Of a DNA stretch of 64,000 nucleotides, positions 1-64,000 are shown in pieces. The number at the start of each line of letters is the position of its first letter. The stretch's first letter is position 1. Origin of the DNA: an uncultured delta proteobacterium (lineage in GTDB: Bacteria; Desulfobacterota; Binatia; UBA9968); assembly GCA_963804165.1 (NCBI GenBank), contig CAWDPO010000017.1, positions 192,001 through 256,000 of the forward strand, in the 5' to 3' direction. Made by a program: the position numbers and the translations under genes. The notes under the pieces were generated by a model. It worked only from the letters and a program-made list of their open reading frames with translations. It searched no databases and was not told where the DNA came from.

Positions 1-162
1 TTCCGAAACGAGAGCAGAGATTACGGCAGTATCAGCGGCGGCCGCGGTTATTTCGGTTGGCCGCAGGCGGCGACTGCGGAAACAGGCAAGCAGCTTGTCG
101 CTATCCGTGGGCAGAATATCGCAAATGTGATTCTGAAGGCGTGGGGCACGCCGGGATCGTGA
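1..162 (+). CDS. 3' end of creatininase-family protein (partial, runs off window)
   Basis: Frame 1 reads ...GRGYFGWPQAATAETGKQLVAIRGQNIANVILKAWGTPGS*, resembling the creatininase C-terminal GxxGxPxxATAExG motif. Confidence 0.6.
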   Translation, partial: FRNESRDYGSISGGRGYFGWPQAATAETGKQLVAIRGQNIANVILKAWGTPGS

Positions 163-220
163 AACGTGTTCAGGGCTCGTGCTCGGAATCCAACATGTTC
201 ACGGGACACGAGCACGAATC

Positions 221-1081
221 TTATTTTACCAACGCGATGGCGATCACACCAGCGACGACAGACAACGTTCCGATCACGCTTGCCAGAGTAAATTGTTCCA
301 CACGACGCAGAAAAATCGCGCCGAGCAGCGCCGTCCAAATCGGCGAGATCGCCGTAATAGGGGAGACAGTCACGACTGAACCCACCGAAAAGGCGTGGAG
401 CATGAACAACACCGCCATCGTTTGCCGAGACCACTGAAGAGAAACGGCCAGAGCGCTCGCCGATCCCAGACGAGTTTTTCCGTATTGGCCGGGGTATGAT
501 AGTAGGCGGCAAACGAAAGCAGCGAAATCGGTCCCACCAGGGCGGCAAAAAAGAGCGGCTCATTGGACTGCAGGAGCGCATAGCGCCGTAGCGGATGAAC
601 CACCGCAGAGATCGCTGCCGTGATCAGTGGATAAATGAAATAGAGCCAGCGAAAATCTTTGAATTGTTCGTCCAGCTTCCAAGAGCTGAGCACGATACCG
701 GCCATAATCAGCGCAAATCCTATGGCGCCGAGAAAGGTTATTCGCTCGCCGAGGAAAATCATACCGATCAGCACGCTCAAAACCGGATAGGAATTGCGCA
801 GTGATCGCGCGCGAGGTGCCGATCTTCTCCATACCTTTGTATTGAAAGAACCGCATGGCTGGCTGCACGATGCCGGTCAGCAAGATTGCGCCGGCACCCA
901 ACCAGGCAACGGTTGGAATACCGCCAGTCATAAACACCGCGAGCCAGAGCACAATGGTATGGATGATTAGCGACACGAACGTTGCCGTCAAAGGCGTGGA
1001 GTATCGCATGCCATGCCTCACCGTGACGTTGGAGACGCCAAAAGAGAGGGCGGTGAGCCAGGCGAAGAACTGCGGAGACAT
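221..1081 (-). CDS. DMT/EamA family transporter (frameshifted, 3 ORF pieces)
   Basis: ORFs 560-1081, 370-780 and 221-418 join into a 10-TM EamA-like protein (GERIT..GAIG, SVGSVVTVSPI..SPIW..LLGAIFL). Confidence 0.8.
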
Positions 1082-1258
1082 GTTTGAAAAGGATGAGGGA
1101 TAAAGGCGGAAGAATGAAGTCGGACTTGCTAATGATTCCTTAGGGTGTATCTGTTAGTGCGGTTAACTTACACGAGATTCGACTTCGGTGAAACTAAGAT
1201 TGCAAAGTGACGGGTGCGGGGAGTAAAAGCGGCAAGACCCAACCAAAAGGAGGATGCC

Positions 1259-1630
1259 ATGGCTTTCAGAATCAACCATCTTCATCTCAAGACGCCGGAT
1301 CCGAAAAAGACCGCCGACTTTTACGTCGAGTACACCGGAGCGAAAGTCGTCAAAGAAAACACCAGACCCGATGGCAGCAAAAACTTTCGCTTGGACCTGC
1401 ACGGCGTGGAGCTCAACGTCACGCAGTTTCTCGAAGAACAGAAATTGGGCCAGTTCTACGGTCTCGAACATGTCGCCATCGACACCAACAACTTCGACGG
1501 CGAAGTCAATAAGATCAAATCCGCCGGCTTGAAAATCCTCGAAGAGCGCGTGCTGCCCGACGGTCGGCGGGTTTGTTTCTTCGAAGGGCCGGAAGGGGTG
1601 CGCCTGGAGTTTCTGGAGTGGAAGCAATAG
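1259..1630 (+). CDS. VOC/glyoxalase family protein
   Basis: RINHLHLK...GLEHVAI...CFFEGPEGVRLEFLE; GAGG RBS before ATG 1259. Confidence 0.9.
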   Translation: MAFRINHLHLKTPDPKKTADFYVEYTGAKVVKENTRPDGSKNFRLDLHGVELNVTQFLEEQKLGQFYGLEHVAIDTNNFDGEVNKIKSAGLKILEERVLPDGRRVCFFEGPEGVRLEFLEWKQ

Positions 1631-1643
1631 GCCACGAAGGCGT

Positions 1644-1720
1644 TGGAGTATTGGAGTGATGGAGTACTGGGTTTTTCTCCAATCCCATTATTTCAACATT
1701 CCACTACTCATCACTCCAAG
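1644..1720. repeat. REP-like intergenic palindrome (GGAGT(A/G)ATGGAGT unit family)
   Basis: TTGGAGTGATG...CATCACTCCAA inverted arms with short tandem units; a partial copy lies at ~19411-19432. Confidence 0.7.
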
Positions 1721-1729
1721 CTTAGGGTT

Positions 1730-2708
1730 TTATTTCTCGCGGAGCGCTTTCTCCAGCGGTCCGTTATCTCGGAACGGCTCGGGCCAGCCGATGTAATCCT
1801 TGAATTCCGGGCGGGCTTTGACGAGATCGTGGATTACATTCTCGATGCCTTTATCCGGGACGATAAGGCGCGGGCTTGAACAAGCGGGCATAAGCCTCGA
1901 CGGTTTTCTTGGTGATCGCTGCGTCTTTCTCGCGCATCCATTTGGTGAATGATTTTTCGGCGAAGCGAAGATCTTTTTTGATTAAGTGAATTCCCGCCAC
2001 GTAAGCGCGCAAGAATTCGTGCGTAGTTTTGGGTTCGGCTTTGATAAACGCCCGGCTGCTGGTGACGCACGATGAGGGGTAGATGAGATCGGTGGTGCTG
2101 AGATCGACGAGTACCGGCCAGCCGCGCTGTAAAAATGGAATTGCGTAGCGTGTGGTGAGGGCGGCGGCAGCGATGGCGCCGCGGTCGAGCGCCACGACCA
2201 TCTCCGGCCCTGCGCCGAGTTGGAGAATCGTCATATCTTTTTCCGGGTTCAAGCCGACGTGCTTGAGCGCGGCGCGCAAATAAAAGTGTGTCGTCGAGCC
2301 GTAGCGCGTAACGGCGCTGGCCTGGCCTTTTAAATCTTGCGCCGATTTTATTTCCGGCCGCGTGATTAAATAAACGGGGTCGGCGTCGACGGGACACGCC
2401 AATAAAACTACGTCGCCGCCCGCCGCCCGGGCAGCCACGACGGACTCGGCGCCAGCACCGGAAAACGGCAAATCACCCGTGATGATGGCCAACGTAATTA
2501 GAGAGCCGCCGCGGACTTGAACCACCTCGACGTTAAGTCCGGCTTTCTCGAAGAACCCGGCGTCTTTGGCGACCCAGATGGGCAGATGGGACGGTGAAGC
2601 GGTGGTGCCATAGAGAATCCGTTTGAGTTCTGCGGCATATCCGTGATGGTGAGTTGAACAGAGCGATGCCAGGGAAAGAAAAAACAGAGTTCGGCAAATC
2701 GGGCTCAT
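1730..2708 (-). CDS. ABC transporter substrate-binding protein, NMT1/SsuA-like (C-terminal frameshift)
   Basis: Signal peptide, PIWVAKDAGFF, DLKG..AVTRYGS; the C-terminus continues in another frame to TAA 1730-1732 by comparison with its paralogs. Confidence 0.88.
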
Positions 2709-3673
2709 AATTTCGGCAAGGCTCGCTCCAACGGAGCATGATCACGGAACAGCTCCGGGTGGCCGATAAGCTCTTTCGGCACCGGACGCTGGTTCGCTAG
2801 ATCTTTGAGGATGTTTTCAATTCCTTTGTCCGGCACATACGGTGCTGCCTTGAACAAACGGACGAAGGCTTCCACGGATCTGGTCAAGTTCGCCGATTCT
2901 TTTTCCTTCAGCCATTTAATCAAAGTTCGTTCAGCGAGCTTTGCATCCTTCTTGATCATCTGAATCGCGCTCACATACGTGTTCAGGAAAGCAGTGACGG
3001 TTTTAGGCTCGGCTTTGACAAATGCGCGGCTGCTGGTCACGCAAGATGACGGATAGACTAGATCGGTTTTGCTCAAATCGACGAGCACCGGCCAGTTGCG
3101 CTGCATGAACGGTAAGACATCGCGTATCGTCAATGCGGCCGCGGCGATTCTGCCACTCTCCAGCGCACTGACGATCTCCGGGCTGCCGCCGAGCTGGAGG
3201 AGAGTCATCTCTTTGTCGGAGTCCACGCCGACCATTCTCGCAGCGTTGCGGAGATAAAAATGGATCGACGAGTTGAGGCGCGTGATTCCGGCCGCTTTCC
3301 CTTTGAGATCGGACGGAGATTTTATCTCGGGGCGCGCGATGAGAGACACCGGCTCCAGATCCGTGGGGCACGCAAGCAACACAATGTCGCCCCCCTCGAC
3401 ACGGGCGGCGACCACCGAGCCGGCGCCGACGCCGGAAAGAACCGTTTGGCTGCTCATAATCGCCATGGTGCTGACCGCGCCGCCGCGAATCTGTACCGGT
3501 TCGACGTTCAGGCCGTTCTTGGCGAAAAGCCCCGTGTCTTTGCCGACCCAGACCGGTAAATGCGCGATGGAAGTCGAGGTGCCGTAGAGGATGCGTTTTA
3601 ACTCCTGCGCGTAAGCTGACGGCTGGCTGAGCAGCAGCGCGACGGCTATAAAAAAGACTCGAGCGACTTTCAT
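2705..3673 (-). CDS. ABC transporter substrate-binding protein, NMT1/SsuA-like
   Basis: 322 aa paralog of both neighbours, ATGA overlaps. Confidence 0.9.
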   Translation of the reverse strand: MKVARVFFIAVALLLSQPSAYAQELKRILYGTSTSIAHLPVWVGKDTGLFAKNGLNVEPVQIRGGAVSTMAIMSSQTVLSGVGAGSVVAARVEGGDIVLLACPTDLEPVSLIARPEIKSPSDLKGKAAGITRLNSSIHFYLRNAARMVGVDSDKEMTLLQLGGSPEIVSALESGRIAAAALTIRDVLPFMQRNWPVLVDLSKTDLVYPSSCVTSSRAFVKAEPKTVTAFLNTYVSAIQMIKKDAKLAERTLIKWLKEKESANLTRSVEAFVRLFKAAPYVPDKGIENILKDLANQRPVPKELIGHPELFRDHAPLERALPKL

Positions 3674-4644
3674 GATTTCGATAGCACCCTGTCAAGCGGA
3701 CCGTTGTCGCGAAACAGCTCTGGACGGCCGATGAATTCTTTCGTCACGGGCCGTCGACTGGCCAGGTCTTTTATTACGGTTTCGATACCCTTGTCCGGCA
3801 CATAAGGCGGTGACTTAAACAACTTCGCATAAGACTCGACGGTCTTCTTAATCAAATGCGGATCTTTTTCTCTTAGCCACTTGGCGAAGGTTCTCTCTGC
3901 GAAGTTTTGATCTTTCTTAATCAATTGGATTGCCGCGACATAGGCGCGCAGAAAATCGTCGACTACTTTCGGCTCGGCCTTCACAAAGGCGCGGCTGCTG
4001 GCGACACAAGACGAAGGATAAATTAATTCGGTAGTGCTCAAGTCGACGAACATCGGCCAACCTCGTTGTAACAGCGGGATGGCATAGCGGTTGGTCAGCG
4101 CGGCCATGGAAATGCGGTTGCTCTCCATCGCTGATACGGCCTCCGTGCCGGTGCCGAGTTGCAAAATCGTGACGTCCTTTTCGGGATCGAGACCTACGTG
4201 GCGCAACGCCGCGCGCAAATAGAAATGGGTTGTTGAACCCAAACGGGTCACCGCCGTCGCTTTGCCCTTTAGCTCAGCGACAGATTTAATTTCCGGCCGC
4301 GCGATCAAATAGACAGGATCCGAATCGACGGGACAAGCGAGAAGGACAATGTCGCCGCCTTCCACGCGCGCGGCTACGGCGGATTCGGCTCCCGCGCCGG
4401 AAAATTGCAGCTGCCCGCTCATGATGCCCATCGTGATCAGTGCACCGCCGCGGATATGCACCGGCTCGACGTTCAAACTGTTCTTGGCAAAAAGTCCTGC
4501 GTCCTTGGCGACCCAGATCGGTAGATGCGCCGTCGATGTAGTCGTTCCGTAGTGAATACGGCGAAGCTCCTGCGCCGGCGCGGACGAAGATAAGCCGAAT
4601 AAGACATAGACACTGAGCAAACAGAGGAATGACTTCTGGCGCAT
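3670..4644 (-). CDS. ABC transporter substrate-binding protein, NMT1/SsuA-like
   Basis: 324 aa, HLPIWVAKDAGLF, ELKGK..AVTRLGS. Confidence 0.9.
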   Translation of the reverse strand: MRQKSFLCLLSVYVLFGLSSSAPAQELRRIHYGTTTSTAHLPIWVAKDAGLFAKNSLNVEPVHIRGGALITMGIMSGQLQFSGAGAESAVAARVEGGDIVLLACPVDSDPVYLIARPEIKSVAELKGKATAVTRLGSTTHFYLRAALRHVGLDPEKDVTILQLGTGTEAVSAMESNRISMAALTNRYAIPLLQRGWPMFVDLSTTELIYPSSCVASSRAFVKAEPKVVDDFLRAYVAAIQLIKKDQNFAERTFAKWLREKDPHLIKKTVESYAKLFKSPPYVPDKGIETVIKDLASRRPVTKEFIGRPELFRDNGPLDRVLSKS

Positions 4645-4659
4645 CTTATCGGTCCCCGG

Positions 4660-5130
4660 TCATTTGCTGAAGTATGCAGCTTCGGCCTTTTCCTGGTCGT
4701 AGGGAACGAACTGGTTTGTGCCCGGGCCGCGTATCTCCGGTTTCTCGCCTTCGTCGAACAGCGCCGCGGCGCTATCTCCGGCGCGTCCGCCGATCAGTCC
4801 GGGAGCATGCGCTTCCGCGACAGTGGCATCTTTGTCCGAACGGTTGAAGGCCCAATGCACCGTATTGGCGGGGATACGATGGAAGTCGCCTTGCTTACAG
4901 AGGTAACCTTTGTCTTTAACGAAAAACCAAATCTCGCCTTCCAATACGTAGTTGATCTGTTCGGACTCATGCTGGTGCGGCTTGGTGTGATAACCCGGCC
5001 TTCTGGTCGCGATCATCAGGCTGCACTCGTTACCGTAGCCTTTGCGGACAGTCATGGCACCGGTTCCGGCCTCTCCGGTCTGAACTCGGTTGTATTCTGG
5101 AACTTCGTTGCTCTTGACGTGTAGCGACAT
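4660..5130 (-). CDS. cupin domain protein
   Basis: HTKPHQHESEQINYVLEGE...GDFHRIPANTVH cupin motifs; GGAGG RBS before ATG 5130. Confidence 0.9.
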   Translation of the reverse strand: MSLHVKSNEVPEYNRVQTGEAGTGAMTVRKGYGNECSLMIATRRPGYHTKPHQHESEQINYVLEGEIWFFVKDKGYLCKQGDFHRIPANTVHWAFNRSDKDATVAEAHAPGLIGGRAGDSAAALFDEGEKPEIRGPGTNQFVPYDQEKAEAAYFSK

Positions 5131-5284
5131 AAAAATCCTCCCTTTGAATTGGATCGTAATGTAGCTAATTGCTACGCTATATCCCGCCCATTGGTCAAGC
5201 TGGATTGTCGAGTTGAAAGCTCGATCGGTTGACTCCGTTGACAGCAAGCGGTCATGGAAGTAAAGGAATGGTCGAGGTTAATGA

Positions 5285-6262
5285 ATGAAGGCACTCCCGG
5301 CGTTCCTATTTCTTCTTTCATTAGTGTCTTTCGCGGCTCCGGTTTCCGCACAGAAACTGATGCTTGCTCATGTAGCGGTGAATCCAAGCCAAGGCATGCT
5401 GCATCTGGCAAAGGACTCCGGAATTCTCGCCAAGTACGGTTTTACGGCAGACGTGCTCTTGATCCCCGGCACGCCGCGGACGATCCAGGCGTTGATTGCC
5501 GGCGATCTCGATTACGTCGCGGCCGGCGCGCCGGCATCGCTCCGAGCGCGGGCTCAAGGCGCCGATGTGACGATCCTCTCGACTCTCGCCAACTCCTCGG
5601 CCCAGCGCGTCTTCATCCGGCCCGATTCTAAATTGAACAGTTTCATGGACCTCAAAGGCAAGCTCATCGGCGTCACTCAATACGGCTCCGGAGGCGATAC
5701 CTTTCTGCGCGGAGCCTTGCGTAAGCACGGCATCAAGGAATCCGAAGTCACCATCCTGCAGATGGGCGGCACGCCGGGAGTGGCGCAGGGCTTGGAGTCT
5801 GGGCGCATCGAAGTCGGTGTGCTGGGCGATTCGGGCTTGTTGTTGGTTTTTCGCGGCCGGGCAAAACCCTTGAAAGGCGCCAGCGCGCGCGAAATGGGTT
5901 TCCGCGGCACCGACGCGCCGCTCACGACCACTGACCGTAAGATCAAAGGCGACCGTGCAGCCGTCGTGCGCTTCATGCAGGCGTATATCGAGACCGTGCA
6001 CTTTTTTCAGACCAACAAACCTGCCACCGCTCGCCTCCTCTCAAAGTACATGCGTGGCGTCAGCGAAGAGCACATTTCACTGTGGTGCGATGATTTGCGC
6101 TCGTTGATCCGGCAAGTGCCCTACCCCGACGAAGAGGCGCTGCGCACCGAGTTGGAGATGATGAACATCCCGGGCGGACAGATTCCGCCCGGTTATATCA
6201 ACAACAGCATTCTCGACGAGATAAAAAAAAGCGGGTTCATAGACAAATTGTATAAACAATAA
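5285..6262 (+). CDS. ABC transporter substrate-binding protein, NMT1/SsuA-like
   Basis: Signal peptide, DLKGKLIGVTQYGS, PYP..EAL. Confidence 0.88.
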   Translation: MKALPAFLFLLSLVSFAAPVSAQKLMLAHVAVNPSQGMLHLAKDSGILAKYGFTADVLLIPGTPRTIQALIAGDLDYVAAGAPASLRARAQGADVTILSTLANSSAQRVFIRPDSKLNSFMDLKGKLIGVTQYGSGGDTFLRGALRKHGIKESEVTILQMGGTPGVAQGLESGRIEVGVLGDSGLLLVFRGRAKPLKGASAREMGFRGTDAPLTTTDRKIKGDRAAVVRFMQAYIETVHFFQTNKPATARLLSKYMRGVSEEHISLWCDDLRSLIRQVPYPDEEALRTELEMMNIPGGQIPPGYINNSILDEIKKSGFIDKLYKQ

Positions 6263-6603
6263 AAGTCGCCTCCGGTATGGCGGCGCGTCGGGTTCTCCCT
6301 CTCCCCACAGTCCGTTTTCACGTTCGGCCTCAACGACTTAACCCCCGGTTTGCAATCCTTCCCTCGAAGGTGGTGTAAACGAAAATAAAACTTGCGCTGC
6401 CGCCGCGAGGCGCGCCTTTGTCAACGAAATGTAAATGTTCACCCGAGGTCGATTCAAGCGCTTTCTCGTTTGAGTTCAATTCGCGGGCCTCGGTCATTCG
6501 ACGCTACTTCGCTCAACTTTGACAAAGTCTCATTGAAGTCGGTCGCGCTTCGCCGCTGTGCCGTGAGCATGCGCTTAATACCGGCAATATCCTCTTTCAA
6601 TGC

Positions 6604-6952
6604 TCATCGTTCAGTGCTCCCCTCCACATCCTCGGGCTTCCTCGTGAACATTTGGAACAACTCCGCAGGAACCAAGCCCGCCTCGACCGACGCCCGGCAC
6701 GTGTCCGCAACGTCCTGGTAGCTCTCCGCCTTGGGCGTCTCCTGCGGCGGCTGCGCGTAGTATCCGGCCTGTTTGGCACGGGCAGCCTGCTGAGCAGCAA
6801 TGCCAAAGCATTCTTGTCGCCATTCAAGGCCCGCGACCACAATGTTTGTGCGAGTAACGCGACCGGTGGACGCCGCTGTCGGTCGCGCGGGGGTTGCTGC
6901 GCTCCGCGAGCTTTAACAGTTCCGACTCTAACGACGTCTTGCGCTTACTCAT
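6604..6952 (-). CDS. hypothetical phage-like protein (possible homopolymer frameshift near 6890)
   Basis: ATG overlaps the end of the RHH gene; losing one base from the G5 run joins it to ORF 6604-6840; its TGA overlaps the ATG of a further ~50 aa ORF (6455-6607). Confidence 0.4.
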
Positions 6953-7127
6953 TCGCAGCCTCCGCCGCTGGGATTTTGTCGAGCAAGCGCTTCAATCGGA
7001 GTCGCAAGCTGAGGCGCGTCACCTCGGACAGGTTTACGCCGATGCGCTCCGACGCCTCGTTGAGTTTCCGCTTGTGTGCTTCGGTGATCTTGACTTGCAA
7101 CAGGTGGTCGAATCTCGTCACGCGCAT
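6945..7127 (-). CDS. ribbon-helix-helix (CopG/Arc-like) DNA-binding protein
   Basis: 60 aa: LLQVKIT (beta) - EAHKRKLNEASERIG - VNLSEVTRLSL (GxxxSExxR pattern); GGAG RBS. Confidence 0.7.
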   Translation of the reverse strand: MRVTRFDHLLQVKITEAHKRKLNEASERIGVNLSEVTRLSLRLRLKRLLDKIPAAEAANE

Positions 7128-7146
7128 AGTCTCCGTGCCCCGAAAT

Positions 7147-7201
7147 AAAAAAAGGCCAAGAGGAGAATCCGCCGATTCACGGCGGCCCTGCCCTTGGCCT
7201 T
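7147..7201 (-). terminator. long hairpin plus U-tract directly upstream of the RHH gene (leader terminator)
   Basis: AAGGCCAAG/CTTGGCCTT outer stem, CCGCCG/CGGCGG inner stem, followed by a T run on the minus strand. Confidence 0.55.
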
Positions 7202-7380
7202 GTGAAAAACAAACTACCCTTTACTTGCTCTTACACTAACGCCGCATAGGGTGCGAAATCAAGAAATTTTCACACCGAAGTCCCCATGTCTGAAAATTTC
7301 TCAGAGTTGGCCCGTCGGTAAAAAAACGGCACCTGAGTACAACCCCCATAGCCGGAGCTGCTCAGCGGCTCCGCGGTTTA

Positions 7381-7473
7381 GTCCAACACGTTTTATCCCC
7401 TTAGCGATACTCCAGCGCCATCAAGCAACTTGATTGCCGCCAACCTTTACGGATAAAACGCTATACGTTAGGC
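7381..7473 (+). other. attI-like (or atypical attC) recombination site ending in core GTTAGGC
   Basis: GTCCAAC...CGTTTTATCC / GGATAAAACG...GTTAGGC; the core is the exact reverse complement of GCCTAAC closing the next cassette. Confidence 0.55.
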
Positions 7474-7539
7474 ATCAAGAGCGTGCACTCAATGGATACC
7501 GCCGTGTATCGTGATGGTGCTCACCAAGAGCTGCGCAGC

Positions 7540-8288
7540 ATGCGCGTTGTGTCGTGGAATATTCGCCATGGCGGCGGGCGGCGGCAAGATGCCATCTATC
7601 ATGCCCTCGTCGGCCACACACCGGACATCATCATCCTCACCGAGTATCGCCCGAGTGCCACCGTGTCTCTGCTTGGGCGCCTCGCTGCAGCAGGCTGGCC
7701 GCACGCGTTAACTTCCGATCCGGCGCCGCGCTGCAATGGCATAGCCATTCTGTCGCGAGAGCTACTCGATTGAACGTTGCCCGCCCGGGCCCCTGCCACT
7801 GCAGGGTTGGGTGGAAGTCGAAGTTCCAGCGTACGGCTTGGCCATTGGCGCCGTCTATGTCCCGGTCCGGGGACGAGACCTCTCGAAGAAGACCGCTTAC
7901 TGGTGCGGCATACTGCAGGCAGCCGCGGTGAGACGAGACGAGGCGTTCCTCTTCGTGGGCGATTGGAATACGGGTGCATCAATCGGAGACGCGGAGCCAG
8001 AGGGCCGTGGATTCAGCTGCTCCAAGCACTTCGCTGCCATGCCGAAGCATGGGTTCGTTGAGGCGTGGCGCCTACTTCACCCGAATCAGCGGTCATTCTC
8101 TTGGTACAGTCGACGCAATGGTAAAGACCTGCATGGCTTTCGTATCGACCATGCTTTCGTTGGAGCAGCTTCGTGAACGACTGGTCTCGTGCGCAGACGA
8201 CATCGAGCGGTTCGCCGCCACCTCGGACCACGCGGCGCTCCTGGTCGATCTTCGACTTCCCTTGACGCATGTCGTCTTACACGCCTAA
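7540..8288 (+). CDS. endonuclease/exonuclease/phosphatase (ExoIII-like) protein, gene cassette, frameshifted
   Basis: MRVVSWNI, PDIIILTE, GDWN, RIDHAF and SDHAAL motifs across three frames. Confidence 0.85.
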
Positions 8289-8379
8289 CAACATGTTGCA
8301 GCGGACACCCACCACGGTCATTCTCGAACAGCAACCACCTGCATTGATTGGTGGGTGTCGCTGAACATGGGCGTTATGC
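8283..8379 (+). other. integron attC site
   Basis: GCCTAAC...GTTATGC; arms CATGTT-g-CAGCG-g-ACACCCACCA / TGGTGGGTGT-CGCTG-AACATG with two extrahelical bases; overlaps the gene stop codon. Confidence 0.9.
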
Positions 8380-8387
8380 GTAAAGGT

Positions 8388-8657
8388 ATGAAGTCGGCAG
8401 CGATTGCTGCAGTAGCGCTACTGGGACTCGCATGGGTGGCCCTTGTCGTAACCGATACACGGATTCTAGTGGAGGAGAAGCTGATCCGGCCAGGCCAGAG
8501 GTATGTGGTCGAGGGCTATGGTGATCTGGCGCAAAACAGCCAAGCCTCTTTGGTCTGCCGGTACTTCAACGGGCGCCGCGTGCTCTCGACGGTGTTCTGG
8601 CACGCACCGAACAACTTCATGGGTCGCGATAGCTGCCCGGTCATTTCACGTGGTTAG
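8388..8657 (+). CDS. hypothetical membrane-anchored protein (second cassette, attC lost)
   Basis: Starts just after the attC core; N-terminal hydrophobic helix and two Cys; only TAAC remains after the stop. Confidence 0.6.
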   Translation: MKSAAIAAVALLGLAWVALVVTDTRILVEEKLIRPGQRYVVEGYGDLAQNSQASLVCRYFNGRRVLSTVFWHAPNNFMGRDSCPVISRG

Positions 8658-8745
8658 TAACGACTCAGGGGGAACGCATGGCTCGAACTGAGTGATTTGG
8701 TCGCGCCCCTTGGTCTTCGCCATTTAGCTTATATTCCCGCCTCCG

Positions 8746-8973
8746 TCAGCTCTTTTTCCACCTGATAAAACTCCTCCCGTGGTATGCCGTACGCGTCGAG
8801 TATTCGATGCACCCGTCCAACAGGCTGTCCTCGTCGGCGACTTTGCCCGCCTTGTTTTGGATAATGAGGCAGAGCGCGCCGCGCAGGACCTTCGAGCGCG
8901 GGTCATTCAGCCGCTTTGGGTAGTGCTCGGTCCACAGCGGGCCGATCTCGTGGTCGGGTATGTGGTCGTCCAT
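8746..8973 (-). CDS. hypothetical protein
   Basis: MDDHIPDHEIGPLW... portion of ORF 8746-9207; no family recognised. Confidence 0.35.
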   Translation of the reverse strand: MDDHIPDHEIGPLWTEHYPKRLNDPRSKVLRGALCLIIQNKAGKVADEDSLLDGCIEYSTRTAYHGRSFIRWKKS

Positions 8974-9287
8974 GGGGTGGAAAAATCTCAGTCCGTCACG
9001 ACCAGGCAGATGGGCGAGCCCTCTAAAAGGGATTGACCCAGTAACTCGGCGAATTAGCAAGGAACAAACGATCAGGACACCGCAAAATATAGTGAAGAAA
9101 AGAGACGGATAGGCGAGACCGCCGAGCCTGTGACACAAATTTGCAAAGTCTTTTTTCACCGCTTTGCCCCGTTCACGAGAATTGCCATTGGCCGCTAGCT
9201 CATCCAAAGTTCCTCAACGAAACCTATCAAGTTGAGGAAACGGAAAGTTAATCGGTCCCGCAGGCAATGATCAGCGCCAGTGGCGGA

Positions 9288-9942
9288 TCATGTTCTATCT
9301 GGCATTTGCTCAACATAAGACTTGGATAAATGCTCGATCTCGATCCAGTTGGCCGTTAGTTTAATCAATGTAACAAGATCGCCAACATCATGGTCCGTCC
9401 ACCGGCGTAGATAGTGAGTCTCGTCATTTCCTAGCCAGAGACAGCGCTTCGCAACAGCTTGAATCCGCGCATCCTGAATATACTCGCTTACGACCACGCC
9501 TGAGAATTTTTTCTCGATGTCTTTTTCTTTGTCCGGCGTGAGCGACTTCGCATAGTCTTTAATAAGGAACTCAAACGCTTTTCGGTAACCTGGTCCGGCG
9601 ATCCGCCGACAATCCAAGCTGACGTGCCTCTTCAGCTTCATCGAAGACGGCGACGAATGTCGGCGATATCTTTGCCACAGATTCTGGGAATTGCGACGGG
9701 AGAGGTTTGATAGGCTTGACCGAAAGCAAAGAGCCCTGTCCCGTTCGTCCGTAGTATCCAATAAAGAAACTCCGGCAACCCTGATACGCGCATCGATATA
9801 CGACTTGGACACCATTGCGCTGATCGACTTCGTCCGAACGGATAATTTCTAATTGGCTATGACGATGGCAAATTGGACAAGGATCGGGTACGTCGATACT
9901 ATACCCGTGATTCCCGACAGTAATTGATCCTCGAACTGGCAT
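9288..9942 (-). CDS. DUF4145 (HEPN-like) domain protein, frameshifted
   Basis: N-terminal CPxC zinc knuckle, GYRKAFEFLIKDY and WLGNDETHY motifs. Confidence 0.75.
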
Positions 9943-10235
9943 AAAATGGGGACATGAGTAGAGTGGTACAAACCCGACATTATCAAGTAGCGGCGGAAAA
10001 TGGAAAGAGAATCACGCCAGCCCAGGTAGTAGGACTCCATCGCAGGACGGTTAAGGTACCGATCCGGGCACCGCAATCTCGCCACTTCTATGCCCCGAGA
10101 GAATGTGCATGGTGAACACTATCTTGGTCCATGCGCCCTTGCTCTGCCACAGAGGGCGGCGCGTTTCAAATAGAAAAATGCCCGGCCGAAATGCAGTTCA
10201 GTTTTGAACTGGATGAACCTGGGCTCATGCTAAGT

Positions 10236-11015
10236 TTATTGACTTTTTTCAGACAGCGGTTTCGCGGAATTTTGTTGGCAAGCGCCTGGCTTCTCCAGGT
10301 GAAAACCCGTGACTCTTAATGTCACCACCGAAATGGGCTCGCCCACATCATATGTCCCAGCTGCCTTGCTCGCTTCTATGTCAAGCCGGACCATTCTCTC
10401 GGCGAAACCGGATGGCTCTGCCGTCGCGGAAGTGCGCCACATCGGATTCTGTTTGACAATGCTATTGCGGCCCACCAAAAGCATATCGATTTGGGTTTTG
10501 CCTCGCGCTGGCAATGGGTTGATTGGTTGTGCATGTCCTTTGTCATCGAGCGTTGCGTTTGCAAACACTACCAGGGCTTCGTCTTTATCATCAAATCCCG
10601 CAAAGAAATAAGAAATTATGGCAAGGCCTTTGAGCCACCGGTCATACTCGCTTGGCGTCTCTTTTTTCGAGACTTCGACTAATCGCGGCATGACAGATTC
10701 AATCACTGCCTTGATGCTCTCCGCTGCTTGCCGAAGGAGCTTCGACCCCGTCCAGCTCCTCGGCTGCAAGTGAAAACAACCGATAGCCGATGGTTGGGGC
10801 AGCGTAGCGGCCAGCGGCACCAAAGCACATGCGATTGACGCAACGAATCTTACAAAACGGAAATTTGACAGGTTCTCCCGTTGTAGTGGTGTCTGATCCG
10901 ACGCCATCTGCCGCTAAGTGATCCACGTGTCTCCTATGATTGAAACGATGGACGTGCCAAATGTCTGGGAAAAGGAAAGAGTAAAAGAAAACCAATCCAG
11001 ACTGCCAATTGCCAT
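10236..11015 (-). CDS. proteasome-beta/Ntn-hydrolase-like protein with hydrophobic leader, frameshifted
   Basis: Rejoined frames read G|TSIVSIIGDTWI.LAADG...CKI...FGAAG...FAGFD...DVGEPISVVTL. Confidence 0.6.
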
Positions 11016-11321
11016 CTAATCCTACTACGCGGTGACAAAGTTTTTAGACATTGAGCGGCTTTACGCATCCGGTCGGTATCTCTCAAATCCACCGCCGCAC
11101 CGCGTTCATCGACGCGTTGAGCAGGTCGCCATCTCGCGTCCTCGTTCTCGGCGTCCAGCGCCATCTTGAACTGCGCGACGGGCCACTTCTCCGCAACGTA
11201 GGGCTCGATGAACTCCAGCGCCGCGAAGACCTGCGGCGTCCGCATGTCCTGTTCCCGGCAGCGAACAAAGGCATCGGCCAATGTCGAGATGGCGGAGCTC
11301 GACGTCCACGGCGGTTTTATC

Positions 11322-11519
11322 TCAGCGCAAGTAGACCCTCATGACGGGGCGGCCGCCCTCGAACGCTGCCTCGTCCATGTACTCGCACACGACCTCCCTG
11401 GACAGTGTGACCACGCGCCCGTCGGCCCGCCGGAAGATCACCAGCCACATGTCGCCGCCGCCCTCCCACGGCTCGCCGTCCAAGGCCTCGGCTACTGTTT
11501 TCGCTCGGTCTTCGTCCAT
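11322..11519 (-). CDS. hypothetical protein
   Basis: 65 aa ORF with AAGGAG RBS. Confidence 0.55.
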   Translation of the reverse strand: MDEDRAKTVAEALDGEPWEGGGDMWLVIFRRADGRVVTLSREVVCEYMDEAAFEGGRPVMRVYLR

Positions 11520-11613
11520 GGTTGGCTCCTTTCTCCGCTCACTCCGTCACGACCAAGCACGCGGGAGCGCCTGGAATCGCCGTAGCCGAGCAAGCTTCTC
11601 ACCCGTTCGCGGT

Positions 11614-11900
11614 CTATTTCGAGCTCCGCTTGAACCACGCCCAGAATTCCTTCTCCCCATCGGTGATCAGTTTGTCGGCATAGTCGTCCCACGTCTTGGG
11701 TTCCGCTGTCCGGGTTTGGGTTCGTAGAACTGATCCAGGTCTCGCAGGTTTCGGTCTCCGGTCGAATAGCAGACAACTTCTTTCCCTTTCCACCGCATCA
11801 CCCAAGCCCCGTGGGGTGGTCGATCTTTCCGCTCATACTCCATCGTTCCGCCATGGTCTTCCATGACCTCGCAAAGTTGCCAGTAAGCCCAACATGCCAT
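11614..11900 (-). CDS. hypothetical protein (frameshifted)
   Basis: GAGGAGG RBS; ORFs 11667-11900 and 11614-11805 overlap and appear to be one gene. Confidence 0.45.
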
Positions 11901-13440
11901 TATATCGCCCTCCTCGAAGTCGCCGGTCTGGCGCTCATGCGTATTTATCAGTCGCCACCCTGGATAGCGCGCTCTTCGTGCGATGCAGGTAGGCCGTTAC
12001 CACGTTCCCGCCGAGGATACCGGAAACTCAACCACATGCTCGCGGGTGGAAATTGTTCCTCATCCTAATGTTCGCCCCGCCAGAAACTCGAATGAGCCCC
12101 TGCGAACCAAACGCATGCGCGAAAGTATTTCTCGGTTTCTTCTGGAAAAGCCCCGTGGTTCCACGCACCCGTGTAGCCGTGGGGATGACTGACTTCTCAG
12201 CTCCGCTGTATCAACGTCACTACCGACTGTCTGCTTTATATCCGCGTGGATGTCCCGATAAAGTTGGTCATCGACTTGGACTGTGAAGAATACCCGCGAC
12301 ACCATATGGTCGTCGTCGCTCCCGTATTCCTGCGCTCTTGAACAAGTTTGTGAAACATCACTTTAACCGTGGGCATCAGCAGTTCCTCCGACCCGCAACA
12401 AAATATATCCCGATGCTCGACTATTGTTTCACCACCACCCGAGCTGCGCCGACGTTATCAAGCCCGTGGAAAAAGGAAAGGAAAAAAGCGACGGCCCGGT
12501 CGATGCGCAGTTCGAAATGCAACTGGCTGAAACTTTTGGGGAACCTCGCGTCGCCGGCGCACTGACGGAGTTTCGCGGATTGGCCCTGGGAAATTCTTGC
12601 TCAAGACGCTTTCGGCGTTCGCGCCCCGGTGATAGCCTCCGTCCCGAAAGGGGTAGCGCAATGGGAGAGAAAGGCGAAAAGACGCAAAAAGAGGCGGCGC
12701 GACTCGCGCCTCTACCTGAAAAAGAACCTCGACGTGTTTATAAAAAAAGCTGGAGGCAGTACGCCGAATTATGGAGCGCGTCGACGAATCCGAGATGTCG
12801 CCTGAAATGGCATCCTACGCGATAAGGATAATGGCGACGGTAAAAAAAGTGGAACGTGAGATGGCCGAGATATTCAAGAAAGACAAAGCGAACCGGAAAA
12901 AGCTGCGGACCGTGAAATGATAACGCGCCCTGTTACACGTGTAACAACCGGGGGTCGCGCAGCTTGCCACTACGCACGAACGCGGCCTGCTCCCGCCTGA
13001 TTCAGCTCCTCCACCACCGCTTGACAAGCGGCCATCGTCTACAGGATGATTCGCCCCATGGGCAAGAGAATCCTAGCGGCTGTCCTAATCGTCGGCTGCA
13101 TAGGACTCACGGATTCTTTTGGCGGACGACCCGGGCTCTCTTAAGTAATGCCGCCTACTCCGCCTCAAATCCGCCGAGGGCAGCCCACAACATTCCGCTG
13201 TCGCAGCACGGCCGAATCCAACGATTGTGTTTCTCGCCGACGAGTCGGTCCCGTGCTCCGTGTTCCTGGTCAGCACCTTCCACCGCCAGTTTCGGCTTTC
13301 CTGGCTGAACCATACATTTCTGATTGAGCAAGTCTCCCTTTCTGGCACCCGTGTCTCTGCCGGACGGCGCTTCGCAAACGCCGCGCCGGTGACCGCTGTT
13401 TTCCCTAAAACAGGCAACGGCCCGATGAAAGGGTGGCGGT

Positions 13441-13710
13441 ATGCAACTACGAATCTGTCCAAGCATTTTGAATTGGCCTCCGCAGTGGAGTCGCATATAC
13501 GGCGACGGCGAGTATCCGAAAGACGACACGAGCGTATTGGAGGAAGTGTATCCTTCAAACGTGATGAGCAATCAGTGCTATCTAATCGTTCGGCACCGCA
13601 AGAGTCGTTACCTGGGGACCCTGCTGTTTGACGACGAGTCTTCCTGCAAGAAGCTACTTGCCCTCTTGAGCAGGCATTGCGGGACTCTATTGAGAGAATT
13701 GGCGAGCTAG
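13441..13710 (+). CDS. hypothetical protein
   Basis: 89 aa ORF with WPPxW and YxGxLLFDD patterns; function unknown. Confidence 0.5.
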   Translation: MQLRICPSILNWPPQWSRIYGDGEYPKDDTSVLEEVYPSNVMSNQCYLIVRHRKSRYLGTLLFDDESSCKKLLALLSRHCGTLLRELAS

Positions 13711-14194
13711 ATGTCGATGTGTGACCGTTGCGAATGACCTTGAGCACGTCCGCCAGCTTACAACGGACACCCCTTCGAGCCGCGTTTCCTACTTACTTTG
13801 AAACTACCTCAATGAGGCGCGTGCGATGGCCCACCGGACAATAATAGAAGCCGTCGGAATTCCGGAGCAGTTCAAGGCCGCATGGCTTTTGATTCACGAA
13901 CACAGAGCAGGTCCTCACTCGGGGAACGCATGGAGGTCCGTGCATTCCGTACACACGAATCCCTCTAGCGGATTCTCCGATTCGATGTAGTTATTTGCAG
14001 GCCACGTCGTGCAATTGAAATGGGAGTGCCACACGGCACCACTCATTGGTTTTCGGTAGGTAGGCAAAAGGGTGCCTAGATTGATTGTATGGCTTCAGAT
14101 TTCCGGCACAAGGGGGTTTTGATAATAAAAGCGAACCCCTGTCGCAGCGCATGAGCTTTTAGAACCCTGAGCTGCGTTTCTTTGAAAATATCTT

Positions 14195-14464
14195 TTAGTT
14201 TTTTGGAAGCAGGACGGCGGGGATGAAGACATCACCTCGGAGTTGCGTCTGTGAATACCTGCGCTTGCGCTGCAGCGAGATACAATTCGCGCAAACCTCG
14301 ACATGGGGTGGCAGTCCCCGTGAGACGACGAGGTCGAAACCTCTCGGCCACTGAAGGCACTGGTCGGAGTAGTGCCATACCTGCGAGTCTATGTCTCGGC
14401 GGTATTCCATGACGGCCCAAAGCTGTTTTGTGTGTGATACTAGACTAGGCGCAGGTTCGGCCAA
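14195..14464 (-). CDS. hypothetical small Cys/His protein
   Basis: YRR..VWH..QCLQWP...CANC pattern; the true start is probably the internal Met. Confidence 0.4.
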   Translation of the reverse strand: MAEPAPSLVSHTKQLWAVMEYRRDIDSQVWHYSDQCLQWPRGFDLVVSRGLPPHVEVCANCISLQRKRRYSQTQLRGDVFIPAVLLPKN

Positions 14465-14812
14465 GGTTCAAGGGGGTTGTCAGATTTTTGACAAATGCCC
14501 CGATGACCTTTGGTCGCTTATGTCGCTTTGGTCGCAGCCGCGTCGGCTGCGCGATGCCGCCGGATGACCTTGAGCACCGCGTCGTCCGGCAGGTTTGCGA
14601 GCAGTTTTCCCGCCTGCCGGAGTATCCACGCCTCCATTCTGCACCTATCACGGCAGAACCGGTGCGGCTCCATGCGCACGATGCCGGTTTGCTGAAACGG
14701 CGCACCACAGAGAGGTGACTCGCATGTGTCCGTGGAATACCTTCACCTGTGTTTAATACAAAGCTTAAACGCTTCTATTTTTGATCTTCTGTCACAGTGT
14801 GGAGTAGACTAG

Positions 14813-16820
14813 CCCTACTTCGCGGATTCGATGCTAGGTAAAATAATATCGCTCGTGTAAGTGGTTGGATTAAGAAAAATGTGGTGAGCCGAAGCAGGCG
14901 AAACGGCTTGTAGTGCAGACCTACCCTCTGTCCAAGCTCAGCAGGATGTGGATAATCCAAGGGCATCATGTTCCTGCGCTGCTCAGCCCGCAAGAAAGAC
15001 GGCAAAGAACACCGCTACTTTAGCATTGTCGAGAACAAGCGCGTGGCCGATGGGCGCGTGGTGCAACGCCACGTGTTGTATCTGGGCGAGATCAATTCTT
15101 CACAAGAGTTGGCGTGGCGTAAATCGATTGAAGTGTTCGAAGACGGCCAGGAGCGACCGAGCACGCTGGCGTTGTTTCCCACAGATCGCTGTGAAGCGGT
15201 GATCGCTGATGAGTCGGTGGTGCGGGTGCGGTTGTCGGAGTTGGAGCTTGCGCCGGCCACGCCAGTGGGGCGCGTGCTGGCTGGTGGTCAAGCTGTGGCA
15301 GGAGTTGGAGCTGGATCGATTCTGGAGCGAGCGTCTTTCTCCCAGCCGCAAAGGGACGCGCTGGGATCAAGTGCTGTTAGTGCTGGTGGCCTACCGTCTG
15401 ATCGCACCGGGGCAGCGAGTGGCGGCTTCACCGCCAGTGGTTTGGAGGCTGTGCACTCGGTGATTTGCTCGGAGCGGACTTCAGCCTGGCGGAGTCCCAC
15501 AAGCTCTATGCCTGCCATGATCTTTTGCTGGAACACAAACAGGCGTTGTTCGATCATCTGGTAGGGCGCTGGCGCGATCTGTTCAACGCCAGCTTCGAGG
15601 TGCTGCTCTATGATTTGACCAGCACCTATTTTGAGAGCGATCCGCCGCAAGATGAGAACGACAAGCGGCGCTTTGGCCACAGCCGCGACAAGCGCAGCGA
15701 CTGTGTGCAGGTGGTGATCGCGCTGATCGTGACACCGCAGGGTTTTCCGCTGGCCTACGAAGTGCTGGCGGGTAACACTTCGGACAAAACGACGCTGAGG
15801 GAGTTTTTGCAAAAGATCGAAACCCAATACGGCAAGGCCGAGCGCATCTGGCTAATGGATCGGGGCATCCCGACCGAAGCAGTGCTCCACGAGATGCGCC
15901 ACAGTGGTCCGCCGGTCAAGTATTTGGTAGGTACGCCCAGGGGACGTTTAACCCGGTTAGAGAAGCAACTTGTGGATAAGCCCTGGCGCAGCGCGCGACC
16001 CGGAGTCAAAGTGAAACTGTTAGCGCAACAAGGCGAGCTGTACGTACTGGCCGAGAGTCAGATCGGATCGCCAAGGAGCGCTCGATGCGCCGGCGCCGAC
16101 TGAAGTGGCTGTGGGCAAGGCTCAAGCAACTGAGCGCCATGACGCTCACGCGTGAAGAACTCCTCATGAAGCTCGGCGCGGCAAAACAGGCAGCCCCCAG
16201 TGCTTGGCGCTAAATCAAAATAGAGGTGGCCAAACCAGGCGCCTCTTTCACCTATCGCTTGCACAGGGAAAAACTGCGTCGAGCGCGGCGACGCGAAGGG
16301 CGCTACTTGCTGCGCACCAATCTGACCGAGAGCGATCCGGCCAAGCTGTGGAGCTTGTACCTGCAACTGGTGGCGGTGGAAGAGGCGTTCAAGAACCTCA
16401 AGGGCGATCTGGCGATCCGGCCGATCTTTCATCAAAACGAAAAGCGTGTCGAAGCGCACATCTTCGTATCGTTTCTGGCCTATTGTCTGCACGTGACGCT
16501 GGGACAACGGTTAGGTTCGCTCGCGCCAGGACTGACGACACGCAGTGTGCTGGAGCAGTTCGCCGCTATGCAAATGATCGACGTGCATCTGCCTACCACC
16601 GACGGTCGCCAGGTCATTCTTACGCGCACCAGCCAACCCCAGCCCGAACTAAGATTGCTGTTGGACAAACTCAAGCTACAACTACCGGCACAACCGTCGC
16701 CCAAGATCAGCGCTGCTCAAGCCACCTCAGCCACTGCTCTGTAGTGCAGACCTTTGGGAGTCACTGATTGATTTATCAACTACTTATAACCTTTGAACCC
16801 CGCGAATCCGCGAAGTCGGG
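14813..16820 (+). mobile_element. IS1634-family insertion sequence
   Basis: 18-bp terminal IRs CCC(T/G)ACTTCGCGGATTCG, flanked by CTAG duplication (14809-14812, 16821-16824). Confidence 0.92.
14968..16744 (+). CDS. IS1634-family DDE transposase (several frameshifts)
   Basis: KDGKEHRY..VEN.RV, LYDLTSTYFE, GHSRDKRSDC.QV, MDRGI, VEEAFKNLK.DL.IRPIFHQ...RVEAH. Confidence 0.92.
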
Positions 16821-17309
16821 CTAGCCTTCGTCCGCCTCGTCGCTCTCAACAGCGTGCACGGAGTCATCCTCGTCCGGCTCGTTGAACAACTCCTCCAATG
16901 TCTTCGGCGTAGACTCCTTGCGCTGCAACCCGAGCGCGGACAGGTTGCGCGCAAGGTTGCTCAGGATAGGCGTCCGGTACGAGTACAGCTGTGATAACGC
17001 TTTAGGGTTGTGCTTGACGGCTGGAACTCTCTTGATGACGCGGACGATTCTCGTATCTACCTCGTCCAACATGTACAGGTCGCGCCCGACTAGCTCGACC
17101 ATGATCTTTTCAGCAGTGCTCGCGTTCTTCGCACCGCCCAAGTCTTCGAGCAACCCCGCCTGCGCAGCGACCGCGTTCTGCCCCGCGTGGCTGCGCATGT
17201 CGATGAACGACCGACCCCTGCGCGTGCGCCGTTTGATTCGATTACGCAACGTCACGATGCCGTGCGTCTCGTGGTTCTTGTTACGTTTGGGTGCGCCCCT
17301 GTCGGCCAT
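16821..17309 (-). CDS. terminase small subunit-like hypothetical protein
   Basis: N-terminal GAPKRNKNHETHG resembles the GAPxGNxNAxKHG motif of phage TerS proteins; DLGG and LGLQR helical body; acidic tail. Confidence 0.5.
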   Translation of the reverse strand: MADRGAPKRNKNHETHGIVTLRNRIKRRTRRGRSFIDMRSHAGQNAVAAQAGLLEDLGGAKNASTAEKIMVELVGRDLYMLDEVDTRIVRVIKRVPAVKHNPKALSQLYSYRTPILSNLARNLSALGLQRKESTPKTLEELFNEPDEDDSVHAVESDEADEG

Positions 17310-17710
17310 ATACGTGTTACCTGGATGCGCTAGACGGTGCCGCTCATAGTGCGAAATGACGTTGACAGTTCATTGACAGCGGTGAAAAACATTTTCTAAC
17401 TCAACGGCTTAGAACGGTCCATTTTATTTGTAATAAACCTCAAGCCGCCTTTTGTCGGGGACCTGTCCCCCCGGTGGCGGTGTATTTTTGCCCAACTCGA
17501 AATGTCCCCGGCGCGGCAGATCGCCTGTTGTGCGCCGCCTCCCGTCGCTCGTTCTCAGGTGTAAATCTTTTGTAAATGTTCTGGCGAAAAAGGACCGCAA
17601 ATATCAGCAAACCGTGGGGAGTGGGCGGACGAATTGCATTGACGATTCTTGTTGGGGTATGTGTAGTTTTCCTGCGTTGCGCATATAAACAATAAAAGGA
17701 GGACGGGGTT

Positions 17711-18076
17711 ATGGCAAAGATCAGACATATTGCGATCAAGGTGGAAGATCAGGAGAAGACCGCCGAGTTTTACAAGAAAACTTTCGGCATGACCGAAGCG
17801 TGGCGCGGGCCGGTGCGCGATGATGGCAATCGCGCGATCTATCTCACGGACGGCTACATCAACATGGCGGTTTTGCCGGCACGCGGCGGTCGAGAAGGAG
17901 TCGATCATTTTGGTTTTCAGGTGGAGAACATGGAAGAAACTCTCAGCAGCGCGCAAGCCTCCGGTGCCAAAAGCGAAGCGGATAAGAAGCCGCGCGATGG
18001 CCGCTTTGCGGAAATGGGTGTCCACGACCCCGCAGGCCAACTGGTCGATGTCACCGTGCATGGATGGAAGTCGTAG
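17711..18076 (+). CDS. VOC/glyoxalase family protein
   Basis: KIRHIAI, YLTDGYINMAVL, GVDHFGFQV, DPAGQLVDV. Confidence 0.9.
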   Translation: MAKIRHIAIKVEDQEKTAEFYKKTFGMTEAWRGPVRDDGNRAIYLTDGYINMAVLPARGGREGVDHFGFQVENMEETLSSAQASGAKSEADKKPRDGRFAEMGVHDPAGQLVDVTVHGWKS

Positions 18077-18268
18077 AGAATCGTCTTAGAAGTTCGTTTA
18101 AAAAGTCCGAACGATGGCAGCAGCTGAGGTGAACTCAAATCCCCCCTTGGTCCCCCTTTTTCAAAGGGGGAATTTTCTCCGTGCGATTTTCACCCCTCTT
18201 TTGCTAATTAAGAGGGGAAGGGGAGATTTTCGGACAGAATACAGCGTACTTCTGAGACAGGACACTAG
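18074..18268. repeat. REP doublet enclosed by terminal inverted repeats (MITE/REPIN-like)
   Basis: AAATCCCCCC..CCCCCTTTTTCAAAGGGGG and CCCCTCTT..AAGAGGGG..GGGAGATTT, bounded by GTCTTAGAAGTTCG / CGTACTTCTGAGAC. Confidence 0.65.
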
Positions 18269-18409
18269 AGAATTGCAAGAAGTATTTCTCGGCTCCTGGT
18301 CCCCCAGCTTGGCTATGAAAAGGATGATGGTTGGGTTAGAGATTAGCGGCGTCACGCGAAGGTTTGCTGTGAGATACGGTGAGAACATAGTCCGATTTTA
18401 CAGGGAGAT

Positions 18410-19411
18410 ATGAAAGGCATCATCGTCATTATCGCTGCGGCGCTCCACTTCTCGCTCGGATCAGTCGTTTCAGCGCAGGGTGCTGAGCCAGTCAAAGTTC
18501 TAATCGCGCACGGCGCCATCAGCAGTAACGTGGAGCCGTTGTGGATCGCCAAGGAGCAGGGGATCTTTCGTAAATACGGCATCGACGCTGAGCTGGTTTT
18601 CATCATTGCCGGCCGGGCGATGCAGGCGATGTTGGCGGGGCAAGTGCCGGTGGGCCTGGTCGGCGCAACCCATGTCGTAAACTCGAACACCGGCGGCGGC
18701 GACTTCACGATGATTCTCGGGCTGCAGAACTCGCTCGATTATCTTTTCATCGCGCGGCCGAACATCAAGAGCGCCGAAGATCTCAAAGGTAAAAAGATCG
18801 CGATCGGGACTCCGTCCGGCTCCGCGTCGCTTGCGACCTACGTAGCGCTCGACTATCTCGGATTGAATCCGCGACGCGATAACATTGTCCTGCTCGGTAT
18901 CGGCGGGGTTCCGGAACGGCTCAGCGCTTTACGCGCCGGTAGCGTCGAGGCGACCAGCCTTTCACCGGAATTCGGCCAAGTGGTGGTCAGCGAGGGCTAT
19001 CGCGTATTGCTGAACACCTCGAAAGAGAACGTGCCGTTTCAGTCGTCCGGTATGGTCGTTTCTCGCAACATGATGAAGTCGAATCCCCTGCTGGTCGAAA
19101 ATATCGCCAAGGCGACGATCGAAGGTGTTGCATTTGTGCACAAACCTTCGAACAAGGAGATCGTTCTCAAAAGCTTGGCGCGCAATCTTCGGCTAAGCAA
19201 GCAAGAGCAGGTGGAAAAGGCATATCAAATCATGGTCGCGGAGCTCCCGAAAAAGCCGTGTCCGACGATGGATGGCGTAACTTCCGTCATTAAACTCATG
19301 GCGCAACATGGCCTCAATGCAAGAGCATCGCAGATCAAAGCGGAAGACATCGCGGACTTGGGATTATGCAGAAAATTGGATGAGAGCGGATTTTTTAGAA
19401 GTCTGTATTAG
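18410..19411 (+). CDS. ABC transporter substrate-binding protein, NMT1/SsuA-like
   Basis: PLWIAKEQGIF, DLKGKKIAIG. Confidence 0.9.
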   Translation: MKGIIVIIAAALHFSLGSVVSAQGAEPVKVLIAHGAISSNVEPLWIAKEQGIFRKYGIDAELVFIIAGRAMQAMLAGQVPVGLVGATHVVNSNTGGGDFTMILGLQNSLDYLFIARPNIKSAEDLKGKKIAIGTPSGSASLATYVALDYLGLNPRRDNIVLLGIGGVPERLSALRAGSVEATSLSPEFGQVVVSEGYRVLLNTSKENVPFQSSGMVVSRNMMKSNPLLVENIAKATIEGVAFVHKPSNKEIVLKSLARNLRLSKQEQVEKAYQIMVAELPKKPCPTMDGVTSVIKLMAQHGLNARASQIKAEDIADLGLCRKLDESGFFRSLY

Positions 19412-19442
19412 ATGATGGAGTGATGGAGTACTGAAAGGCTGG

Positions 19443-20278
19443 GTGAATGAAGTGAAATCACCTTTGGATGGACAGACGGCGCTAATGCCGGATGAGTTTA
19501 TCGCGGCGATCTGGCTGGAGCGGCGGCGCTACGTGCGCGAAGGCCGGATCAAGCAGCCGCACCCCTGGCGGGTTGCGTTGAGCCAAGGACAAGTGTCACG
19601 CCAGGCCCTCATCGAATATGTGAAGAACCGGTATTACTTCCTCGCTAACATCAATAGGAAAGACGCGCAGGTGATCGCCAATTGTCCGATTTCAGACGCG
19701 CGCCGCATGCTGTTGAGGAAATACATCGACGAAGAAGGGCAGGACGTCGCCGGCGGACCGCTGGGACCGCACTATGACATGTGGCTCAAGGTTTCGGATG
19801 CACTCGGTGTTCCGCGTGAGGTAATGCAGAGCTTCGCAGACGTTTTGCCAGTTTACCGCTACACGGTGGATGCCGTTTTTAATTTCGCCAAATCGCAAAC
19901 ATGGATTGAAGGGGTCGCCGCGACCTACGCCACCGAAGGGCGAATGTGGAAACGCTATACGCCTAAAGCAAGAACATAAAGAAGACGGACTGTTGAATGA
20001 AGGCGAGGCGCTGAAGCGTCATTATGGGCTATCCGAATGACGCGCTGCTGTTTTATCATGTGCACAGCGATGCCAACGACGAGCACGGCGATATCAACGA
20101 AGCGATTCTGAAGGCGCATTGCACGACCGCCGAGCTTCAGGAAAAGGCGTTGGCTGCCGCGCGTTTTCGCTGGGAGAATCAGGAAACGCGCAGCGATATT
20201 ATTTGCCGTTACTTTGTGCTTGGAGAGAAGTCAGCGAAATTGCAGGAAGGAAATTCGAGTAACCCCGACTCTAACTGA
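19443..20278 (+). CDS. PqqC/TenA/CADD (heme-oxygenase-like) family protein, frameshifted
   Basis: HPW, NRYY, RKDA, DEEG..H, FYHVH..ANDEHG. Confidence 0.75.
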
Positions 20279-20307
20279 ATTCTGCGGAAGGGCGACCTCT
20301 GCCAATT

Positions 20308-21339
20308 ATGACTGATCATCGAAATAATATGCTCGTTTTGCTGTTCGGCTTTTTCGCGATGATCGTTCCGTTCCATGGGGCGCGAGCCCAGCAGTTGGAG
20401 ACGCTCAATGTCTCCTACGCATCGGTCACCGGCAGTCGGTTACCGTTGTGGGTCGCCAAGGAAGCCGGGCTGTTCGAAAAGTACGGCCTCAACGTGAATT
20501 TGGTGGTCATCGCGGCCGGGGCGGCGGCGATGGGCGCATTGGCGGGCGGCGACGTGCAGATTCTCGGTGCGCCGGGAGCGACGACAATGGTTTCGGCGGC
20601 GCGAGGCCTTCCGGTGACCATCATCGGCACGTTCGGTCCCGGCTCTTGGAAGTTGGCAACCCATCCCGCGATCACCACTGTGCAGGACCTCAGAGGCAAA
20701 ACGGTCGGCATCAGCCGTCTTGGAACCAGCATCGAGTTTCCACCAGAAGGGCGTTGCTCAAGCTGGGACTTACGCCCGGCAAGGATGTCAACATTCTCGC
20801 CACCGGTTTGGCGTGAATCGAACAAGCGCATCTTGATCATGTTGCAGGGCAAGATCGACGCGACGTTGATCAGCGCAGACAATCTCGTCGAAGCGGAAAC
20901 CAAAGGTTTGAAAGTCAATGTTCTCGCGGACCTGAACGAGATGGGGATCTTTACGAGTGCAAGCGATCTGTCGGCGCGGCGCGATTTTCTCAAGAACCAG
21001 CGCCAGCGCGCGCGAGCTTTCATGATGGCCTACTCGGAAGCGATTTGGGTTGGCAAGACCAACAAAAACGTGGCCCTGGGGAGTTTTCGCAGATATTTGA
21101 AAGAGCAGGATCCGCGCCGCCTTGAAGCGCTTTATAAAAGTTATGCCGTTGACGGCCCGCCGTTGAAGCCCTATCCGATGGAGGAAGCGATCCAAAATGA
21201 GCTCGAAAATCTAACCCCGACGGTACCGGAGCTGCGCGGCAAACGCGCTGCAGATTTCGTCGATAAGAGCATTCTCACCGAGATGGAGCGCGAGGGATTC
21301 TTTACTCAACTCACGACCAAATACGGCAAACTGCAATAA
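20308..21339 (+). CDS. ABC transporter substrate-binding protein, NMT1/SsuA-like
   Basis: PLWVAKEAGLFEKYG, DLRGKTVGISRLG; a compensating frameshift pair is likely near 20740-20815. Confidence 0.88.
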   Translation: MTDHRNNMLVLLFGFFAMIVPFHGARAQQLETLNVSYASVTGSRLPLWVAKEAGLFEKYGLNVNLVVIAAGAAAMGALAGGDVQILGAPGATTMVSAARGLPVTIIGTFGPGSWKLATHPAITTVQDLRGKTVGISRLGTSIEFPPEGRCSSWDLRPARMSTFSPPVWRESNKRILIMLQGKIDATLISADNLVEAETKGLKVNVLADLNEMGIFTSASDLSARRDFLKNQRQRARAFMMAYSEAIWVGKTNKNVALGSFRRYLKEQDPRRLEALYKSYAVDGPPLKPYPMEEAIQNELENLTPTVPELRGKRAADFVDKSILTEMEREGFFTQLTTKYGKLQ

Positions 21340-21377
21340 CACGTTTCTCGACGTGGTGGGTCACGGCGCGCGCGGTG

Positions 21378-22637
21378 TCATGAGTTGTATCGCCACAGCT
21401 GCGGGATCGCTATGCAGATCGCCCAGAATCATGATGAAGCAGAGCGCGCTGCCGACGAGTAAGCGCGTTCGGCGCGCCCATATACTGTGCGGCTGATTCC
21501 CGCGAGCAAGCGCGCCCAGACCGTTGGTCGTCTGCGCGAAGACGGTGATCAGGCTCGCTGCCCGGCCGAGCATGCCGTCCGGCGCCAGGAGCTGAACCAC
21601 CGTGCGCCGGATTGCGACGCTGATAGAGTCGGCAAATCCCAAAATCAGAACCGCCACGACCGCCATCCAGAACCATTGTGAGATTCCCAATAACGCCAGA
21701 CCGCCGGCGAAGAAAAGCGCCGCCACGATGACGAGCACGCCTTTGCGTTGGACATCGCCGGCCATAAGCAGCGCGGTCGTGCCGAGTAGAGACCCCGCGG
21801 ATGGCGCCGCATAGAGCAGACCGAGCCCGGATGCTCCAGTCTTGAACACATCCGCGGCAAAGATCGGCAGAATCGGCCGGTAGAAACCGACGAGAACGAC
21901 GGCGAAGTCGAGAAGGAAAAGAGAAAGAATTATGCGCTGAATCCAAATGAACTCGATGCCTTCGACGATGCTTTTCAAGTTGACGCGCCGGCGCACGCCT
22001 TCGATTTTTCCCGACGCGCGCACGGACACGATGGCGATGGCCGCGGGCACGAAGAGCAGCGTGCTGGCGAAATAGGCCATGGCCAGACCGCCGTGGTCGA
22101 TCAAGAAGTCCGCCGATGGCGGGCCCGACGAGAAAACTCGTCTGCAGGATCATGGTGTTGACGACCATGGCATTCATCAGCAATCTCTGCGGCACCAGAC
22201 GCGGAATCAGCGCGGCGCGCGCCGGCCAATTGAATACTTCGACAAATGCGCCGAGAAGTCCGAGGGCATAGATATGCCAAACTTGCGTGACGCCCGTCAG
22301 CGCGAGAATGCCCAGACAACAGGTTCGGAATAATCTGCAGCGAGATCGTCGCCACGAGCAGCTTTTTCCGATCGAACGCATCGGCCACTGCGCCGGCGAA
22401 AAGACCGAAAATGATAAACGGCAAGGTTTCGAGAAAACCCGTGAGGCCGAGCTTAAACGCCGAGCCGGAAATGTCATAGACCTGATAGAGCGTGGAGACA
22501 TTGCGGATCTGCCCGGCAAGGGAGCTCAGCACGCTGGCGATCCACAGCAGTCGATAGTCGCGAATCAGCAGCGACGACCAGGGGCGAATGGGCAGTTCCT
22601 GATGCGGGCCGGAATTTATATCAGCGGAGTTAGCCAA
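21378..22637 (-). CDS. MFS transporter (EntS/DHA3-like), frameshifted
   Basis: RDYRLLW, GAVADAFDRKKL, PARAALIPRLVP, QLLAPDGMLGR. Confidence 0.85.
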
Positions 22638-22671
22638 CGAGATGAAAGCGGACGGACCGAGATTGTTCGGA

Positions 22672-23055
22672 CTAGTTATAGCGTGTGAGAAGAGAAAATG
22701 CGATAGGGTGGGCGTCGAGGCGGTAATTCTTCGAAGAGATCATCCGCCTCGCGCCGACTACGGAGTTAGCGGGAAGCTGCTTGGGGCTGTCTTCGAGCAC
22801 GCCGCGCTCGTCGGCTTGCGCGAGCACCGCTTCGATGGTTTGGACGAGTTTGCGCGCGGCTTCGATGCTCAATTCGACGGCCACCCGCGCTCCCGGACCG
22901 GCGGCTTCGTTGACGAAGTCGATATTGAGCGCGTGTTCAAGGGGCATGTCATATGGATGATCGTACGACACGTTGGCTTCGCGCACCTCAAACCAATCCT
23001 GTCCGCTCTTTCCCCGCCCTGCGATCTTTGCTTGATGAGCAATCATCGTGCACAT
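22672..23055 (-). CDS. DUF6295-like protein
   Basis: MCTMI...G.GK...WF....VSYDHP....EHALNIDF.....GPGARVAVELS. Confidence 0.7.
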   Translation of the reverse strand: MCTMIAHQAKIAGRGKSGQDWFEVREANVSYDHPYDMPLEHALNIDFVNEAAGPGARVAVELSIEAARKLVQTIEAVLAQADERGVLEDSPKQLPANSVVGARRMISSKNYRLDAHPIAFSLLTRYN

Positions 23056-23076
23056 GGTTGAGCTCCTTTGAGTCTT

Positions 23077-23834
23077 TTACTTGAGAGTTTTCTCGCAGAA
23101 AGGCGAGCACCTTTTTCCAGCCGTCGACCGCCTGTTCTTGACGATACGCCGGACGATCGTAATAGAAAAAACCGTGGCCTGCGCCGTCGTAGCGGTGGAA
23201 CTCGTAGTTCTTGCCGTGTTTCTTGAGCTCCGCTTCGTGCAGGTTGACTTGTTCCGGCGACGGCGATTTGTCGTCGTTGCCGAATATGCCGATCATCGGG
23301 CAAGGAAGATCTTTCGTATAGTCGATGGGCGCCACCGGCTGCTTGGGCGTAAGCTCTTCCTTCGACTTGAACTACACGACCGCCCCAGCACTCGACCAAC
23401 GCGTCGAAGTTCTTATTCTTGCACGCGGCGAGAAAACCGTGACGGCCGCCGGAGCAAGTGCCGAACACACCGACTTTCCCGCTCACATAGGGCAGCGAAC
23501 GCAGCAGCTTGTTGGCGCCGTCCAGATCGCCGAGCACCTGTTCATCGGGGATGCCGCCGCCGGCACGCACTTTGGCGCCGACGTCTTCCGGCGTGCCGTG
23601 GCCGTCGCGGAAATAGAGATTGGGCGAAATCGCGACATAGCCATGATGGGCGAATCTGCGGGCGCATTCACGATACCATTCGTCCCAGCCCGGGGCGTGG
23701 TGAATGACGACCATTCCCGGAAACGGACCTGAGCCGAGCGGCCGGGCGACATAGGCGTTGATCGTATCGCCTTTGTGTCCTTGCATGGCGATGGTTTCAG
23801 CGATCATGCCTTCGTATTGGTTGGTTTGATACAT
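23077..23834 (-). CDS. dienelactone hydrolase family protein, frameshifted
   Basis: GVFGTCSGG nucleophile elbow, GIFGNDD, YDGAGHGF. Confidence 0.88.
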
Positions 23835-24166
23835 TTTCCTTTCCTCCTTCGCATTGTTCTGGAATGGATTAGCCCTCTTAATACAAAACCTACCGCGGGC
23901 GCAACTGCTTTGCCGGCTGTCGCGCGCTAATAAAAAGGGGGGTTGCGCGGGGCTGGGGAAGTGGGGTAGGCTTTTTCTACTCATCAGTATGGGGCCTTCT
24001 GATAGTGATGAAGAATAACAGTTGAAGGTCTAGGGCGTCTTACCTTGCGATTCGTTGCCACGCGGATAATCCGACCAGAGCGTGTCTCGCTTTTTCCATG
24101 TTCTGCTTCCAGCGGTGATCAGGTTCTCAGGGAAAAGACCATAACGATTCTCATGAAGGAGAGAAG

Positions 24167-24499
24167 ATGAGCAGTAAAATTTACGTGGGTGGATTGCCGT
24201 ATGCGACCACCGATGCGCAACTTCAGGAAATCTTTTCGGCGCACGGGGCGGTAGAGTCAGCGCGAGTGATTACCGACAAGTTCACGGGCCGTTCTCGCGG
24301 CTTTGGCTTTGTCGAAATGGTCAACGCCGATGAGGCGCAGAAAGCGATCCAGGCACTGAACGGCACGGATCTGGACGGGCGTAATCTCACGGTGAACGAA
24401 GCGCGGCCGCAAGAAAGGCGGACCGGCGGTTTCGGCGATCGCGGCGGTGAACGCCGTGGCGGTGGCGGTGGTGGTGGCGGCGGGCGTAATCGCTGGTAG
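24167..24499 (+). CDS. RRM RNA-binding protein with Gly-rich tail
   Basis: KIYVGGL (RNP2), RSRGFGFVEM (RNP1), VNEARP. Confidence 0.95.
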   Translation: MSSKIYVGGLPYATTDAQLQEIFSAHGAVESARVITDKFTGRSRGFGFVEMVNADEAQKAIQALNGTDLDGRNLTVNEARPQERRTGGFGDRGGERRGGGGGGGGGRNRW

Positions 24500-24529
24500 T
24501 TTTTGAATTAATCTACAGTTAATCTAAAG

Positions 24530-24562
24530 AAAGGGGCGCTAGGTCGGGGCGCCCCTTTTTTT
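24530..24562 (+). terminator. intrinsic terminator
   Basis: AAAGGGGCGC...GCGCCCCTTTTTTT. Confidence 0.8.
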
Positions 24563-24612
24563 ATCGGGCGCGAAGAATCGCGTTCACGCATTCCAGTCTT
24601 AAGCTTCGTCGA

Positions 24613-25183
24613 ATGGCTGAAGTAATGCCTCCATGACTTGCCCTTGTTGGATGTGAAGGGCAATCCGCGTCAAGACTCACCGAGCATTTTGAGAAGTACG
24701 TTGCTGCTGATTTTTCTGCGGCACCTCGCTTGACTGCCATGCCAAGCTCATCTCGGCGAGGTGAATACATTCAAGCCCGAATTCGATCGCCGTGGCGTTA
24801 CCGTCGTCGCGGTTTCTTTCGCCGAGCCGGCGAAGCTCGCTCATTATCAAGAACAGCACCGATGGCCGTTCAAACTGCTCGCCGATCCTGAGCGCAATGC
24901 TTATGAGGCGTTCAATTTAAAACGGCTGTCGTGGTTTCGAGTCTTTTCGCCGGCAACCGTTGAGCGCTGTATTTCAAATTACTGCGACGAGGGATGACGC
25001 GAGAGGCTTATGGCGGCGAAGACATCTATCAATCCGGCGGCGATTTTCTACTCGATCGCGAAGGAAATATTCTGTTCGCCCATCGCAGTCAGGATCCGGC
25101 GCGATCGTCCGGCGCCGGGAAGGTTGCTGCAGGAAATAGATCGCGTCATGTCCATGCGGAGCGAATTGCCAATCGCCCGATAG
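24613..25183 (+). CDS. AhpC/TSA (PRXL2/SelL-like) redox selenoprotein, UxxC motif, frameshifted
   Basis: In-frame FLRHLA-TGA-LPCQAH (TGA 24731-24733), continuing into LLADPER.AY.AF.L and QSGGDFLLD. Confidence 0.75.
24748..24764 (+). promoter_or_regulatory. bacterial SECIS-like hairpin
   Basis: UCAUCUC-GGC-GAGGUGA, apical loop starting with G, 21 nt after the UGA. Confidence 0.6.
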
Positions 25184-25235
25184 AATCACGGGACTCGATC
25201 TGGCATTTCAATAAACGCTCGGCAAGGGGTTTCGT

Positions 25236-26797
25236 TTATTTCGTTTTCAAATAAGCCGTTTTTCAGTTGCACTTTTTCATCCGGCGGCGCTGTCCAGACG
25301 AGATCGGCGCGATAAGCGTAAATGTCCATGGCATTCCACAGCGGCACGGCCGGAGCGTCGTCCAAAATTATTTTGTGCGCCTCCCAAAGTAGTTTTTCGC
25401 GCTTTTTGACGTCGAAGGTGAGTTGCTGCGCTTCGAGGATCTCGTCGAGCTTCGGATTGCTGTAGCCCAAGGTTCGCCGGGTCATGCCGGTTCTAAAATA
25501 CTGCTGGAACAGCGTGTCGGCATCGGTGAGGCTGCCCCGGCCGGTCAGGTAAATGGGATATTTGCCGTTCTTGTAGTCGGTGTTGAAGATGCTCCACTCG
25601 GGCGTTTTAAGATTCGCCTTGATGCCGACCTTGGAAAGCTGCTCGACGATAACCTGGGCGACTTCGCGATCTTTTGGGTATCGGCCGGTCGGGCTGTAGT
25701 AATCGATCTCGAATCCATTCGGAAATCCCGCTTCGGTCAGCAGCTGTTTCGCTTTCTCCGGATCATAGGGAAAAGCTTTTGCGCTCGGCTCATAGCCGAA
25801 ACACTTGCGGACTCAAAAGGCCGCTCAACGGATAGGCATTGCCTTCGAGAATGTGCTTGATGATTCTATCGCGGTCGATGGCGTGGGTGATGGCGCGGCG
25901 AACTTTTACATTTTCCAGCGGTTTATAGGCCGGGCTCAGCACGAGGAAAATCGGGCGCAGGCCCTGCACCTGCTGGATGCGTAGTCGTGGATTGGATTTC
26001 AGCCGCGCAACTTCGTGGGGCGGAATGTTGCTGATAATGTCGGCTTGCCCGGCCTCGAGCGCTGCGATGCGCGCGGCGTCCTCCTGAATCGCTTTGTAAA
26101 TGACTTCGTCGATCTTCGGCGCCTGGCCCCAATAACTTTCATTGCGACGGATGACGAACTGGCCGCTGCGTTCCCAACTGGTAAACTTGAAAGGGCCAGT
26201 GCCGATCGGGCGATTGTCGGCTTCGCCCATCTTTTCCGCCGTCGACTGTTTCATGATTACGCGACTGTTGATGTCTTCCAGAGCGTTCGCATCAGCTTTC
26301 TTAAGCGTCAGGAGGACCGTGTGATCGTCGGGCGCGTTCATTTCGCCGATGTTTTGCAGATTGGGCGCCTGAAGACTCTGTTTGTCGGTGAGAATGCGCT
26401 TGAACGAAGCGACCACGTCTCTGCTCGTGAACGGCGTGCCGTCATGAAAACGCACGTCTTTGCGCAGTTTGAACTCAAGCTTTGTGCCTTTCATCTGCCA
26501 GGATTCCGCCAGCACGCCGCGGTAGCCGCGTTTTTCGTAGTCGGCGTCGATCAGCGATTCCATGACCGACCCCCAGGCCGCTTGTAGCGGCGAGGTGTTG
26601 ACCGCATAGGGATTCAAAGAATAAACGCCGACACCATGAGCGATGGTGACGCGGGATCGGGATGAGGACTGCGCCTTGGCCGATCGCGCGAGCGTAAAAG
26701 GAGCGAGAGCAAATAGGGCGCCTGTCGCAGCGGATCTTTTGAGAAACTCCCGCCGACTCGGTTGGCTATGCTTCTTGTTCACTGGAACCTCCTCCAA
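25236..26797 (-). CDS. ABC transporter substrate-binding protein family 5 (DppA/OppA-like), Tat signal, frameshifted
   Basis: SRREFLK, LRKDVRFHDGTPFT, PIGTGPF, VRRAITHAIDR. Confidence 0.9.
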
Positions 26798-26957
26798 ACT
26801 GAAGTGAGCGCCGGACTTTACCCGCGGAGTAAAAAGGGGAATTCAACTGCAAGGCATATAACGCGGCACAGCATGCGCTGTCAATTGATCTTGACAGCGA
26901 GTCTCCCACGGAACTAGATAGTCATGGAGTCGAAACTGGATTTTTGCAGGAGGATGG

Positions 26958-28281
26958 ATGGCGAAGATCATCGACGGTCTGGTTGAATATATGATGGCCT
27001 CCCGGTCGGCGAAACTGCCGCCGGAAGTGGTTCAAAAAGGCAAGAGTCATCTGCTCGATTCGCTCGCCGCTGTGGTTTCGGGTTCGACGTTGAAGCCCGG
27101 CAAGCTCGGATTGCAACACGCGCGCGCGCAAGGAGGCAAGGTAGAATGCAGCGTGCTCGGAACAAATCTAAAGACCACGCCGATCTTCGCGGCATTCGCC
27201 AACGGCATGTCCGGTCATGCCGATGAAACCGATGATTCGAACAGTCAACTCCATCCGGGTTGCGCGATCGTGCCGGCGGCGTTGGCCACGGCCGAGTCGC
27301 GGGATCGCGGCGGTGATGAACTTCTTCGCGCCGTGGTTCTCGGCTACGACATCGGTTTCCGTTTTCACCAGGCGTTTGCGCCGCGATCGACCAGCTTCGG
27401 CGCGACGTTTGGTTGCGCCGCAGCCGCTGGCACACTGGCGGAACTGGACGATCTGCAGCTGCGCTATCTCATTTCCTACGCCGCGCAACAGGCTTCGGGG
27501 TCGCGGGCGTGGGTGGGCGACGACGATCACATCGAAAAAGCCTTCGACTACGCGGCCATGCCAGCGCGCAATGGCGTAACCGCCGCGCTCTTGATCCGAT
27601 CCGGCTTCACGGGCAATCGCGACGTGCTCGAAGGCGATCAAGGTATTGTCAAGACGTACGCGCCGTGCGATCCGGCCATAGATACTGAGCGAGCTTGGTC
27701 AAAGATTCACGATTACCAGTTGCTTGATCAAGAAATATCCCGTGGGTTCGCCGATGATGGAAACGGTCGACGCCACGCTGGCTCTGCTTTCCAAGCAAGC
27801 CATTCAGCCCGAGCAAATCGAAAAAGTGATCGTGCGCATACCCGAGAGCGGCGCACGCACAGTGAACAACCGTCATATGCCCGACGTCAACGTTCAGTAC
27901 ATGGTCGCGGCGATCCTGCTTGAAGGCAAGCTCACGTTCGAAACCGCGCACGACTACGAACGCTTTCAAAATCCGCGGGTATTGGCGTTGAAGGAGAAAG
28001 TGGAGTTGATCGGTGATAAGGAGATGGAAGGCACCGGCCATCGGTTTCAAGGGCTTGTCGAAGTTACCTTGAAAGACGGCCGAACCTTGCGCGAGCACGT
28101 AATCGATTGCCGCGGTCGACCGGAGAACCCGATGAGCCCCGAGGAAGTTGAAAAGAAAGCGGCATGGTTGATGGAACCGATCTTGGGTAAAAAGAATGTC
28201 GATCAGATCATTGATTCAATCCGGCAAATTGAATTTGTGACTAACGTCCGTGATTTGACGAAACTCATGACGATGGCGTGA
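26958..28281 (+). CDS. MmgE/PrpD family protein, frameshifted
   Basis: ANGMSGHADETDD, HPG, KKYPVG, GRPENPM. Confidence 0.9.
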
Positions 28282-28415
28282 CCCATCCACCAATTCCTTC
28301 CCCCATGGGAGACTGTGTCGCAATGCTACAAATCATCTGGATGTCATGCTGAGCGCGAGCGAAGCATCTGTTTTTCCGACACCTTACGAAAAGCAGATTC
28401 TTCGCCTGCGGCTCA

Positions 28416-28621
28416 TCTATGAAAGCTTTGTCAAGGTATCTGTTAGTCACATATTGTTTTTTCTTCTCATGGTTTCGAATACACCAGTACTTATCGTCCG
28501 TGGCAAAGCGTACCCGATGTTATCGGACTCATCTATTCGCCGTCTAAAGCGGCAGAGAAAAATGCCACAGGGCTGTCGCAATCAGAATTCGGGTCTCAGT
28601 GGACCCATGAGCCGCGCGCGC
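28416..28621 (-). ncRNA. predicted bridge/seek RNA in the 3' non-coding end of the IS (exact ends unknown)
   Basis: RNA reads GCGGCUCA-U-GGGUC(CACUGA)GACCC-GA-AUUCUGA, matching both halves of the target; a second domain closed by GUGGCA/UGCCAC contains AUAGAUGA, matching the circle junction. Confidence 0.75.
28429..28434 (-). promoter_or_regulatory. -35 box of the circle-junction promoter
   Basis: TTGACA near the IS end; in the predicted circle it lies 17 bp upstream of TAATAT, ahead of the transposase RBS. Confidence 0.6.
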
Positions 28622-29662
28622 TTAGCCCTGCGTGGACGACATCGGTTCGCGATAGCTTTCTCCTTTTTTCAACATCCAGAAACTCGCCTCCGCCAAGTGT
28701 CGGGCCACGGCCACAATCGCTTTGCCGTGCCCCCGTCTGGCTTTGACATTTTCATACAGCCGGGCAACGTGTCGGTACTGGCAGCGCTCGCGGTTGAGCA
28801 CCGCGCTATTGGCCGCTTCGGTAAAGGCCCACTTCAGATAAAGATTCACATCCTTTCTCACCCGCCCGTAGCGCACCTTGCCGCCACTGGAGTTCTCCCG
28901 GGGTACCAGCCCCGCGTAACTCGCCAGCTGCTCGGCTCGGCCAAAGCGCTCGATCGTACCGATCTCAGTCCAGATCACCACCGCCAACATCTCACCCACT
29001 CCTGGCTCGCTCTGCAAATAAGTCGTCTCGGCACAGGGAGCAAAGGCTTGGCGCATTTGGCCTTCAATGGTCTTGAGATTGGCCTGCACATGGTCGAGCT
29101 CGTCGAGCATCAATCGCAGCGCTTGTTGGGTGTGCGGTGGCAGCTTGGAGCAAAGCTCTTCGATGATCTGTCGGCCCCGCTTGCCAAAGGCGTCGCTGAC
29201 GCCGTCGACCTTGAGCCCGTACTTCTCCAGAGTGGCGTGAATACGGTTCTTGAACTGGGTTCTCTGCTTGCTGAGCACCATGCGGGTGCGCGGCAGCTCG
29301 CGGGCATCACGAACCGCAGACGGCGCAATCCACACCGTCGGCAGGGTTCCGACTCTCTGCAAACGATTCATTCCCTTCGCATCGAGCTTGTCGCTCTTGT
29401 TCACGCTGCCGATCATCAGCTTGGCCAGTCGTGCGTTGACCAGTTGCGGCGATCCTTTCCCCGCCTCGATCTCATCGACTACCCAGTACCAGTTGCCCAC
29501 GGTCTCAACCGCCACCGGGGTTCCCGGACTCCACTTGTTGGTGAAGTTCTTAATCGTTCCTCGACTATGCGCCAGTTTACACTCAAAGAGCTTCTGGCCT
29601 TGGTCATTTTCTACCCGCGCCCAGGTGTAATGCTTATGAACATCCAATGCGACGTATTCCAT
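28622..29662 (-). CDS. IS110-family DEDD recombinase/transposase
   Basis: ALDVHK, VAVE, KSDKLDA, PGVG, YAGLVP..SSGG, AIVAVARHL; GGAGGAGG RBS; intact ORF. Confidence 0.95.
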   Translation of the reverse strand: MEYVALDVHKHYTWARVENDQGQKLFECKLAHSRGTIKNFTNKWSPGTPVAVETVGNWYWVVDEIEAGKGSPQLVNARLAKLMIGSVNKSDKLDAKGMNRLQRVGTLPTVWIAPSAVRDARELPRTRMVLSKQRTQFKNRIHATLEKYGLKVDGVSDAFGKRGRQIIEELCSKLPPHTQQALRLMLDELDHVQANLKTIEGQMRQAFAPCAETTYLQSEPGVGEMLAVVIWTEIGTIERFGRAEQLASYAGLVPRENSSGGKVRYGRVRKDVNLYLKWAFTEAANSAVLNRERCQYRHVARLYENVKARRGHGKAIVAVARHLAEASFWMLKKGESYREPMSSTQG

Positions 29663-29851
29663 TTGCGATTTCCTCCTCCAGCCGTCAGTCTATCTACCGA
29701 CGCTGCGGATTTCATCGCTTTCATATTAATCAGAATGACATTGCAAAACAGTCTCTAGACGAGGAAGGCAACGGTGGGGATGCAAGAAAAAATATTGAGG
29801 CTTTATTTAATGAGGATTTCGATGTCGATAAATAGATCAAGGAGGCCAGGC

Positions 29852-30157
29852 ATGAACATTAGATGTTTAAGTTTAAGTGTCGTTATTCTGGTTCTTTCGA
29901 GCTGTCACCTTGCGGAAGACTTTGCCGCAGACGATCATCGCCCCCGAGAGCGCGGGCGTAGTGCGTGCGTGGACCAGGCGCACGAGCAAGGTTATCGCAA
30001 AGTGGAGGTCCAATCCGTGCAATCCGTTGGCCCGGATCGCGGCCCGGGCATTTGGGAAGTTGCCATGCGTGGTATGGCCTCAACGGGGCGGGAGGTTAAA
30101 CTATCTTGCCAATACGATGCGCGGAGTCGTCGAGCGGCTGTGGGCCGTGTTGACTAG
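29852..30157 (+). CDS. small lipoprotein, hypothetical
   Basis: AAGGAGG RBS, lipobox LSSC, two further Cys. Confidence 0.65.
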   Translation: MNIRCLSLSVVILVLSSCHLAEDFAADDHRPRERGRSACVDQAHEQGYRKVEVQSVQSVGPDRGPGIWEVAMRGMASTGREVKLSCQYDARSRRAAVGRVD

Positions 30158-30213
30158 CAAGCTTCAAGCAGACAATTTGTTTCTGTAAGAGATGATTAGC
30201 ATACGAGGAATAC

Positions 30214-30393
30214 GTGGCCAAACCAAGAATCACAATCGCGCTTTCGCACTATGACCGGCACGTGCCGTTCTTCGATGGGACGGTGCAGCCGGAAGGCATC
30301 GATCTCAACGTTTTGATCGTCGGTCAATCCGACCGGCCCGTCGAATCGGTGACGAGCGCTCGAGAGCTAACCAAGTTATTGGTAGTAGCCTGA
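30214..30393 (+). pseudogene. chimeric remnant: 5' end of the 30720 gene fused to an MmgE/PrpD-like C-terminus
   Basis: MAKPRITIALSHYDRHVPFFDGTVQPEGIDLNVLIVGQSDR joined in frame to PVESVTSARELTKLLVVA*. Confidence 0.75.
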
Positions 30394-30470
30394 CGCAAAT
30401 TGATTGTTGCAGAAATCTCAGAGTACGGGTATGTGCTCAATAATTAAAAATCAGCAGGAGGTGTGTAGGT

Positions 30471-30647
30471 ATGTCAAAATTAAACTTGCTAGTTGCCGTC
30501 GCGCTTTTGGGATTGACTCTTTCAGCGTGCGAAAAAGAGGGTCCCGCAGAGAAAACCGGTAAAGAAATCGACAAAACTGTAAAAGACGTGGGTCAATCGA
30601 TGGAGAAAGCGGCGGATTCCGTCAAGGAAGCGACCAAGTCGAAGTAA
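30471..30647 (+). CDS. small lipoprotein (CEKEGPAEKxG type)
   Basis: 58 aa MSKLNLLVAVALLGLTLSAC-EKEGPAEKTGKEID...; AGGAGG RBS; below the ORF-track cutoff. Confidence 0.75.
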   Translation: MSKLNLLVAVALLGLTLSACEKEGPAEKTGKEIDKTVKDVGQSMEKAADSVKEATKSK

Positions 30648-30719
30648 GACCATCTTAAAACTCCCGCCCTCAGGTCGATTTTAAAGGTTTGCCGGCAAAC
30701 CAAACCATCCGAGGAACAC

Positions 30720-31688
30720 TTGGCAAAACCAAAACTGACTATTGCAATTTCACACTACGACCGGCACGTGCCGTTCTTCGATGGAACCGTGCAGCCGGAA
30801 GGCATCGATCTCAACGTTTTAATCGTCGGTCAATCCGACCGGCAACGCGACGGGGAAGAACGCCACGAGCGCATGCTGCAAAAAGGGGAGTTTGACGTGG
30901 CCGAGCTTTCGCTGTCGTCATATTTGATGGCCAAGAGCCGCGGCATGCCCTTCACGGCCATCCCGGTGTTTCCCCGCCGGCTGTTCAGCCATTCGCAAAT
31001 GTGGATCAACGTCGACGCCGGCATTAACGAGCCGAAAGACTTGATCGGCAAGAAGGTCGGTCTGCACAGTTTTCAAAATACGTTGGCAACGCTTGCCAAG
31101 GGCGATTTACAAAGTGAGTTCGACGTGCCGTGGCGGAAGATTCATTGGCTGCTGAACAAAAAAGACAACATCGAATTCGAACCGGAAAAGGGCGTGAAAA
31201 TCGAGCAGCTAGCTGGGAGCGCCAATGCAGGCAATATGTTGGAGAAGGGCGAGATCAGCGCGATGATGACGCCGAATCCACCGAAACCGTATCTACGAGG
31301 TTCGAAAAAAATCCGCCGACTATTCGCCGATCCGAAAGCGGAAGACCTGCGCTATTACAAGAAAAACGGATTCTTCCCGATCATGCACGTCGTCGCGTTC
31401 AAAGACGACGTGCTGAAGAAATGTCCCGAAGCCGCGCAAAGCCTGTTCAACGCTTTCACCGAAGCGAAAAGAATCTGCCGCGAGTTCTACGCCGATCCGA
31501 ACTGGTCGTGGCTCGCCTGGGGCCGACAGGCTTTCGAGGAAGAAGAACGACTTTTAGGTTCCGATCCTTGGCCGTACGGCGTGGAAAAGAATCGCGCGAA
31601 CCTGGAGCGCTTCGTTGGTTACTCGCTCGATCAGGGATTGATGACGAAGAAAATGGCGGTGGGGGAGTTGTTTTTGGGGCTGAATTGA
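30720..31688 (+). CDS. 4,5-dihydroxyphthalate decarboxylase-like / SBP-fold protein
   Basis: YDR..P..DG.V..EGIDL, FDVAELSLSSY, IPVFPRRLF, FPIMHVV, DPWPYG. Confidence 0.8.
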   Translation: MAKPKLTIAISHYDRHVPFFDGTVQPEGIDLNVLIVGQSDRQRDGEERHERMLQKGEFDVAELSLSSYLMAKSRGMPFTAIPVFPRRLFSHSQMWINVDAGINEPKDLIGKKVGLHSFQNTLATLAKGDLQSEFDVPWRKIHWLLNKKDNIEFEPEKGVKIEQLAGSANAGNMLEKGEISAMMTPNPPKPYLRGSKKIRRLFADPKAEDLRYYKKNGFFPIMHVVAFKDDVLKKCPEAAQSLFNAFTEAKRICREFYADPNWSWLAWGRQAFEEEERLLGSDPWPYGVEKNRANLERFVGYSLDQGLMTKKMAVGELFLGLN

Positions 31689-31756
31689 CGAGAGCGTTAC
31701 GGTTTGCGCTAAGTTGGCGGCTCGTTCGAACCGCCCACTTCGGTGAATTCTCGGCT

Positions 31757-32158
31757 TTACAGATAACTTGTGATGGCTGGCGCCGAATCCCAATTGTCGT
31801 GCTTGCCGTCGACGTAAATGATCGGCGCGGTCGCAAGTTCTTCCGGTGTGACATCTTCCAGGCATCCCAAGTTAACTCCATAAACTCGATTGACGTCCGG
31901 TGCGTTGCCAATGCCGAAAGAGCGCACGCCGCAGTGCTTGCAGAAATAATGCTCGTTGCGCTTCGTGTTGAACAAATATTTGGTTAGCTCCGACTCACCG
32001 GAAACAAGGCGAAACGCTTCTGGCTTTACTACTGCCGGCCAAAAACGGTTTCTTGAGCAGATTGAACAGTTGCATCTATATGTCGCGGCACTCAGATCAA
32101 TGTCCGCCTCAAAGCGAACCGCGCCGCAATGACAACTGCCTTTATATGTCTTCAGCAT
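31757..32158 (-). CDS. GFA (CENP-V) family protein
   Basis: [22 protein letters not shown]. Confidence 0.92.
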
Positions 32159-32188
32159 TCTTCAATCCTAGCTGTATTATCTATTAGA

Positions 32189-32257
32189 CTAAAACCTTAC
32201 GAATGAGCCGCGCGGTTGCACGGTTCACGCCGCGTCGGATCCATTCGCTTGTTCGGC
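32189..32257 (-). other. integron attC site (degenerate R' core)
   Basis: Minus strand GCCGAAC-AAG-CGAATG-g-ATCCG-a-CGCGG...CCGCG-CGGCT-CATTCG-TAAG-GTTTTAG, just after the stop of the upstream gene. Confidence 0.7.
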
Positions 32258-32263
32258 CGCCAG

Positions 32264-32956
32264 CTATTTTGCGTCAAGATCGCCGCTCCAACGTTCGTGC
32301 ATCAACCGCAAAGCAGAAGCAAACCGCTCTCGATGTGCCGGTTGGCAGGCCGTCAGAAACACAACGAACGGACTGTCGATCGAGAGAATCGCGGCCCCGC
32401 CGACCATCGACCGGAATTGCGCCGTGAGGCGCGAGAGCATCTCTTGTCGGTTTTCGCGTTTCCAGTGTTGAAAAATGGCAATCGACGCGCCGGTGCCGGC
32501 CACCTTCTCGACTTCGCGCCAGTACAAGTAGCGACACGACTCCTTCCGACCGTACGGACTTGAAGGCACCTCAAGTCCAGTATCAGGATCGAAGAACAAC
32601 AGATCGGTAGAGCTCAGAGCGGCGAGGGCTCGATCAAAGTAAGCCACACGGTGAGTTGCGTCGTCGCTCAAGAGCTCGGAGAAGAACACCGCACCGGGAA
32701 GTAGATTTGCCCTTTCAAGAAAACGCACGCCCCGTTCGTTGGCGTTCACGCTGCGTTGCAGGAAATCGAAGAGGAGCGGGTCACGGTGACGCCATTTCCG
32801 GGAATCTTCAAGGTAGGCGAGTTTCCGACCGTCGTTGCTTTGGTCCGGCGAGGTCAACATCCAGCACACACCAACTCGGAACCCGGCCTCCGTGAAGCAG
32901 CGCAACAGGCCGTACTTCCGGTAGTCGTTGACGTCACAAAAGTATTGGTCTTTCAG
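32264..32956 (-). CDS. conserved hypothetical protein (gene cassette)
   Basis: The frame extends to xKDQYFCDVNDYRKYGLLR after an AGGAG RBS; LLFFDPDTG motif; followed by attC. Confidence 0.65.
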   Translation of the reverse strand: MKDQYFCDVNDYRKYGLLRCFTEAGFRVGVCWMLTSPDQSNDGRKLAYLEDSRKWRHRDPLLFDFLQRSVNANERGVRFLERANLLPGAVFFSELLSDDATHRVAYFDRALAALSSTDLLFFDPDTGLEVPSSPYGRKESCRYLYWREVEKVAGTGASIAIFQHWKRENRQEMLSRLTAQFRSMVGGAAILSIDSPFVVFLTACQPAHRERFASALRLMHERWSGDLDAK

Positions 32957-32973
32957 GTTGATCTCCTACGTCG

Positions 32974-33130
32974 GCCTCACCATAGTTGAATACTGACCAG
33001 TATATTACGGAGTCCAAAAATCAGGGTCCTGCAAAATTTAGCTTTCCGATCAACAAGTTGTCAATCAGTTTCCACTCACGGTTATGTCAATATACCTGAT
33101 ACCTGATCAGTATATTACCAATATACCTGC
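32974..33130 (-). other. attI-like region with direct repeats
   Basis: TGA(C/T)CAGTATATTAC twice, CAATATACCTG twice, IHF-like GATCAACAAGTTG, core-like GTGAGGC just before the cassette RBS. Confidence 0.4.
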
Positions 33131-33155
33131 ACCACTTTCTGGGCGGGTTCCGTCA

Positions 33156-35499
33156 TTATTTGATCACTCGACATCGTTGGCCACGATGCGCCACTGATGC
33201 GCTGATGGGATCAACGTCTGTGTTGGGAATGAGCAGATTTGAGTTTGCGCCGTTTTCACTGAACGGGTCGTGGCCGGTGAGTTTCAATTCTTGGCAAGCT
33301 TGCCACCAGCCGTACACTGTTGTGACTACCTTTGGATGAAGCGACTCATTGAACTTCGCTTTGAGTGTCACTTTTCCGTTTGCGGTTTCGACGAGGATCC
33401 ATTCGTCGTCTGCGATGCCTTGAGCTTTAGCCGTGCTCGGATGGATTTCAAGGAATGGTTCGGATACGGCGCGGCGGAGGCGGGGAACGTTGCGATGTTG
33501 TTCGTCGCAGAAATGAATGTCCCGGAAAAACGTCAATGTGAGTGGAAACTCTTTGTTGTCGTCAATTACATCTCTTTTTTTGAATTCCGCCAGCGGCGCG
33601 TAACCTACTTTGGCGAAAGTTGTCGAGTAAATTTCAATCTTGCCGGTCGGCGTATTGAAGCCCGTGGGCCTCACGTCGTCCGAATTACGCTCCGCGTACT
33701 TGCAATGACGAGTGACGGCGGTCGATCTCATGCCGATCGGGTTGGCGCGCAGTTGCTCGGTTGAAAATCCCGACGGCGCCAATTGATAGTTCAACGCCGC
33801 GTCGATGTCGCCATCGAAAAATTGTTCCGACAGCCCCAACCGCTTCGCTAAATCAAAAATGATCTCGGTATCTGACCGCGATTCGTGCAATGGCGGAACG
33901 ACGGCCGGGCGGAGTTGAGTCCAGTTGATCGTGTCCTCGGCAATTTCGAACGACGGCATCAGCGCTTCGCGCTCCCAACATGTCGCAGCGGGCAAAATCA
34001 AATCTGCGAACATTGCGCTCGGATTGATGATTGTGTCGACGTGGATGTAAAAGTCGATGGCTTCGAGCGCTGCTTTGCCGCGCAATGGATCGCCGTGACC
34101 GAGTAACGGATCGGTGCCGAACAGAGACCATCGCTTTGATCGGATAGGGTTGGCTGGTAAGAATCGCGTCGTAGACTTCGGCGGCTTGGACGAGTCCCGG
34201 ATCGGCGTTTGGACCGAGCGGATGTTTTTCATTGCCGAGACGGAGAATGGCTTTATCTTTTGGAAGCAGTTCGCGACCCGTGATCGAGTTAGTCTGGGTC
34301 GTCGCGAAGAGCACGTTGCTGCCGCGCTGATCGAACTGTCCGGTTAGCGCGTAGAAACAGCAAACGGCGCGATTCGTTTGCATCGCGTCATTGTCTTGTT
34401 CGAGACCAACCCAAGTGCAGTAGCAAGATGGTTTTTCAGTCGCGAATAAACGAACCGCTCTACGCACATCTTCCGCTGGCACTGTAGTGATTGTCTCCGA
34501 GCGTTCTGGCGCGGATTCGACGGCGGCATCCTTGAGCAATTGAAACGCCGGACGACACTCGAGCGTTGCCCCATTAGATAGCCGAACAGGGAACGCTCCG
34601 AAGAGCGCTGGAGAAATGCGGTCGGCATCGCAGCGAACTGGTAACTTGTTTTGTTCATCCCAAACGATCCACGCGTCCTTGCTCCCGTCCGTTCCCAAGT
34701 CGGATTCCGTCAGTAATTGGTTGTTGTCGGAGCGAACTAGAAATGGGCCATTTGTCCAGATGCGCGCTGAATTCCGCGTCGAAAAGATTTTCTTCGAGAA
34801 GGACATGGATCATCGCCATCGCCAGTTCGCCGTCTGCGCCCGGTTTGACGCGCAGCCAGCAATCGGCCTTCGCCGCTAGGTTTGTTTTGCGCGGATCGAT
34901 GACGATTAACTTTGCGCCACGGTTTCTGGCTCGATTGATTCGCACTGCCTGCGCGGGTGACGTCGCAGTCGGGTTGACGCCCCAGAGCAGCATGCAGCTG
35001 CGTGTTGTCGAAGTCCGGCAGGGGCATTCCCGTGCCGTACGTGTATTTGGAGCCGACGCGGCGATTCCAGGTGCAGATGTGGTTCGACGTCAAAAGATTC
35101 GGACTGCCGAAGGCGTTGGCCAGACGCTGTAACCAGCCGTCGTAGTCGATCGCGGCGCTGCCTGCCGTAGTGGCGCGAGAAAAGACTACGGCTTCGGGAC
35201 CGTAATTGTCTTTGATATCGGTCAGCCTGAGCGCGGCTAGATTGAGCGCCTGATCCCAAGTGATGCGCACCCAACCGGGGTCGGGATCGCCTTTAGGGCG
35301 CGTGCGCACCATCGGGTATTGCACACGATCGCGAGAGTAGACGATCTCCGGGGCGGCGGCGCCCTTGACGCAGATACAGCCATTCGGGTGCGCGGGATCG
35401 GCGTTCACTTGGGTCAAGACGCCGTCCTCGACCGTCGCCACGACGCCGCAGCGCGACGTGCACATGGCGCAGTAGGTGTGAAGTTTTTCAGTGGCGATA
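33156..35499 (-). CDS. molybdopterin oxidoreductase (DMSO reductase family, acetylene-hydratase-like), frameshifted
   Basis: YCAMCTSRCG..ICVKG [4Fe-4S] motif, NHICTW, KLIVIDPR, ADLILPA..WE, molybdopterin dinucleotide-binding C-terminus; start approximate. Confidence 0.85.
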
Positions 35500-35562
35500 G
35501 GAAAACGCTCCTTGGTCTATCGGGAGAAGAGAATTCATCACAAGGCGCGCGAAGATCACAAT

Positions 35563-35586
35563 GTAGGGGCGCGATTCATCGCGCCC
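35563..35586 (+). repeat. GTAG-type REP palindrome
   Basis: GTAG-GGGCGCGAT-TC-ATCGCGCCC. Confidence 0.75.
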
Positions 35587-35631
35587 TCGGAAACGCGAAA
35601 TAAAGCTAGGCGCAACCAGCACAAAGGAAAT

Positions 35632-36615
35632 TCATCGAAACAATTTTCGGATCATCTCGTTGACTTCGACTTCACGCTGGCTCAAGTCGACGTCGGTCAT
35701 GAGCAGCTTGTGTTGCTTGAAAAGTTTGCCGTACTTGGAGTCGATGTCGTCGCGAATCGGCACTCGGCCATATTGATTGATTACTTCCTGGCCTTCCTTG
35801 GTCAGCAGCCACTCGATGAAGAGCTTGGCAGCAAACGGGTGGGGCGGTTGAGATGGCAAGGAAGCGGCGACCGTGTAGGTGATGACCGGTTCAAGGCCGA
35901 TCCAATCTACCGGCGCGCCCTTGCTCTTCAGATTGTCGACTGAATATTCATAGACCCCCGCCATGATCGCGAATTCACCGGCGGCGAGTAAGTTTAAAAG
36001 ATTGGTATTGCCAGCCATGACGTGCGCGTTTTGGGCGGCGAGCTTTTCTATGAACGGGCGGCCTTTGAGCTTGAGCAGCATGGAGAACCATTCGATCTTG
36101 GTGTTGTCGATGCCCATGACGTTTTTCCACTTCGGGTTTAACAGATCTTCGTAGGTCTTGGGCGCTTCGGCACGTTTGACCTGACGGCTGTTGAAACCCA
36201 TCAACGTGCCGCTGGCGTATACGGACGTCCAAAAGCCTTCCGGGTCTTTGTACTGGCTAGGATAGGAAGCGGATTCCATCGGAACGTAGCGGCTCAAGGC
36301 GCCGCGTTTTTTCAGGATATGGGTCTCGATGACGCTGGTGTGCACAACATCGGCCAGGCGTTGTTTGGCCTGTTCTTCCAACAACACACGGGTGACGAGT
36401 TTCTGTTTGTCGGTGCGAAAGTATTCGGTCTTAATGAAGGGATAACGCTTGTTGAACGCGGTGAAATACATTTGCAATTGCTGGACGGCGGCGGACGCAT
36501 AAAGGACCAGCTTGCCTTCATTCTTCGCGCCGGCGATGAGCTGGTCTTGGGTTTGGGCATGGGCTAAGATTACGAACGAATATAGAAATAGAATTGCGAT
36601 CAGCGATGATTTCAT
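35632..36615 (-). CDS. extracellular solute-binding protein (Fe3+/thiamine-type)
   Basis: AKNEGKLVLY, PKTYEDLLNPKWK, PHPFAAKLFIEWLL..EGQ. Confidence 0.88.
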   Translation of the reverse strand: MKSSLIAILFLYSFVILAHAQTQDQLIAGAKNEGKLVLYASAAVQQLQMYFTAFNKRYPFIKTEYFRTDKQKLVTRVLLEEQAKQRLADVVHTSVIETHILKKRGALSRYVPMESASYPSQYKDPEGFWTSVYASGTLMGFNSRQVKRAEAPKTYEDLLNPKWKNVMGIDNTKIEWFSMLLKLKGRPFIEKLAAQNAHVMAGNTNLLNLLAAGEFAIMAGVYEYSVDNLKSKGAPVDWIGLEPVITYTVAASLPSQPPHPFAAKLFIEWLLTKEGQEVINQYGRVPIRDDIDSKYGKLFKQHKLLMTDVDLSQREVEVNEMIRKLFR

Positions 36616-36742
36616 TCATCCTCCCGTCCGGGGAAGGTAATCGACGGATGCGTGTTGTGTCAACCGCTGGCTGAATTTAGCGCGTCGACAAAGCCGCTAT
36701 TTTCCATTAGGATTAATACAAAAAGGTGCGAGGTTTTAAGCC

Positions 36743-38365
36743 ATGGCAGCTCCACAATTTGTCTATCAAGATCCGTTACCGGTTGTGAAGGACACCACGA
36801 AGTACCGGCTCCTGAGCAAAGACTATGTCAGCGTGTCCGAGTTCGAAGGCAAAGAGATTCTCAAGGTCGCGCCCGAGGCGTTGACGCTGCTCGCGAGTGT
36901 GGCGGTACGCGACGTGTCGTTCTTGTTGCGCACGGCTCATCTGGAGAAAGTCGCGGCCATCCTCAAAGACCCCAAGGCATCGGATAACGACCGCTACGTC
37001 GCCTTGGCGATGTTGCGCAACGCCGACACGGCGGCGAAAGGCATCCTGCCATTTTGCCAGGACACCGGCACGGCGACGATCTTCGGCAAAAAGGGACAGC
37101 AGGTGTGGACCGGCGTGAAAGACGAAGAACATCTTGCCAAGGGAGTTTACAAAACTTACACAGAGGAAAACCTGCGCTATTCGCAAACGGCCCCGCTCAA
37201 CATGTTCGACGAAGTCGATACCGGCACCAATCTGCCGGCGCAGATCGATCTCATGGCGACGGAGGGCATGGAATATCACTTCCTGTTTGTCACCAAGGGC
37301 GGAGGTTCGGCGAACAAGACAACGCTGTATCAAGAAACCAAAGCGCTGCTCAATCCGGCGAGCTTGGAGAAATTCCTCACGGAAAAGATGAATACGCTCG
37401 GAACCGCAGGCTGCCCGCCGTATCATTTGGCGTTCGTCATCGGTGGAACGTCGGCCGAAGCTTGCTTGAAGACGGTCAAGCTTGCGACGACCGGCTATCT
37501 CGATCACCTCCCGACCACGGGCAACGCGCATGGACGGGCGTTCCGCGACGTAGAGACAGAAAATAGGATGCTGGAGCAAGCTTACAAGTCCGGCTACGGC
37601 GCGCAGTTCGGAGGGAAGTATTTTGCGCTCGACGTGCGCGTGATCCGATTGCCGCGCCACGGCGCTTCGTGCCCGGTGGGTATGGGCGTGTCCTGTTCCG
37701 CCGATCGCAACGCCAAAGCCAAGATCAACAAGGACGGAATTTGGCTCGAAGAGCTGGAACACGATCCAGGACGACTGATTCCCGAGGAATATCGCGGCAA
37801 GGTCGCCAGTAACGTCGTCAAAGTCGACCTCAATCGGCCGATGGCCGAGATCTTGGCGCAGCTCACGAAATATCCGGTGACCACACAATTGTCGCTGACC
37901 GGCACGATGATCGTCGCACGCGATATCGCGCACGCGAAAATAAAGGAAAGACTCGATCGGGGTGAGGGCATGCCGCAATATATGAAAGATCACCCGGTCT
38001 ATTATGCCGGACCGGCAAAAACTCCCGAAGGCATGCCGTCCGGCTCTTTCGGGCCGACAACGGCGGGACGGATGGACTCCTACGTGGATTTGTTTCAGTC
38101 GCATGGCGGGGCGATGATCACGCTCGCCAAAGGCAATCGCAGCCAGCAGGTGACCGACGCGTGCAAAAAGTATGGCGGGTTTTACTTGGGTTCCATCGGC
38201 GGGCCGGCAGCCATTCTCGCCAAGGAAAACATTAAAAAGGTAGACGTTCTAGAATATCCCGAGCTCGGCATGGAAGCGATCTGGAAGATCGAGGTGGAAG
38301 ATTTTCCGGCATTTATCCTAGTCGACGATAAGGGAAACGATTTCTTCAAGCAGATCCTGCACTAG
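36743..38365 (+). CDS. fumA: class I (Fe-S) fumarate hydratase
   Basis: [42 protein letters not shown]. Confidence 0.95.
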
Positions 38366-38373
38366 ATTCACTG

Positions 38374-38403
38374 TCGCCGGCGTCGCGACAAATGACGCCG
38401 GCG
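38374..38403. terminator. hairpin between convergent genes
   Basis: CGCCGGCGTC...GACGCCGGCG. Confidence 0.55.
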
Positions 38404-38420
38404 CATAAACCAAGTCGCCG

Positions 38421-39014
38421 CTACAGAAAGTTTTCCAGATCGAATCGATCAGTGCCCGCCGAGCGTCCTTCGATTCGCACATAGTCGCCGTTGCGTAGTC
38501 GATTAAACTGATCGATCACGGCGGGCAAGGCGTTGAAAGCGACCGAAACAACAATTAGACGATTGCGTTGGTCGCGGAGCTCGAACGTGCCGCGCCGTTG
38601 GTCGACATATTCGATTCGTCCCTCGGTACGGTCCAATCGCCCGGCGCCGCGTTTGTTGCCGCGATCTTGCACGCTCTCTCTGACGGTTATCGTATTGGTA
38701 TAGTCCCGACCATCGCGGTCTTGCTGGAGTCGCGCTGCGATGTAGTCGCCGGGTTCGAGGCTGGCGACAGAGTAGTTGCGTTGCTGATAGACAACCTGGG
38801 TTCTATCGTCGTAACGGAGGACCGACGTGCGGCCCGAATCCGTGCGGATTTCGATCTCGCGCGCTCGTGTATCGACGTAAGCAACTTCGCCGACAACATC
38901 GCCACCCGTACCGCCATAATTGCCCAAGCCATCCACGTGTCCCAACTCATGGCAGCCGGTGAAAGCCAGTGTTGCCAGGGTCAGAAAAGCCAACAGCCGC
39001 GACGCAAGATTCAT
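38421..39014 (-). CDS. lipoprotein with two OB-fold-like repeats
   Basis: Lipobox FTGC; GEV..VD.R.REI / GRIEYVD.RRG repeats with L..GDY motifs; AAGGAGG RBS. Confidence 0.65.
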   Translation of the reverse strand: MNLASRLLAFLTLATLAFTGCHELGHVDGLGNYGGTGGDVVGEVAYVDTRAREIEIRTDSGRTSVLRYDDRTQVVYQQRNYSVASLEPGDYIAARLQQDRDGRDYTNTITVRESVQDRGNKRGAGRLDRTEGRIEYVDQRRGTFELRDQRNRLIVVSVAFNALPAVIDQFNRLRNGDYVRIEGRSAGTDRFDLENFL

Positions 39015-39260
39015 ATGAAGCCTCCTTTCCAACGATCGATTGCGGTCGTTGCTAAATATCCCGCTGACTTTCTTGAAGATCGCCGGAGCGAGCAAATCGG
39101 CAAATTTACTCATGATAATACAAACCACCCGTATTTTCGCGCTCTTTCACCCGCTTGTCGAGCAGGCCAAAGCGGGCTACTTTGTTTGACGCTCGAAGAC
39201 GAATAGAGTTACGTTGCCTGGAGGATCCGATCCGACTCGGAGGAAAAGGGAGGATAAACT

Positions 39261-40271
39261 ATGCCGACCATCGATGCCGATGCTCATGTGATCGAGAGCG
39301 AGCAGACCTGGAGCTACATTTCGGATGAAAAGTTAAAGCCTTTCTTGATTCAACCGGGCGGCGGTCGACCACAAAATTGGCTCATCGATGGCCGTGTTTT
39401 CAATCGCGGCGTGAACGTCAATCGTGAATTGCCTGAGGCGATACGCGAGATGCGCGACATCGAGGGCCGCCTGAAACACATGGATGAACTCGCTATCGAT
39501 CTTCAGGTGCTTTATCCATCGCTCTTTCTTCGTCCATTGACGAGCAAGCCGGAAGTCGAAGTGGCGATTTGCCAAAGCTACAATCGATGGCTCACGGATA
39601 TCTGTAGCAAAAGTCAAGGGCGGCTCCGTTGGGTCGCCGTGGTACCGGTGATCGATATCGCTAGCGCCGTTGCCGAGGTTCAGTTCGCTGAAGCTAACGG
39701 CGCATGCGGAATCTTCATGCGCGGTTTGATCGAGGACATGCGGCTCAGCGATCCGTTCTTTTTTCCGTTATATGAGGAAGCCGAAAAGTCGGACCTTCCA
39801 ATCTGTGTGCATGCGTCGACCGGAAGCTTCGACTGGGTGCAACTCTTCGACGGCGAGAACGGTTTCATGCGGTTCAAAGTACCCGTGCTTTCGGCCTTTC
39901 ATTCTATTGTTCACGACGGCATTCCCAAGAAGTTTCCAAAACTGCGCTTTGGCTTCATCGAAGTGCGCGCTCAGTGGGTCCCGTACATGGTGGTTGAGAT
40001 CGCCAAGCGATTCGAGCGGGAAAACAAAATGACGGCGCGGAACATGATTCGCGACAACCGTGCCTATGTGGCCTGCCAGACCGACGACGACCTTCCCTAC
40101 GTCCTTAAATATTCCGGTGAGGACAATATCGTGATCGGCTCGGACTACGGTCATAACGACACGTCGTCGGAGATCGAGGCTTTGCGCACCCTCAAGGACA
40201 AGGGCGAGGTCGAACCCAGAATCATCGACAAGATTCTTTACGATAACGCCAAGGCGCTCTATGGGTTATAG
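39261..40271 (+). CDS. amidohydrolase_2 family protein
   Basis: IDADAH, MDELAID.QVLYP, PICVH, GSDYGH. Confidence 0.9.
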   Translation: MPTIDADAHVIESEQTWSYISDEKLKPFLIQPGGGRPQNWLIDGRVFNRGVNVNRELPEAIREMRDIEGRLKHMDELAIDLQVLYPSLFLRPLTSKPEVEVAICQSYNRWLTDICSKSQGRLRWVAVVPVIDIASAVAEVQFAEANGACGIFMRGLIEDMRLSDPFFFPLYEEAEKSDLPICVHASTGSFDWVQLFDGENGFMRFKVPVLSAFHSIVHDGIPKKFPKLRFGFIEVRAQWVPYMVVEIAKRFERENKMTARNMIRDNRAYVACQTDDDLPYVLKYSGEDNIVIGSDYGHNDTSSEIEALRTLKDKGEVEPRIIDKILYDNAKALYGL

Positions 40272-41304
40272 CGGCTTCGGGTTCCGGGTCTCGGGGTTTG
40301 GATTGACCGTGGACCGCGGACGGGAGATAGGTAACGTTGTCCTACGAAGACGCCGTCAAGCCAGCATCGTCATACTCTTTCTCACGCATTTGTTCTTCCA
40401 ACTCCCTTCCGCTGAAGCGCAAGAGCGCATCCGCATAGCGCCGTCGTCGCCGGGCTTGGCGGCTTGGCCAATGCACCTGGCCGCCAAAGAAGGGTTTTTC
40501 GCACGCGAGGGTTTGAGTCCGGAGATCATCGTCATGCGCACCAACACCGGCATCGCCGCGCTCGTGACCGGCAGCGTCGATTTTACCACCGCCGGCGGTT
40601 CGGCCATGCGCGCGGCCGTGAACGGTGCGCCGATCAAAATGATATTGAACGTGAACAAAAAAGCGGATCTTTGGATTCTCGCGCAGAAGAATATTCAGCG
40701 GATCGAAGAGTTGCGTGGCAAGATGATCGGCGTGGGCGGAAACTGGGGCACGCAGTTCTATCAAGTCCTCGAAGCCTTGAAACCGTCCGGCGTCGACAAA
40801 GACGTCCAACTCGTATCCACAGGCGACGTGGCCAACGGCTATTTGTCTTTGCAACAGGGGAGCATGCCCGCGGTCGCTTTGACGCCGCCTTACAGTATTC
40901 TGGCCAAGCGCCAGGGGTATCGGGACTTACTTCGAACCGGCGATGTGGTCGGAGTATCGCCCACGACGGCGCTCGTCACGACTAAAGAAAAGTTGGAACG
41001 TGAGCCGCAGAAAATTCGCCGCGCCGTCCGCGCCGTCATGAGAGCCGTCGAGTACGCGAAAGCGCGCAGGACGGAGTTGGTGCAATTCATTTCGCGCCAG
41101 TACAACATGGAGCGCGAAGTATCCGACGCGGTTTACGACGCGCTCATGGATACGCTCAATCCAACGCTGTGGCTGACCGATCAGGAAATTCAGCTCGAGC
41201 TCAACCGCATCGCCGAGCAGAGTAAAATGAAAATTGCCGCGAAGCCGGCGGATGTGGCGGATTTTGCGATTACCAAACTAGTGATTCAGGAATTGGCAAA
41301 GTAG
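40261..41304 (+). CDS. ABC transporter substrate-binding protein, NMT1/SsuA-like (true start probably ~40336)
   Basis: AAKEGFFAREGL, ELRGKMIGV. Confidence 0.85.
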   Translation: MGYSGFGFRVSGFGLTVDRGREIGNVVLRRRRQASIVILFLTHLFFQLPSAEAQERIRIAPSSPGLAAWPMHLAAKEGFFAREGLSPEIIVMRTNTGIAALVTGSVDFTTAGGSAMRAAVNGAPIKMILNVNKKADLWILAQKNIQRIEELRGKMIGVGGNWGTQFYQVLEALKPSGVDKDVQLVSTGDVANGYLSLQQGSMPAVALTPPYSILAKRQGYRDLLRTGDVVGVSPTTALVTTKEKLEREPQKIRRAVRAVMRAVEYAKARRTELVQFISRQYNMEREVSDAVYDALMDTLNPTLWLTDQEIQLELNRIAEQSKMKIAAKPADVADFAITKLVIQELAK

Positions 41305-41351
41305 CCGCGAATCGTAATGAATTAGATACGTTCAATCTTGGTGCGTCCGAA

Positions 41352-41597
41352 CTTCTTCCCCCTTGACGGGGAAGATCGAGATAGGGGTGCTTGACGAGAT
41401 TGCGCGGTGATACGCTGCACGGAATAACACCCCACTTTCATTCTCCCCGTCAGAGATTGTGGCGCAATTGGAAAACTCGCATGAATGTCATTCTGAGCGC
41501 CAGCGAAGAATTTCGAATTTCCTGTTGCTTACGAAGACGAGATCCTTCGGCTATTGCCTCAGGATGACATTGAGACACCGCCTTTTAAGGCGGAAAA
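41352..41597. repeat. nested REP-like elements (TGTCA-type inside CACCCC/TTCCCC-type)
   Basis: TTCCCCCTTGACGGGGAAG..GGGGTG and its inverse CACCCC..TTCTCCCCGTCA, interrupted by GAGATTGTGGCGCAAT...TGTCATTCTGAGCG...CTCAGGATGACATTGAGACAC. Confidence 0.75.
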
Positions 41598-41658
41598 ATT
41601 AACTGGAATGCTTCGACGAAACTTCTATTGATACCTCAGATGCGAAGACGCTACCGAC

Positions 41659-42741
41659 CTACAAACTGTAAAGCTGAGCGGCGTTCTCGCCCATGATCTT
41701 CGCTTTTAGCGCATCCGACAGATCTTTGCGCTCCATGACTTCTTCGACCGTGTGAGGAAACTTCGAGTCGCTGTGATTATAGTCCGTGGCGAAAACTAAG
41801 CGCTCGGCGCCGACGAACTCGGCGACGTAGGGCAGCATCTTTTCTTCCATTTCGAAGGAGTAAAACATCTGACCACTTTTCATGTATTCACTCGGCGGCT
41901 TCTTGAGCCACGGCACGGTCGGTTGGAGTATTTCATAATGCTCATCGAGCCGCTCCATCCAATAAGGCACCCAGCCGCAGCCCGCTTCCATGAATGCGAA
42001 CTTGAGCCGCGGAAAACGCTCGAGCAAGCCGCCCGCGACGACGCAGAGCGTGGCGATCATCTGCTCGAAGGGATGCGCCATGGCATGAGTAAAGAAGGGA
42101 TGATCGAAACGCTCTGTCGCCGCCGGTACGCCGTCGCCCGCGCCGACGTGGATGCACACCGGAACATTGAGGCGCTCCGCCTCGGCGAAGAAAGGAAAGA
42201 GTTCGGGATCGTCGAGATTTTTTTTTGACGCCGATATCGGCGGAGCCGCGACCGCGACGAACTTGAGATCTTGAACCGCGCGCCGCAGCTCATTTACTGA
42301 CTCGACCGGATCTTGAATCGCCACTGCAGCCACACCCTTGAGTCGCCGCGGGTCGGCGCCGCAATAATCCGCCAGCCAGTTGTTGTAGACGCGCGCGACG
42401 GCGCTGGCAAGATCCTTGTCTTCTACGAACGGCAAGCTCAGGAAAGGCGAGGTGCCGAAAAGCACGGCCGTGTCGATCCCTTCGAGATCCATGTCCTTTA
42501 AACGCTGCTTGGGATCGACCATGCCCGTCGTCGGTTGCGGCGAATGGCTGCGCGGCGCGCCGACAAAACTGCACCCCTTGCCGACCGGCTTCGGGGTCAA
42601 TTTGCCGTCGATCATGACGAACGTGAAGCCGCGGTTGTCCTGCACCGGCCGAGGCGCGCGTGATCGGTACGGAGCGTCGATCAAATCCGCCCACGGAATG
42701 TCTCGTTCTAGAACGTGGCCATCGGCATCGATGATTCTCAT
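41659..42741 (-). CDS. amidohydrolase_2 family protein
   Basis: IIDADGH, DMDLEGID, PVCIH, EAGCGW, ATDYNH. Confidence 0.9.
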   Translation of the reverse strand: MRIIDADGHVLERDIPWADLIDAPYRSRAPRPVQDNRGFTFVMIDGKLTPKPVGKGCSFVGAPRSHSPQPTTGMVDPKQRLKDMDLEGIDTAVLFGTSPFLSLPFVEDKDLASAVARVYNNWLADYCGADPRRLKGVAAVAIQDPVESVNELRRAVQDLKFVAVAAPPISASKKNLDDPELFPFFAEAERLNVPVCIHVGAGDGVPAATERFDHPFFTHAMAHPFEQMIATLCVVAGGLLERFPRLKFAFMEAGCGWVPYWMERLDEHYEILQPTVPWLKKPPSEYMKSGQMFYSFEMEEKMLPYVAEFVGAERLVFATDYNHSDSKFPHTVEEVMERKDLSDALKAKIMGENAAQLYSL

Positions 42742-42906
42742 GTACGTGACTCCTGGCCTGATATTCGATTCAGGCTCATCAGTATCAGAAACCGCCAAGC
42801 ACGCTCAAGAGATCAAGCAGCTCGCCGGCTATTTGCCCTGACCGCGAGCTGCATCATTTGACAAGCCCGGCGCCGACGGACTAGCTTCGGCGGCAGGGGA
42901 ACATTT

Positions 42907-44547
42907 ATGACCGCACGCAAATCTATTTACCTGGTGGCAGTTTTGTTTTTCATAACGACCGCCGCGGCCCAAGATCGCAGCCATTCTGCCAAGATCGTCA
43001 AGGACGCGGTATCGTGCAACGAATTCGCGCCGGTTGCAAAACAGGTGATCGGCCAGTCGGTCGGCGTGGAGCAGTGCGGCATTATTTCCGAGGAAACGGT
43101 TTTCAATATTAAAGGGCAGAAATTTCGCCGTATCGAAGTGCGGCTGAGCGGCACAGTCGAGGGATGGGCATCGCGGGAGAAAGGTTCGCGCGCGATTTAT
43201 TTCACCGACGGGCCGGACTTCGTAATGACCCAATCGGGTCTCACTGGTCCGCGCTCGCGCGGCGTTGGTAAATACGAAGCTGCGACGGGGCACGGGTTGA
43301 CGATTTTCTATCCCGAAGACGCGCGGAACTGGAACGGCAAGCTCTTTATCACCGCGCACGGCGCGGGTTCTTACGGCGCTGTCGGAACATTGGTGCCGCG
43401 CGATCCCAACAACAAGTTCAACACGCTCGCCGGCGTCAATCGCTATATCGGTTTGATGATCGATAAGGGGTACGCGGTCGCGCACACCATGCGATCCGCC
43501 GACCGCACGCGCGGGGATATCTCGATCACGCTGGAGGACGGCACCAAGCTCGCCAATTACAATCTCAGTTCGCACGCCGGCTTGATCACTTCGTGGGGGC
43601 AACTGGCGCGCTCGTTGGTGCTCAAGCGACTGGGAACGCGACCGGCAAGAATCTACTTCTACGGACACTCCGCCGGAGGATTTTTAGGACGGCAGATCAA
43701 CTACCAACCTGGGGCGAATCAGGACGACGACGGCAAACCATTCTTCGATGGGTTCTTAATCGACGATGCGGGCAGCGGACTCTGGCTGCCGAAATTGATC
43801 GTCGACGGCAAGGATGCATTATTCACGACGAAAGAGGGGCGAGAGCATTTCGCCAAGCAAATTGACATTACACATATGTTGTATGCTGGCGACACGGGTG
43901 ATTACCTGCAAAACAAACGCGAGAACGCGCGGCTGCTCAGCGAGAAGGGCCTGTCAGCGATGCACCGTTTATATGAGATGCGCGGCGTGAGTCACTTCGA
44001 TGCGGGACAGGTTTCTCGCTCCGATCTGGTGAACCAAACCCTCGACCTCGGCGGGATTTTTGATGCGCTCATGGATCGCCTCGATGAGTGGGTGGAAAGA
44101 AATGTCACACCAACCCCGAATAAGATGGATACGGCTGCGTCGGCAGATAAAAAAAATAACGGCGCCAATGAGCACGGCGCTGTTGCCTTGCCGGAGGTCG
44201 CCTGCCCGCTGGGAATCTATTTCGCTTACCCGCCCGAGGTGGATCCAGGAAGGCGTGGCGGCCAGGAAACGGCCTTTGCCGCGTTCGACGGGACCAATCA
44301 CGAGCCTTTGGATGCGCGCGGTATTCTTATCGACATGAACGGAAATGGGGTCCGCGATAAACGCGAAACACCGACCCAGGCATGGCAGAGACTTGGACTG
44401 CTCAAGGCGGGACAAAAACTGACTTCTGCCGCTTATCAGAGTTGCGTGAAAGATGCGGCCGCAAAGCTGGTCAAACAAGGACTTCTGCCGGCAAGAGTCG
44501 GCGAATACTACGTGGGCAAGGCTTCGAAGGCGCGTTTGCTGAATTGA
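42907..44547 (+). CDS. secreted alpha/beta-hydrolase-fold protein
   Basis: Signal peptide, WNGKL, YFYGHSAGG nucleophile elbow, FDGFL. Confidence 0.65.
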   Translation: MTARKSIYLVAVLFFITTAAAQDRSHSAKIVKDAVSCNEFAPVAKQVIGQSVGVEQCGIISEETVFNIKGQKFRRIEVRLSGTVEGWASREKGSRAIYFTDGPDFVMTQSGLTGPRSRGVGKYEAATGHGLTIFYPEDARNWNGKLFITAHGAGSYGAVGTLVPRDPNNKFNTLAGVNRYIGLMIDKGYAVAHTMRSADRTRGDISITLEDGTKLANYNLSSHAGLITSWGQLARSLVLKRLGTRPARIYFYGHSAGGFLGRQINYQPGANQDDDGKPFFDGFLIDDAGSGLWLPKLIVDGKDALFTTKEGREHFAKQIDITHMLYAGDTGDYLQNKRENARLLSEKGLSAMHRLYEMRGVSHFDAGQVSRSDLVNQTLDLGGIFDALMDRLDEWVERNVTPTPNKMDTAASADKKNNGANEHGAVALPEVACPLGIYFAYPPEVDPGRRGGQETAFAAFDGTNHEPLDARGILIDMNGNGVRDKRETPTQAWQRLGLLKAGQKLTSAAYQSCVKDAAAKLVKQGLLPARVGEYYVGKASKARLLN

Positions 44548-44578
44548 CTTTTAGCGTTCGTGATCGCGAACCTCTGCT

Positions 44579-45605
44579 TCACTTCACTTGGCCGGGAAAC
44601 AGCTTTGACCCGTAGTCGCGGTTGACTTCGCGGATAAGAGTGTTGTCATAAAATCGCTTCGGGTCCAGATCCGCGACCTTGGGTAGGGTGGACTGCTCGA
44701 GCACGAGCTTTATCGCATCCGGGTCCACGCTCATGTCTCTGTTCCAGACTTTGACCCCATCCTGATAACTTTCTTCCAAAAGCTTTGCGTCTGATATTTT
44801 GCTGCTCTGGCCGAGAACGTTTTTGGCGTAGGCCGGATCGTCGAGAGAGCGCTTCACGCCGTCGAGATAACCCATCAGAAAAATCTTGAGAGTGTTGGGA
44901 TACTTCTGCACGAACGCGCGCGCGACGCCGGTGCCGGGTCCGATGATTTTCAGTCCCTTTTCGTAGTAGTCGATGACCACGGGAAAACCTTTGCTGCGCG
45001 CCATTTCCGTCTGCGGCGGCGTAACGATCAAACCATCGGCGTTGCCGACCAGAAAAGTCGAAAGCGCATCGGGCGGGCCCTTATGGTAGAGGAGCTTAAT
45101 GTCTTTGCCGATTTCCATGCCGCGCTCTTTGGCGCTTTTACGCATCGCGATCTCGCCGAAGGCCCCCACCGAAGTCGTCGCTACGGACTTGCCGCGAAAA
45201 TTTTCAAATGTTGTCAAGCCTTTTTGACCGAATAAAATCAGCGTGCTGCGGTCGACGCTGGCGGCGATGTAGATCAAATCCGAACCGGCCACATTGGCGT
45301 GAATCGTCGCGGTGCCGCCCTGGTAAATGTCCACTTGGCCGGACAACAGCGCCTGTGCCGAGGCCGTCGCGCTGAGGGTGCTTAAGTTCACAGTCACGCC
45401 GCGCTTGCTGAAGTAACCGGCTTCATTGGCCAAAATGATCGGCAAATAGAGCGGGCCGGTAGGCGGCAATGGCGACTTCAAGACGGTTTTTTTCCGGCTT
45501 GAGATCGGGGCCCTGGGCGGCTCGACTCGCTGGTATTTCGATAGCCGCTACAAGCAACGCAAAGCATAGGACTCTGATTGCAACAAATTCACGGTGTCGT
45601 TTCAT
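44579..45605 (-). CDS. ABC transporter substrate-binding protein, NMT1/SsuA-like (N-terminal frameshift)
   Basis: Signal peptide in ORF 45423-45605, body in ORF 44579-45481. Confidence 0.85.
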
Positions 45606-45637
45606 GGTATTTCTCCGAAAAACTTAACGTCATAGTC

Positions 45638-46657
45638 TTACTTGGCGGCGAGCATGCCCGTCAACTTCGCCGCCAAGGGCGGCGGCAGTTTGAAAAGTTC
45701 GTCGACGATTCTTTTTACTTCTTCGCCGGTCAGCGGGTTGATGTCGATGTTGATTTTCTTAGCTTCTGCGACGAACTCGGGATCGGTAAGGGTCTGGGCA
45801 AAAGCGCTCCGCAAGATCTGCAGCCGGTCCTTGGGTGTGCGCGGCGCGGTGACGTACACGCGCACGATGGCGGCGGGATCAATGGCGCCGGCTTTGAGGA
45901 GCTGGCGCGCCTCTTGAGTTTTGGCGAGATCGAGGGCGAGCGCCACGTTGGGAAAGTCGGGAAGTTTCTTCGCCGTGACCTGTAGGACCACGTTGACTTC
46001 GCCGGCTTGAAGCCCGGTGGCCCAATTTGCTTTCATCGACTCCCAAGCCCAGCACGCGCCATGCAACTCGCCGGCGTCGGCCGCCATGCGCATTTCCGCC
46101 GTGCCTTTGTAGCCTTCGACCAATTGGATCGGCAATTCCAACGTGGCCTTGATGGCGCGAACGGTGTCGCTGGTGCTGTTGCCAGGACCCAATCCGCCGA
46201 GCTTGATCGGCGTCTTTGAGGCGCGCCACTGATCGATGGTCGTAACGCCGCTTTCCTTGCGCAAAGCGCACACCGTGCTGTCCTGGACGGGCACACCGAT
46301 AAATTCCAGTTCACGCATCTCGAAGTCGATGCCTTTCAGGCCCAATACCCGCCCCAAAATCAAACCGCCGTTGAAGATGCCGAACGTCAAGCCGTCAGGT
46401 TTCGCGCTGCCGTGCAAGTATTTGGCGGCGATCAGCGTGGCGGCCCCGGTCATGTTTTCAACAAGGATCGCCGGATTACCGGGAATATGTTTGCCCAAAT
46501 GGCGCGCCATGACGCGCGAATAGGTATCGAAGCCGCCGCCGGCGCTGCCGCCGACGATGATGCGGACGGTTTTGCCTTTGTAAAATTCCTGCGCGCCCAG
46601 TCGAACCGACAAAGCGAGTAAGAAAACGGACGCGGTGATGGTCATTCTGATGCTCAT
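45638..46657 (-). CDS. tripartite tricarboxylate transporter substrate-binding protein (TctC/Bug)
   Basis: GGSAGGGFDTYSR, PGNP..VENMTGA, GYKG. Confidence 0.9.
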   Translation of the reverse strand: MSIRMTITASVFLLALSVRLGAQEFYKGKTVRIIVGGSAGGGFDTYSRVMARHLGKHIPGNPAILVENMTGAATLIAAKYLHGSAKPDGLTFGIFNGGLILGRVLGLKGIDFEMRELEFIGVPVQDSTVCALRKESGVTTIDQWRASKTPIKLGGLGPGNSTSDTVRAIKATLELPIQLVEGYKGTAEMRMAADAGELHGACWAWESMKANWATGLQAGEVNVVLQVTAKKLPDFPNVALALDLAKTQEARQLLKAGAIDPAAIVRVYVTAPRTPKDRLQILRSAFAQTLTDPEFVAEAKKINIDINPLTGEEVKRIVDELFKLPPPLAAKLTGMLAAK

Positions 46658-46823
46658 AGCGCCATCCTCCCGACACGGGTCCATACAGGCAACCGTGGGC
46701 GCTTGTCAATGCGCTGCGATGGATTGTTCCGGCGCCGGGACGCGCTGACAATGGTTGACGCAGTGCGGCGTTTTCGCATAGTGTGCGCGCAATCGACTTT
46801 CGCCGCGAAAGGAGATCGACTCG

Positions 46824-47846
46824 ATGCTCCGTATTTTGTTACTTGCCGTTTTTTTAGGACTCACCGGCGTCGGGAACAGCCACGCAGCCGCGGATAGTGA
46901 ATTCTATCAAGGGAAAGTCATTCGAATCGTCGTCGGCTTTTCAGCCGGCGGCGGCTTCGACACTTACGCCCGCACTCTGTCGCGGTCCATGGGCAAATAT
47001 ATGCCCGGCAACCCGTCGGTCATCGTAGAAAACATGACCGGCGCCGGCAGTTTGATTGCGGCCAATCACATCTACCGCGTCGCCAAGGCCGATGGATTAA
47101 CGATCGGCTCGTTCAACGGCAACCACATTCTCGGCCAACTCCTCGGTGCGTCGGGGATCAGTTTTGATCCGCGCAAAATGGAGTGGATGGGCGCGCCCGG
47201 TAATAACCATGACCTGTGCGTGCTCAACCAAAAGACCGGGATCGCCAATGCTGAGCAATGGCTCGCGTCTAAATCGCCGCTCAAGTTGGCGGGCAGCGCT
47301 CCAGGTACGACGACGGACGACACCCCCAAGGTGCTCAAAGAGGCCATCGGCATCCCCATGCGGCTCATTACCGGATACAAAGGCACCGCCGATATGCGCG
47401 TGGCGGTGGAAGCGGGGGAGGTCGATGGTCTCTGTGGATTTTCTTGGACATCGGTGCGCTCGACTTGGCGTAAAGCAGTGGAAGCCGGGCAAGTCACGAT
47501 CGTGCTCCAAAGCGCGCCGAAGGCACATGCAGACCTGCCCAAGGTGCCGGTGTCGAGCAACTTTGCCAAAACGCCGGAAGCGCGCCAGTTGATCGAAACG
47601 GGTATCCATCAACCGAGCGCGATGACTTACAGTTATTCGCTGCCGCCAGCCACACCGAAAGATCGAGTGCAAGTTCTGCGCAAAGCGTTCCTGCAAGCGG
47701 TCAAAGATCCCGACTTTTTGAACGACGCGGGCAAAGCGAATCTGGAAGTCACGCCGTCTTCCGGGGAAGAGATTGAGCAGTCCATCCAGAAATTGTTCAA
47801 GACACCGCCGTCGGTACTCGCCAAGCTCAAGGAGGTTTTGAAATAG
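46824..47846 (+). CDS. tripartite tricarboxylate transporter substrate-binding protein (TctC/Bug)
   Basis: GFSAGGGFDTYAR, VENMTGAGSL; divergent from its paralog. Confidence 0.9.
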   Translation: MLRILLLAVFLGLTGVGNSHAAADSEFYQGKVIRIVVGFSAGGGFDTYARTLSRSMGKYMPGNPSVIVENMTGAGSLIAANHIYRVAKADGLTIGSFNGNHILGQLLGASGISFDPRKMEWMGAPGNNHDLCVLNQKTGIANAEQWLASKSPLKLAGSAPGTTTDDTPKVLKEAIGIPMRLITGYKGTADMRVAVEAGEVDGLCGFSWTSVRSTWRKAVEAGQVTIVLQSAPKAHADLPKVPVSSNFAKTPEARQLIETGIHQPSAMTYSYSLPPATPKDRVQVLRKAFLQAVKDPDFLNDAGKANLEVTPSSGEEIEQSIQKLFKTPPSVLAKLKEVLK

Positions 47847-47862
47847 TAGCCGAAGCCAATCT

Positions 47863-48468
47863 CTAAAGGATCGCTTGCACCGACGGTCGCGCTTTTATGC
47901 GCTTGAGCCAGGCGCCGAGAAGCGGCAACGACGGCGCCGGCAATGCACCGTAAGTTTCCATGCGCAGGAAGCGCGGGATGATCGCGATATCGGTAAGCCC
48001 AAAGTCGTCGAGAAAATACGGCTTCTCTCCCAGCGTCGCTTCGAGATACGCGAGCAGCACACGTAAACTTTGCCGCTTTTCTTCCATCACAATGGCATTG
48101 CGCTCCGCCGCTGGCTTAAGCATCTCTCCGCGCAAATCCCAGTAGGGCTCGTGCGCGTATTTTAGCGCATAATCGACGAGCACCCGTCCGCGCCCGCGCA
48201 AGTAGGGATCTTTCGGCATCAACGGCGGATTGGGATATTTCTCGTCGAGATATTCGTTGATGATGCAGGACTCGAATAACACTTTGCCGTCTTCGACGAG
48301 AACGGGAATCTTGCCGTAGGGATTCAGCTTAAGAAACTCCGGGTTCTTTTGTTCTTTGTTGGCAAGTCTAACGCGAACGCCGTCCCACTTGAGGCCTTTT
48401 TCCGCCAGAGCGATTTTGACCCTGTCACAATTGGACGACGGCATGTCATGGTAGAGAGTGATTGCCAT
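47863..48468 (-). CDS. glutathione S-transferase family protein
   Basis: LNPYGKIPVL, LFESCIINEYLDE, FGLTDI. Confidence 0.92.
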   Translation of the reverse strand: MAITLYHDMPSSNCDRVKIALAEKGLKWDGVRVRLANKEQKNPEFLKLNPYGKIPVLVEDGKVLFESCIINEYLDEKYPNPPLMPKDPYLRGRGRVLVDYALKYAHEPYWDLRGEMLKPAAERNAIVMEEKRQSLRVLLAYLEATLGEKPYFLDDFGLTDIAIIPRFLRMETYGALPAPSLPLLGAWLKRIKARPSVQAIL

Positions 48469-48668
48469 AGTAGCCTCCGGGTAAAAGAGTTGGCTTCGAT
48501 TTAGCATCGCTCAATGTGCGCCGCAAGGATGATCCGGACCCCCTTGCCGTCACCCCACAGCTTTTTTTTGAGGGACTCGTTCAAAAGCCAGTAGCGGCAG
48601 GCTATTCTTAAGACTAGTGGGTGCGCTCGCATATTACAGCAGACAAAGGCGGGTGCCAAGGTGCCGTG

Positions 48669-49807
48669 ATGTCGTTACCGCAAACCCTTGACGATTCGAA
48701 CCCCGACTCTAAAGCGAAAGCCCGGGATGGTCCCGACGTTACTGATCTTGCAAGACTGCTTGCCCCGGTCAATATACGTTCGATCGCCTTGACCGGAATG
48801 TTCATCTTGGCGGTTTTCTATACGCTGAAGATTGCCAGCTCTTTTTTCATTCCAGTGGTGCTCGCGATTCTGCTCAATTTTGTGTTCGCCTCGACGATCA
48901 GAACGTTGGGCCGGTTCGCGATTCCCGCCCCGGTCGGGGCGGTGCTCGTGCTCGGCCTGTTAATCGGCGGGCGTAGGTTTCGGTATTTTCCAGCTGGCCG
49001 GCCCCGCCCGGGATTGGATGGTAAAACTGCCGGAGACAGCGAGGCAGATCGAGCGCAAACTCAGCGACCTGAAACAATCGGTCCGGGAAGTTACCAGAGC
49101 CAGGGCAAGAAGTCGACAAGTTGACGAATTTGAATGCCGAAGAGAAAGGCCGAAAAGTCGAAGTGCGCAAGCCGAGTTTTGGCGAAACATGGCTGGCGCC
49201 AACGCAAGATTTTGTCATCGGCGGCGGCACGGTGCTGGTTCTGCTATTTTTTCTACTGGCCTCTGGAGACCTATTCTTGCGCAAGCTGGTTACCGTGTTG
49301 CCGCGGTTCGAAGACAAGAAAACCGCAGTAGAAATCAGCCGGCAAATCGAGCACGATATTTCCCGATATTTGTTCTCGATCTGCGTGATCAATCTATTTT
49401 TTGGAGCGGCGATCGGGATTGCGATGGTTTTTCTCGGCATGCCGAATCCGTTGCTCTGGGGCGCGATGGCAGGGCTGCTGCACTTCGTTCCTTTTCTCGG
49501 CGCGGTCGTCGGCATGACCGTCGTGACGTTGGTGGCAGCGATAACGTTGGACGGAGCCGGCGCGATCCTGCTCGTACCCGCAACCTATTTTGGTTTAAAT
49601 ATTATCGAGGAGTATGTCGTCGTGCCTCTTGTGCTCGGGCGACGCCTGATGCTCAATCCGGTCGTTCTCTTCGTCTGGTTGATCTTTTGGGGCTGGCTAT
49701 GGAGCGTGCCGGGCGCACTGATGGCGGTACCGCTGTTGGCGATCATGAAGATAGTTTGCGATCACGTCGAACCGCTCGGCGCGATTGGCGAGTTTATCGC
49801 TCGATAA
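48669..49807 (+). CDS. AI-2E family transporter, frameshifted
   Basis: FFIPVVLA, LGMPNPLLWG, FVPFLG, LNPVVLF..FWGWLW.VPGALMAVP. Confidence 0.88.
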
Positions 49808-49820
49808 AATTAATTGCGGG

Positions 49821-50690
49821 TTAGTGCTTAGGGCGGCTGACGAGCACCACTGAGCTGACGATCAGAGCCGCGGCGACCATAATGCGCGGCGTAATGATTT
49901 CTTTGCCGAGAAAGTAGCCGAGGATCATGGCGACGAGCGGGTTGACGTAGGAGTACGTTGCTACCAACGGAATCGGCGCCGCACGCAAAAGCCACGCGTA
50001 AGAGACGAAGGCGATCGGGCCGATGACGGTTAAATAGGTCCAGGCGAGTCCCGAGCGCAAGGAAATCGCATTGAGGTCCAAACCGGAGAACTCGCCGAAG
50101 ACGTATGCGACGCCGATTTGGACGATGCCGCCCGCAAGCATCTCGACGCCGGTCGTGACCAGCGCCGAAGCCGGCAGCGCGGCGGTTTTTCCATAAATCG
50201 AGCCGATCGCCCAAAAGAAAGAGGCGACCAGGACGGCGATCGCTCCGTAAAGGTTCGCCGGCGTCGCGTTTTCGGCGGTCCAGCCGAGCAACAGCAGAGC
50301 GCCGGAAAAGCCAAGCAAAATACCGCTCATCGCTCTGGCGTTCGGCTTGTCGCCGTGGGGTCGAAGAGCGTCGATCAAGATCATCCACAGCGGCACCGTT
50401 GCAACCAGGAGCGCGGCTAAGTTCGACGGAATAAATTGCGCCGCCCAGACCACCCCGCCGTTGCCACCGACTAAGAGAAGGATACCGACGATTGCTGCAT
50501 TGCGCCATTCGAGCGGCGTGGGTTTGGGATCGCCAGAAGCGCGCCGCCACAAGTACAAAAATGCCCCGGAGATGATGAAACGCGCGGCCGCCGATAGGAA
50601 CGGCGGAGTCGTTTCGACTGTGAAGCGAATAGCGAGGTAGGTCGATCCCCAGATAAGATAGACTGCGCCGAGGGCGAGCCAGATTCGCAT
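49821..50690 (-). CDS. EamA family transporter (YedA-like)
   Basis: VYLIWGSTYLAIR, YSYVNPLVA. Confidence 0.9.
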   Translation of the reverse strand: MRIWLALGAVYLIWGSTYLAIRFTVETTPPFLSAAARFIISGAFLYLWRRASGDPKPTPLEWRNAAIVGILLLVGGNGGVVWAAQFIPSNLAALLVATVPLWMILIDALRPHGDKPNARAMSGILLGFSGALLLLGWTAENATPANLYGAIAVLVASFFWAIGSIYGKTAALPASALVTTGVEMLAGGIVQIGVAYVFGEFSGLDLNAISLRSGLAWTYLTVIGPIAFVSYAWLLRAAPIPLVATYSYVNPLVAMILGYFLGKEIITPRIMVAAALIVSSVVLVSRPKH

Positions 50691-51038
50691 CGGCGAGGCG
50701 CCGAACGTTTGCGCCGCCGAGCCGGTTTGATTCACGAAAGCGCGCCTTCCAGCCGGAGCAGCCAACGTTCGGCAGTGAATCTGCGCTGTTCTGTTCCTAA
50801 CGGGTGCCAGGGATAGGCCAGGATTTCATCGTGGTGGAGCTCGATCAATCTTTCATGACGAGGAGTCAATCTCGTGATCCAATCTCACACTTGTATAACT
50901 CTACGGATCGGTCTTTGTGAAATCTTTTCCGGAAATTGACTAGCAGCGCGGCGAGAAAGTTAGAAACATGACGCTCATTCGTGAGCGGAGCACGCGATGG
51001 CAATTTGCTATTAATCTGACCGCGTGGAGAGGTGCCGG

Positions 51039-51497
51039 CTATTCTCCCGGTGCCATGTTTTTCTTTCTGAGTTCTTCCATGGCGTTGGCAGTCTTGCCCA
51101 GGGGACCGACGCCCATGCCTTTGAGGATATGCTCGTCTTTGGTGAACTGGACATCGTCGTAGGGAACGATTTCGATGCGGTTACCCCATGGATCGAGGAT
51201 ATTCAGCCGATCGTTGATGCTCTTGATGCCGAGCTTTTCCATGGATTGGCGCACCGCGTCGCGATCATCGACGACGAAACCAAAATGGCGCTTAGTGTCA
51301 GGCGACTGGGACCGACCGAGAGTCAGCTGGATGAATTGGTCTCCCAGATCAATAAATGCATTGTGCTCGCTCTTGCCGCGCAGCTTAAATTCGAATAGCG
51401 CGCCGTAAAAATCCAGAGCTTTATCCAGGTCGTCTACTTCCAGGACGACATGATTGATGCCCAGCGCGCGGGCTTTTTTTGTTTGTTGGTCGCTCAT
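51039..51497 (-). CDS. VOC/glyoxalase family protein
   Basis: GINHVVLEV, HFGFVVDD, DPWGNRIE. Confidence 0.88.
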   Translation of the reverse strand: MSDQQTKKARALGINHVVLEVDDLDKALDFYGALFEFKLRGKSEHNAFIDLGDQFIQLTLGRSQSPDTKRHFGFVVDDRDAVRQSMEKLGIKSINDRLNILDPWGNRIEIVPYDDVQFTKDEHILKGMGVGPLGKTANAMEELRKKNMAPGE

Positions 51498-52186
51498 CGG
51501 TTTTCCCCTTTCGTTGATTCGAGCGCTTTTTGCAGCGTTTCCATCTGATTTTTTAGATGGCGCACGACGGTTCTCTCGGCGATCTCGGGGTTTTTCTTCA
51601 AGAAAGCATCCAAGATCTGGTCATGCTCGCGCATCGAATAGTCGAGCCGCTGCGGCGCACGCAGCCCGAGAATGCGCGTTTTCTGCATATCTTTGCGGAG
51701 CTGATCGACCAGCCGGTAAAGACGTTCGTTGCGGGCAATCTCGGCGATGAAACGATGAAAGCGATTATTGGCATCGAAATACTGAACCAGGTCGCGTTTG
51801 TGCGACGCTTCTTTGAGCGCTTTGTGCAGCTCCCGAAGATGTTCTACTTCCTCCGCGCTTGCCCTTTCAACCGCGAGCCTTGCGGCCAAACCTTCGAGCA
51901 CGCCCGAGATCGTGTAGAAATCTTCGATTTCTTCGCGCGTCGGCTTGCTCACCACCACATCATCATTACGGCGAAAAGTCACGTAGCCGTCCGTTTCAAG
52001 CGCGCGCAAGGCTTCGCGCAGCGCCACCGGACCGACTTTTAGGGAAGCTGCCAGGTTTGCTTCGTCGAGCCGTTCGCCAGGCGCAAGCTTGCCGGATACG
52101 ATAGCTTCCTTGAGCTTTTCGAAAAGCAGTTTAGTGAGCGACTTGAATCGCTTTTCTGCTCGATCAGCGCCGCCTGTTAAAATCAC
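51494..52186 (-). CDS. GntR (FCD) family transcriptional regulator
   Basis: LAPGERLDE..LA..L.V...LREAL, NNRFH, EHDQIL. Confidence 0.92.
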   Translation of the reverse strand: MILTGGADRAEKRFKSLTKLLFEKLKEAIVSGKLAPGERLDEANLAASLKVGPVALREALRALETDGYVTFRRNDDVVVSKPTREEIEDFYTISGVLEGLAARLAVERASAEEVEHLRELHKALKEASHKRDLVQYFDANNRFHRFIAEIARNERLYRLVDQLRKDMQKTRILGLRAPQRLDYSMREHDQILDAFLKKNPEIAERTVVRHLKNQMETLQKALESTKGENR

Positions 52187-53718
52187 TTGGGCTCTCCGCT
52201 GCGGTTATCCTTCGCGGTCGCCGCGACCTTGCGCTGAAAGAGTTTCATAAAAGCTTCCTGCACTTTCTGGAGTTGGCTTTTTACGGTAAAAAGCAAGACG
52301 CCGTCGATGCACCGGAGAAAGACCTCTTGGCCGATTTTCAATTCTGTCTCGTCCTCGCCCTGGGCCATCACGAGGTGACCGTCCGGTGCCCTGATGAGCG
52401 CGAGCGCCAGCGGCGGCAGAAAACCGTCCGGCGTAACGTAGAGGATCGTGAAAGTTTCGATGATGCCTTCATCGATCTCACGCGCCGGCGCCGCGCGGAC
52501 TTTTTGATGGCTCGCTATTGGCGTGCCGTTCGGCGGCCACAGATTTTGCACGACTGGCGCGTCGGCGCGTTGCAAAACCGTGACGAAGTTATTGGCGGCC
52601 AGGCCGCCGATGCTCTGGGTTAGGCCGCGTTTGAATTCACGCTTCGAGACGCCGGCGCCGCGCAGCCTTTTGGCAACTTCGACCACCTGGGCGAGCCCGC
52701 TGGCGCCGACGGGATGACCGCGCGCTTTCAATCCGCCAGAGGGATTGATTGGCAACGTGCCGTCGATGGCGGTCTTGCCGTCGAGCACCGCTTCACCAGC
52801 TTTGCCAGCCGGAAAAAATCCCAGATCTTCACTGTCGATAATCTCGAAGGGTGTAAAAGCATCGTGAACTTCGGCAAAATCGATGCCTTGCGGCGAGGTC
52901 TCTGCCATCTGGTACGCGCGCACGGCGGCGATCTTGGTGGCGGGAAACGAAGTAAAGATATCCCGGTCCTGGAGACCCAGCGGCCCTGTACCTTGCCCCA
53001 CGCCAGCTAAACGCACGTCGGTTGTTTCGCTGGTAAGAATGACGGCAGCTGCGCCGTCGGTGATCGGCGAGCAGTCATAAAGCCGCAACGGCGTCGCCAC
53101 GAACTTGCTGGCGAAGTAGGCCTCGCGCGTGATTGCGCGCTGAAACTGCGCCATCGGGTTGTGCGCGCCATTGGCATGGTTTTTCAGCGCCACGTGGCAC
53201 AGGATATTTTCTAGACGCGACTCGGAGATGCGAAATTTTTGCCGGTACTTTTCGGTAATCATTGCCGCCAGCGCGGGCATGGTCGCGCCGCATTGGCGTT
53301 CGCGCCTGTCGATGACTTCCGCCAGGATGCGCGTCGTCGCGCTGGTGCTGAGGTGTGTCATTTTTTCCCCAGCCAGCACGAGGACGCGCCGATAATAGCC
53401 CGACGCGATAGCTTGAAATCCCGCCATCAGCGCGGCGGCGCCGGCGGATGACGCGGTTTCGATGCGAACGGCGGGGACACCGCTTAATCCGATCGCGCCG
53501 GCGATCAGCGATGCAACGTTACTGTCGCCGGTGAATTCCTCGGGATTCATTGCGCCAATGTATAACGCATCGATCTCCTGGGGTTCGCCTTCGCCAAGGG
53601 CGCTGCGTGCCGCTTCGCGAAAAATCTCGGACAGTGTTCGGGGGTCCTTACCGAACTTGGTCATGGCGACGCCATCGACGTAAACGGACTGCATAGATGC
53701 ATCAATTTTAACCTTCAA
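52183..53718 (-). CDS. thiolase-like (SCP2/Ltp type) protein with C-terminal DUF35 OB-fold-like extension
   Basis: DCSPITDGAAA, EVHDAFT, INPSGGLKARGHPVGASG; tail GIIETFTILYVTPDGF.PP. Confidence 0.8.
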   Translation of the reverse strand: MKVKIDASMQSVYVDGVAMTKFGKDPRTLSEIFREAARSALGEGEPQEIDALYIGAMNPEEFTGDSNVASLIAGAIGLSGVPAVRIETASSAGAAALMAGFQAIASGYYRRVLVLAGEKMTHLSTSATTRILAEVIDRRERQCGATMPALAAMITEKYRQKFRISESRLENILCHVALKNHANGAHNPMAQFQRAITREAYFASKFVATPLRLYDCSPITDGAAAVILTSETTDVRLAGVGQGTGPLGLQDRDIFTSFPATKIAAVRAYQMAETSPQGIDFAEVHDAFTPFEIIDSEDLGFFPAGKAGEAVLDGKTAIDGTLPINPSGGLKARGHPVGASGLAQVVEVAKRLRGAGVSKREFKRGLTQSIGGLAANNFVTVLQRADAPVVQNLWPPNGTPIASHQKVRAAPAREIDEGIIETFTILYVTPDGFLPPLALALIRAPDGHLVMAQGEDETELKIGQEVFLRCIDGVLLFTVKSQLQKVQEAFMKLFQRKVAATAKDNRSGEPK

Positions 53719-54101
53719 CCCCGATCATTCCAAGACGACAAAATTACCGCGCTGGATCCGACCGGAGAACAAGGACGAAAATCAAAACAATTATTCGAGA
53801 GGGCCAATCGATCGGCGCACGAATGTCGGAAGGGCAATTATGAAGTTTGGGTTACATTAAGCACGCGGTTAGGATAGACCAGGACTCGATCACGGCTCAA
53901 TTGGCGATGGTCTTTGCGGCCGACAGAATTAACGCTCCAAATCCGGATTGGAGGTTTCCGGTTTCTTCGAAAAGTTGAGCGCCGCGCATGGCGCGATTGA
54001 GCCGGTCATAAGCCGTGGGGCGATCTCCGGCTTGACGAAATTTCCAACGCTGTGACATAAACGGAATAAGGTCACGCCGGAGACGGTTCGGAGGTAACAT
54101 T

Positions 54102-55142
54102 ATGCGCTTCATTGAGAAATCGAGTTTGGTGTTTTCGTTCTTTGTTGGAAGTTATTTTTTGCACGTAGCTCCTGGGTTTTCTCAAGCGCCTTATTACGCC
54201 GGGAAAACCATCACGATCGTGCGGGGGGGCGGTGCCGGCGGGTCCGGGGAGTTTCAGTCGCGTGCCCTGATGCCTTACTTGAAGAAATACATTCCCGGCA
54301 ATCCGACGATCATGATGGAGTTTATCGACGGCGCTTCGGGCCGGAAGGGCGCGAATTATATGTACACGGCTAAACCTGACGGACTTAAAATCGGCTCGGC
54401 CGGCGCCATGATTCCTGGGCCGATACTCGGTCTTCCCGGCAGCAACTACGACATCGATAAGTTCATTTACATCGGCTCGACGGAAACCGGCAACCCCTAC
54501 GCTTTCTTCACGCGCAAAGCGGCGGGATTGGACACCCTCGAAAAAGTCCGACGCACGCCCGGTATCCGGATCGGCGCTCACTCCGTCGGCCATTCCGTCT
54601 ACGTAACCGCGCGTATGTTCGCGTACATGTTCGATTTCAAGGAGCCCAAGTTCGTCGTCGGCTTCAATGATCCGGAGATGGACGTCGCGCTCAATAACGG
54701 CGAGCTCGACGGGCGGACGAGCGGCAACATCGACAGCGTGCTAAAAGATTTGGGCGGGCAAGTGCAGTTTCACGCGACTATTTCAAATCCCAAAGGCAGG
54801 TTCGATCCGCGTCTGCCGGGTCTTCCGGATATCGACTCCTACGCCAAGAACGACAAGGAGCGCAAAATCGTCGATCTCTTACGCGCGTTCCAAGTGCCGC
54901 GCTGGCCGCACCATCTTCCGCCGGCGACGCCGCCTGAGCTGGTGATGATCCTCCGCGAAGCGATGGCGAAGACCTTCAAAGATCCCGGCTTTCAGCAGGA
55001 TTTCAAGAAACTCATGGGACGGGAACCGACGCCGCTCACGGGCGAAGAAGTAGAGAAGGCGATCCGAGACCTGCCGCGCGACCCCGAGGTCATCGCCCTC
55101 TACAAGAAACTCGCGGATGGCGGTCCGCTGCCGCCGCGTTAG
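54102..55142 (+). CDS. TctC/Bug-like substrate-binding protein (divergent)
   Basis: YYAGKTITIV, YIPGNP, KPDGL, PPATP. Confidence 0.85.
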   Translation: MRFIEKSSLVFSFFVGSYFLHVAPGFSQAPYYAGKTITIVRGGGAGGSGEFQSRALMPYLKKYIPGNPTIMMEFIDGASGRKGANYMYTAKPDGLKIGSAGAMIPGPILGLPGSNYDIDKFIYIGSTETGNPYAFFTRKAAGLDTLEKVRRTPGIRIGAHSVGHSVYVTARMFAYMFDFKEPKFVVGFNDPEMDVALNNGELDGRTSGNIDSVLKDLGGQVQFHATISNPKGRFDPRLPGLPDIDSYAKNDKERKIVDLLRAFQVPRWPHHLPPATPPELVMILREAMAKTFKDPGFQQDFKKLMGREPTPLTGEEVEKAIRDLPRDPEVIALYKKLADGGPLPPR

Positions 55143-55330
55143 ACACCACGACTTCAAGACCCGGTGCAAAAACTACGTACCAGGTTTGACCGGCTCAGCG
55201 GGAACGGAGGAGAGCTCAACAAGCTGCGTTGTTTGTTGAAAATTGGCCGGCCGGTTGCCGAAGACTTGCAATATCACGAAGTGACTTCGGTGTGTGAGCC
55301 GCTGGCTAATTCAAACTACCCCCGACGCGG

Positions 55331-55582
55331 TTAGATACGGTTGGGCTGCATTGAGCTGAGTCGATTATCGATGCGTGCGCACGCAAATCGACGCAGGTAG
55401 TCTTCAGCTTCCACTGCGGTTACAAAGCTCCGCTGGCTGGCAAATTCGAAATTATGCCCGTCAGTAAAGTCGATATGACCTTTCCATGTCCAAGCGTATG
55501 TGTCCCGGTCTTTGCGAAGTTCCCCGACGAAGGTCTGGTTACGGTGAGAATCGGTGATGCGATAGCGTGATCGATCTTCCAT
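55331..55582 (-). CDS. hypothetical protein
   Basis: MEDRSRYRI...WTWKGHIDF...AEDYLRRFA. Confidence 0.55.
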   Translation of the reverse strand: MEDRSRYRITDSHRNQTFVGELRKDRDTYAWTWKGHIDFTDGHNFEFASQRSFVTAVEAEDYLRRFACARIDNRLSSMQPNRI

Positions 55583-55759
55583 ACTTGTTTTCATGCTTTT
55601 CACTGTAGTGCTTGGGGAGCGCCATAGCAAACGTTATTTTACACAGCCAATCATCGAGGCCGAGAAACGAAGCATCAGGCGTCCCACTCTAATGGGATTT
55701 TAAAGCGATTCGTTGGCTAGCGTGCGGGAAATTGTTGAGTTTTCGGTCGGCAAAGCGGG

Positions 55760-56488
55760 CTATGATCGAGGGCTCGCCTTGCCACCATCGTGAAGTTCTT
55801 CGTTGACGTAAGGTTTCCAGCCTGTCGTCCAATCCAGATATTCGAGGCCGGCAAACCGCTTTTTGTAATCGTATGTGAACGGCTCCCGGTACGCATAGCC
55901 CGGATAGTAATAGCGGAAACAGCGTTCGCGTGAGTACTTAATCGAGCACAGCATCATGAATATACCGACGCTTCGTTTCGCGTCTTCGGGATCGAAGATG
56001 GCGTAGACCGCCGACGTTGCGCGCTCGCCAACATCGAGAAAAGTTGCCCCGAGAAGCCTATCGCCCAGGTAAACGCAGAGCTCAAGATTGGGACATGGCA
56101 CCTCCGAGGGATTGGGCGAAAGGAAGTCCAAAAGCGAGGAAGGAACATTCTCATCGAAGCGGAACCGGTGTTTCGCGAACAGAAGCTCTTTCTGGTCATC
56201 GATAAACGATGGCCGGAGCACCACCTCGGTGTCGCGATTCTTCGCTAACACGCGCTTTTGGCTTCGCGTTAACGCGAAGCGCTGCAGATCGACGCGCAAG
56301 GGCAAAACTGTGAATCGTCTCCCGCGATGCACCGACGTCCGGTAGCGCACGAAGATGACGCCGAAGTGGCGCCAACCTTCCGCCCAAATTGCATCCATCT
56401 TCGCCGGCGAAGCTTTTACGCACAAAAAGTGTTCGTCATTTTCGGTGGCGGTCATTGGGCTGTACTGGTGGCGATAGGCGAAATCCAA
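55760..56488 (-). CDS. arginyl/leucyl-tRNA-protein transferase (ATE1/Bpt family)
   Basis: GWRHFG, RSQKRV..KN.D, SAVYAIFDP...RSVG, YYYPGY, YK..F. Confidence 0.8.
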   Translation of the reverse strand: MDFAYRHQYSPMTATENDEHFLCVKASPAKMDAIWAEGWRHFGVIFVRYRTSVHRGRRFTVLPLRVDLQRFALTRSQKRVLAKNRDTEVVLRPSFIDDQKELLFAKHRFRFDENVPSSLLDFLSPNPSEVPCPNLELCVYLGDRLLGATFLDVGERATSAVYAIFDPEDAKRSVGIFMMLCSIKYSRERCFRYYYPGYAYREPFTYDYKKRFAGLEYLDWTTGWKPYVNEELHDGGKASPRS

Positions 56489-56500
56489 TTCAATATTGGG

Positions 56501-56863
56501 TTATCCGGTCCGCGCGGATGTTCCGGCGATCTTAGATCGAACATAACCGCCGAGCGCCGCGGCCACAACGTAGACAAGTCCGTATACCAGCAAGAATACC
56601 ACACCAAGCAAAAACAACGGTCCGACATGAAGGACGATCAGCTCAAAACCGGTCTGGCCGATGAGGGCTCCGACGTAGTGTGCCCACAACGGCTTTGGAC
56701 TTACGGTTCCCGCGAGCACGCCGGCGACGAATAATGCAGCGACGTAGAAATTTCCGTCGGTGTCCCATGGTTCCCGCAAACCGATGAGAAGCGGCGAGAG
56801 CGCCCAGATCGATGCGCTCGCGATCACCGAAACTAGAACGGTCATCGCGGCGCGTTGTTTCAT
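56501..56863 (-). CDS. hypothetical membrane protein
   Basis: Four hydrophobic segments, EPWD motif; ATGA overlap with the upstream gene. Confidence 0.6.
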   Translation of the reverse strand: MKQRAAMTVLVSVIASASIWALSPLLIGLREPWDTDGNFYVAALFVAGVLAGTVSPKPLWAHYVGALIGQTGFELIVLHVGPLFLLGVVFLLVYGLVYVVAAALGGYVRSKIAGTSARTG

Positions 56864-57738
56864 ACGGTGTGGCCAGCACCCGTATTGAAATCCGGCGCGT
56901 CCCGCGGACTGTCGAGCACGCTCCGCAACGGTTCGAACAGCTCGCCCCTAAATAGACTTCTCAACTCTACCCGGCCCAAGTGCGGCGCAGCGCGTTCGTA
57001 ACGGCTTTCACGACTGTAATCTGCCGACTGGCCAAATCGGGTCAGCAGATAATTTGCCAAATCGATTCTCGAGATCGCGCGGCTTGCCGCGACATGCCGG
57101 ATGCCGTTTTCGGCGCTGATTGCCAACCGCATGACGCGCAGCGCGAGATCGCTCGCCCAGACCGCCGAGCGATATTCATCGTGGACGATGGTGACCGGCA
57201 GGTTGCGCTGGATGCGATAGCGCAGCCAGTCCCAGTGTCCAGTGCGGCCGTTGGGCGATGGACCGATCGGCAGGCCCACGCGAATGACCAACGACGCCGG
57301 TCGAGTCAACACCAATTTTTCCGCCTCCAGGCGAGTTCGGCCGTAAACGCTGATGGGACAAGGCGGCGATTCTTCGTCGTAGACGCCGTCGCCGCCGAAG
57401 ACATGATCGGAAGAAACGTAGACGAGCCTCGTTCGAGAGGGCAATGCGGCAAGAACCCGGCGCACATGTTCAACATTGATTTCGCGGGCCCAATCCGGAG
57501 CTGCTTCGCACTTGGGCACGTCGCAGACGGCGTGACAGTAGAGCAGGATGTCGGGTTGGCAGTTTTTGAAAAGCGCCCGGGTCCAAACCGGATCCTCGAG
57601 CTTCAGAACGGGCCAGTGCCGAACCGAGCTTGCACGATTTCCCGGCGATACGAACGGTAAAACAGTTTCAGGAAACAGCCTGGCGATATTGAAGCCGAGG
57701 ATCGAGGTCGCGCCAAAGAGCAAAGTTGATGTGGACAT
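56860..57738 (-). CDS. RmlD-like SDR (sugar-nucleotide reductase)
   Basis: GATSILG, CEAAP..A..IN, YVSSDHVF.G, PISVYGRTR. Confidence 0.85.
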   Translation of the reverse strand: MSTSTLLFGATSILGFNIARLFPETVLPFVSPGNRASSVRHWPVLKLEDPVWTRALFKNCQPDILLYCHAVCDVPKCEAAPDWAREINVEHVRRVLAALPSRTRLVYVSSDHVFGGDGVYDEESPPCPISVYGRTRLEAEKLVLTRPASLVIRVGLPIGPSPNGRTGHWDWLRYRIQRNLPVTIVHDEYRSAVWASDLALRVMRLAISAENGIRHVAASRAISRIDLANYLLTRFGQSADYSRESRYERAAPHLGRVELRSLFRGELFEPLRSVLDSPRDAPDFNTGAGHTV

Positions 57739-57842
57739 CGATTCTCGGCGGCCCAGCGCGGCTTCTTTTTGGCGGCGTTATACGCGTGAGGATGATTCGT
57801 TGAAGGTCGAGTCTACTTGATTTCAGCGGCTTGCGCAGCGTC

Positions 57843-58082
57843 TCAGGGATGACCGTTGCTGCCATGGAGGCGGGCTCGGCCAAGAGGCGTAAGAGTCACT
57901 TCGGGATCTGAAACTGTGCCCTGACGGTTGAGTTCAATATAGCCGTCGATCATCGCGTCTTCCCAGATGGTCTGTCTCGGGCAATGGCTCTGCCACGCTT
58001 CCATGGCTTCGTTGTACGTTCGGCGACGGCTGGAGACCCAGGAAAGAAACTCCAACATCAACAGATTGGCGGATTCGGCCAT
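57843..58082 (-). CDS. hypothetical small protein
   Basis: FL.WV...RTY.EAMEAW.SHCPR.TIWEDA; GAGG RBS. Confidence 0.6.
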   Translation of the reverse strand: MAESANLLMLEFLSWVSSRRRTYNEAMEAWQSHCPRQTIWEDAMIDGYIELNRQGTVSDPEVTLTPLGRARLHGSNGHP

Positions 58083-58218
58083 GATCTACCTCGCACGCGA
58101 AATGCTCGATCCGATTCGTCACGCAGTGTAACACGAACTTCTCCGACAAAAAAAGCAAGCCGTGGTGGCGATTCAGGCGGCCTTTTCCCGCGGAGCCGAT
58201 CGAACGCCGCGCCGAATA

Positions 58219-58734
58219 TCATAAGTTGTCAAAAGCGGCGAGATACTTGACCGTGCCCGTCGCACCGCGAAGGTAGCCGGGTCGTAACTCCATCAGCATA
58301 AACGCCTCGGCCGGCACATCGTATTCGCAGCGCATGGCGAAATTGACTGCCGGGACAAATCCGAAACGGGGGTAGTAGGCGGGATGACCTAGCACGACAA
58401 CAGCGCCGGCGCCGATTTGTATGCACCCGTCAAGGCCGGCGCGAACGAGCAGGGTGCCGATACCGCTGCGCCGCCGCGGTGCAGCGACGGCCATCGGTGC
58501 GAGTCCCATGATCCTGAGATCGGGATGGTCGGTCAACACGACCGGCGAAAACATGATGTGGCCGACGATCTTACCGGCGTCGTCGGCGACGAGGGAAATT
58601 ACTAGCATCGGCTCGCAGCGCAACGTATCGACGAGATCAGCCTCGGTGGTTGTCTCGAAGGCCGCTACGTTCAGAGGATAGACCGCAGCCCAGTCCCGCT
58701 CTTCCTCGGCGCGGATAAGCATCTTGCCTTCCAC
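58219..58734 (-). CDS. GNAT N-acetyltransferase (YhbS-like)
   Basis: VGHIMFSP, LAPMAV..RRSGIG, VLGHPAYYPRFGF. Confidence 0.9.
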   Translation of the reverse strand: MEGKMLIRAEEERDWAAVYPLNVAAFETTTEADLVDTLRCEPMLVISLVADDAGKIVGHIMFSPVVLTDHPDLRIMGLAPMAVAAPRRRSGIGTLLVRAGLDGCIQIGAGAVVVLGHPAYYPRFGFVPAVNFAMRCEYDVPAEAFMLMELRPGYLRGATGTVKYLAAFDNL

Positions 58735-59792
58735 CTAAGCTTGGCCGGGCAGCAAGGAATCGGCGGAGAGACTTCGACAAGCCAACATGCGCGGCTAATT
58801 TCTCGGTTCGAAAGTGAGTTGGCTCGACTACTTCCCGTACAACCTCGCGATGAAGCCGCTCTTGTCGATTTCTTCGATCAAGCTTCCGTCCATGACATCT
58901 TTCGCCAAAGTCACTTTCGACTTGGAGGTTTTGACGGAATCCAAAACGGCTTGGACTCCTTTGGTTTCGGGGGAGGGGCGTTCGCGCATCGCCGCGGCAA
59001 TTCGGGGGTAGCTATATTCGGCGCCTTTGACGCCTTCCGCTTTGAGAACGGTCAGGGCCAACTCCTTGTTGGTTTTGAAGACGTAGACGCCCTCGATCAA
59101 TCCCTCGGCGAATTTTAGCAATAGATCGCGTTTCGTTTTTAGAAGTTGCGTCGGTACGACTTGGCCGAAGCGGGCGTAGTCGATCGGCATCTCCAACATG
59201 TCGACGAGCACACGGCAGCAGCCGGATTCTAGAAGGCTTGGCACATCGTAAGTGCCGAGCAGCGTGCCGTCGAGCTGTCCGGCGACCATGGCTGGAAGGC
59301 GGGTCGTGCCGGCGGCCTGGATTATCTTCACGTCTTTATCGGGATCGAGCTTGAAATGGCGAAGTAGCATCCTTGTGGTCACGTCAGACGACGAGCCGAA
59401 GCGGCTGATCGCGAGCCTTTTACCTTTTAACTCATCGGCAGATTTGATTTCATTACGCACGACAAAGGCGAACGGAAAACGATTGATGTACACGCTGATC
59501 AGTTTGCCGTCCAGCGCGCCTGCCGATACCGCGTTCAACATTGCCGGAACGTCGGAATCGGCGATATCCAGATCGCCCCCGACCATCGCTTGGGCCATGG
59601 TGGCGCCGCTAGTGAAGTAGATGAGACGGACATCGAATCCGCGCTTTTTCCATATGCCGGCGCGGTCGATGATTTTGTGGAGATTCTTTGCGACGCCAGT
59701 GCCACTGTAGCCGACGCGGATGAGTTGCTGGGCGTTCGTAGGATTCGATCCCAGAGTCAGCACAGCCGCAATTGTGCTGAGAACAATCAACT

Positions 59793-60886
59793 TATTAAGT
59801 TCTGTATAATATAGTGACATATTTAGATTATTGTGATAGTGTTCGGTGCATGGGAAATCCGATAGGAGTACGACGAGATTTTGATGTACTGGAACAGCGG
59901 CGATTGGAGGCAGCTCGTCTGCTTCGCGCTGGGGTTTCGCAATCCGAAGTGGCGCGGCAAGTGCGAGTACACCGCCAGTCGGTAAGTCGCTGGGACAAAG
60001 AACTCAAGGAGTCGGGAATCCGGGGGCTCAAAAAAGCCGGCCGTGCAGGGAGAAAACCCTTACTGAGCACAGCAGACCTACGGCGCGTAGAGTCTAAGCT
60101 CAAGCAAGGAGCGCAGGCCAGAGGGTATACCACCGAGCTATGGACGACCTCCCGGGTGGCTGATCTGATCGAGCAGGAATGTGGGGTCAAATACCACCCG
60201 GCCCATGTGTGGCGGATCCTGCAAGAACTGGGTTGGAGCTGCCAGAAGCCAGCTAAACGGGCGTTGGAGCGTGATGAAGAAAAGATCGAGCGATGGAAGA
60301 AAAAGCGCTGGCCTAAGCTTAAAAAAAAGCGCAGAGGGAGAAGCGCACGATAGTGTTTATCGACGAGAGTGGATTGAGCGAGAGGCCGCACTGTTGTCGG
60401 ACTTGGTCGCCCAAAGGACAAACGCCTATTCTGCAGTATCATTTTAACTGGCAGCATCTGTCGGCCATGGCGGGGGTGACCTGGAGAAACTTTTATTTTC
60501 GCTTGTTTCCCGGTTCGGTTCGTAGCCCCCAGGTGGTGGAGTTCTTGAAACACTTGTTGCGCCACATCCGAGGCAAGGTGCTGGTCATCTGGGACGGGCT
60601 CAGAAGCCACAGGAGCCGGTTGGTCAACGATTTCGTCTTTGCACAACGCGGCCGGCTGCACATTGAGTTTCTTCCTGCTTATGCCCCTGAGCTCAACCCG
60701 GTAGAGTATCTTTGGGGTTACTGGAAACAACATGAGTTACCTAACTTCTGTCCAAAACACTTCTTCGAACTTACCTACCAAGCCCGACAAGCTCTGCGTC
60801 GAATGCGCCGTCGACCGACTCTCGTCACTGCGTTCTGGAAACAAGCTGAGCTGTTTTGATGTAACTATATTATGCAAAGGTCAATA
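59793..60886 (+). mobile_element. IS630-family insertion sequence
   Basis: TA duplication; imperfect 28-bp IRs TATTAAGTTCTGTATAATATAGTGACAT / TATTGACCTTTGCATAATATAGTTACAT. Confidence 0.9.
59849..60859 (+). CDS. IS630 transposase (orfA/orfB with A8 slippery site at ~60321)
   Basis: HTH orfA; FIDESG, VIWDG..H and LPAYAPELNPVEYLW in orfB. Confidence 0.92.
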
Positions 60887-60918
60887 GTTTTCTGCATGAC
60901 GGTTCCTCGCAGCTCGGA

Positions 60919-60986
60919 TGTCATTCTGAGGCGCAGCCGAAGAATCTCGACTTCGGGCGAGATCCCTCGCTTTGCTCGGGATGACA
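60919..60986. repeat. TGTCA-type REP element (empty site)
   Basis: TGTCATTCTGAG.CGCAGC.GAAGAATCTC...GAGATCCCTCGCTTTGCTCGGGATGACA. Confidence 0.8.
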
Positions 60987-61035
60987 GCGCGTTGCTTTTC
61001 GAGCGGCTGAATATCCTTCCCAAGTGCTTAAGGTG

Positions 61036-62445
61036 TTACGTAAAAAACCTGCCATACTTCTTCACCACCGTTTCTTTCATTTCGGCGCTTGAACCGGAGG
61101 CGAGCGGAAAATCTTTCATCCATTCGTAGGGCCGCGTGGCGTCGATGACGGCGCGGGTGCTGAAGCCTTTTTTGTCTTTCGGGATCACCGGGTCGAGGGG
61201 GCCACTCCAGGCGCGTCGGATAAAGTCCGTGTCGTTCGCCGGATCCGACCTCGTGCACATGGCCCATAGCACGTCGTTCATGTCGTAGGGGTCGATGTCG
61301 TCATCGACCACGACAATGTATCGTCCCAAATAAGCCCCGGCGCCGCACTGCGCAGCGATCATGCCGGCCTGCTTGGCATGTCCCGGGTAGCGTTGCTTGA
61401 TCGATACCGCTGTGAAAAATCGGCCCTGGAAACAAGCCACGCCTTTAACATCCGGCACACCGGCTTTTTCCATATGATCCCAAATGAACGCGGAGCGCAC
61501 CAGGTTGTCATCGGAACCGGCGGGAGGACGCGACGAGGGCGCGCCGGTCAAGATCGGATTGTTACGGTGCATCATGCGCTTCACTTTAATAATCGGTTCG
61601 GTGCGCTCGCCGCTGGCGTAGTAGCCGGTCCACTCGCCGTAGGGTCCTTCGCGTCGCTGTTGATCGGGCAAGCAGTCGCCTTCGATGGCGATTTCCGTAT
61701 AGGCTGAAATCGGCAAGCCGGTGTGTTTGCCGAGAATCACATCGACGGCTTGGCCGCGGAGGCCGCCGGCGTAGTCGTACTCTGATTTTCCCCACGGCAA
61801 ACTATTCGCCGCCGCAGTGAGCAGCAGCGGGTCGTCGCCGAAAGTTATGGCGACCGGGCATGGCCGGCCTTGATCGAAATACTTCTGGCGAATGATGCGG
61901 CCTTGCTTGCCGGGTGAAATATAGAGCGCCAGCGTGTCCTTGTCGTGCACCATGACGCGGTAGCAGCCGAGATTGACCCAGCCCTCGTCCATGTCGCGCG
62001 TGATGACGACATGAGCGGTGCCGATGTAGCGCCCGCCGTCTTCTTCATGCCAATGCGGCACCGGCAGCGAGTAAAGATCGATGTCCTTTCCTTCGACGAC
62101 ATTTTCCAGAACCGGTCCGCTGTCGACGACGCGCGGTGGAACGTAAGTCGGGTTGTTCAAGCGTTTGCGCCACGCCTGAATGAATTGGTAGCGGTCGTAA
62201 TGGAGCGGCAAGTGCGTCGTCAGACACTGGCGCTTGAGCGACTGATGATGCACGCCGACGAGCACGCGATGGCCCGGGGGATAGTCTTTGATCTTGTCGA
62301 AGAGAATCGCCGAGTAGGGCGGATTGCGCGCGTAGACTTCGGTCAGCGCGCCCATCTCGTATTTCCAGTCGCAACCTTCGACGGTCTTCAGCTCGCCGAA
62401 CTCGTCGACTTTTTCCATCCAACCGCGTAAATCGTTGTACAACAT
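61036..62445 (-). CDS. UbiD family decarboxylase
   Basis: DGGRYIGT, NLGCYR, EGPYGEWTGYY, VVDDDID, WAMCTR; AAGGA RBS at ATG 62445. Confidence 0.92.
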   Translation of the reverse strand: MLYNDLRGWMEKVDEFGELKTVEGCDWKYEMGALTEVYARNPPYSAILFDKIKDYPPGHRVLVGVHHQSLKRQCLTTHLPLHYDRYQFIQAWRKRLNNPTYVPPRVVDSGPVLENVVEGKDIDLYSLPVPHWHEEDGGRYIGTAHVVITRDMDEGWVNLGCYRVMVHDKDTLALYISPGKQGRIIRQKYFDQGRPCPVAITFGDDPLLLTAAANSLPWGKSEYDYAGGLRGQAVDVILGKHTGLPISAYTEIAIEGDCLPDQQRREGPYGEWTGYYASGERTEPIIKVKRMMHRNNPILTGAPSSRPPAGSDDNLVRSAFIWDHMEKAGVPDVKGVACFQGRFFTAVSIKQRYPGHAKQAGMIAAQCGAGAYLGRYIVVVDDDIDPYDMNDVLWAMCTRSDPANDTDFIRRAWSGPLDPVIPKDKKGFSTRAVIDATRPYEWMKDFPLASGSSAEMKETVVKKYGRFFT

Positions 62446-62470
62446 TTCAACTTCCTTTCTGAAAAATTTT

Positions 62471-62579
62471 GTTCCAATCGTTCCAGTAGTTCCAGCCGTT
62501 CCAATCGTTGAGAGAAGCATTCGACTAGCGCGCATTCCAAACGTTTGGAACGATTGAAACATTTGGAACGTCTGGAACC
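62471..62579. repeat. REP-like palindrome of 9-bp GTTCCAxxx units
   Basis: Four GTTCCA units followed by four inverse TGGAAC/TGAAAC units. Confidence 0.7.
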
Positions 62580-62583
62580 GACT

Positions 62584-63687
62584 TTATATCGCCGTCCTTT
62601 TTTGATACAGCTCCGGCCGCATCTTGCTCTTTAAGCCGTTTTTTGCCAATTCGGCCTCGAACGCCGCGCGAATTTCCGGATCTTCGTCCTCGTACTCGAT
62701 CTGGTTCGGCCCTTTGCCGATAAAGGGCTCGCCTTCACCGGACCAGCCGGGATAAGCGAGCATTCCGGGCGGATGAAATGCCAGGAAGCGCACCGGTTCG
62801 ACACTGGTATTGAAGTGCTCGTGGAACCACATCGCCGGCGGCACGAACATGCTCCAGGCATGCCAGTCGATGCGTTCGCGCGCTTTGCCGACTTCCCACA
62901 TGAACGAGAAGCCGGCGCCGTCGAGAATCACGATGGTGAAGCCGGGACCGTGGCGATGGGCTTTTTTGTAAGTACCGACGGACCAGCCGGAGAGGTGGAG
63001 AAACATCATCGTCCTGGCGAAGCGGACGCGCATGCTGTACGCATCCTGAGCGCGATCGCGGCTTTGTTTGAAGCCACCTTTTTCTTCGAGGGCGTAAACG
63101 TTTTCGCGCGTGAACCACCGGCGCACATCGGCGATGAAGTTGGTCTCGACTCCGTTGAAGCCGGCAAGCACCTGCGGCGCTTCGGTAAAATAGTTTTCTT
63201 CGTCGGCGAAGCGGTCGAGGAATTTATAGTCGCAATTGAACAGAAAATCGTTGTTGTTGAAGAGCTGCATGTAGAGCGGCGCCGACGTGCAGGACACCAG
63301 GCGCGCGGGCGTGCCCATGGCATAGTGCTCGTAAAACACGTTGGGCGGGATTGCGAAAACGCTGCCCTGCTGCCACTCGAAGGTTCTTTTCTTGCCGTCT
63401 TTGTACCACATGGAAGTCGCGCCTTGGCCGTCGACGATCATTACGGATTCGTCGAATACCTGGCGGCGTGGCGTAGTCTTTTCGCCGCGGGGGATTTCCA
63501 AGACCACGGCATCGTTGACCACGGCGTTAGATAGATTGATAAATGCGCCGTTGGCGTTGCGCCCTTTCCAATAGCCGACCGGCACGGTGCGCAAGTCTTC
63601 GACAAAGTAGCCGGTGTGAATCGGAATGCCCTGTTCCTTTTGCCAAGTTAAGTAGGGGTTGAGCACGAATTGACTCGAGGCAGCCAT
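62584..63687 (-). CDS. bicupin domain protein
   Basis: FEWQ.GSVFAIPPN..YEH and YKKAHRHGPG...PPAMWFHEHFN. Confidence 0.8.
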   Translation of the reverse strand: MAASSQFVLNPYLTWQKEQGIPIHTGYFVEDLRTVPVGYWKGRNANGAFINLSNAVVNDAVVLEIPRGEKTTPRRQVFDESVMIVDGQGATSMWYKDGKKRTFEWQQGSVFAIPPNVFYEHYAMGTPARLVSCTSAPLYMQLFNNNDFLFNCDYKFLDRFADEENYFTEAPQVLAGFNGVETNFIADVRRWFTRENVYALEEKGGFKQSRDRAQDAYSMRVRFARTMMFLHLSGWSVGTYKKAHRHGPGFTIVILDGAGFSFMWEVGKARERIDWHAWSMFVPPAMWFHEHFNTSVEPVRFLAFHPPGMLAYPGWSGEGEPFIGKGPNQIEYEDEDPEIRAAFEAELAKNGLKSKMRPELYQKRTAI

Positions 63688-63720
63688 CCAAAGACCTCCG
63701 TGTGAAGTTTCTCAGAAAAG

Positions 63721-64000
63721 TTACTTGCCGTACAAGCGCTCGACAAAACCACTTTTCTTAATGTCGTCGAGCAAGGTGCTGTCGATAAAATCTTTCGCCT
63801 GCGCCAGCTTTGCCCTGGAGGTGCCGATGGAGTCGAGAGCGGTTTGCACCGCTTTTTCATCCGGAATCGGAAACTCGACCAGCACCTTGGCGATTTTCTT
63901 ATAACCGACTTCTGCATCTTTAATGCCTTCCCGTTTAAGAATCGCTATGGGCAGTTCGGGTCGCGTTTTGAATACGAAAATGCCTTCGATCAGCGCTTCT
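63721..64000 (-). CDS. 3' end of NMT1/SsuA-like substrate-binding protein (partial)
   Basis: EALIEGIFVFK...PDEKAVQTALD...LLDDIKKSGFVERLYGK*, paralog of the 58828 gene. Confidence 0.8.
   Translation of the reverse strand, partial: EALIEGIFVFKTRPELPIAILKREGIKDAEVGYKKIAKVLVEFPIPDEKAVQTALDSIGTSRAKLAQAKDFIDSTLLDDIKKSGFVERLYGK

Follow-up and report, generated by a model that had tools for sequence, protein, structure and literature searches.

In the window, the 64,000-nucleotide stretch of an uncultured delta proteobacterial genome that we analyzed, we found an intact, recently active IS1111-type element of the IS110 family that is very probably (about 0.9) guided into a REP unit by a two-domain bridge (seek) RNA. 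This reading is carried by the covariation of guides with targets and with element ends, covariation in the RNA structure, the anatomy of the element, its copy number, and its target sites. The first-pass annotation had proposed an RNA-guided recombinase aimed at a multicopy REP, and the comparative tests favor this prediction. All coordinates that it gave for flanks, guides, hairpins, and stems were recovered when the sequence was re-read. The element and its surroundings are organized as follows:

28416..29732, minus strand: whole insertion sequence, subfamily A, 1317 bp, one flanking TCA/TGA triplet counted in
29663..29732, minus strand: left end, 70 nt, with core TG(A), 5-nt spacer, subterminal inverted repeat, and -10-like hexamer
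29725-29713, minus strand: left subterminal inverted repeat, within the left end
28622..29662, minus strand: transposase/recombinase gene, 346 aa, with a DEDD (RuvC-like) N-terminal domain and a Tnp C-terminal domain
28416..28621, minus strand: right non-coding end, 206 nt, predicted to encode the bridge/seek RNA
28430-28418, minus strand: right subterminal inverted repeat, overlapped by the -35 hexamer at 28434-28429
29733..29739, minus strand: left part of the split REP unit, GTCATTC
28394..28415, minus strand: right part of the split REP unit, T variant
28343..28370, plus strand: intact partner REP, G variant, inverted, forming a REP doublet with the split unit

The transposase matched PF01548 (DEDD_Tnp_IS110; 49.6 bits against a cut-off of 29, E = 4.9e-13) and PF02371 (Transposase_20; 76.6 bits against a cut-off of 21.3, E = 2e-21). 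According to the criterion given in PMC11187229, transposases of the IS1111 group are 330–350 aa long and have a GL-P----S(t)G motif; the protein encoded here has 346 aa and the sequence GLVPRENSSG. This motif and the residues D7, E53, D91, and D94 were aligned and conserved in 7–8 relatives, and by analogy with the residues of IS621 (PMC11208158) and with the motif (PMC11187229) the four acidic residues and the S-G motif would be catalytic. The best plasmid match of the transposase was 32.8% identical. The element belongs to the IS1111 type of the IS110 family as judged from its domains, motif, ends, and downstream region, with one named IS1111 member compared pairwise. That member was of the IS4321 family, whose transposase is 22.6% identical over 97% of the length. 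Unlike the window's clade, IS4321 has a right end that by eye contains none of the conserved scaffold motifs and gave no match to the covariance model R1 (see below), although at 22.6% protein identity this gives no verdict on relatedness.

The flanks gcggctca (ending at 28415) and gaatgaca (starting at 29733), when joined, gave an uninterrupted REP unit with no target-site duplication; the element thus splits a REP arm, as had been claimed. TCA is present on either side, which leaves an uncertainty of 3 nt in the boundary; the TCA/TGA found at both junctions represents the recombination core rather than a duplication. The common core is TG in element orientation, as read from relatives whose right flank starts with TGG. 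The termini were common to four other full-length copies (~100% identity), in which similarity stopped at the same bases, and also to one 97% copy and four 82–83% copies. Read directly from the sequence, the left subterminal repeat agreed with the reverse complement of the right one in 11 of 13 positions. Outside the TG core, the element has extensions of 5 nt on the left and 2 nt on the right, or 6 and 3 nt with a cut inside the core; IS1111 extensions are described as "occasionally 6 bp and 3 bp" in PMC11187229. The non-coding sequence amounts to 70 nt upstream of the transposase gene versus 206 nt downstream.

The target is abundant in the host genome. The 12-mers around the insertion site occurred 30, 16, and 29 times, compared with about 0.9 expected, and we counted 251 GTCATNCTGA sites (T in 92, G in 49, C in 101, and A in 9), with the compensating base in the other arm. 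The genome carries five full-length copies of ~100% identity, including that of the window (subfamily A), together with one 97% copy with stops, one truncated copy, and four copies of a second subfamily (B) with 82–83% DNA identity to A. The reading frame is open in the five full-length subfamily A copies and in three subfamily B copies. As the first-pass annotation had expected of other copies, eight of the nine with both flanks readable sit in recognizable REP units. One decayed copy of these nine occupies a site with a core-proximal match only, and a tenth copy, at a contig end with the right flank alone visible, shows the same GAATGAC. Subfamily A copies were located at ..GCTCA^GAATGAC and subfamily B copies at ..G(C/T)TCA^GCATGAC (^, insertion point). 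The 5' target guide was imperfect at copy C14, where five core-proximal bases matched (6/8 overall), and matched six core-proximal bases at copy C30, whose site is no clear REP (both by eye). In a rough check, stop-to-stop frames across the joined flanks were mostly short, and since two were longer (230 and 312 codons), an extragenic location of every copy is unproven.

The right end can be resolved into the following RNA features:

28567..28631, minus strand: target-binding domain, an outer 8-bp and an inner 4-bp stem around an internal loop
28608..28615, minus strand: 5' target guide GCGGCUCA, complementary to the top strand in element orientation (core and right flank)
28591..28606, minus strand: small inter-guide hairpin GGGUC/GACCC
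28582..28588, minus strand: 3' target guide AUUCUGA, identical to the left flank and core
28500..28568, minus strand: donor-binding domain, with hairpins, the 3' donor guide, and a closing stem that is good in subfamily A only
28568-28563 / 28505-28500, minus strand: closing stem GUGGCA / UGCCAC
28554..28562, minus strand: presumed 5' donor guide UUUUUCUCU, weakly complementary to the left end
28554-28538, minus strand: invariant UGCCG/CGGCG hairpin of the donor domain
28528..28536, minus strand: 3' donor guide AUAGAUGA, right element end and core, then a dinucleotide
28526-28514, minus strand: third hairpin of the donor domain

The internal loop of the target domain holds the two target guides with the small hairpin between them, and the AU(U) that follows the 3' guide corresponds to the bases with which the left end of the element begins. 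When the 206-nt end was shuffled 200,000 times, the 8-mer appeared in 503 shuffles, the 7-mer in 2,574, and both in only 5, which upholds the earlier claim that these two minus-strand segments (28615-28608 and 28588-28582) match the target halves.

Subfamilies A and B provide a natural single-base test of the guides. Subfamily A has the 3' guide AUUCUGA, whereas B has AUGCUGA and sits in GTCATGC^TGA; the REP variant occupied by B differs by one base beside the core, and its 3' guide carries the exactly matching change. The 5' target guides of the two subfamilies differ as well, in line with the flanks. The inter-guide hairpin shows two fully compensatory pair changes, and the element termini and donor domain stay almost unchanged. 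These sister elements, residing in one genome one guide base apart and each inserted in the REP variant with the matching base, are a clean natural example; together with a relative whose transposase is 92% identical (L055) and which is retargeted to an unrelated site, they provide evidence from within one genome that target choice is determined by the guides.

Relatives were collected from two sources. Matches were found in 10 of 90 genomes of the same family, with 21 loci in genome contigs, and metagenome contigs yielded 568 relatives among 599 pattern matches, 80 of which were kept. The regular expression failed at 33 of 101 loci, most of which were then found by R1. No donor-loop match was obtained at 2 of 82 loci, no right-end 6-mer at 5 of 80, and no located left end at about 16 of 75; L061, with six in-frame stops, was left out of the protein alignment. 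Across about 80 relatives, the sequences of the two target guides and of the 3' donor guide change in keeping with the flanks and the element end, although such counts overstate the support because related sequences are not independent. In the 3' target guide, 4 nt plus the core were identical to the flank in 50 of 58 elements, which represent 14 target classes, while the 5' target guide matched at a mean of 4.84 of 7 positions, compared with 2.59 in mismatched pairings (61 unique guide/flank pairs). By hand count, the guide match is 8/8 in L048, and in L055 the matches are 9/9 and 7/7 at a non-REP site. Some relatives misfit, such as L125 at the left flank. The proposition that guides co-vary with targets in homologs is thus borne out by subfamilies A and B and by relatives elsewhere.

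The alignment of relatives also supports the RNA structure, in which 15 of 22 pairs have changes on both sides. In total, 97.8% of cells were paired, compared with 82.4% in shuffles and 30–44% when the partners were slid, and the observed values were reached by none of 500 shuffles. Changes on both sides were seen in all eight outer-stem pairs of the target domain and in all five pairs of the inter-guide hairpin (helix 3). Guide positions vary freely, and the scaffold is nearly invariant. A covariance model of homologous ends, suggested in the first-pass annotation, was built (R1). The scaffold shows strong compensatory covariation, and the model recovers the RNA in held-out elements, finding 29 of 34 sources outside its training set (24 full-length, one of these weak at 48 bits). 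In its own genome, R1 matched only the ten element copies, and its matches always lie just downstream of a transposase. Folded as a single sequence, the RNA has no exceptional stability (z = -0.98; 35 of 200 shuffles folded equally well), and the minimum-energy fold, though it contains the target domain, is no proof in itself. The GUGGCA/UGCCAC closing stem had been assigned to the donor domain earlier; it is present at its positions in the window, but subfamily B keeps only about four of its pairs (by eye), and RNAalifold on the relatives did not predict it. An Rfam scan of 28200–29900 (E up to 1) contained no matching family for the RNA. Its only match, mir-498, was a palindrome artefact on the REP doublet (24.4 bits against a gathering score of 85, E = 0.072).

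In the donor domain, the 6-mer of the 3' guide recurs at the right end of the element in 75 of 80 parsed relatives, in 71 of which it adjoins the subterminal repeat, and its six sequence variants change together with the element end; the earlier identification of AUAGAUGA (28536-28529) as a donor guide therefore stands. The dinucleotide that follows its core matches the right target flank in a handshake-like manner, at both positions in 11 and at one position in 10 of 24 unique combinations. The partner guide had been called poor, and its match to the left end is indeed weak across the window's clade, where it can be paired solely in a shifted register and with two mismatches. The 5' donor segment of a more distant clade reads as the complement of the left end (e.g., CCAUCA versus TGATGG). 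One 5' donor position co-varies with left-end position 7, giving 15 Watson–Crick and 2 wobble pairs among 23 unique combinations (hand count), which suggests residual pairing in the shifted register. The mutual-information table for this guide over all relatives is confounded by a 1-nt difference in the left-end spacer between the two clades, and the comparison with the left end is informative by per-clade reading by eye only.

We propose that the 206-nt right end encodes a two-domain bridge RNA about 130 nt long and that the protein acts as a DEDD/serine recombinase. The 5' target guide (6 nt plus core) would pair with the top strand of the target and the 3' target guide (4–5 nt plus core) with the bottom strand, the two overlapping at the TG core inside the REP unit. 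A guide in the second domain would pair with the right end of the element and the core, and a weaker segment would face the left end. The complex of recombinase and RNA would juxtapose a circular element copy with a REP site, and strands would be exchanged at the core with no duplication of the target. A perfect -35 hexamer, TTGACA (28434-28429), lies in the right end and a -10-like TAATAT (29728-29723) in the left end; a circle joining both ends has TTGACA, a 17-nt spacer, and TAATAT. This circle-only promoter may serve the recombinase gene and, through transcription continuing past it, the RNA. From published family members, one would expect the protein to bind the RNA, the element to pass through a circular intermediate, the strands to be exchanged by the same chemistry, and the guides to be programmable.

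The closest parallels are the IS1111-type elements with a seekRNA described by Siddiquee et al. (2024, PMC11187229), namely ISEc11, ISPa11, ISKpn4, and ISPst6. According to that description, they share with the present element a long downstream non-coding region, subterminal inverted repeats, and insertion that leaves the target unduplicated; their two short RNA segments are complementary first to the top strand and then to the bottom strand of the target, overlapping at the insertion point, and they have no internal promoter, a promoter arising at the circle junction only. The top-strand-first guide order, the overlap, the downstream placement of the RNA, and the lack of an internal promoter agree with PMC11208160 as well. 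Unlike those elements, this one resides in uncultured soil lineages and is known from its sequence alone. The bridge RNA of IS621 and the IS110 group (Durrant et al. 2024, PMC11208160; Hiraizumi et al. 2024, PMC11208158; a directionality paper of 2026, PMC13626964) also has two domains, with target and donor loops that each read both strands around a dinucleotide core, handshake guides (core-adjoining dinucleotides matching the non-cognate partner), a REP target, and a junction promoter. In IS621, however, the RNA is in the left end, the guide order in each loop is reversed, and the core is CT instead of TG; long subterminal repeats distinguish the present element. ISPpu9 and ISPpu10 of Pseudomonas likewise occur in multiple copies at one precise REP position in one genome, as reported in PMC12288879. 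The same source places ISPpu9 in the IS110 group and describes its downstream small RNA, Ssr9, as dispensable for transposition, whereas the downstream RNA of the present element appears to have the anatomy of a guide RNA.

Two explanations dispense with guides. If the complementary segments were REP remnants or chance matches and the protein alone picked the target, the abundance of REP units in the genome and the absence of significant stability in the single-sequence fold would be readily understood. We consider this extremely improbable: at the non-REP sites of L048, L055, and L113–L140, segments at the same scaffold positions match their own flanks, the single-base change between A and B is matched exactly, both guides together arose in 5 of 200,000 shuffles, and the comparative covariation argues strongly against it. 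The REP hairpin might instead be recognized as a DNA structure, as by REP-associated tyrosine transposases and IS200/IS605, while the 3' RNA, for example, regulates transposase expression. In the palindromic REP that serves as the target, the variant base changes in step with its partner, a hint that the REP folds, and the dispensability of the ISPpu9 RNA (PMC12288879) points the same way; however, members of the same clade occupy non-palindromic, non-REP sites with matching guides, and free guide positions within a nearly invariant scaffold fit a programmable guide and not a regulator. This makes recognition of structure very unlikely.

A third explanation retains RNA-guided insertion but assigns the left donor arm to the protein, which would read it via the long subterminal repeats, so that three of four guides come from the RNA. 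The poor match of the 5' donor segment to the left end in the window's clade, while the distant clade keeps a clear complement, and the highly conserved subterminal repeats (11/13 matching) speak for it, whereas the position that co-varies with left-end position 7 suggests residual pairing; we regard it as rather unlikely.

On the reading that a two-domain RNA guides the element, it is a well-supported yet ordinary addition to the known class of RNA-guided recombinases. The description "candidate new programmable recombinase" holds only in the generic sense in which it applies to any intact IS110/IS1111 element; REP targeting and the 3'-end bridge/seek RNAs of IS1111-type elements have already been published (PMC11187229, PMC11208160). 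No new question is opened: many such elements have been catalogued, and REP targeting is established for ISPa11, which targets Pseudomonas REP (PMC11187229), IS621, and ISPpu9/10.

More tentatively, the element may represent a large uncharacterized IS1111-type clade of uncultured soil bacteria, a doubtful proposal that combines three traits. The RNA scaffold would be compact, nearly invariant, and outside any Rfam family; by single-base guide changes, lineages of the clade would have partitioned the allelic variants of a single REP family among themselves; and the left-end donor guide would have decayed, with the protein possibly reading the donor arm via the subterminal repeats. The last trait, if true, would constitute a three-guide variant of bridge recombination. 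A member of this clade may already be among the published predicted bridge RNAs or in the published seekRNA trees. The alignment defines a short, highly conserved scaffold in which the target guides span 6 nt and 4 nt, each together with the core, and the donor loop carries a handshake-like dinucleotide; this scaffold is usable for surveys of IS1111-type bridge RNAs.

Fourteen DNA-type runs from seven studies, of soil, urban, or unnamed metagenomes, contained 37–95% of the element's sampled words, and RNA libraries contained only 5–8%; one of the DNA-type runs may represent the source sample. Four metatranscriptome runs yielded contigs of relatives, which by themselves show neither transcription, ends, nor strand; only two of these contigs were 95–99% alike, both lying inside the transposase gene, and one 88%-alike contig runs from the 3' end of the gene into the target domain.

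The insertion sequence at window 28416–29732 is of the IS1111 type, and its predicted right-end RNA carries guides that read against the host repetitive extragenic palindrome (REP) that it splits. This arrangement had been proposed in the first-pass annotation; the observation is real and the interpretation correct, and every motif coordinate was recovered as it had been given when read from the window sequence. The features are as follows.

Features of the element and its surroundings (window coordinates)
To 28415 and from 29733: flanks gcggctca and gaatgaca, respectively, in the window sequence
28416–29732, minus strand: whole element, 1317 bp
28622–29662, minus strand: transposase gene, 346 aa, the sole long meaningful frame of the element
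29725–29713 and 28430–28418: subterminal inverted repeats, 11/13 positions identical, read off the sequence
28615–28608, minus strand: 5′ target guide GCGGCUCA, in RNA sense
28606–28591, minus strand: hairpin GGGUC/GACCC
28588–28582, minus strand: 3′ target guide AUUCUGA
28568–28563 with 28505–28500, minus strand: stem GUGGCA/UGCCAC
28562–28554, minus strand: presumed 5′ donor guide UUUUUCUCU, matching the left end weakly
28536–28529, minus strand: 3′ donor guide AUAGAUGA
28343–28370: intact G-variant REP unit, doublet partner of the split unit

A domain search of the transposase returned PF01548 (E 4.9e-13) and PF02371 (E 2e-21), both IS110-family transposase domains, and the acidic residues D7, E53, D91, and D94 and a GLVPRENSSG motif are present and align with those of relatives. 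In element orientation, the non-coding ends comprise 70 nt 5′ of the start codon and 206 nt 3′ of the stop. The short left end, the long right end, and the long subterminal repeats assign the element to the IS1111 group and not to the IS110 group, the two being distinguished by such end layout and subterminal repeats in published descriptions (PMC11187229; PMC11208160). The element boundary is ambiguous by one triplet present on either side; relatives in which the right flank starts with TGG and not TGA narrow this shared core to the dinucleotide TG. All the defining features open to test are present, apart from the left donor guide, whose match is weak in the window's clade. When the 206-nt end was shuffled 200,000 times, the 8-mer arose 503 times, the 7-mer 2,574 times, and the two together 5 times. 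Immediately upstream of the element, an MmgE/PrpD-family gene (window 26958–28281) is divided between two overlapping frames, with the N domain at 26958–27923 and the C domain at 27724–28281, through either a frameshift in the gene or a mistake in the assembly.

The element's own genome (7.5 Mb, 46 contigs) contains five full-length, ~100% identical copies including that of the window, one of which reaches a contig end, together with one copy at 97%, four at 82–83% (subfamily B; the window copy belongs to subfamily A), and one truncated and rearranged copy. An open transposase frame is kept by all five A copies and by three of the B copies, and the intact identical copies point to recent activity of the element. 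Broken frames were found in the 97% copy (contig C30:69031–70344), which has two TGA stops and lies at a non-REP-like site sharing only core-proximal bases with REP units, in one B copy frameshifted with a TAA (C20:85271–86588), and in a copy that is cut and internally rearranged (C22:28900–29690). The same genome also carries distant IS110-family transposase genes with 24–38% identity, some as identical copies (C6:244534, C34:115226, C15:59419, C34:140637, C12:27133, C26:32957, and C28:25007–25980).

Alignment of ten copies in this genome revealed that the termini of A and B are identical and the donor domain nearly so, and that the differences fall in the target domain. In the 3′ target guide, A has AUUCUGA where B has AUGCUGA, the same single-base difference as between their REP variants. 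The 5′ target guides, (C)GCGGCUCA for A and UUUCGCUCA for B, agree with the G-rich and T-rich flank bases there. Two pairs of the inter-guide hairpin are altered between the subfamilies, and both are compensated (G-C to A-U and U-A to C-G). The GUGGCA/UGCCAC stem, which had been proposed to close the second domain, is good in A but not in B, and it is absent from the consensus fold of the family.

The expectation that other copies would occupy similar sites was borne out: eight of the nine copies with both flanks lie in recognizable REP units. All A copies with a readable flank have ...GCTCA before the element and GAATGAC after it, and all four B copies have ...G(C/T)TCA and GCATGAC. Once joined, the flanks give one repeat unit, GTCAT-N-CTGAGC ... 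GCGAAG-N'-ATCT, with N complementary to N'. In the genome, the site-spanning 12-mer is present 30 times for the A type, 16 times for the B type, and 29 times for a third (G/C) variant, against ~0.9 expected, and the 251 GTCATNCTGA sites carry T in 92, G in 49, C in 101, and A in 9 cases. The REP family has three main one-base variants (T, G, and C), each compensated in the other arm, and its units often form inverted doublets of differing variants, as in the window. Free sites matching both guides (4 nt + 8 nt) number 3 exact and 29 more at one mismatch for A, and 4 exact and 34 more at one mismatch for B. PF01797, the Y1 transposase family, has 18 matches in the same genome, possibly REP-associated transposases. 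An Rfam match to the mir-498 precursor at window 28342–28424 (E 0.072, 24.4 bits, gathering score 85) was rejected as a palindrome artefact on the REP doublet.

Among 90 genomes from the same taxonomic family, 10, the element's own included, had a transposase match at E up to 1e-60. Relatives in genome contigs amounted to 21 loci, titled as Candidatus Binatia, Nitrospirota/Nitrospira, Chloroflexota, Planctomycetota, Elusimicrobia, Spirochaetales, and Dehalococcoidia assemblies; metagenome contigs yielded at least 568 relatives among at least 599 pattern matches, and 80 of those listed were retained for analysis. Identities ranged from 94% to about 51%. Guides were parsed in 80 elements, with ends located via the donor guide and the subterminal repeat; a target loop was found in 82, two of them having no match to the donor-loop pattern.

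Guides co-vary with targets in these homologs, as had been anticipated. In the 3′ target guide, the core together with the four nucleotides preceding it equals the left flank in 50/58 elements, covering 14 target classes, and the mean match over five positions was 3.75 (28 unique pairs) versus 1.66 in mismatched pairings. For the 5′ target guide, 4.84 of the 7 non-core positions match (61 unique guide/flank pairs) versus 2.59 in mismatched pairings; since the usual miss is the position farthest from the core, this guide spans about 6 nt plus the core. By hand count, the guides of locus L048 match at 8/8 and 7/7 positions, and those of L055, whose transposase is 92% identical to that of the window, at 9/9 and 7/7 at a non-REP site. 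Five loci with the guide AUCCUG (L050, L069, L086, L092, and L104) occupy C-variant units of the window element's REP family. L055, L087, and L099, with transposase identities to the window's of 92%, 77%, and 75%, have in common the non-REP target ..CCTC-TG-A(G/A)CAGGC, at which the 5′ guides of L055 and L099 match fully and that of L087 is mismatched far from the core.

The 3′ donor guide contains a 6-mer that is repeated downstream in 75/80 elements, directly 3′ of the subterminal repeat motif in 71 of these 75. This guide has six sequence variants (e.g., ..UAGAUG, ..GAUAUG, ..GAGAUG, ..UACAUG, ..GAUUUG, and ..GGUUUG), each paired with the same change at the element's right end. In 24 unique combinations, the donor-guide dinucleotide after the core (window 28528–28529) agrees with the right target flank fully in 11, at one base in 10, and at neither in 3; full agreement with the left end of the element itself is limited to 1/17. 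In every element, the AU that follows the 3′ target-guide core is the same as the opening bases of the left end. These post-core dinucleotides of an IS1111-type RNA show the pattern of the IS621 handshake guides, which are described as pairing with non-cognate DNA after strand exchange and biasing the reaction toward insertion (PMC11208158, PMC13626964). A distant clade (~55% protein identity) has, directly before the UGCCGC hairpin, a segment that plainly complements the left end, with CCAUCA opposite TGATGG in L125, L127, L130, and L135 and changes tracking the left end in several other loci. The partner donor guide of the window element had been noted as poor; indeed, the UUUUUCUCU segment fits the left end in the window's clade only in a register shifted by one and with two mismatches in the middle; one position of the segment tracks the variable left-end base 7 (15 Watson-Crick and 2 wobble pairs among 23 unique combinations, hand count).

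No sigma-70-like promoter was predicted on the sense strand of the linear element. When the right end abuts the left end, a perfect TTGACA is followed after 17 nt by TAATAT, a predicted junction promoter; 8/8 unique contexts of the window's clade and 0/16 of the distant clade pass this rule. The element's promoter would exist only at the circle junction, resembling that of ISEc11, whose sole promoter is reported to form in the circle and whose short RNA comes from a longer transcript (PMC11187229). Comparison with sequencing libraries, RNA libraries among them, revealed no direct sign that the element is transcribed. Siddiquee et al. described, for four IS1111-family elements, a right-end RNA that co-purifies with the transposase and is required for transposition; this seekRNA holds the top-strand complement and then the bottom-strand complement, overlapping in the target, and is reprogrammable, and ISPa11, one of the four, is REP-targeting (PMC11187229). 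Durrant et al. predicted right-end bridge RNAs for 93% of the IS1111 elements in ISfinder (PMC11208160), and REP occupancy by IS621, ISPpu9, and ISPpu10 is described as long known (PMC12288879). The element belongs to this described class and is not a new kind of system, as published work already covers its main features; the main value of the present case is a tidy natural demonstration of guide–target co-variation and the description of one conserved scaffold clade.

A text pattern of that scaffold matched 68 of 101 fetched loci. Across 65 aligned RNA regions, the near-invariant frame reads AAGCGCG, a variable guide, CAUG, a hairpin, a variable guide, and UGAUUGCGAC, followed by UGCCGC...GACGGCGAA, a guide, and UG. 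RNAalifold gave 22 pairs, 15 of which are changed on both sides; co-varying pairs make up the outer stem (8/8) and the small hairpin (5/5), and there is hardly any variation in the inner closing stem or the donor hairpin. In the trimmed alignment of 59 sequences, 97.8% of cells were paired versus 82.4% in shuffles, doubly changed cells numbered 191 versus 62, and 0/500 shuffles equaled any observed measure. Kinship alone can lift sequences above shuffles without structure, as the tool warns, but sliding the partners by 1–3 columns reduced pairing to 30–44%, which, with the number of distinct pair types, argues against kinship as the cause of the excess.

The covariance model of the right-end RNA (R1; 124 positions, 22 pairs) had ten matches in the element's own genome, namely the ten copies retaining the right end, and none elsewhere (150 of 2,463 first-look candidates scored). 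A model built from homologous ends had been suggested as a check, and R1 matched 29 of 34 sources outside its building set, each directly after the transposase match. Full length was reached in 24 of the 29 (23 at 86–127 bits and L068 at 48 bits), three matches were partial, and two were cut by the locus end; among the 34 sources, four loci, either distant or without the region, gave no match. R1 likewise had no match at the IS4321 right end. Protein identity to the named members compared is low (22.6% to an IS4321-family transposase), and the best plasmid match reaches 32.8%. An Rfam scan returned no family for the element's RNA. At L065:1762–1820 and L082:893–951, R1 matched the target domain alone (positions 5–63); in L065, the sequence then continues as a second, inverted element copy, which suggests nested or rearranged elements.
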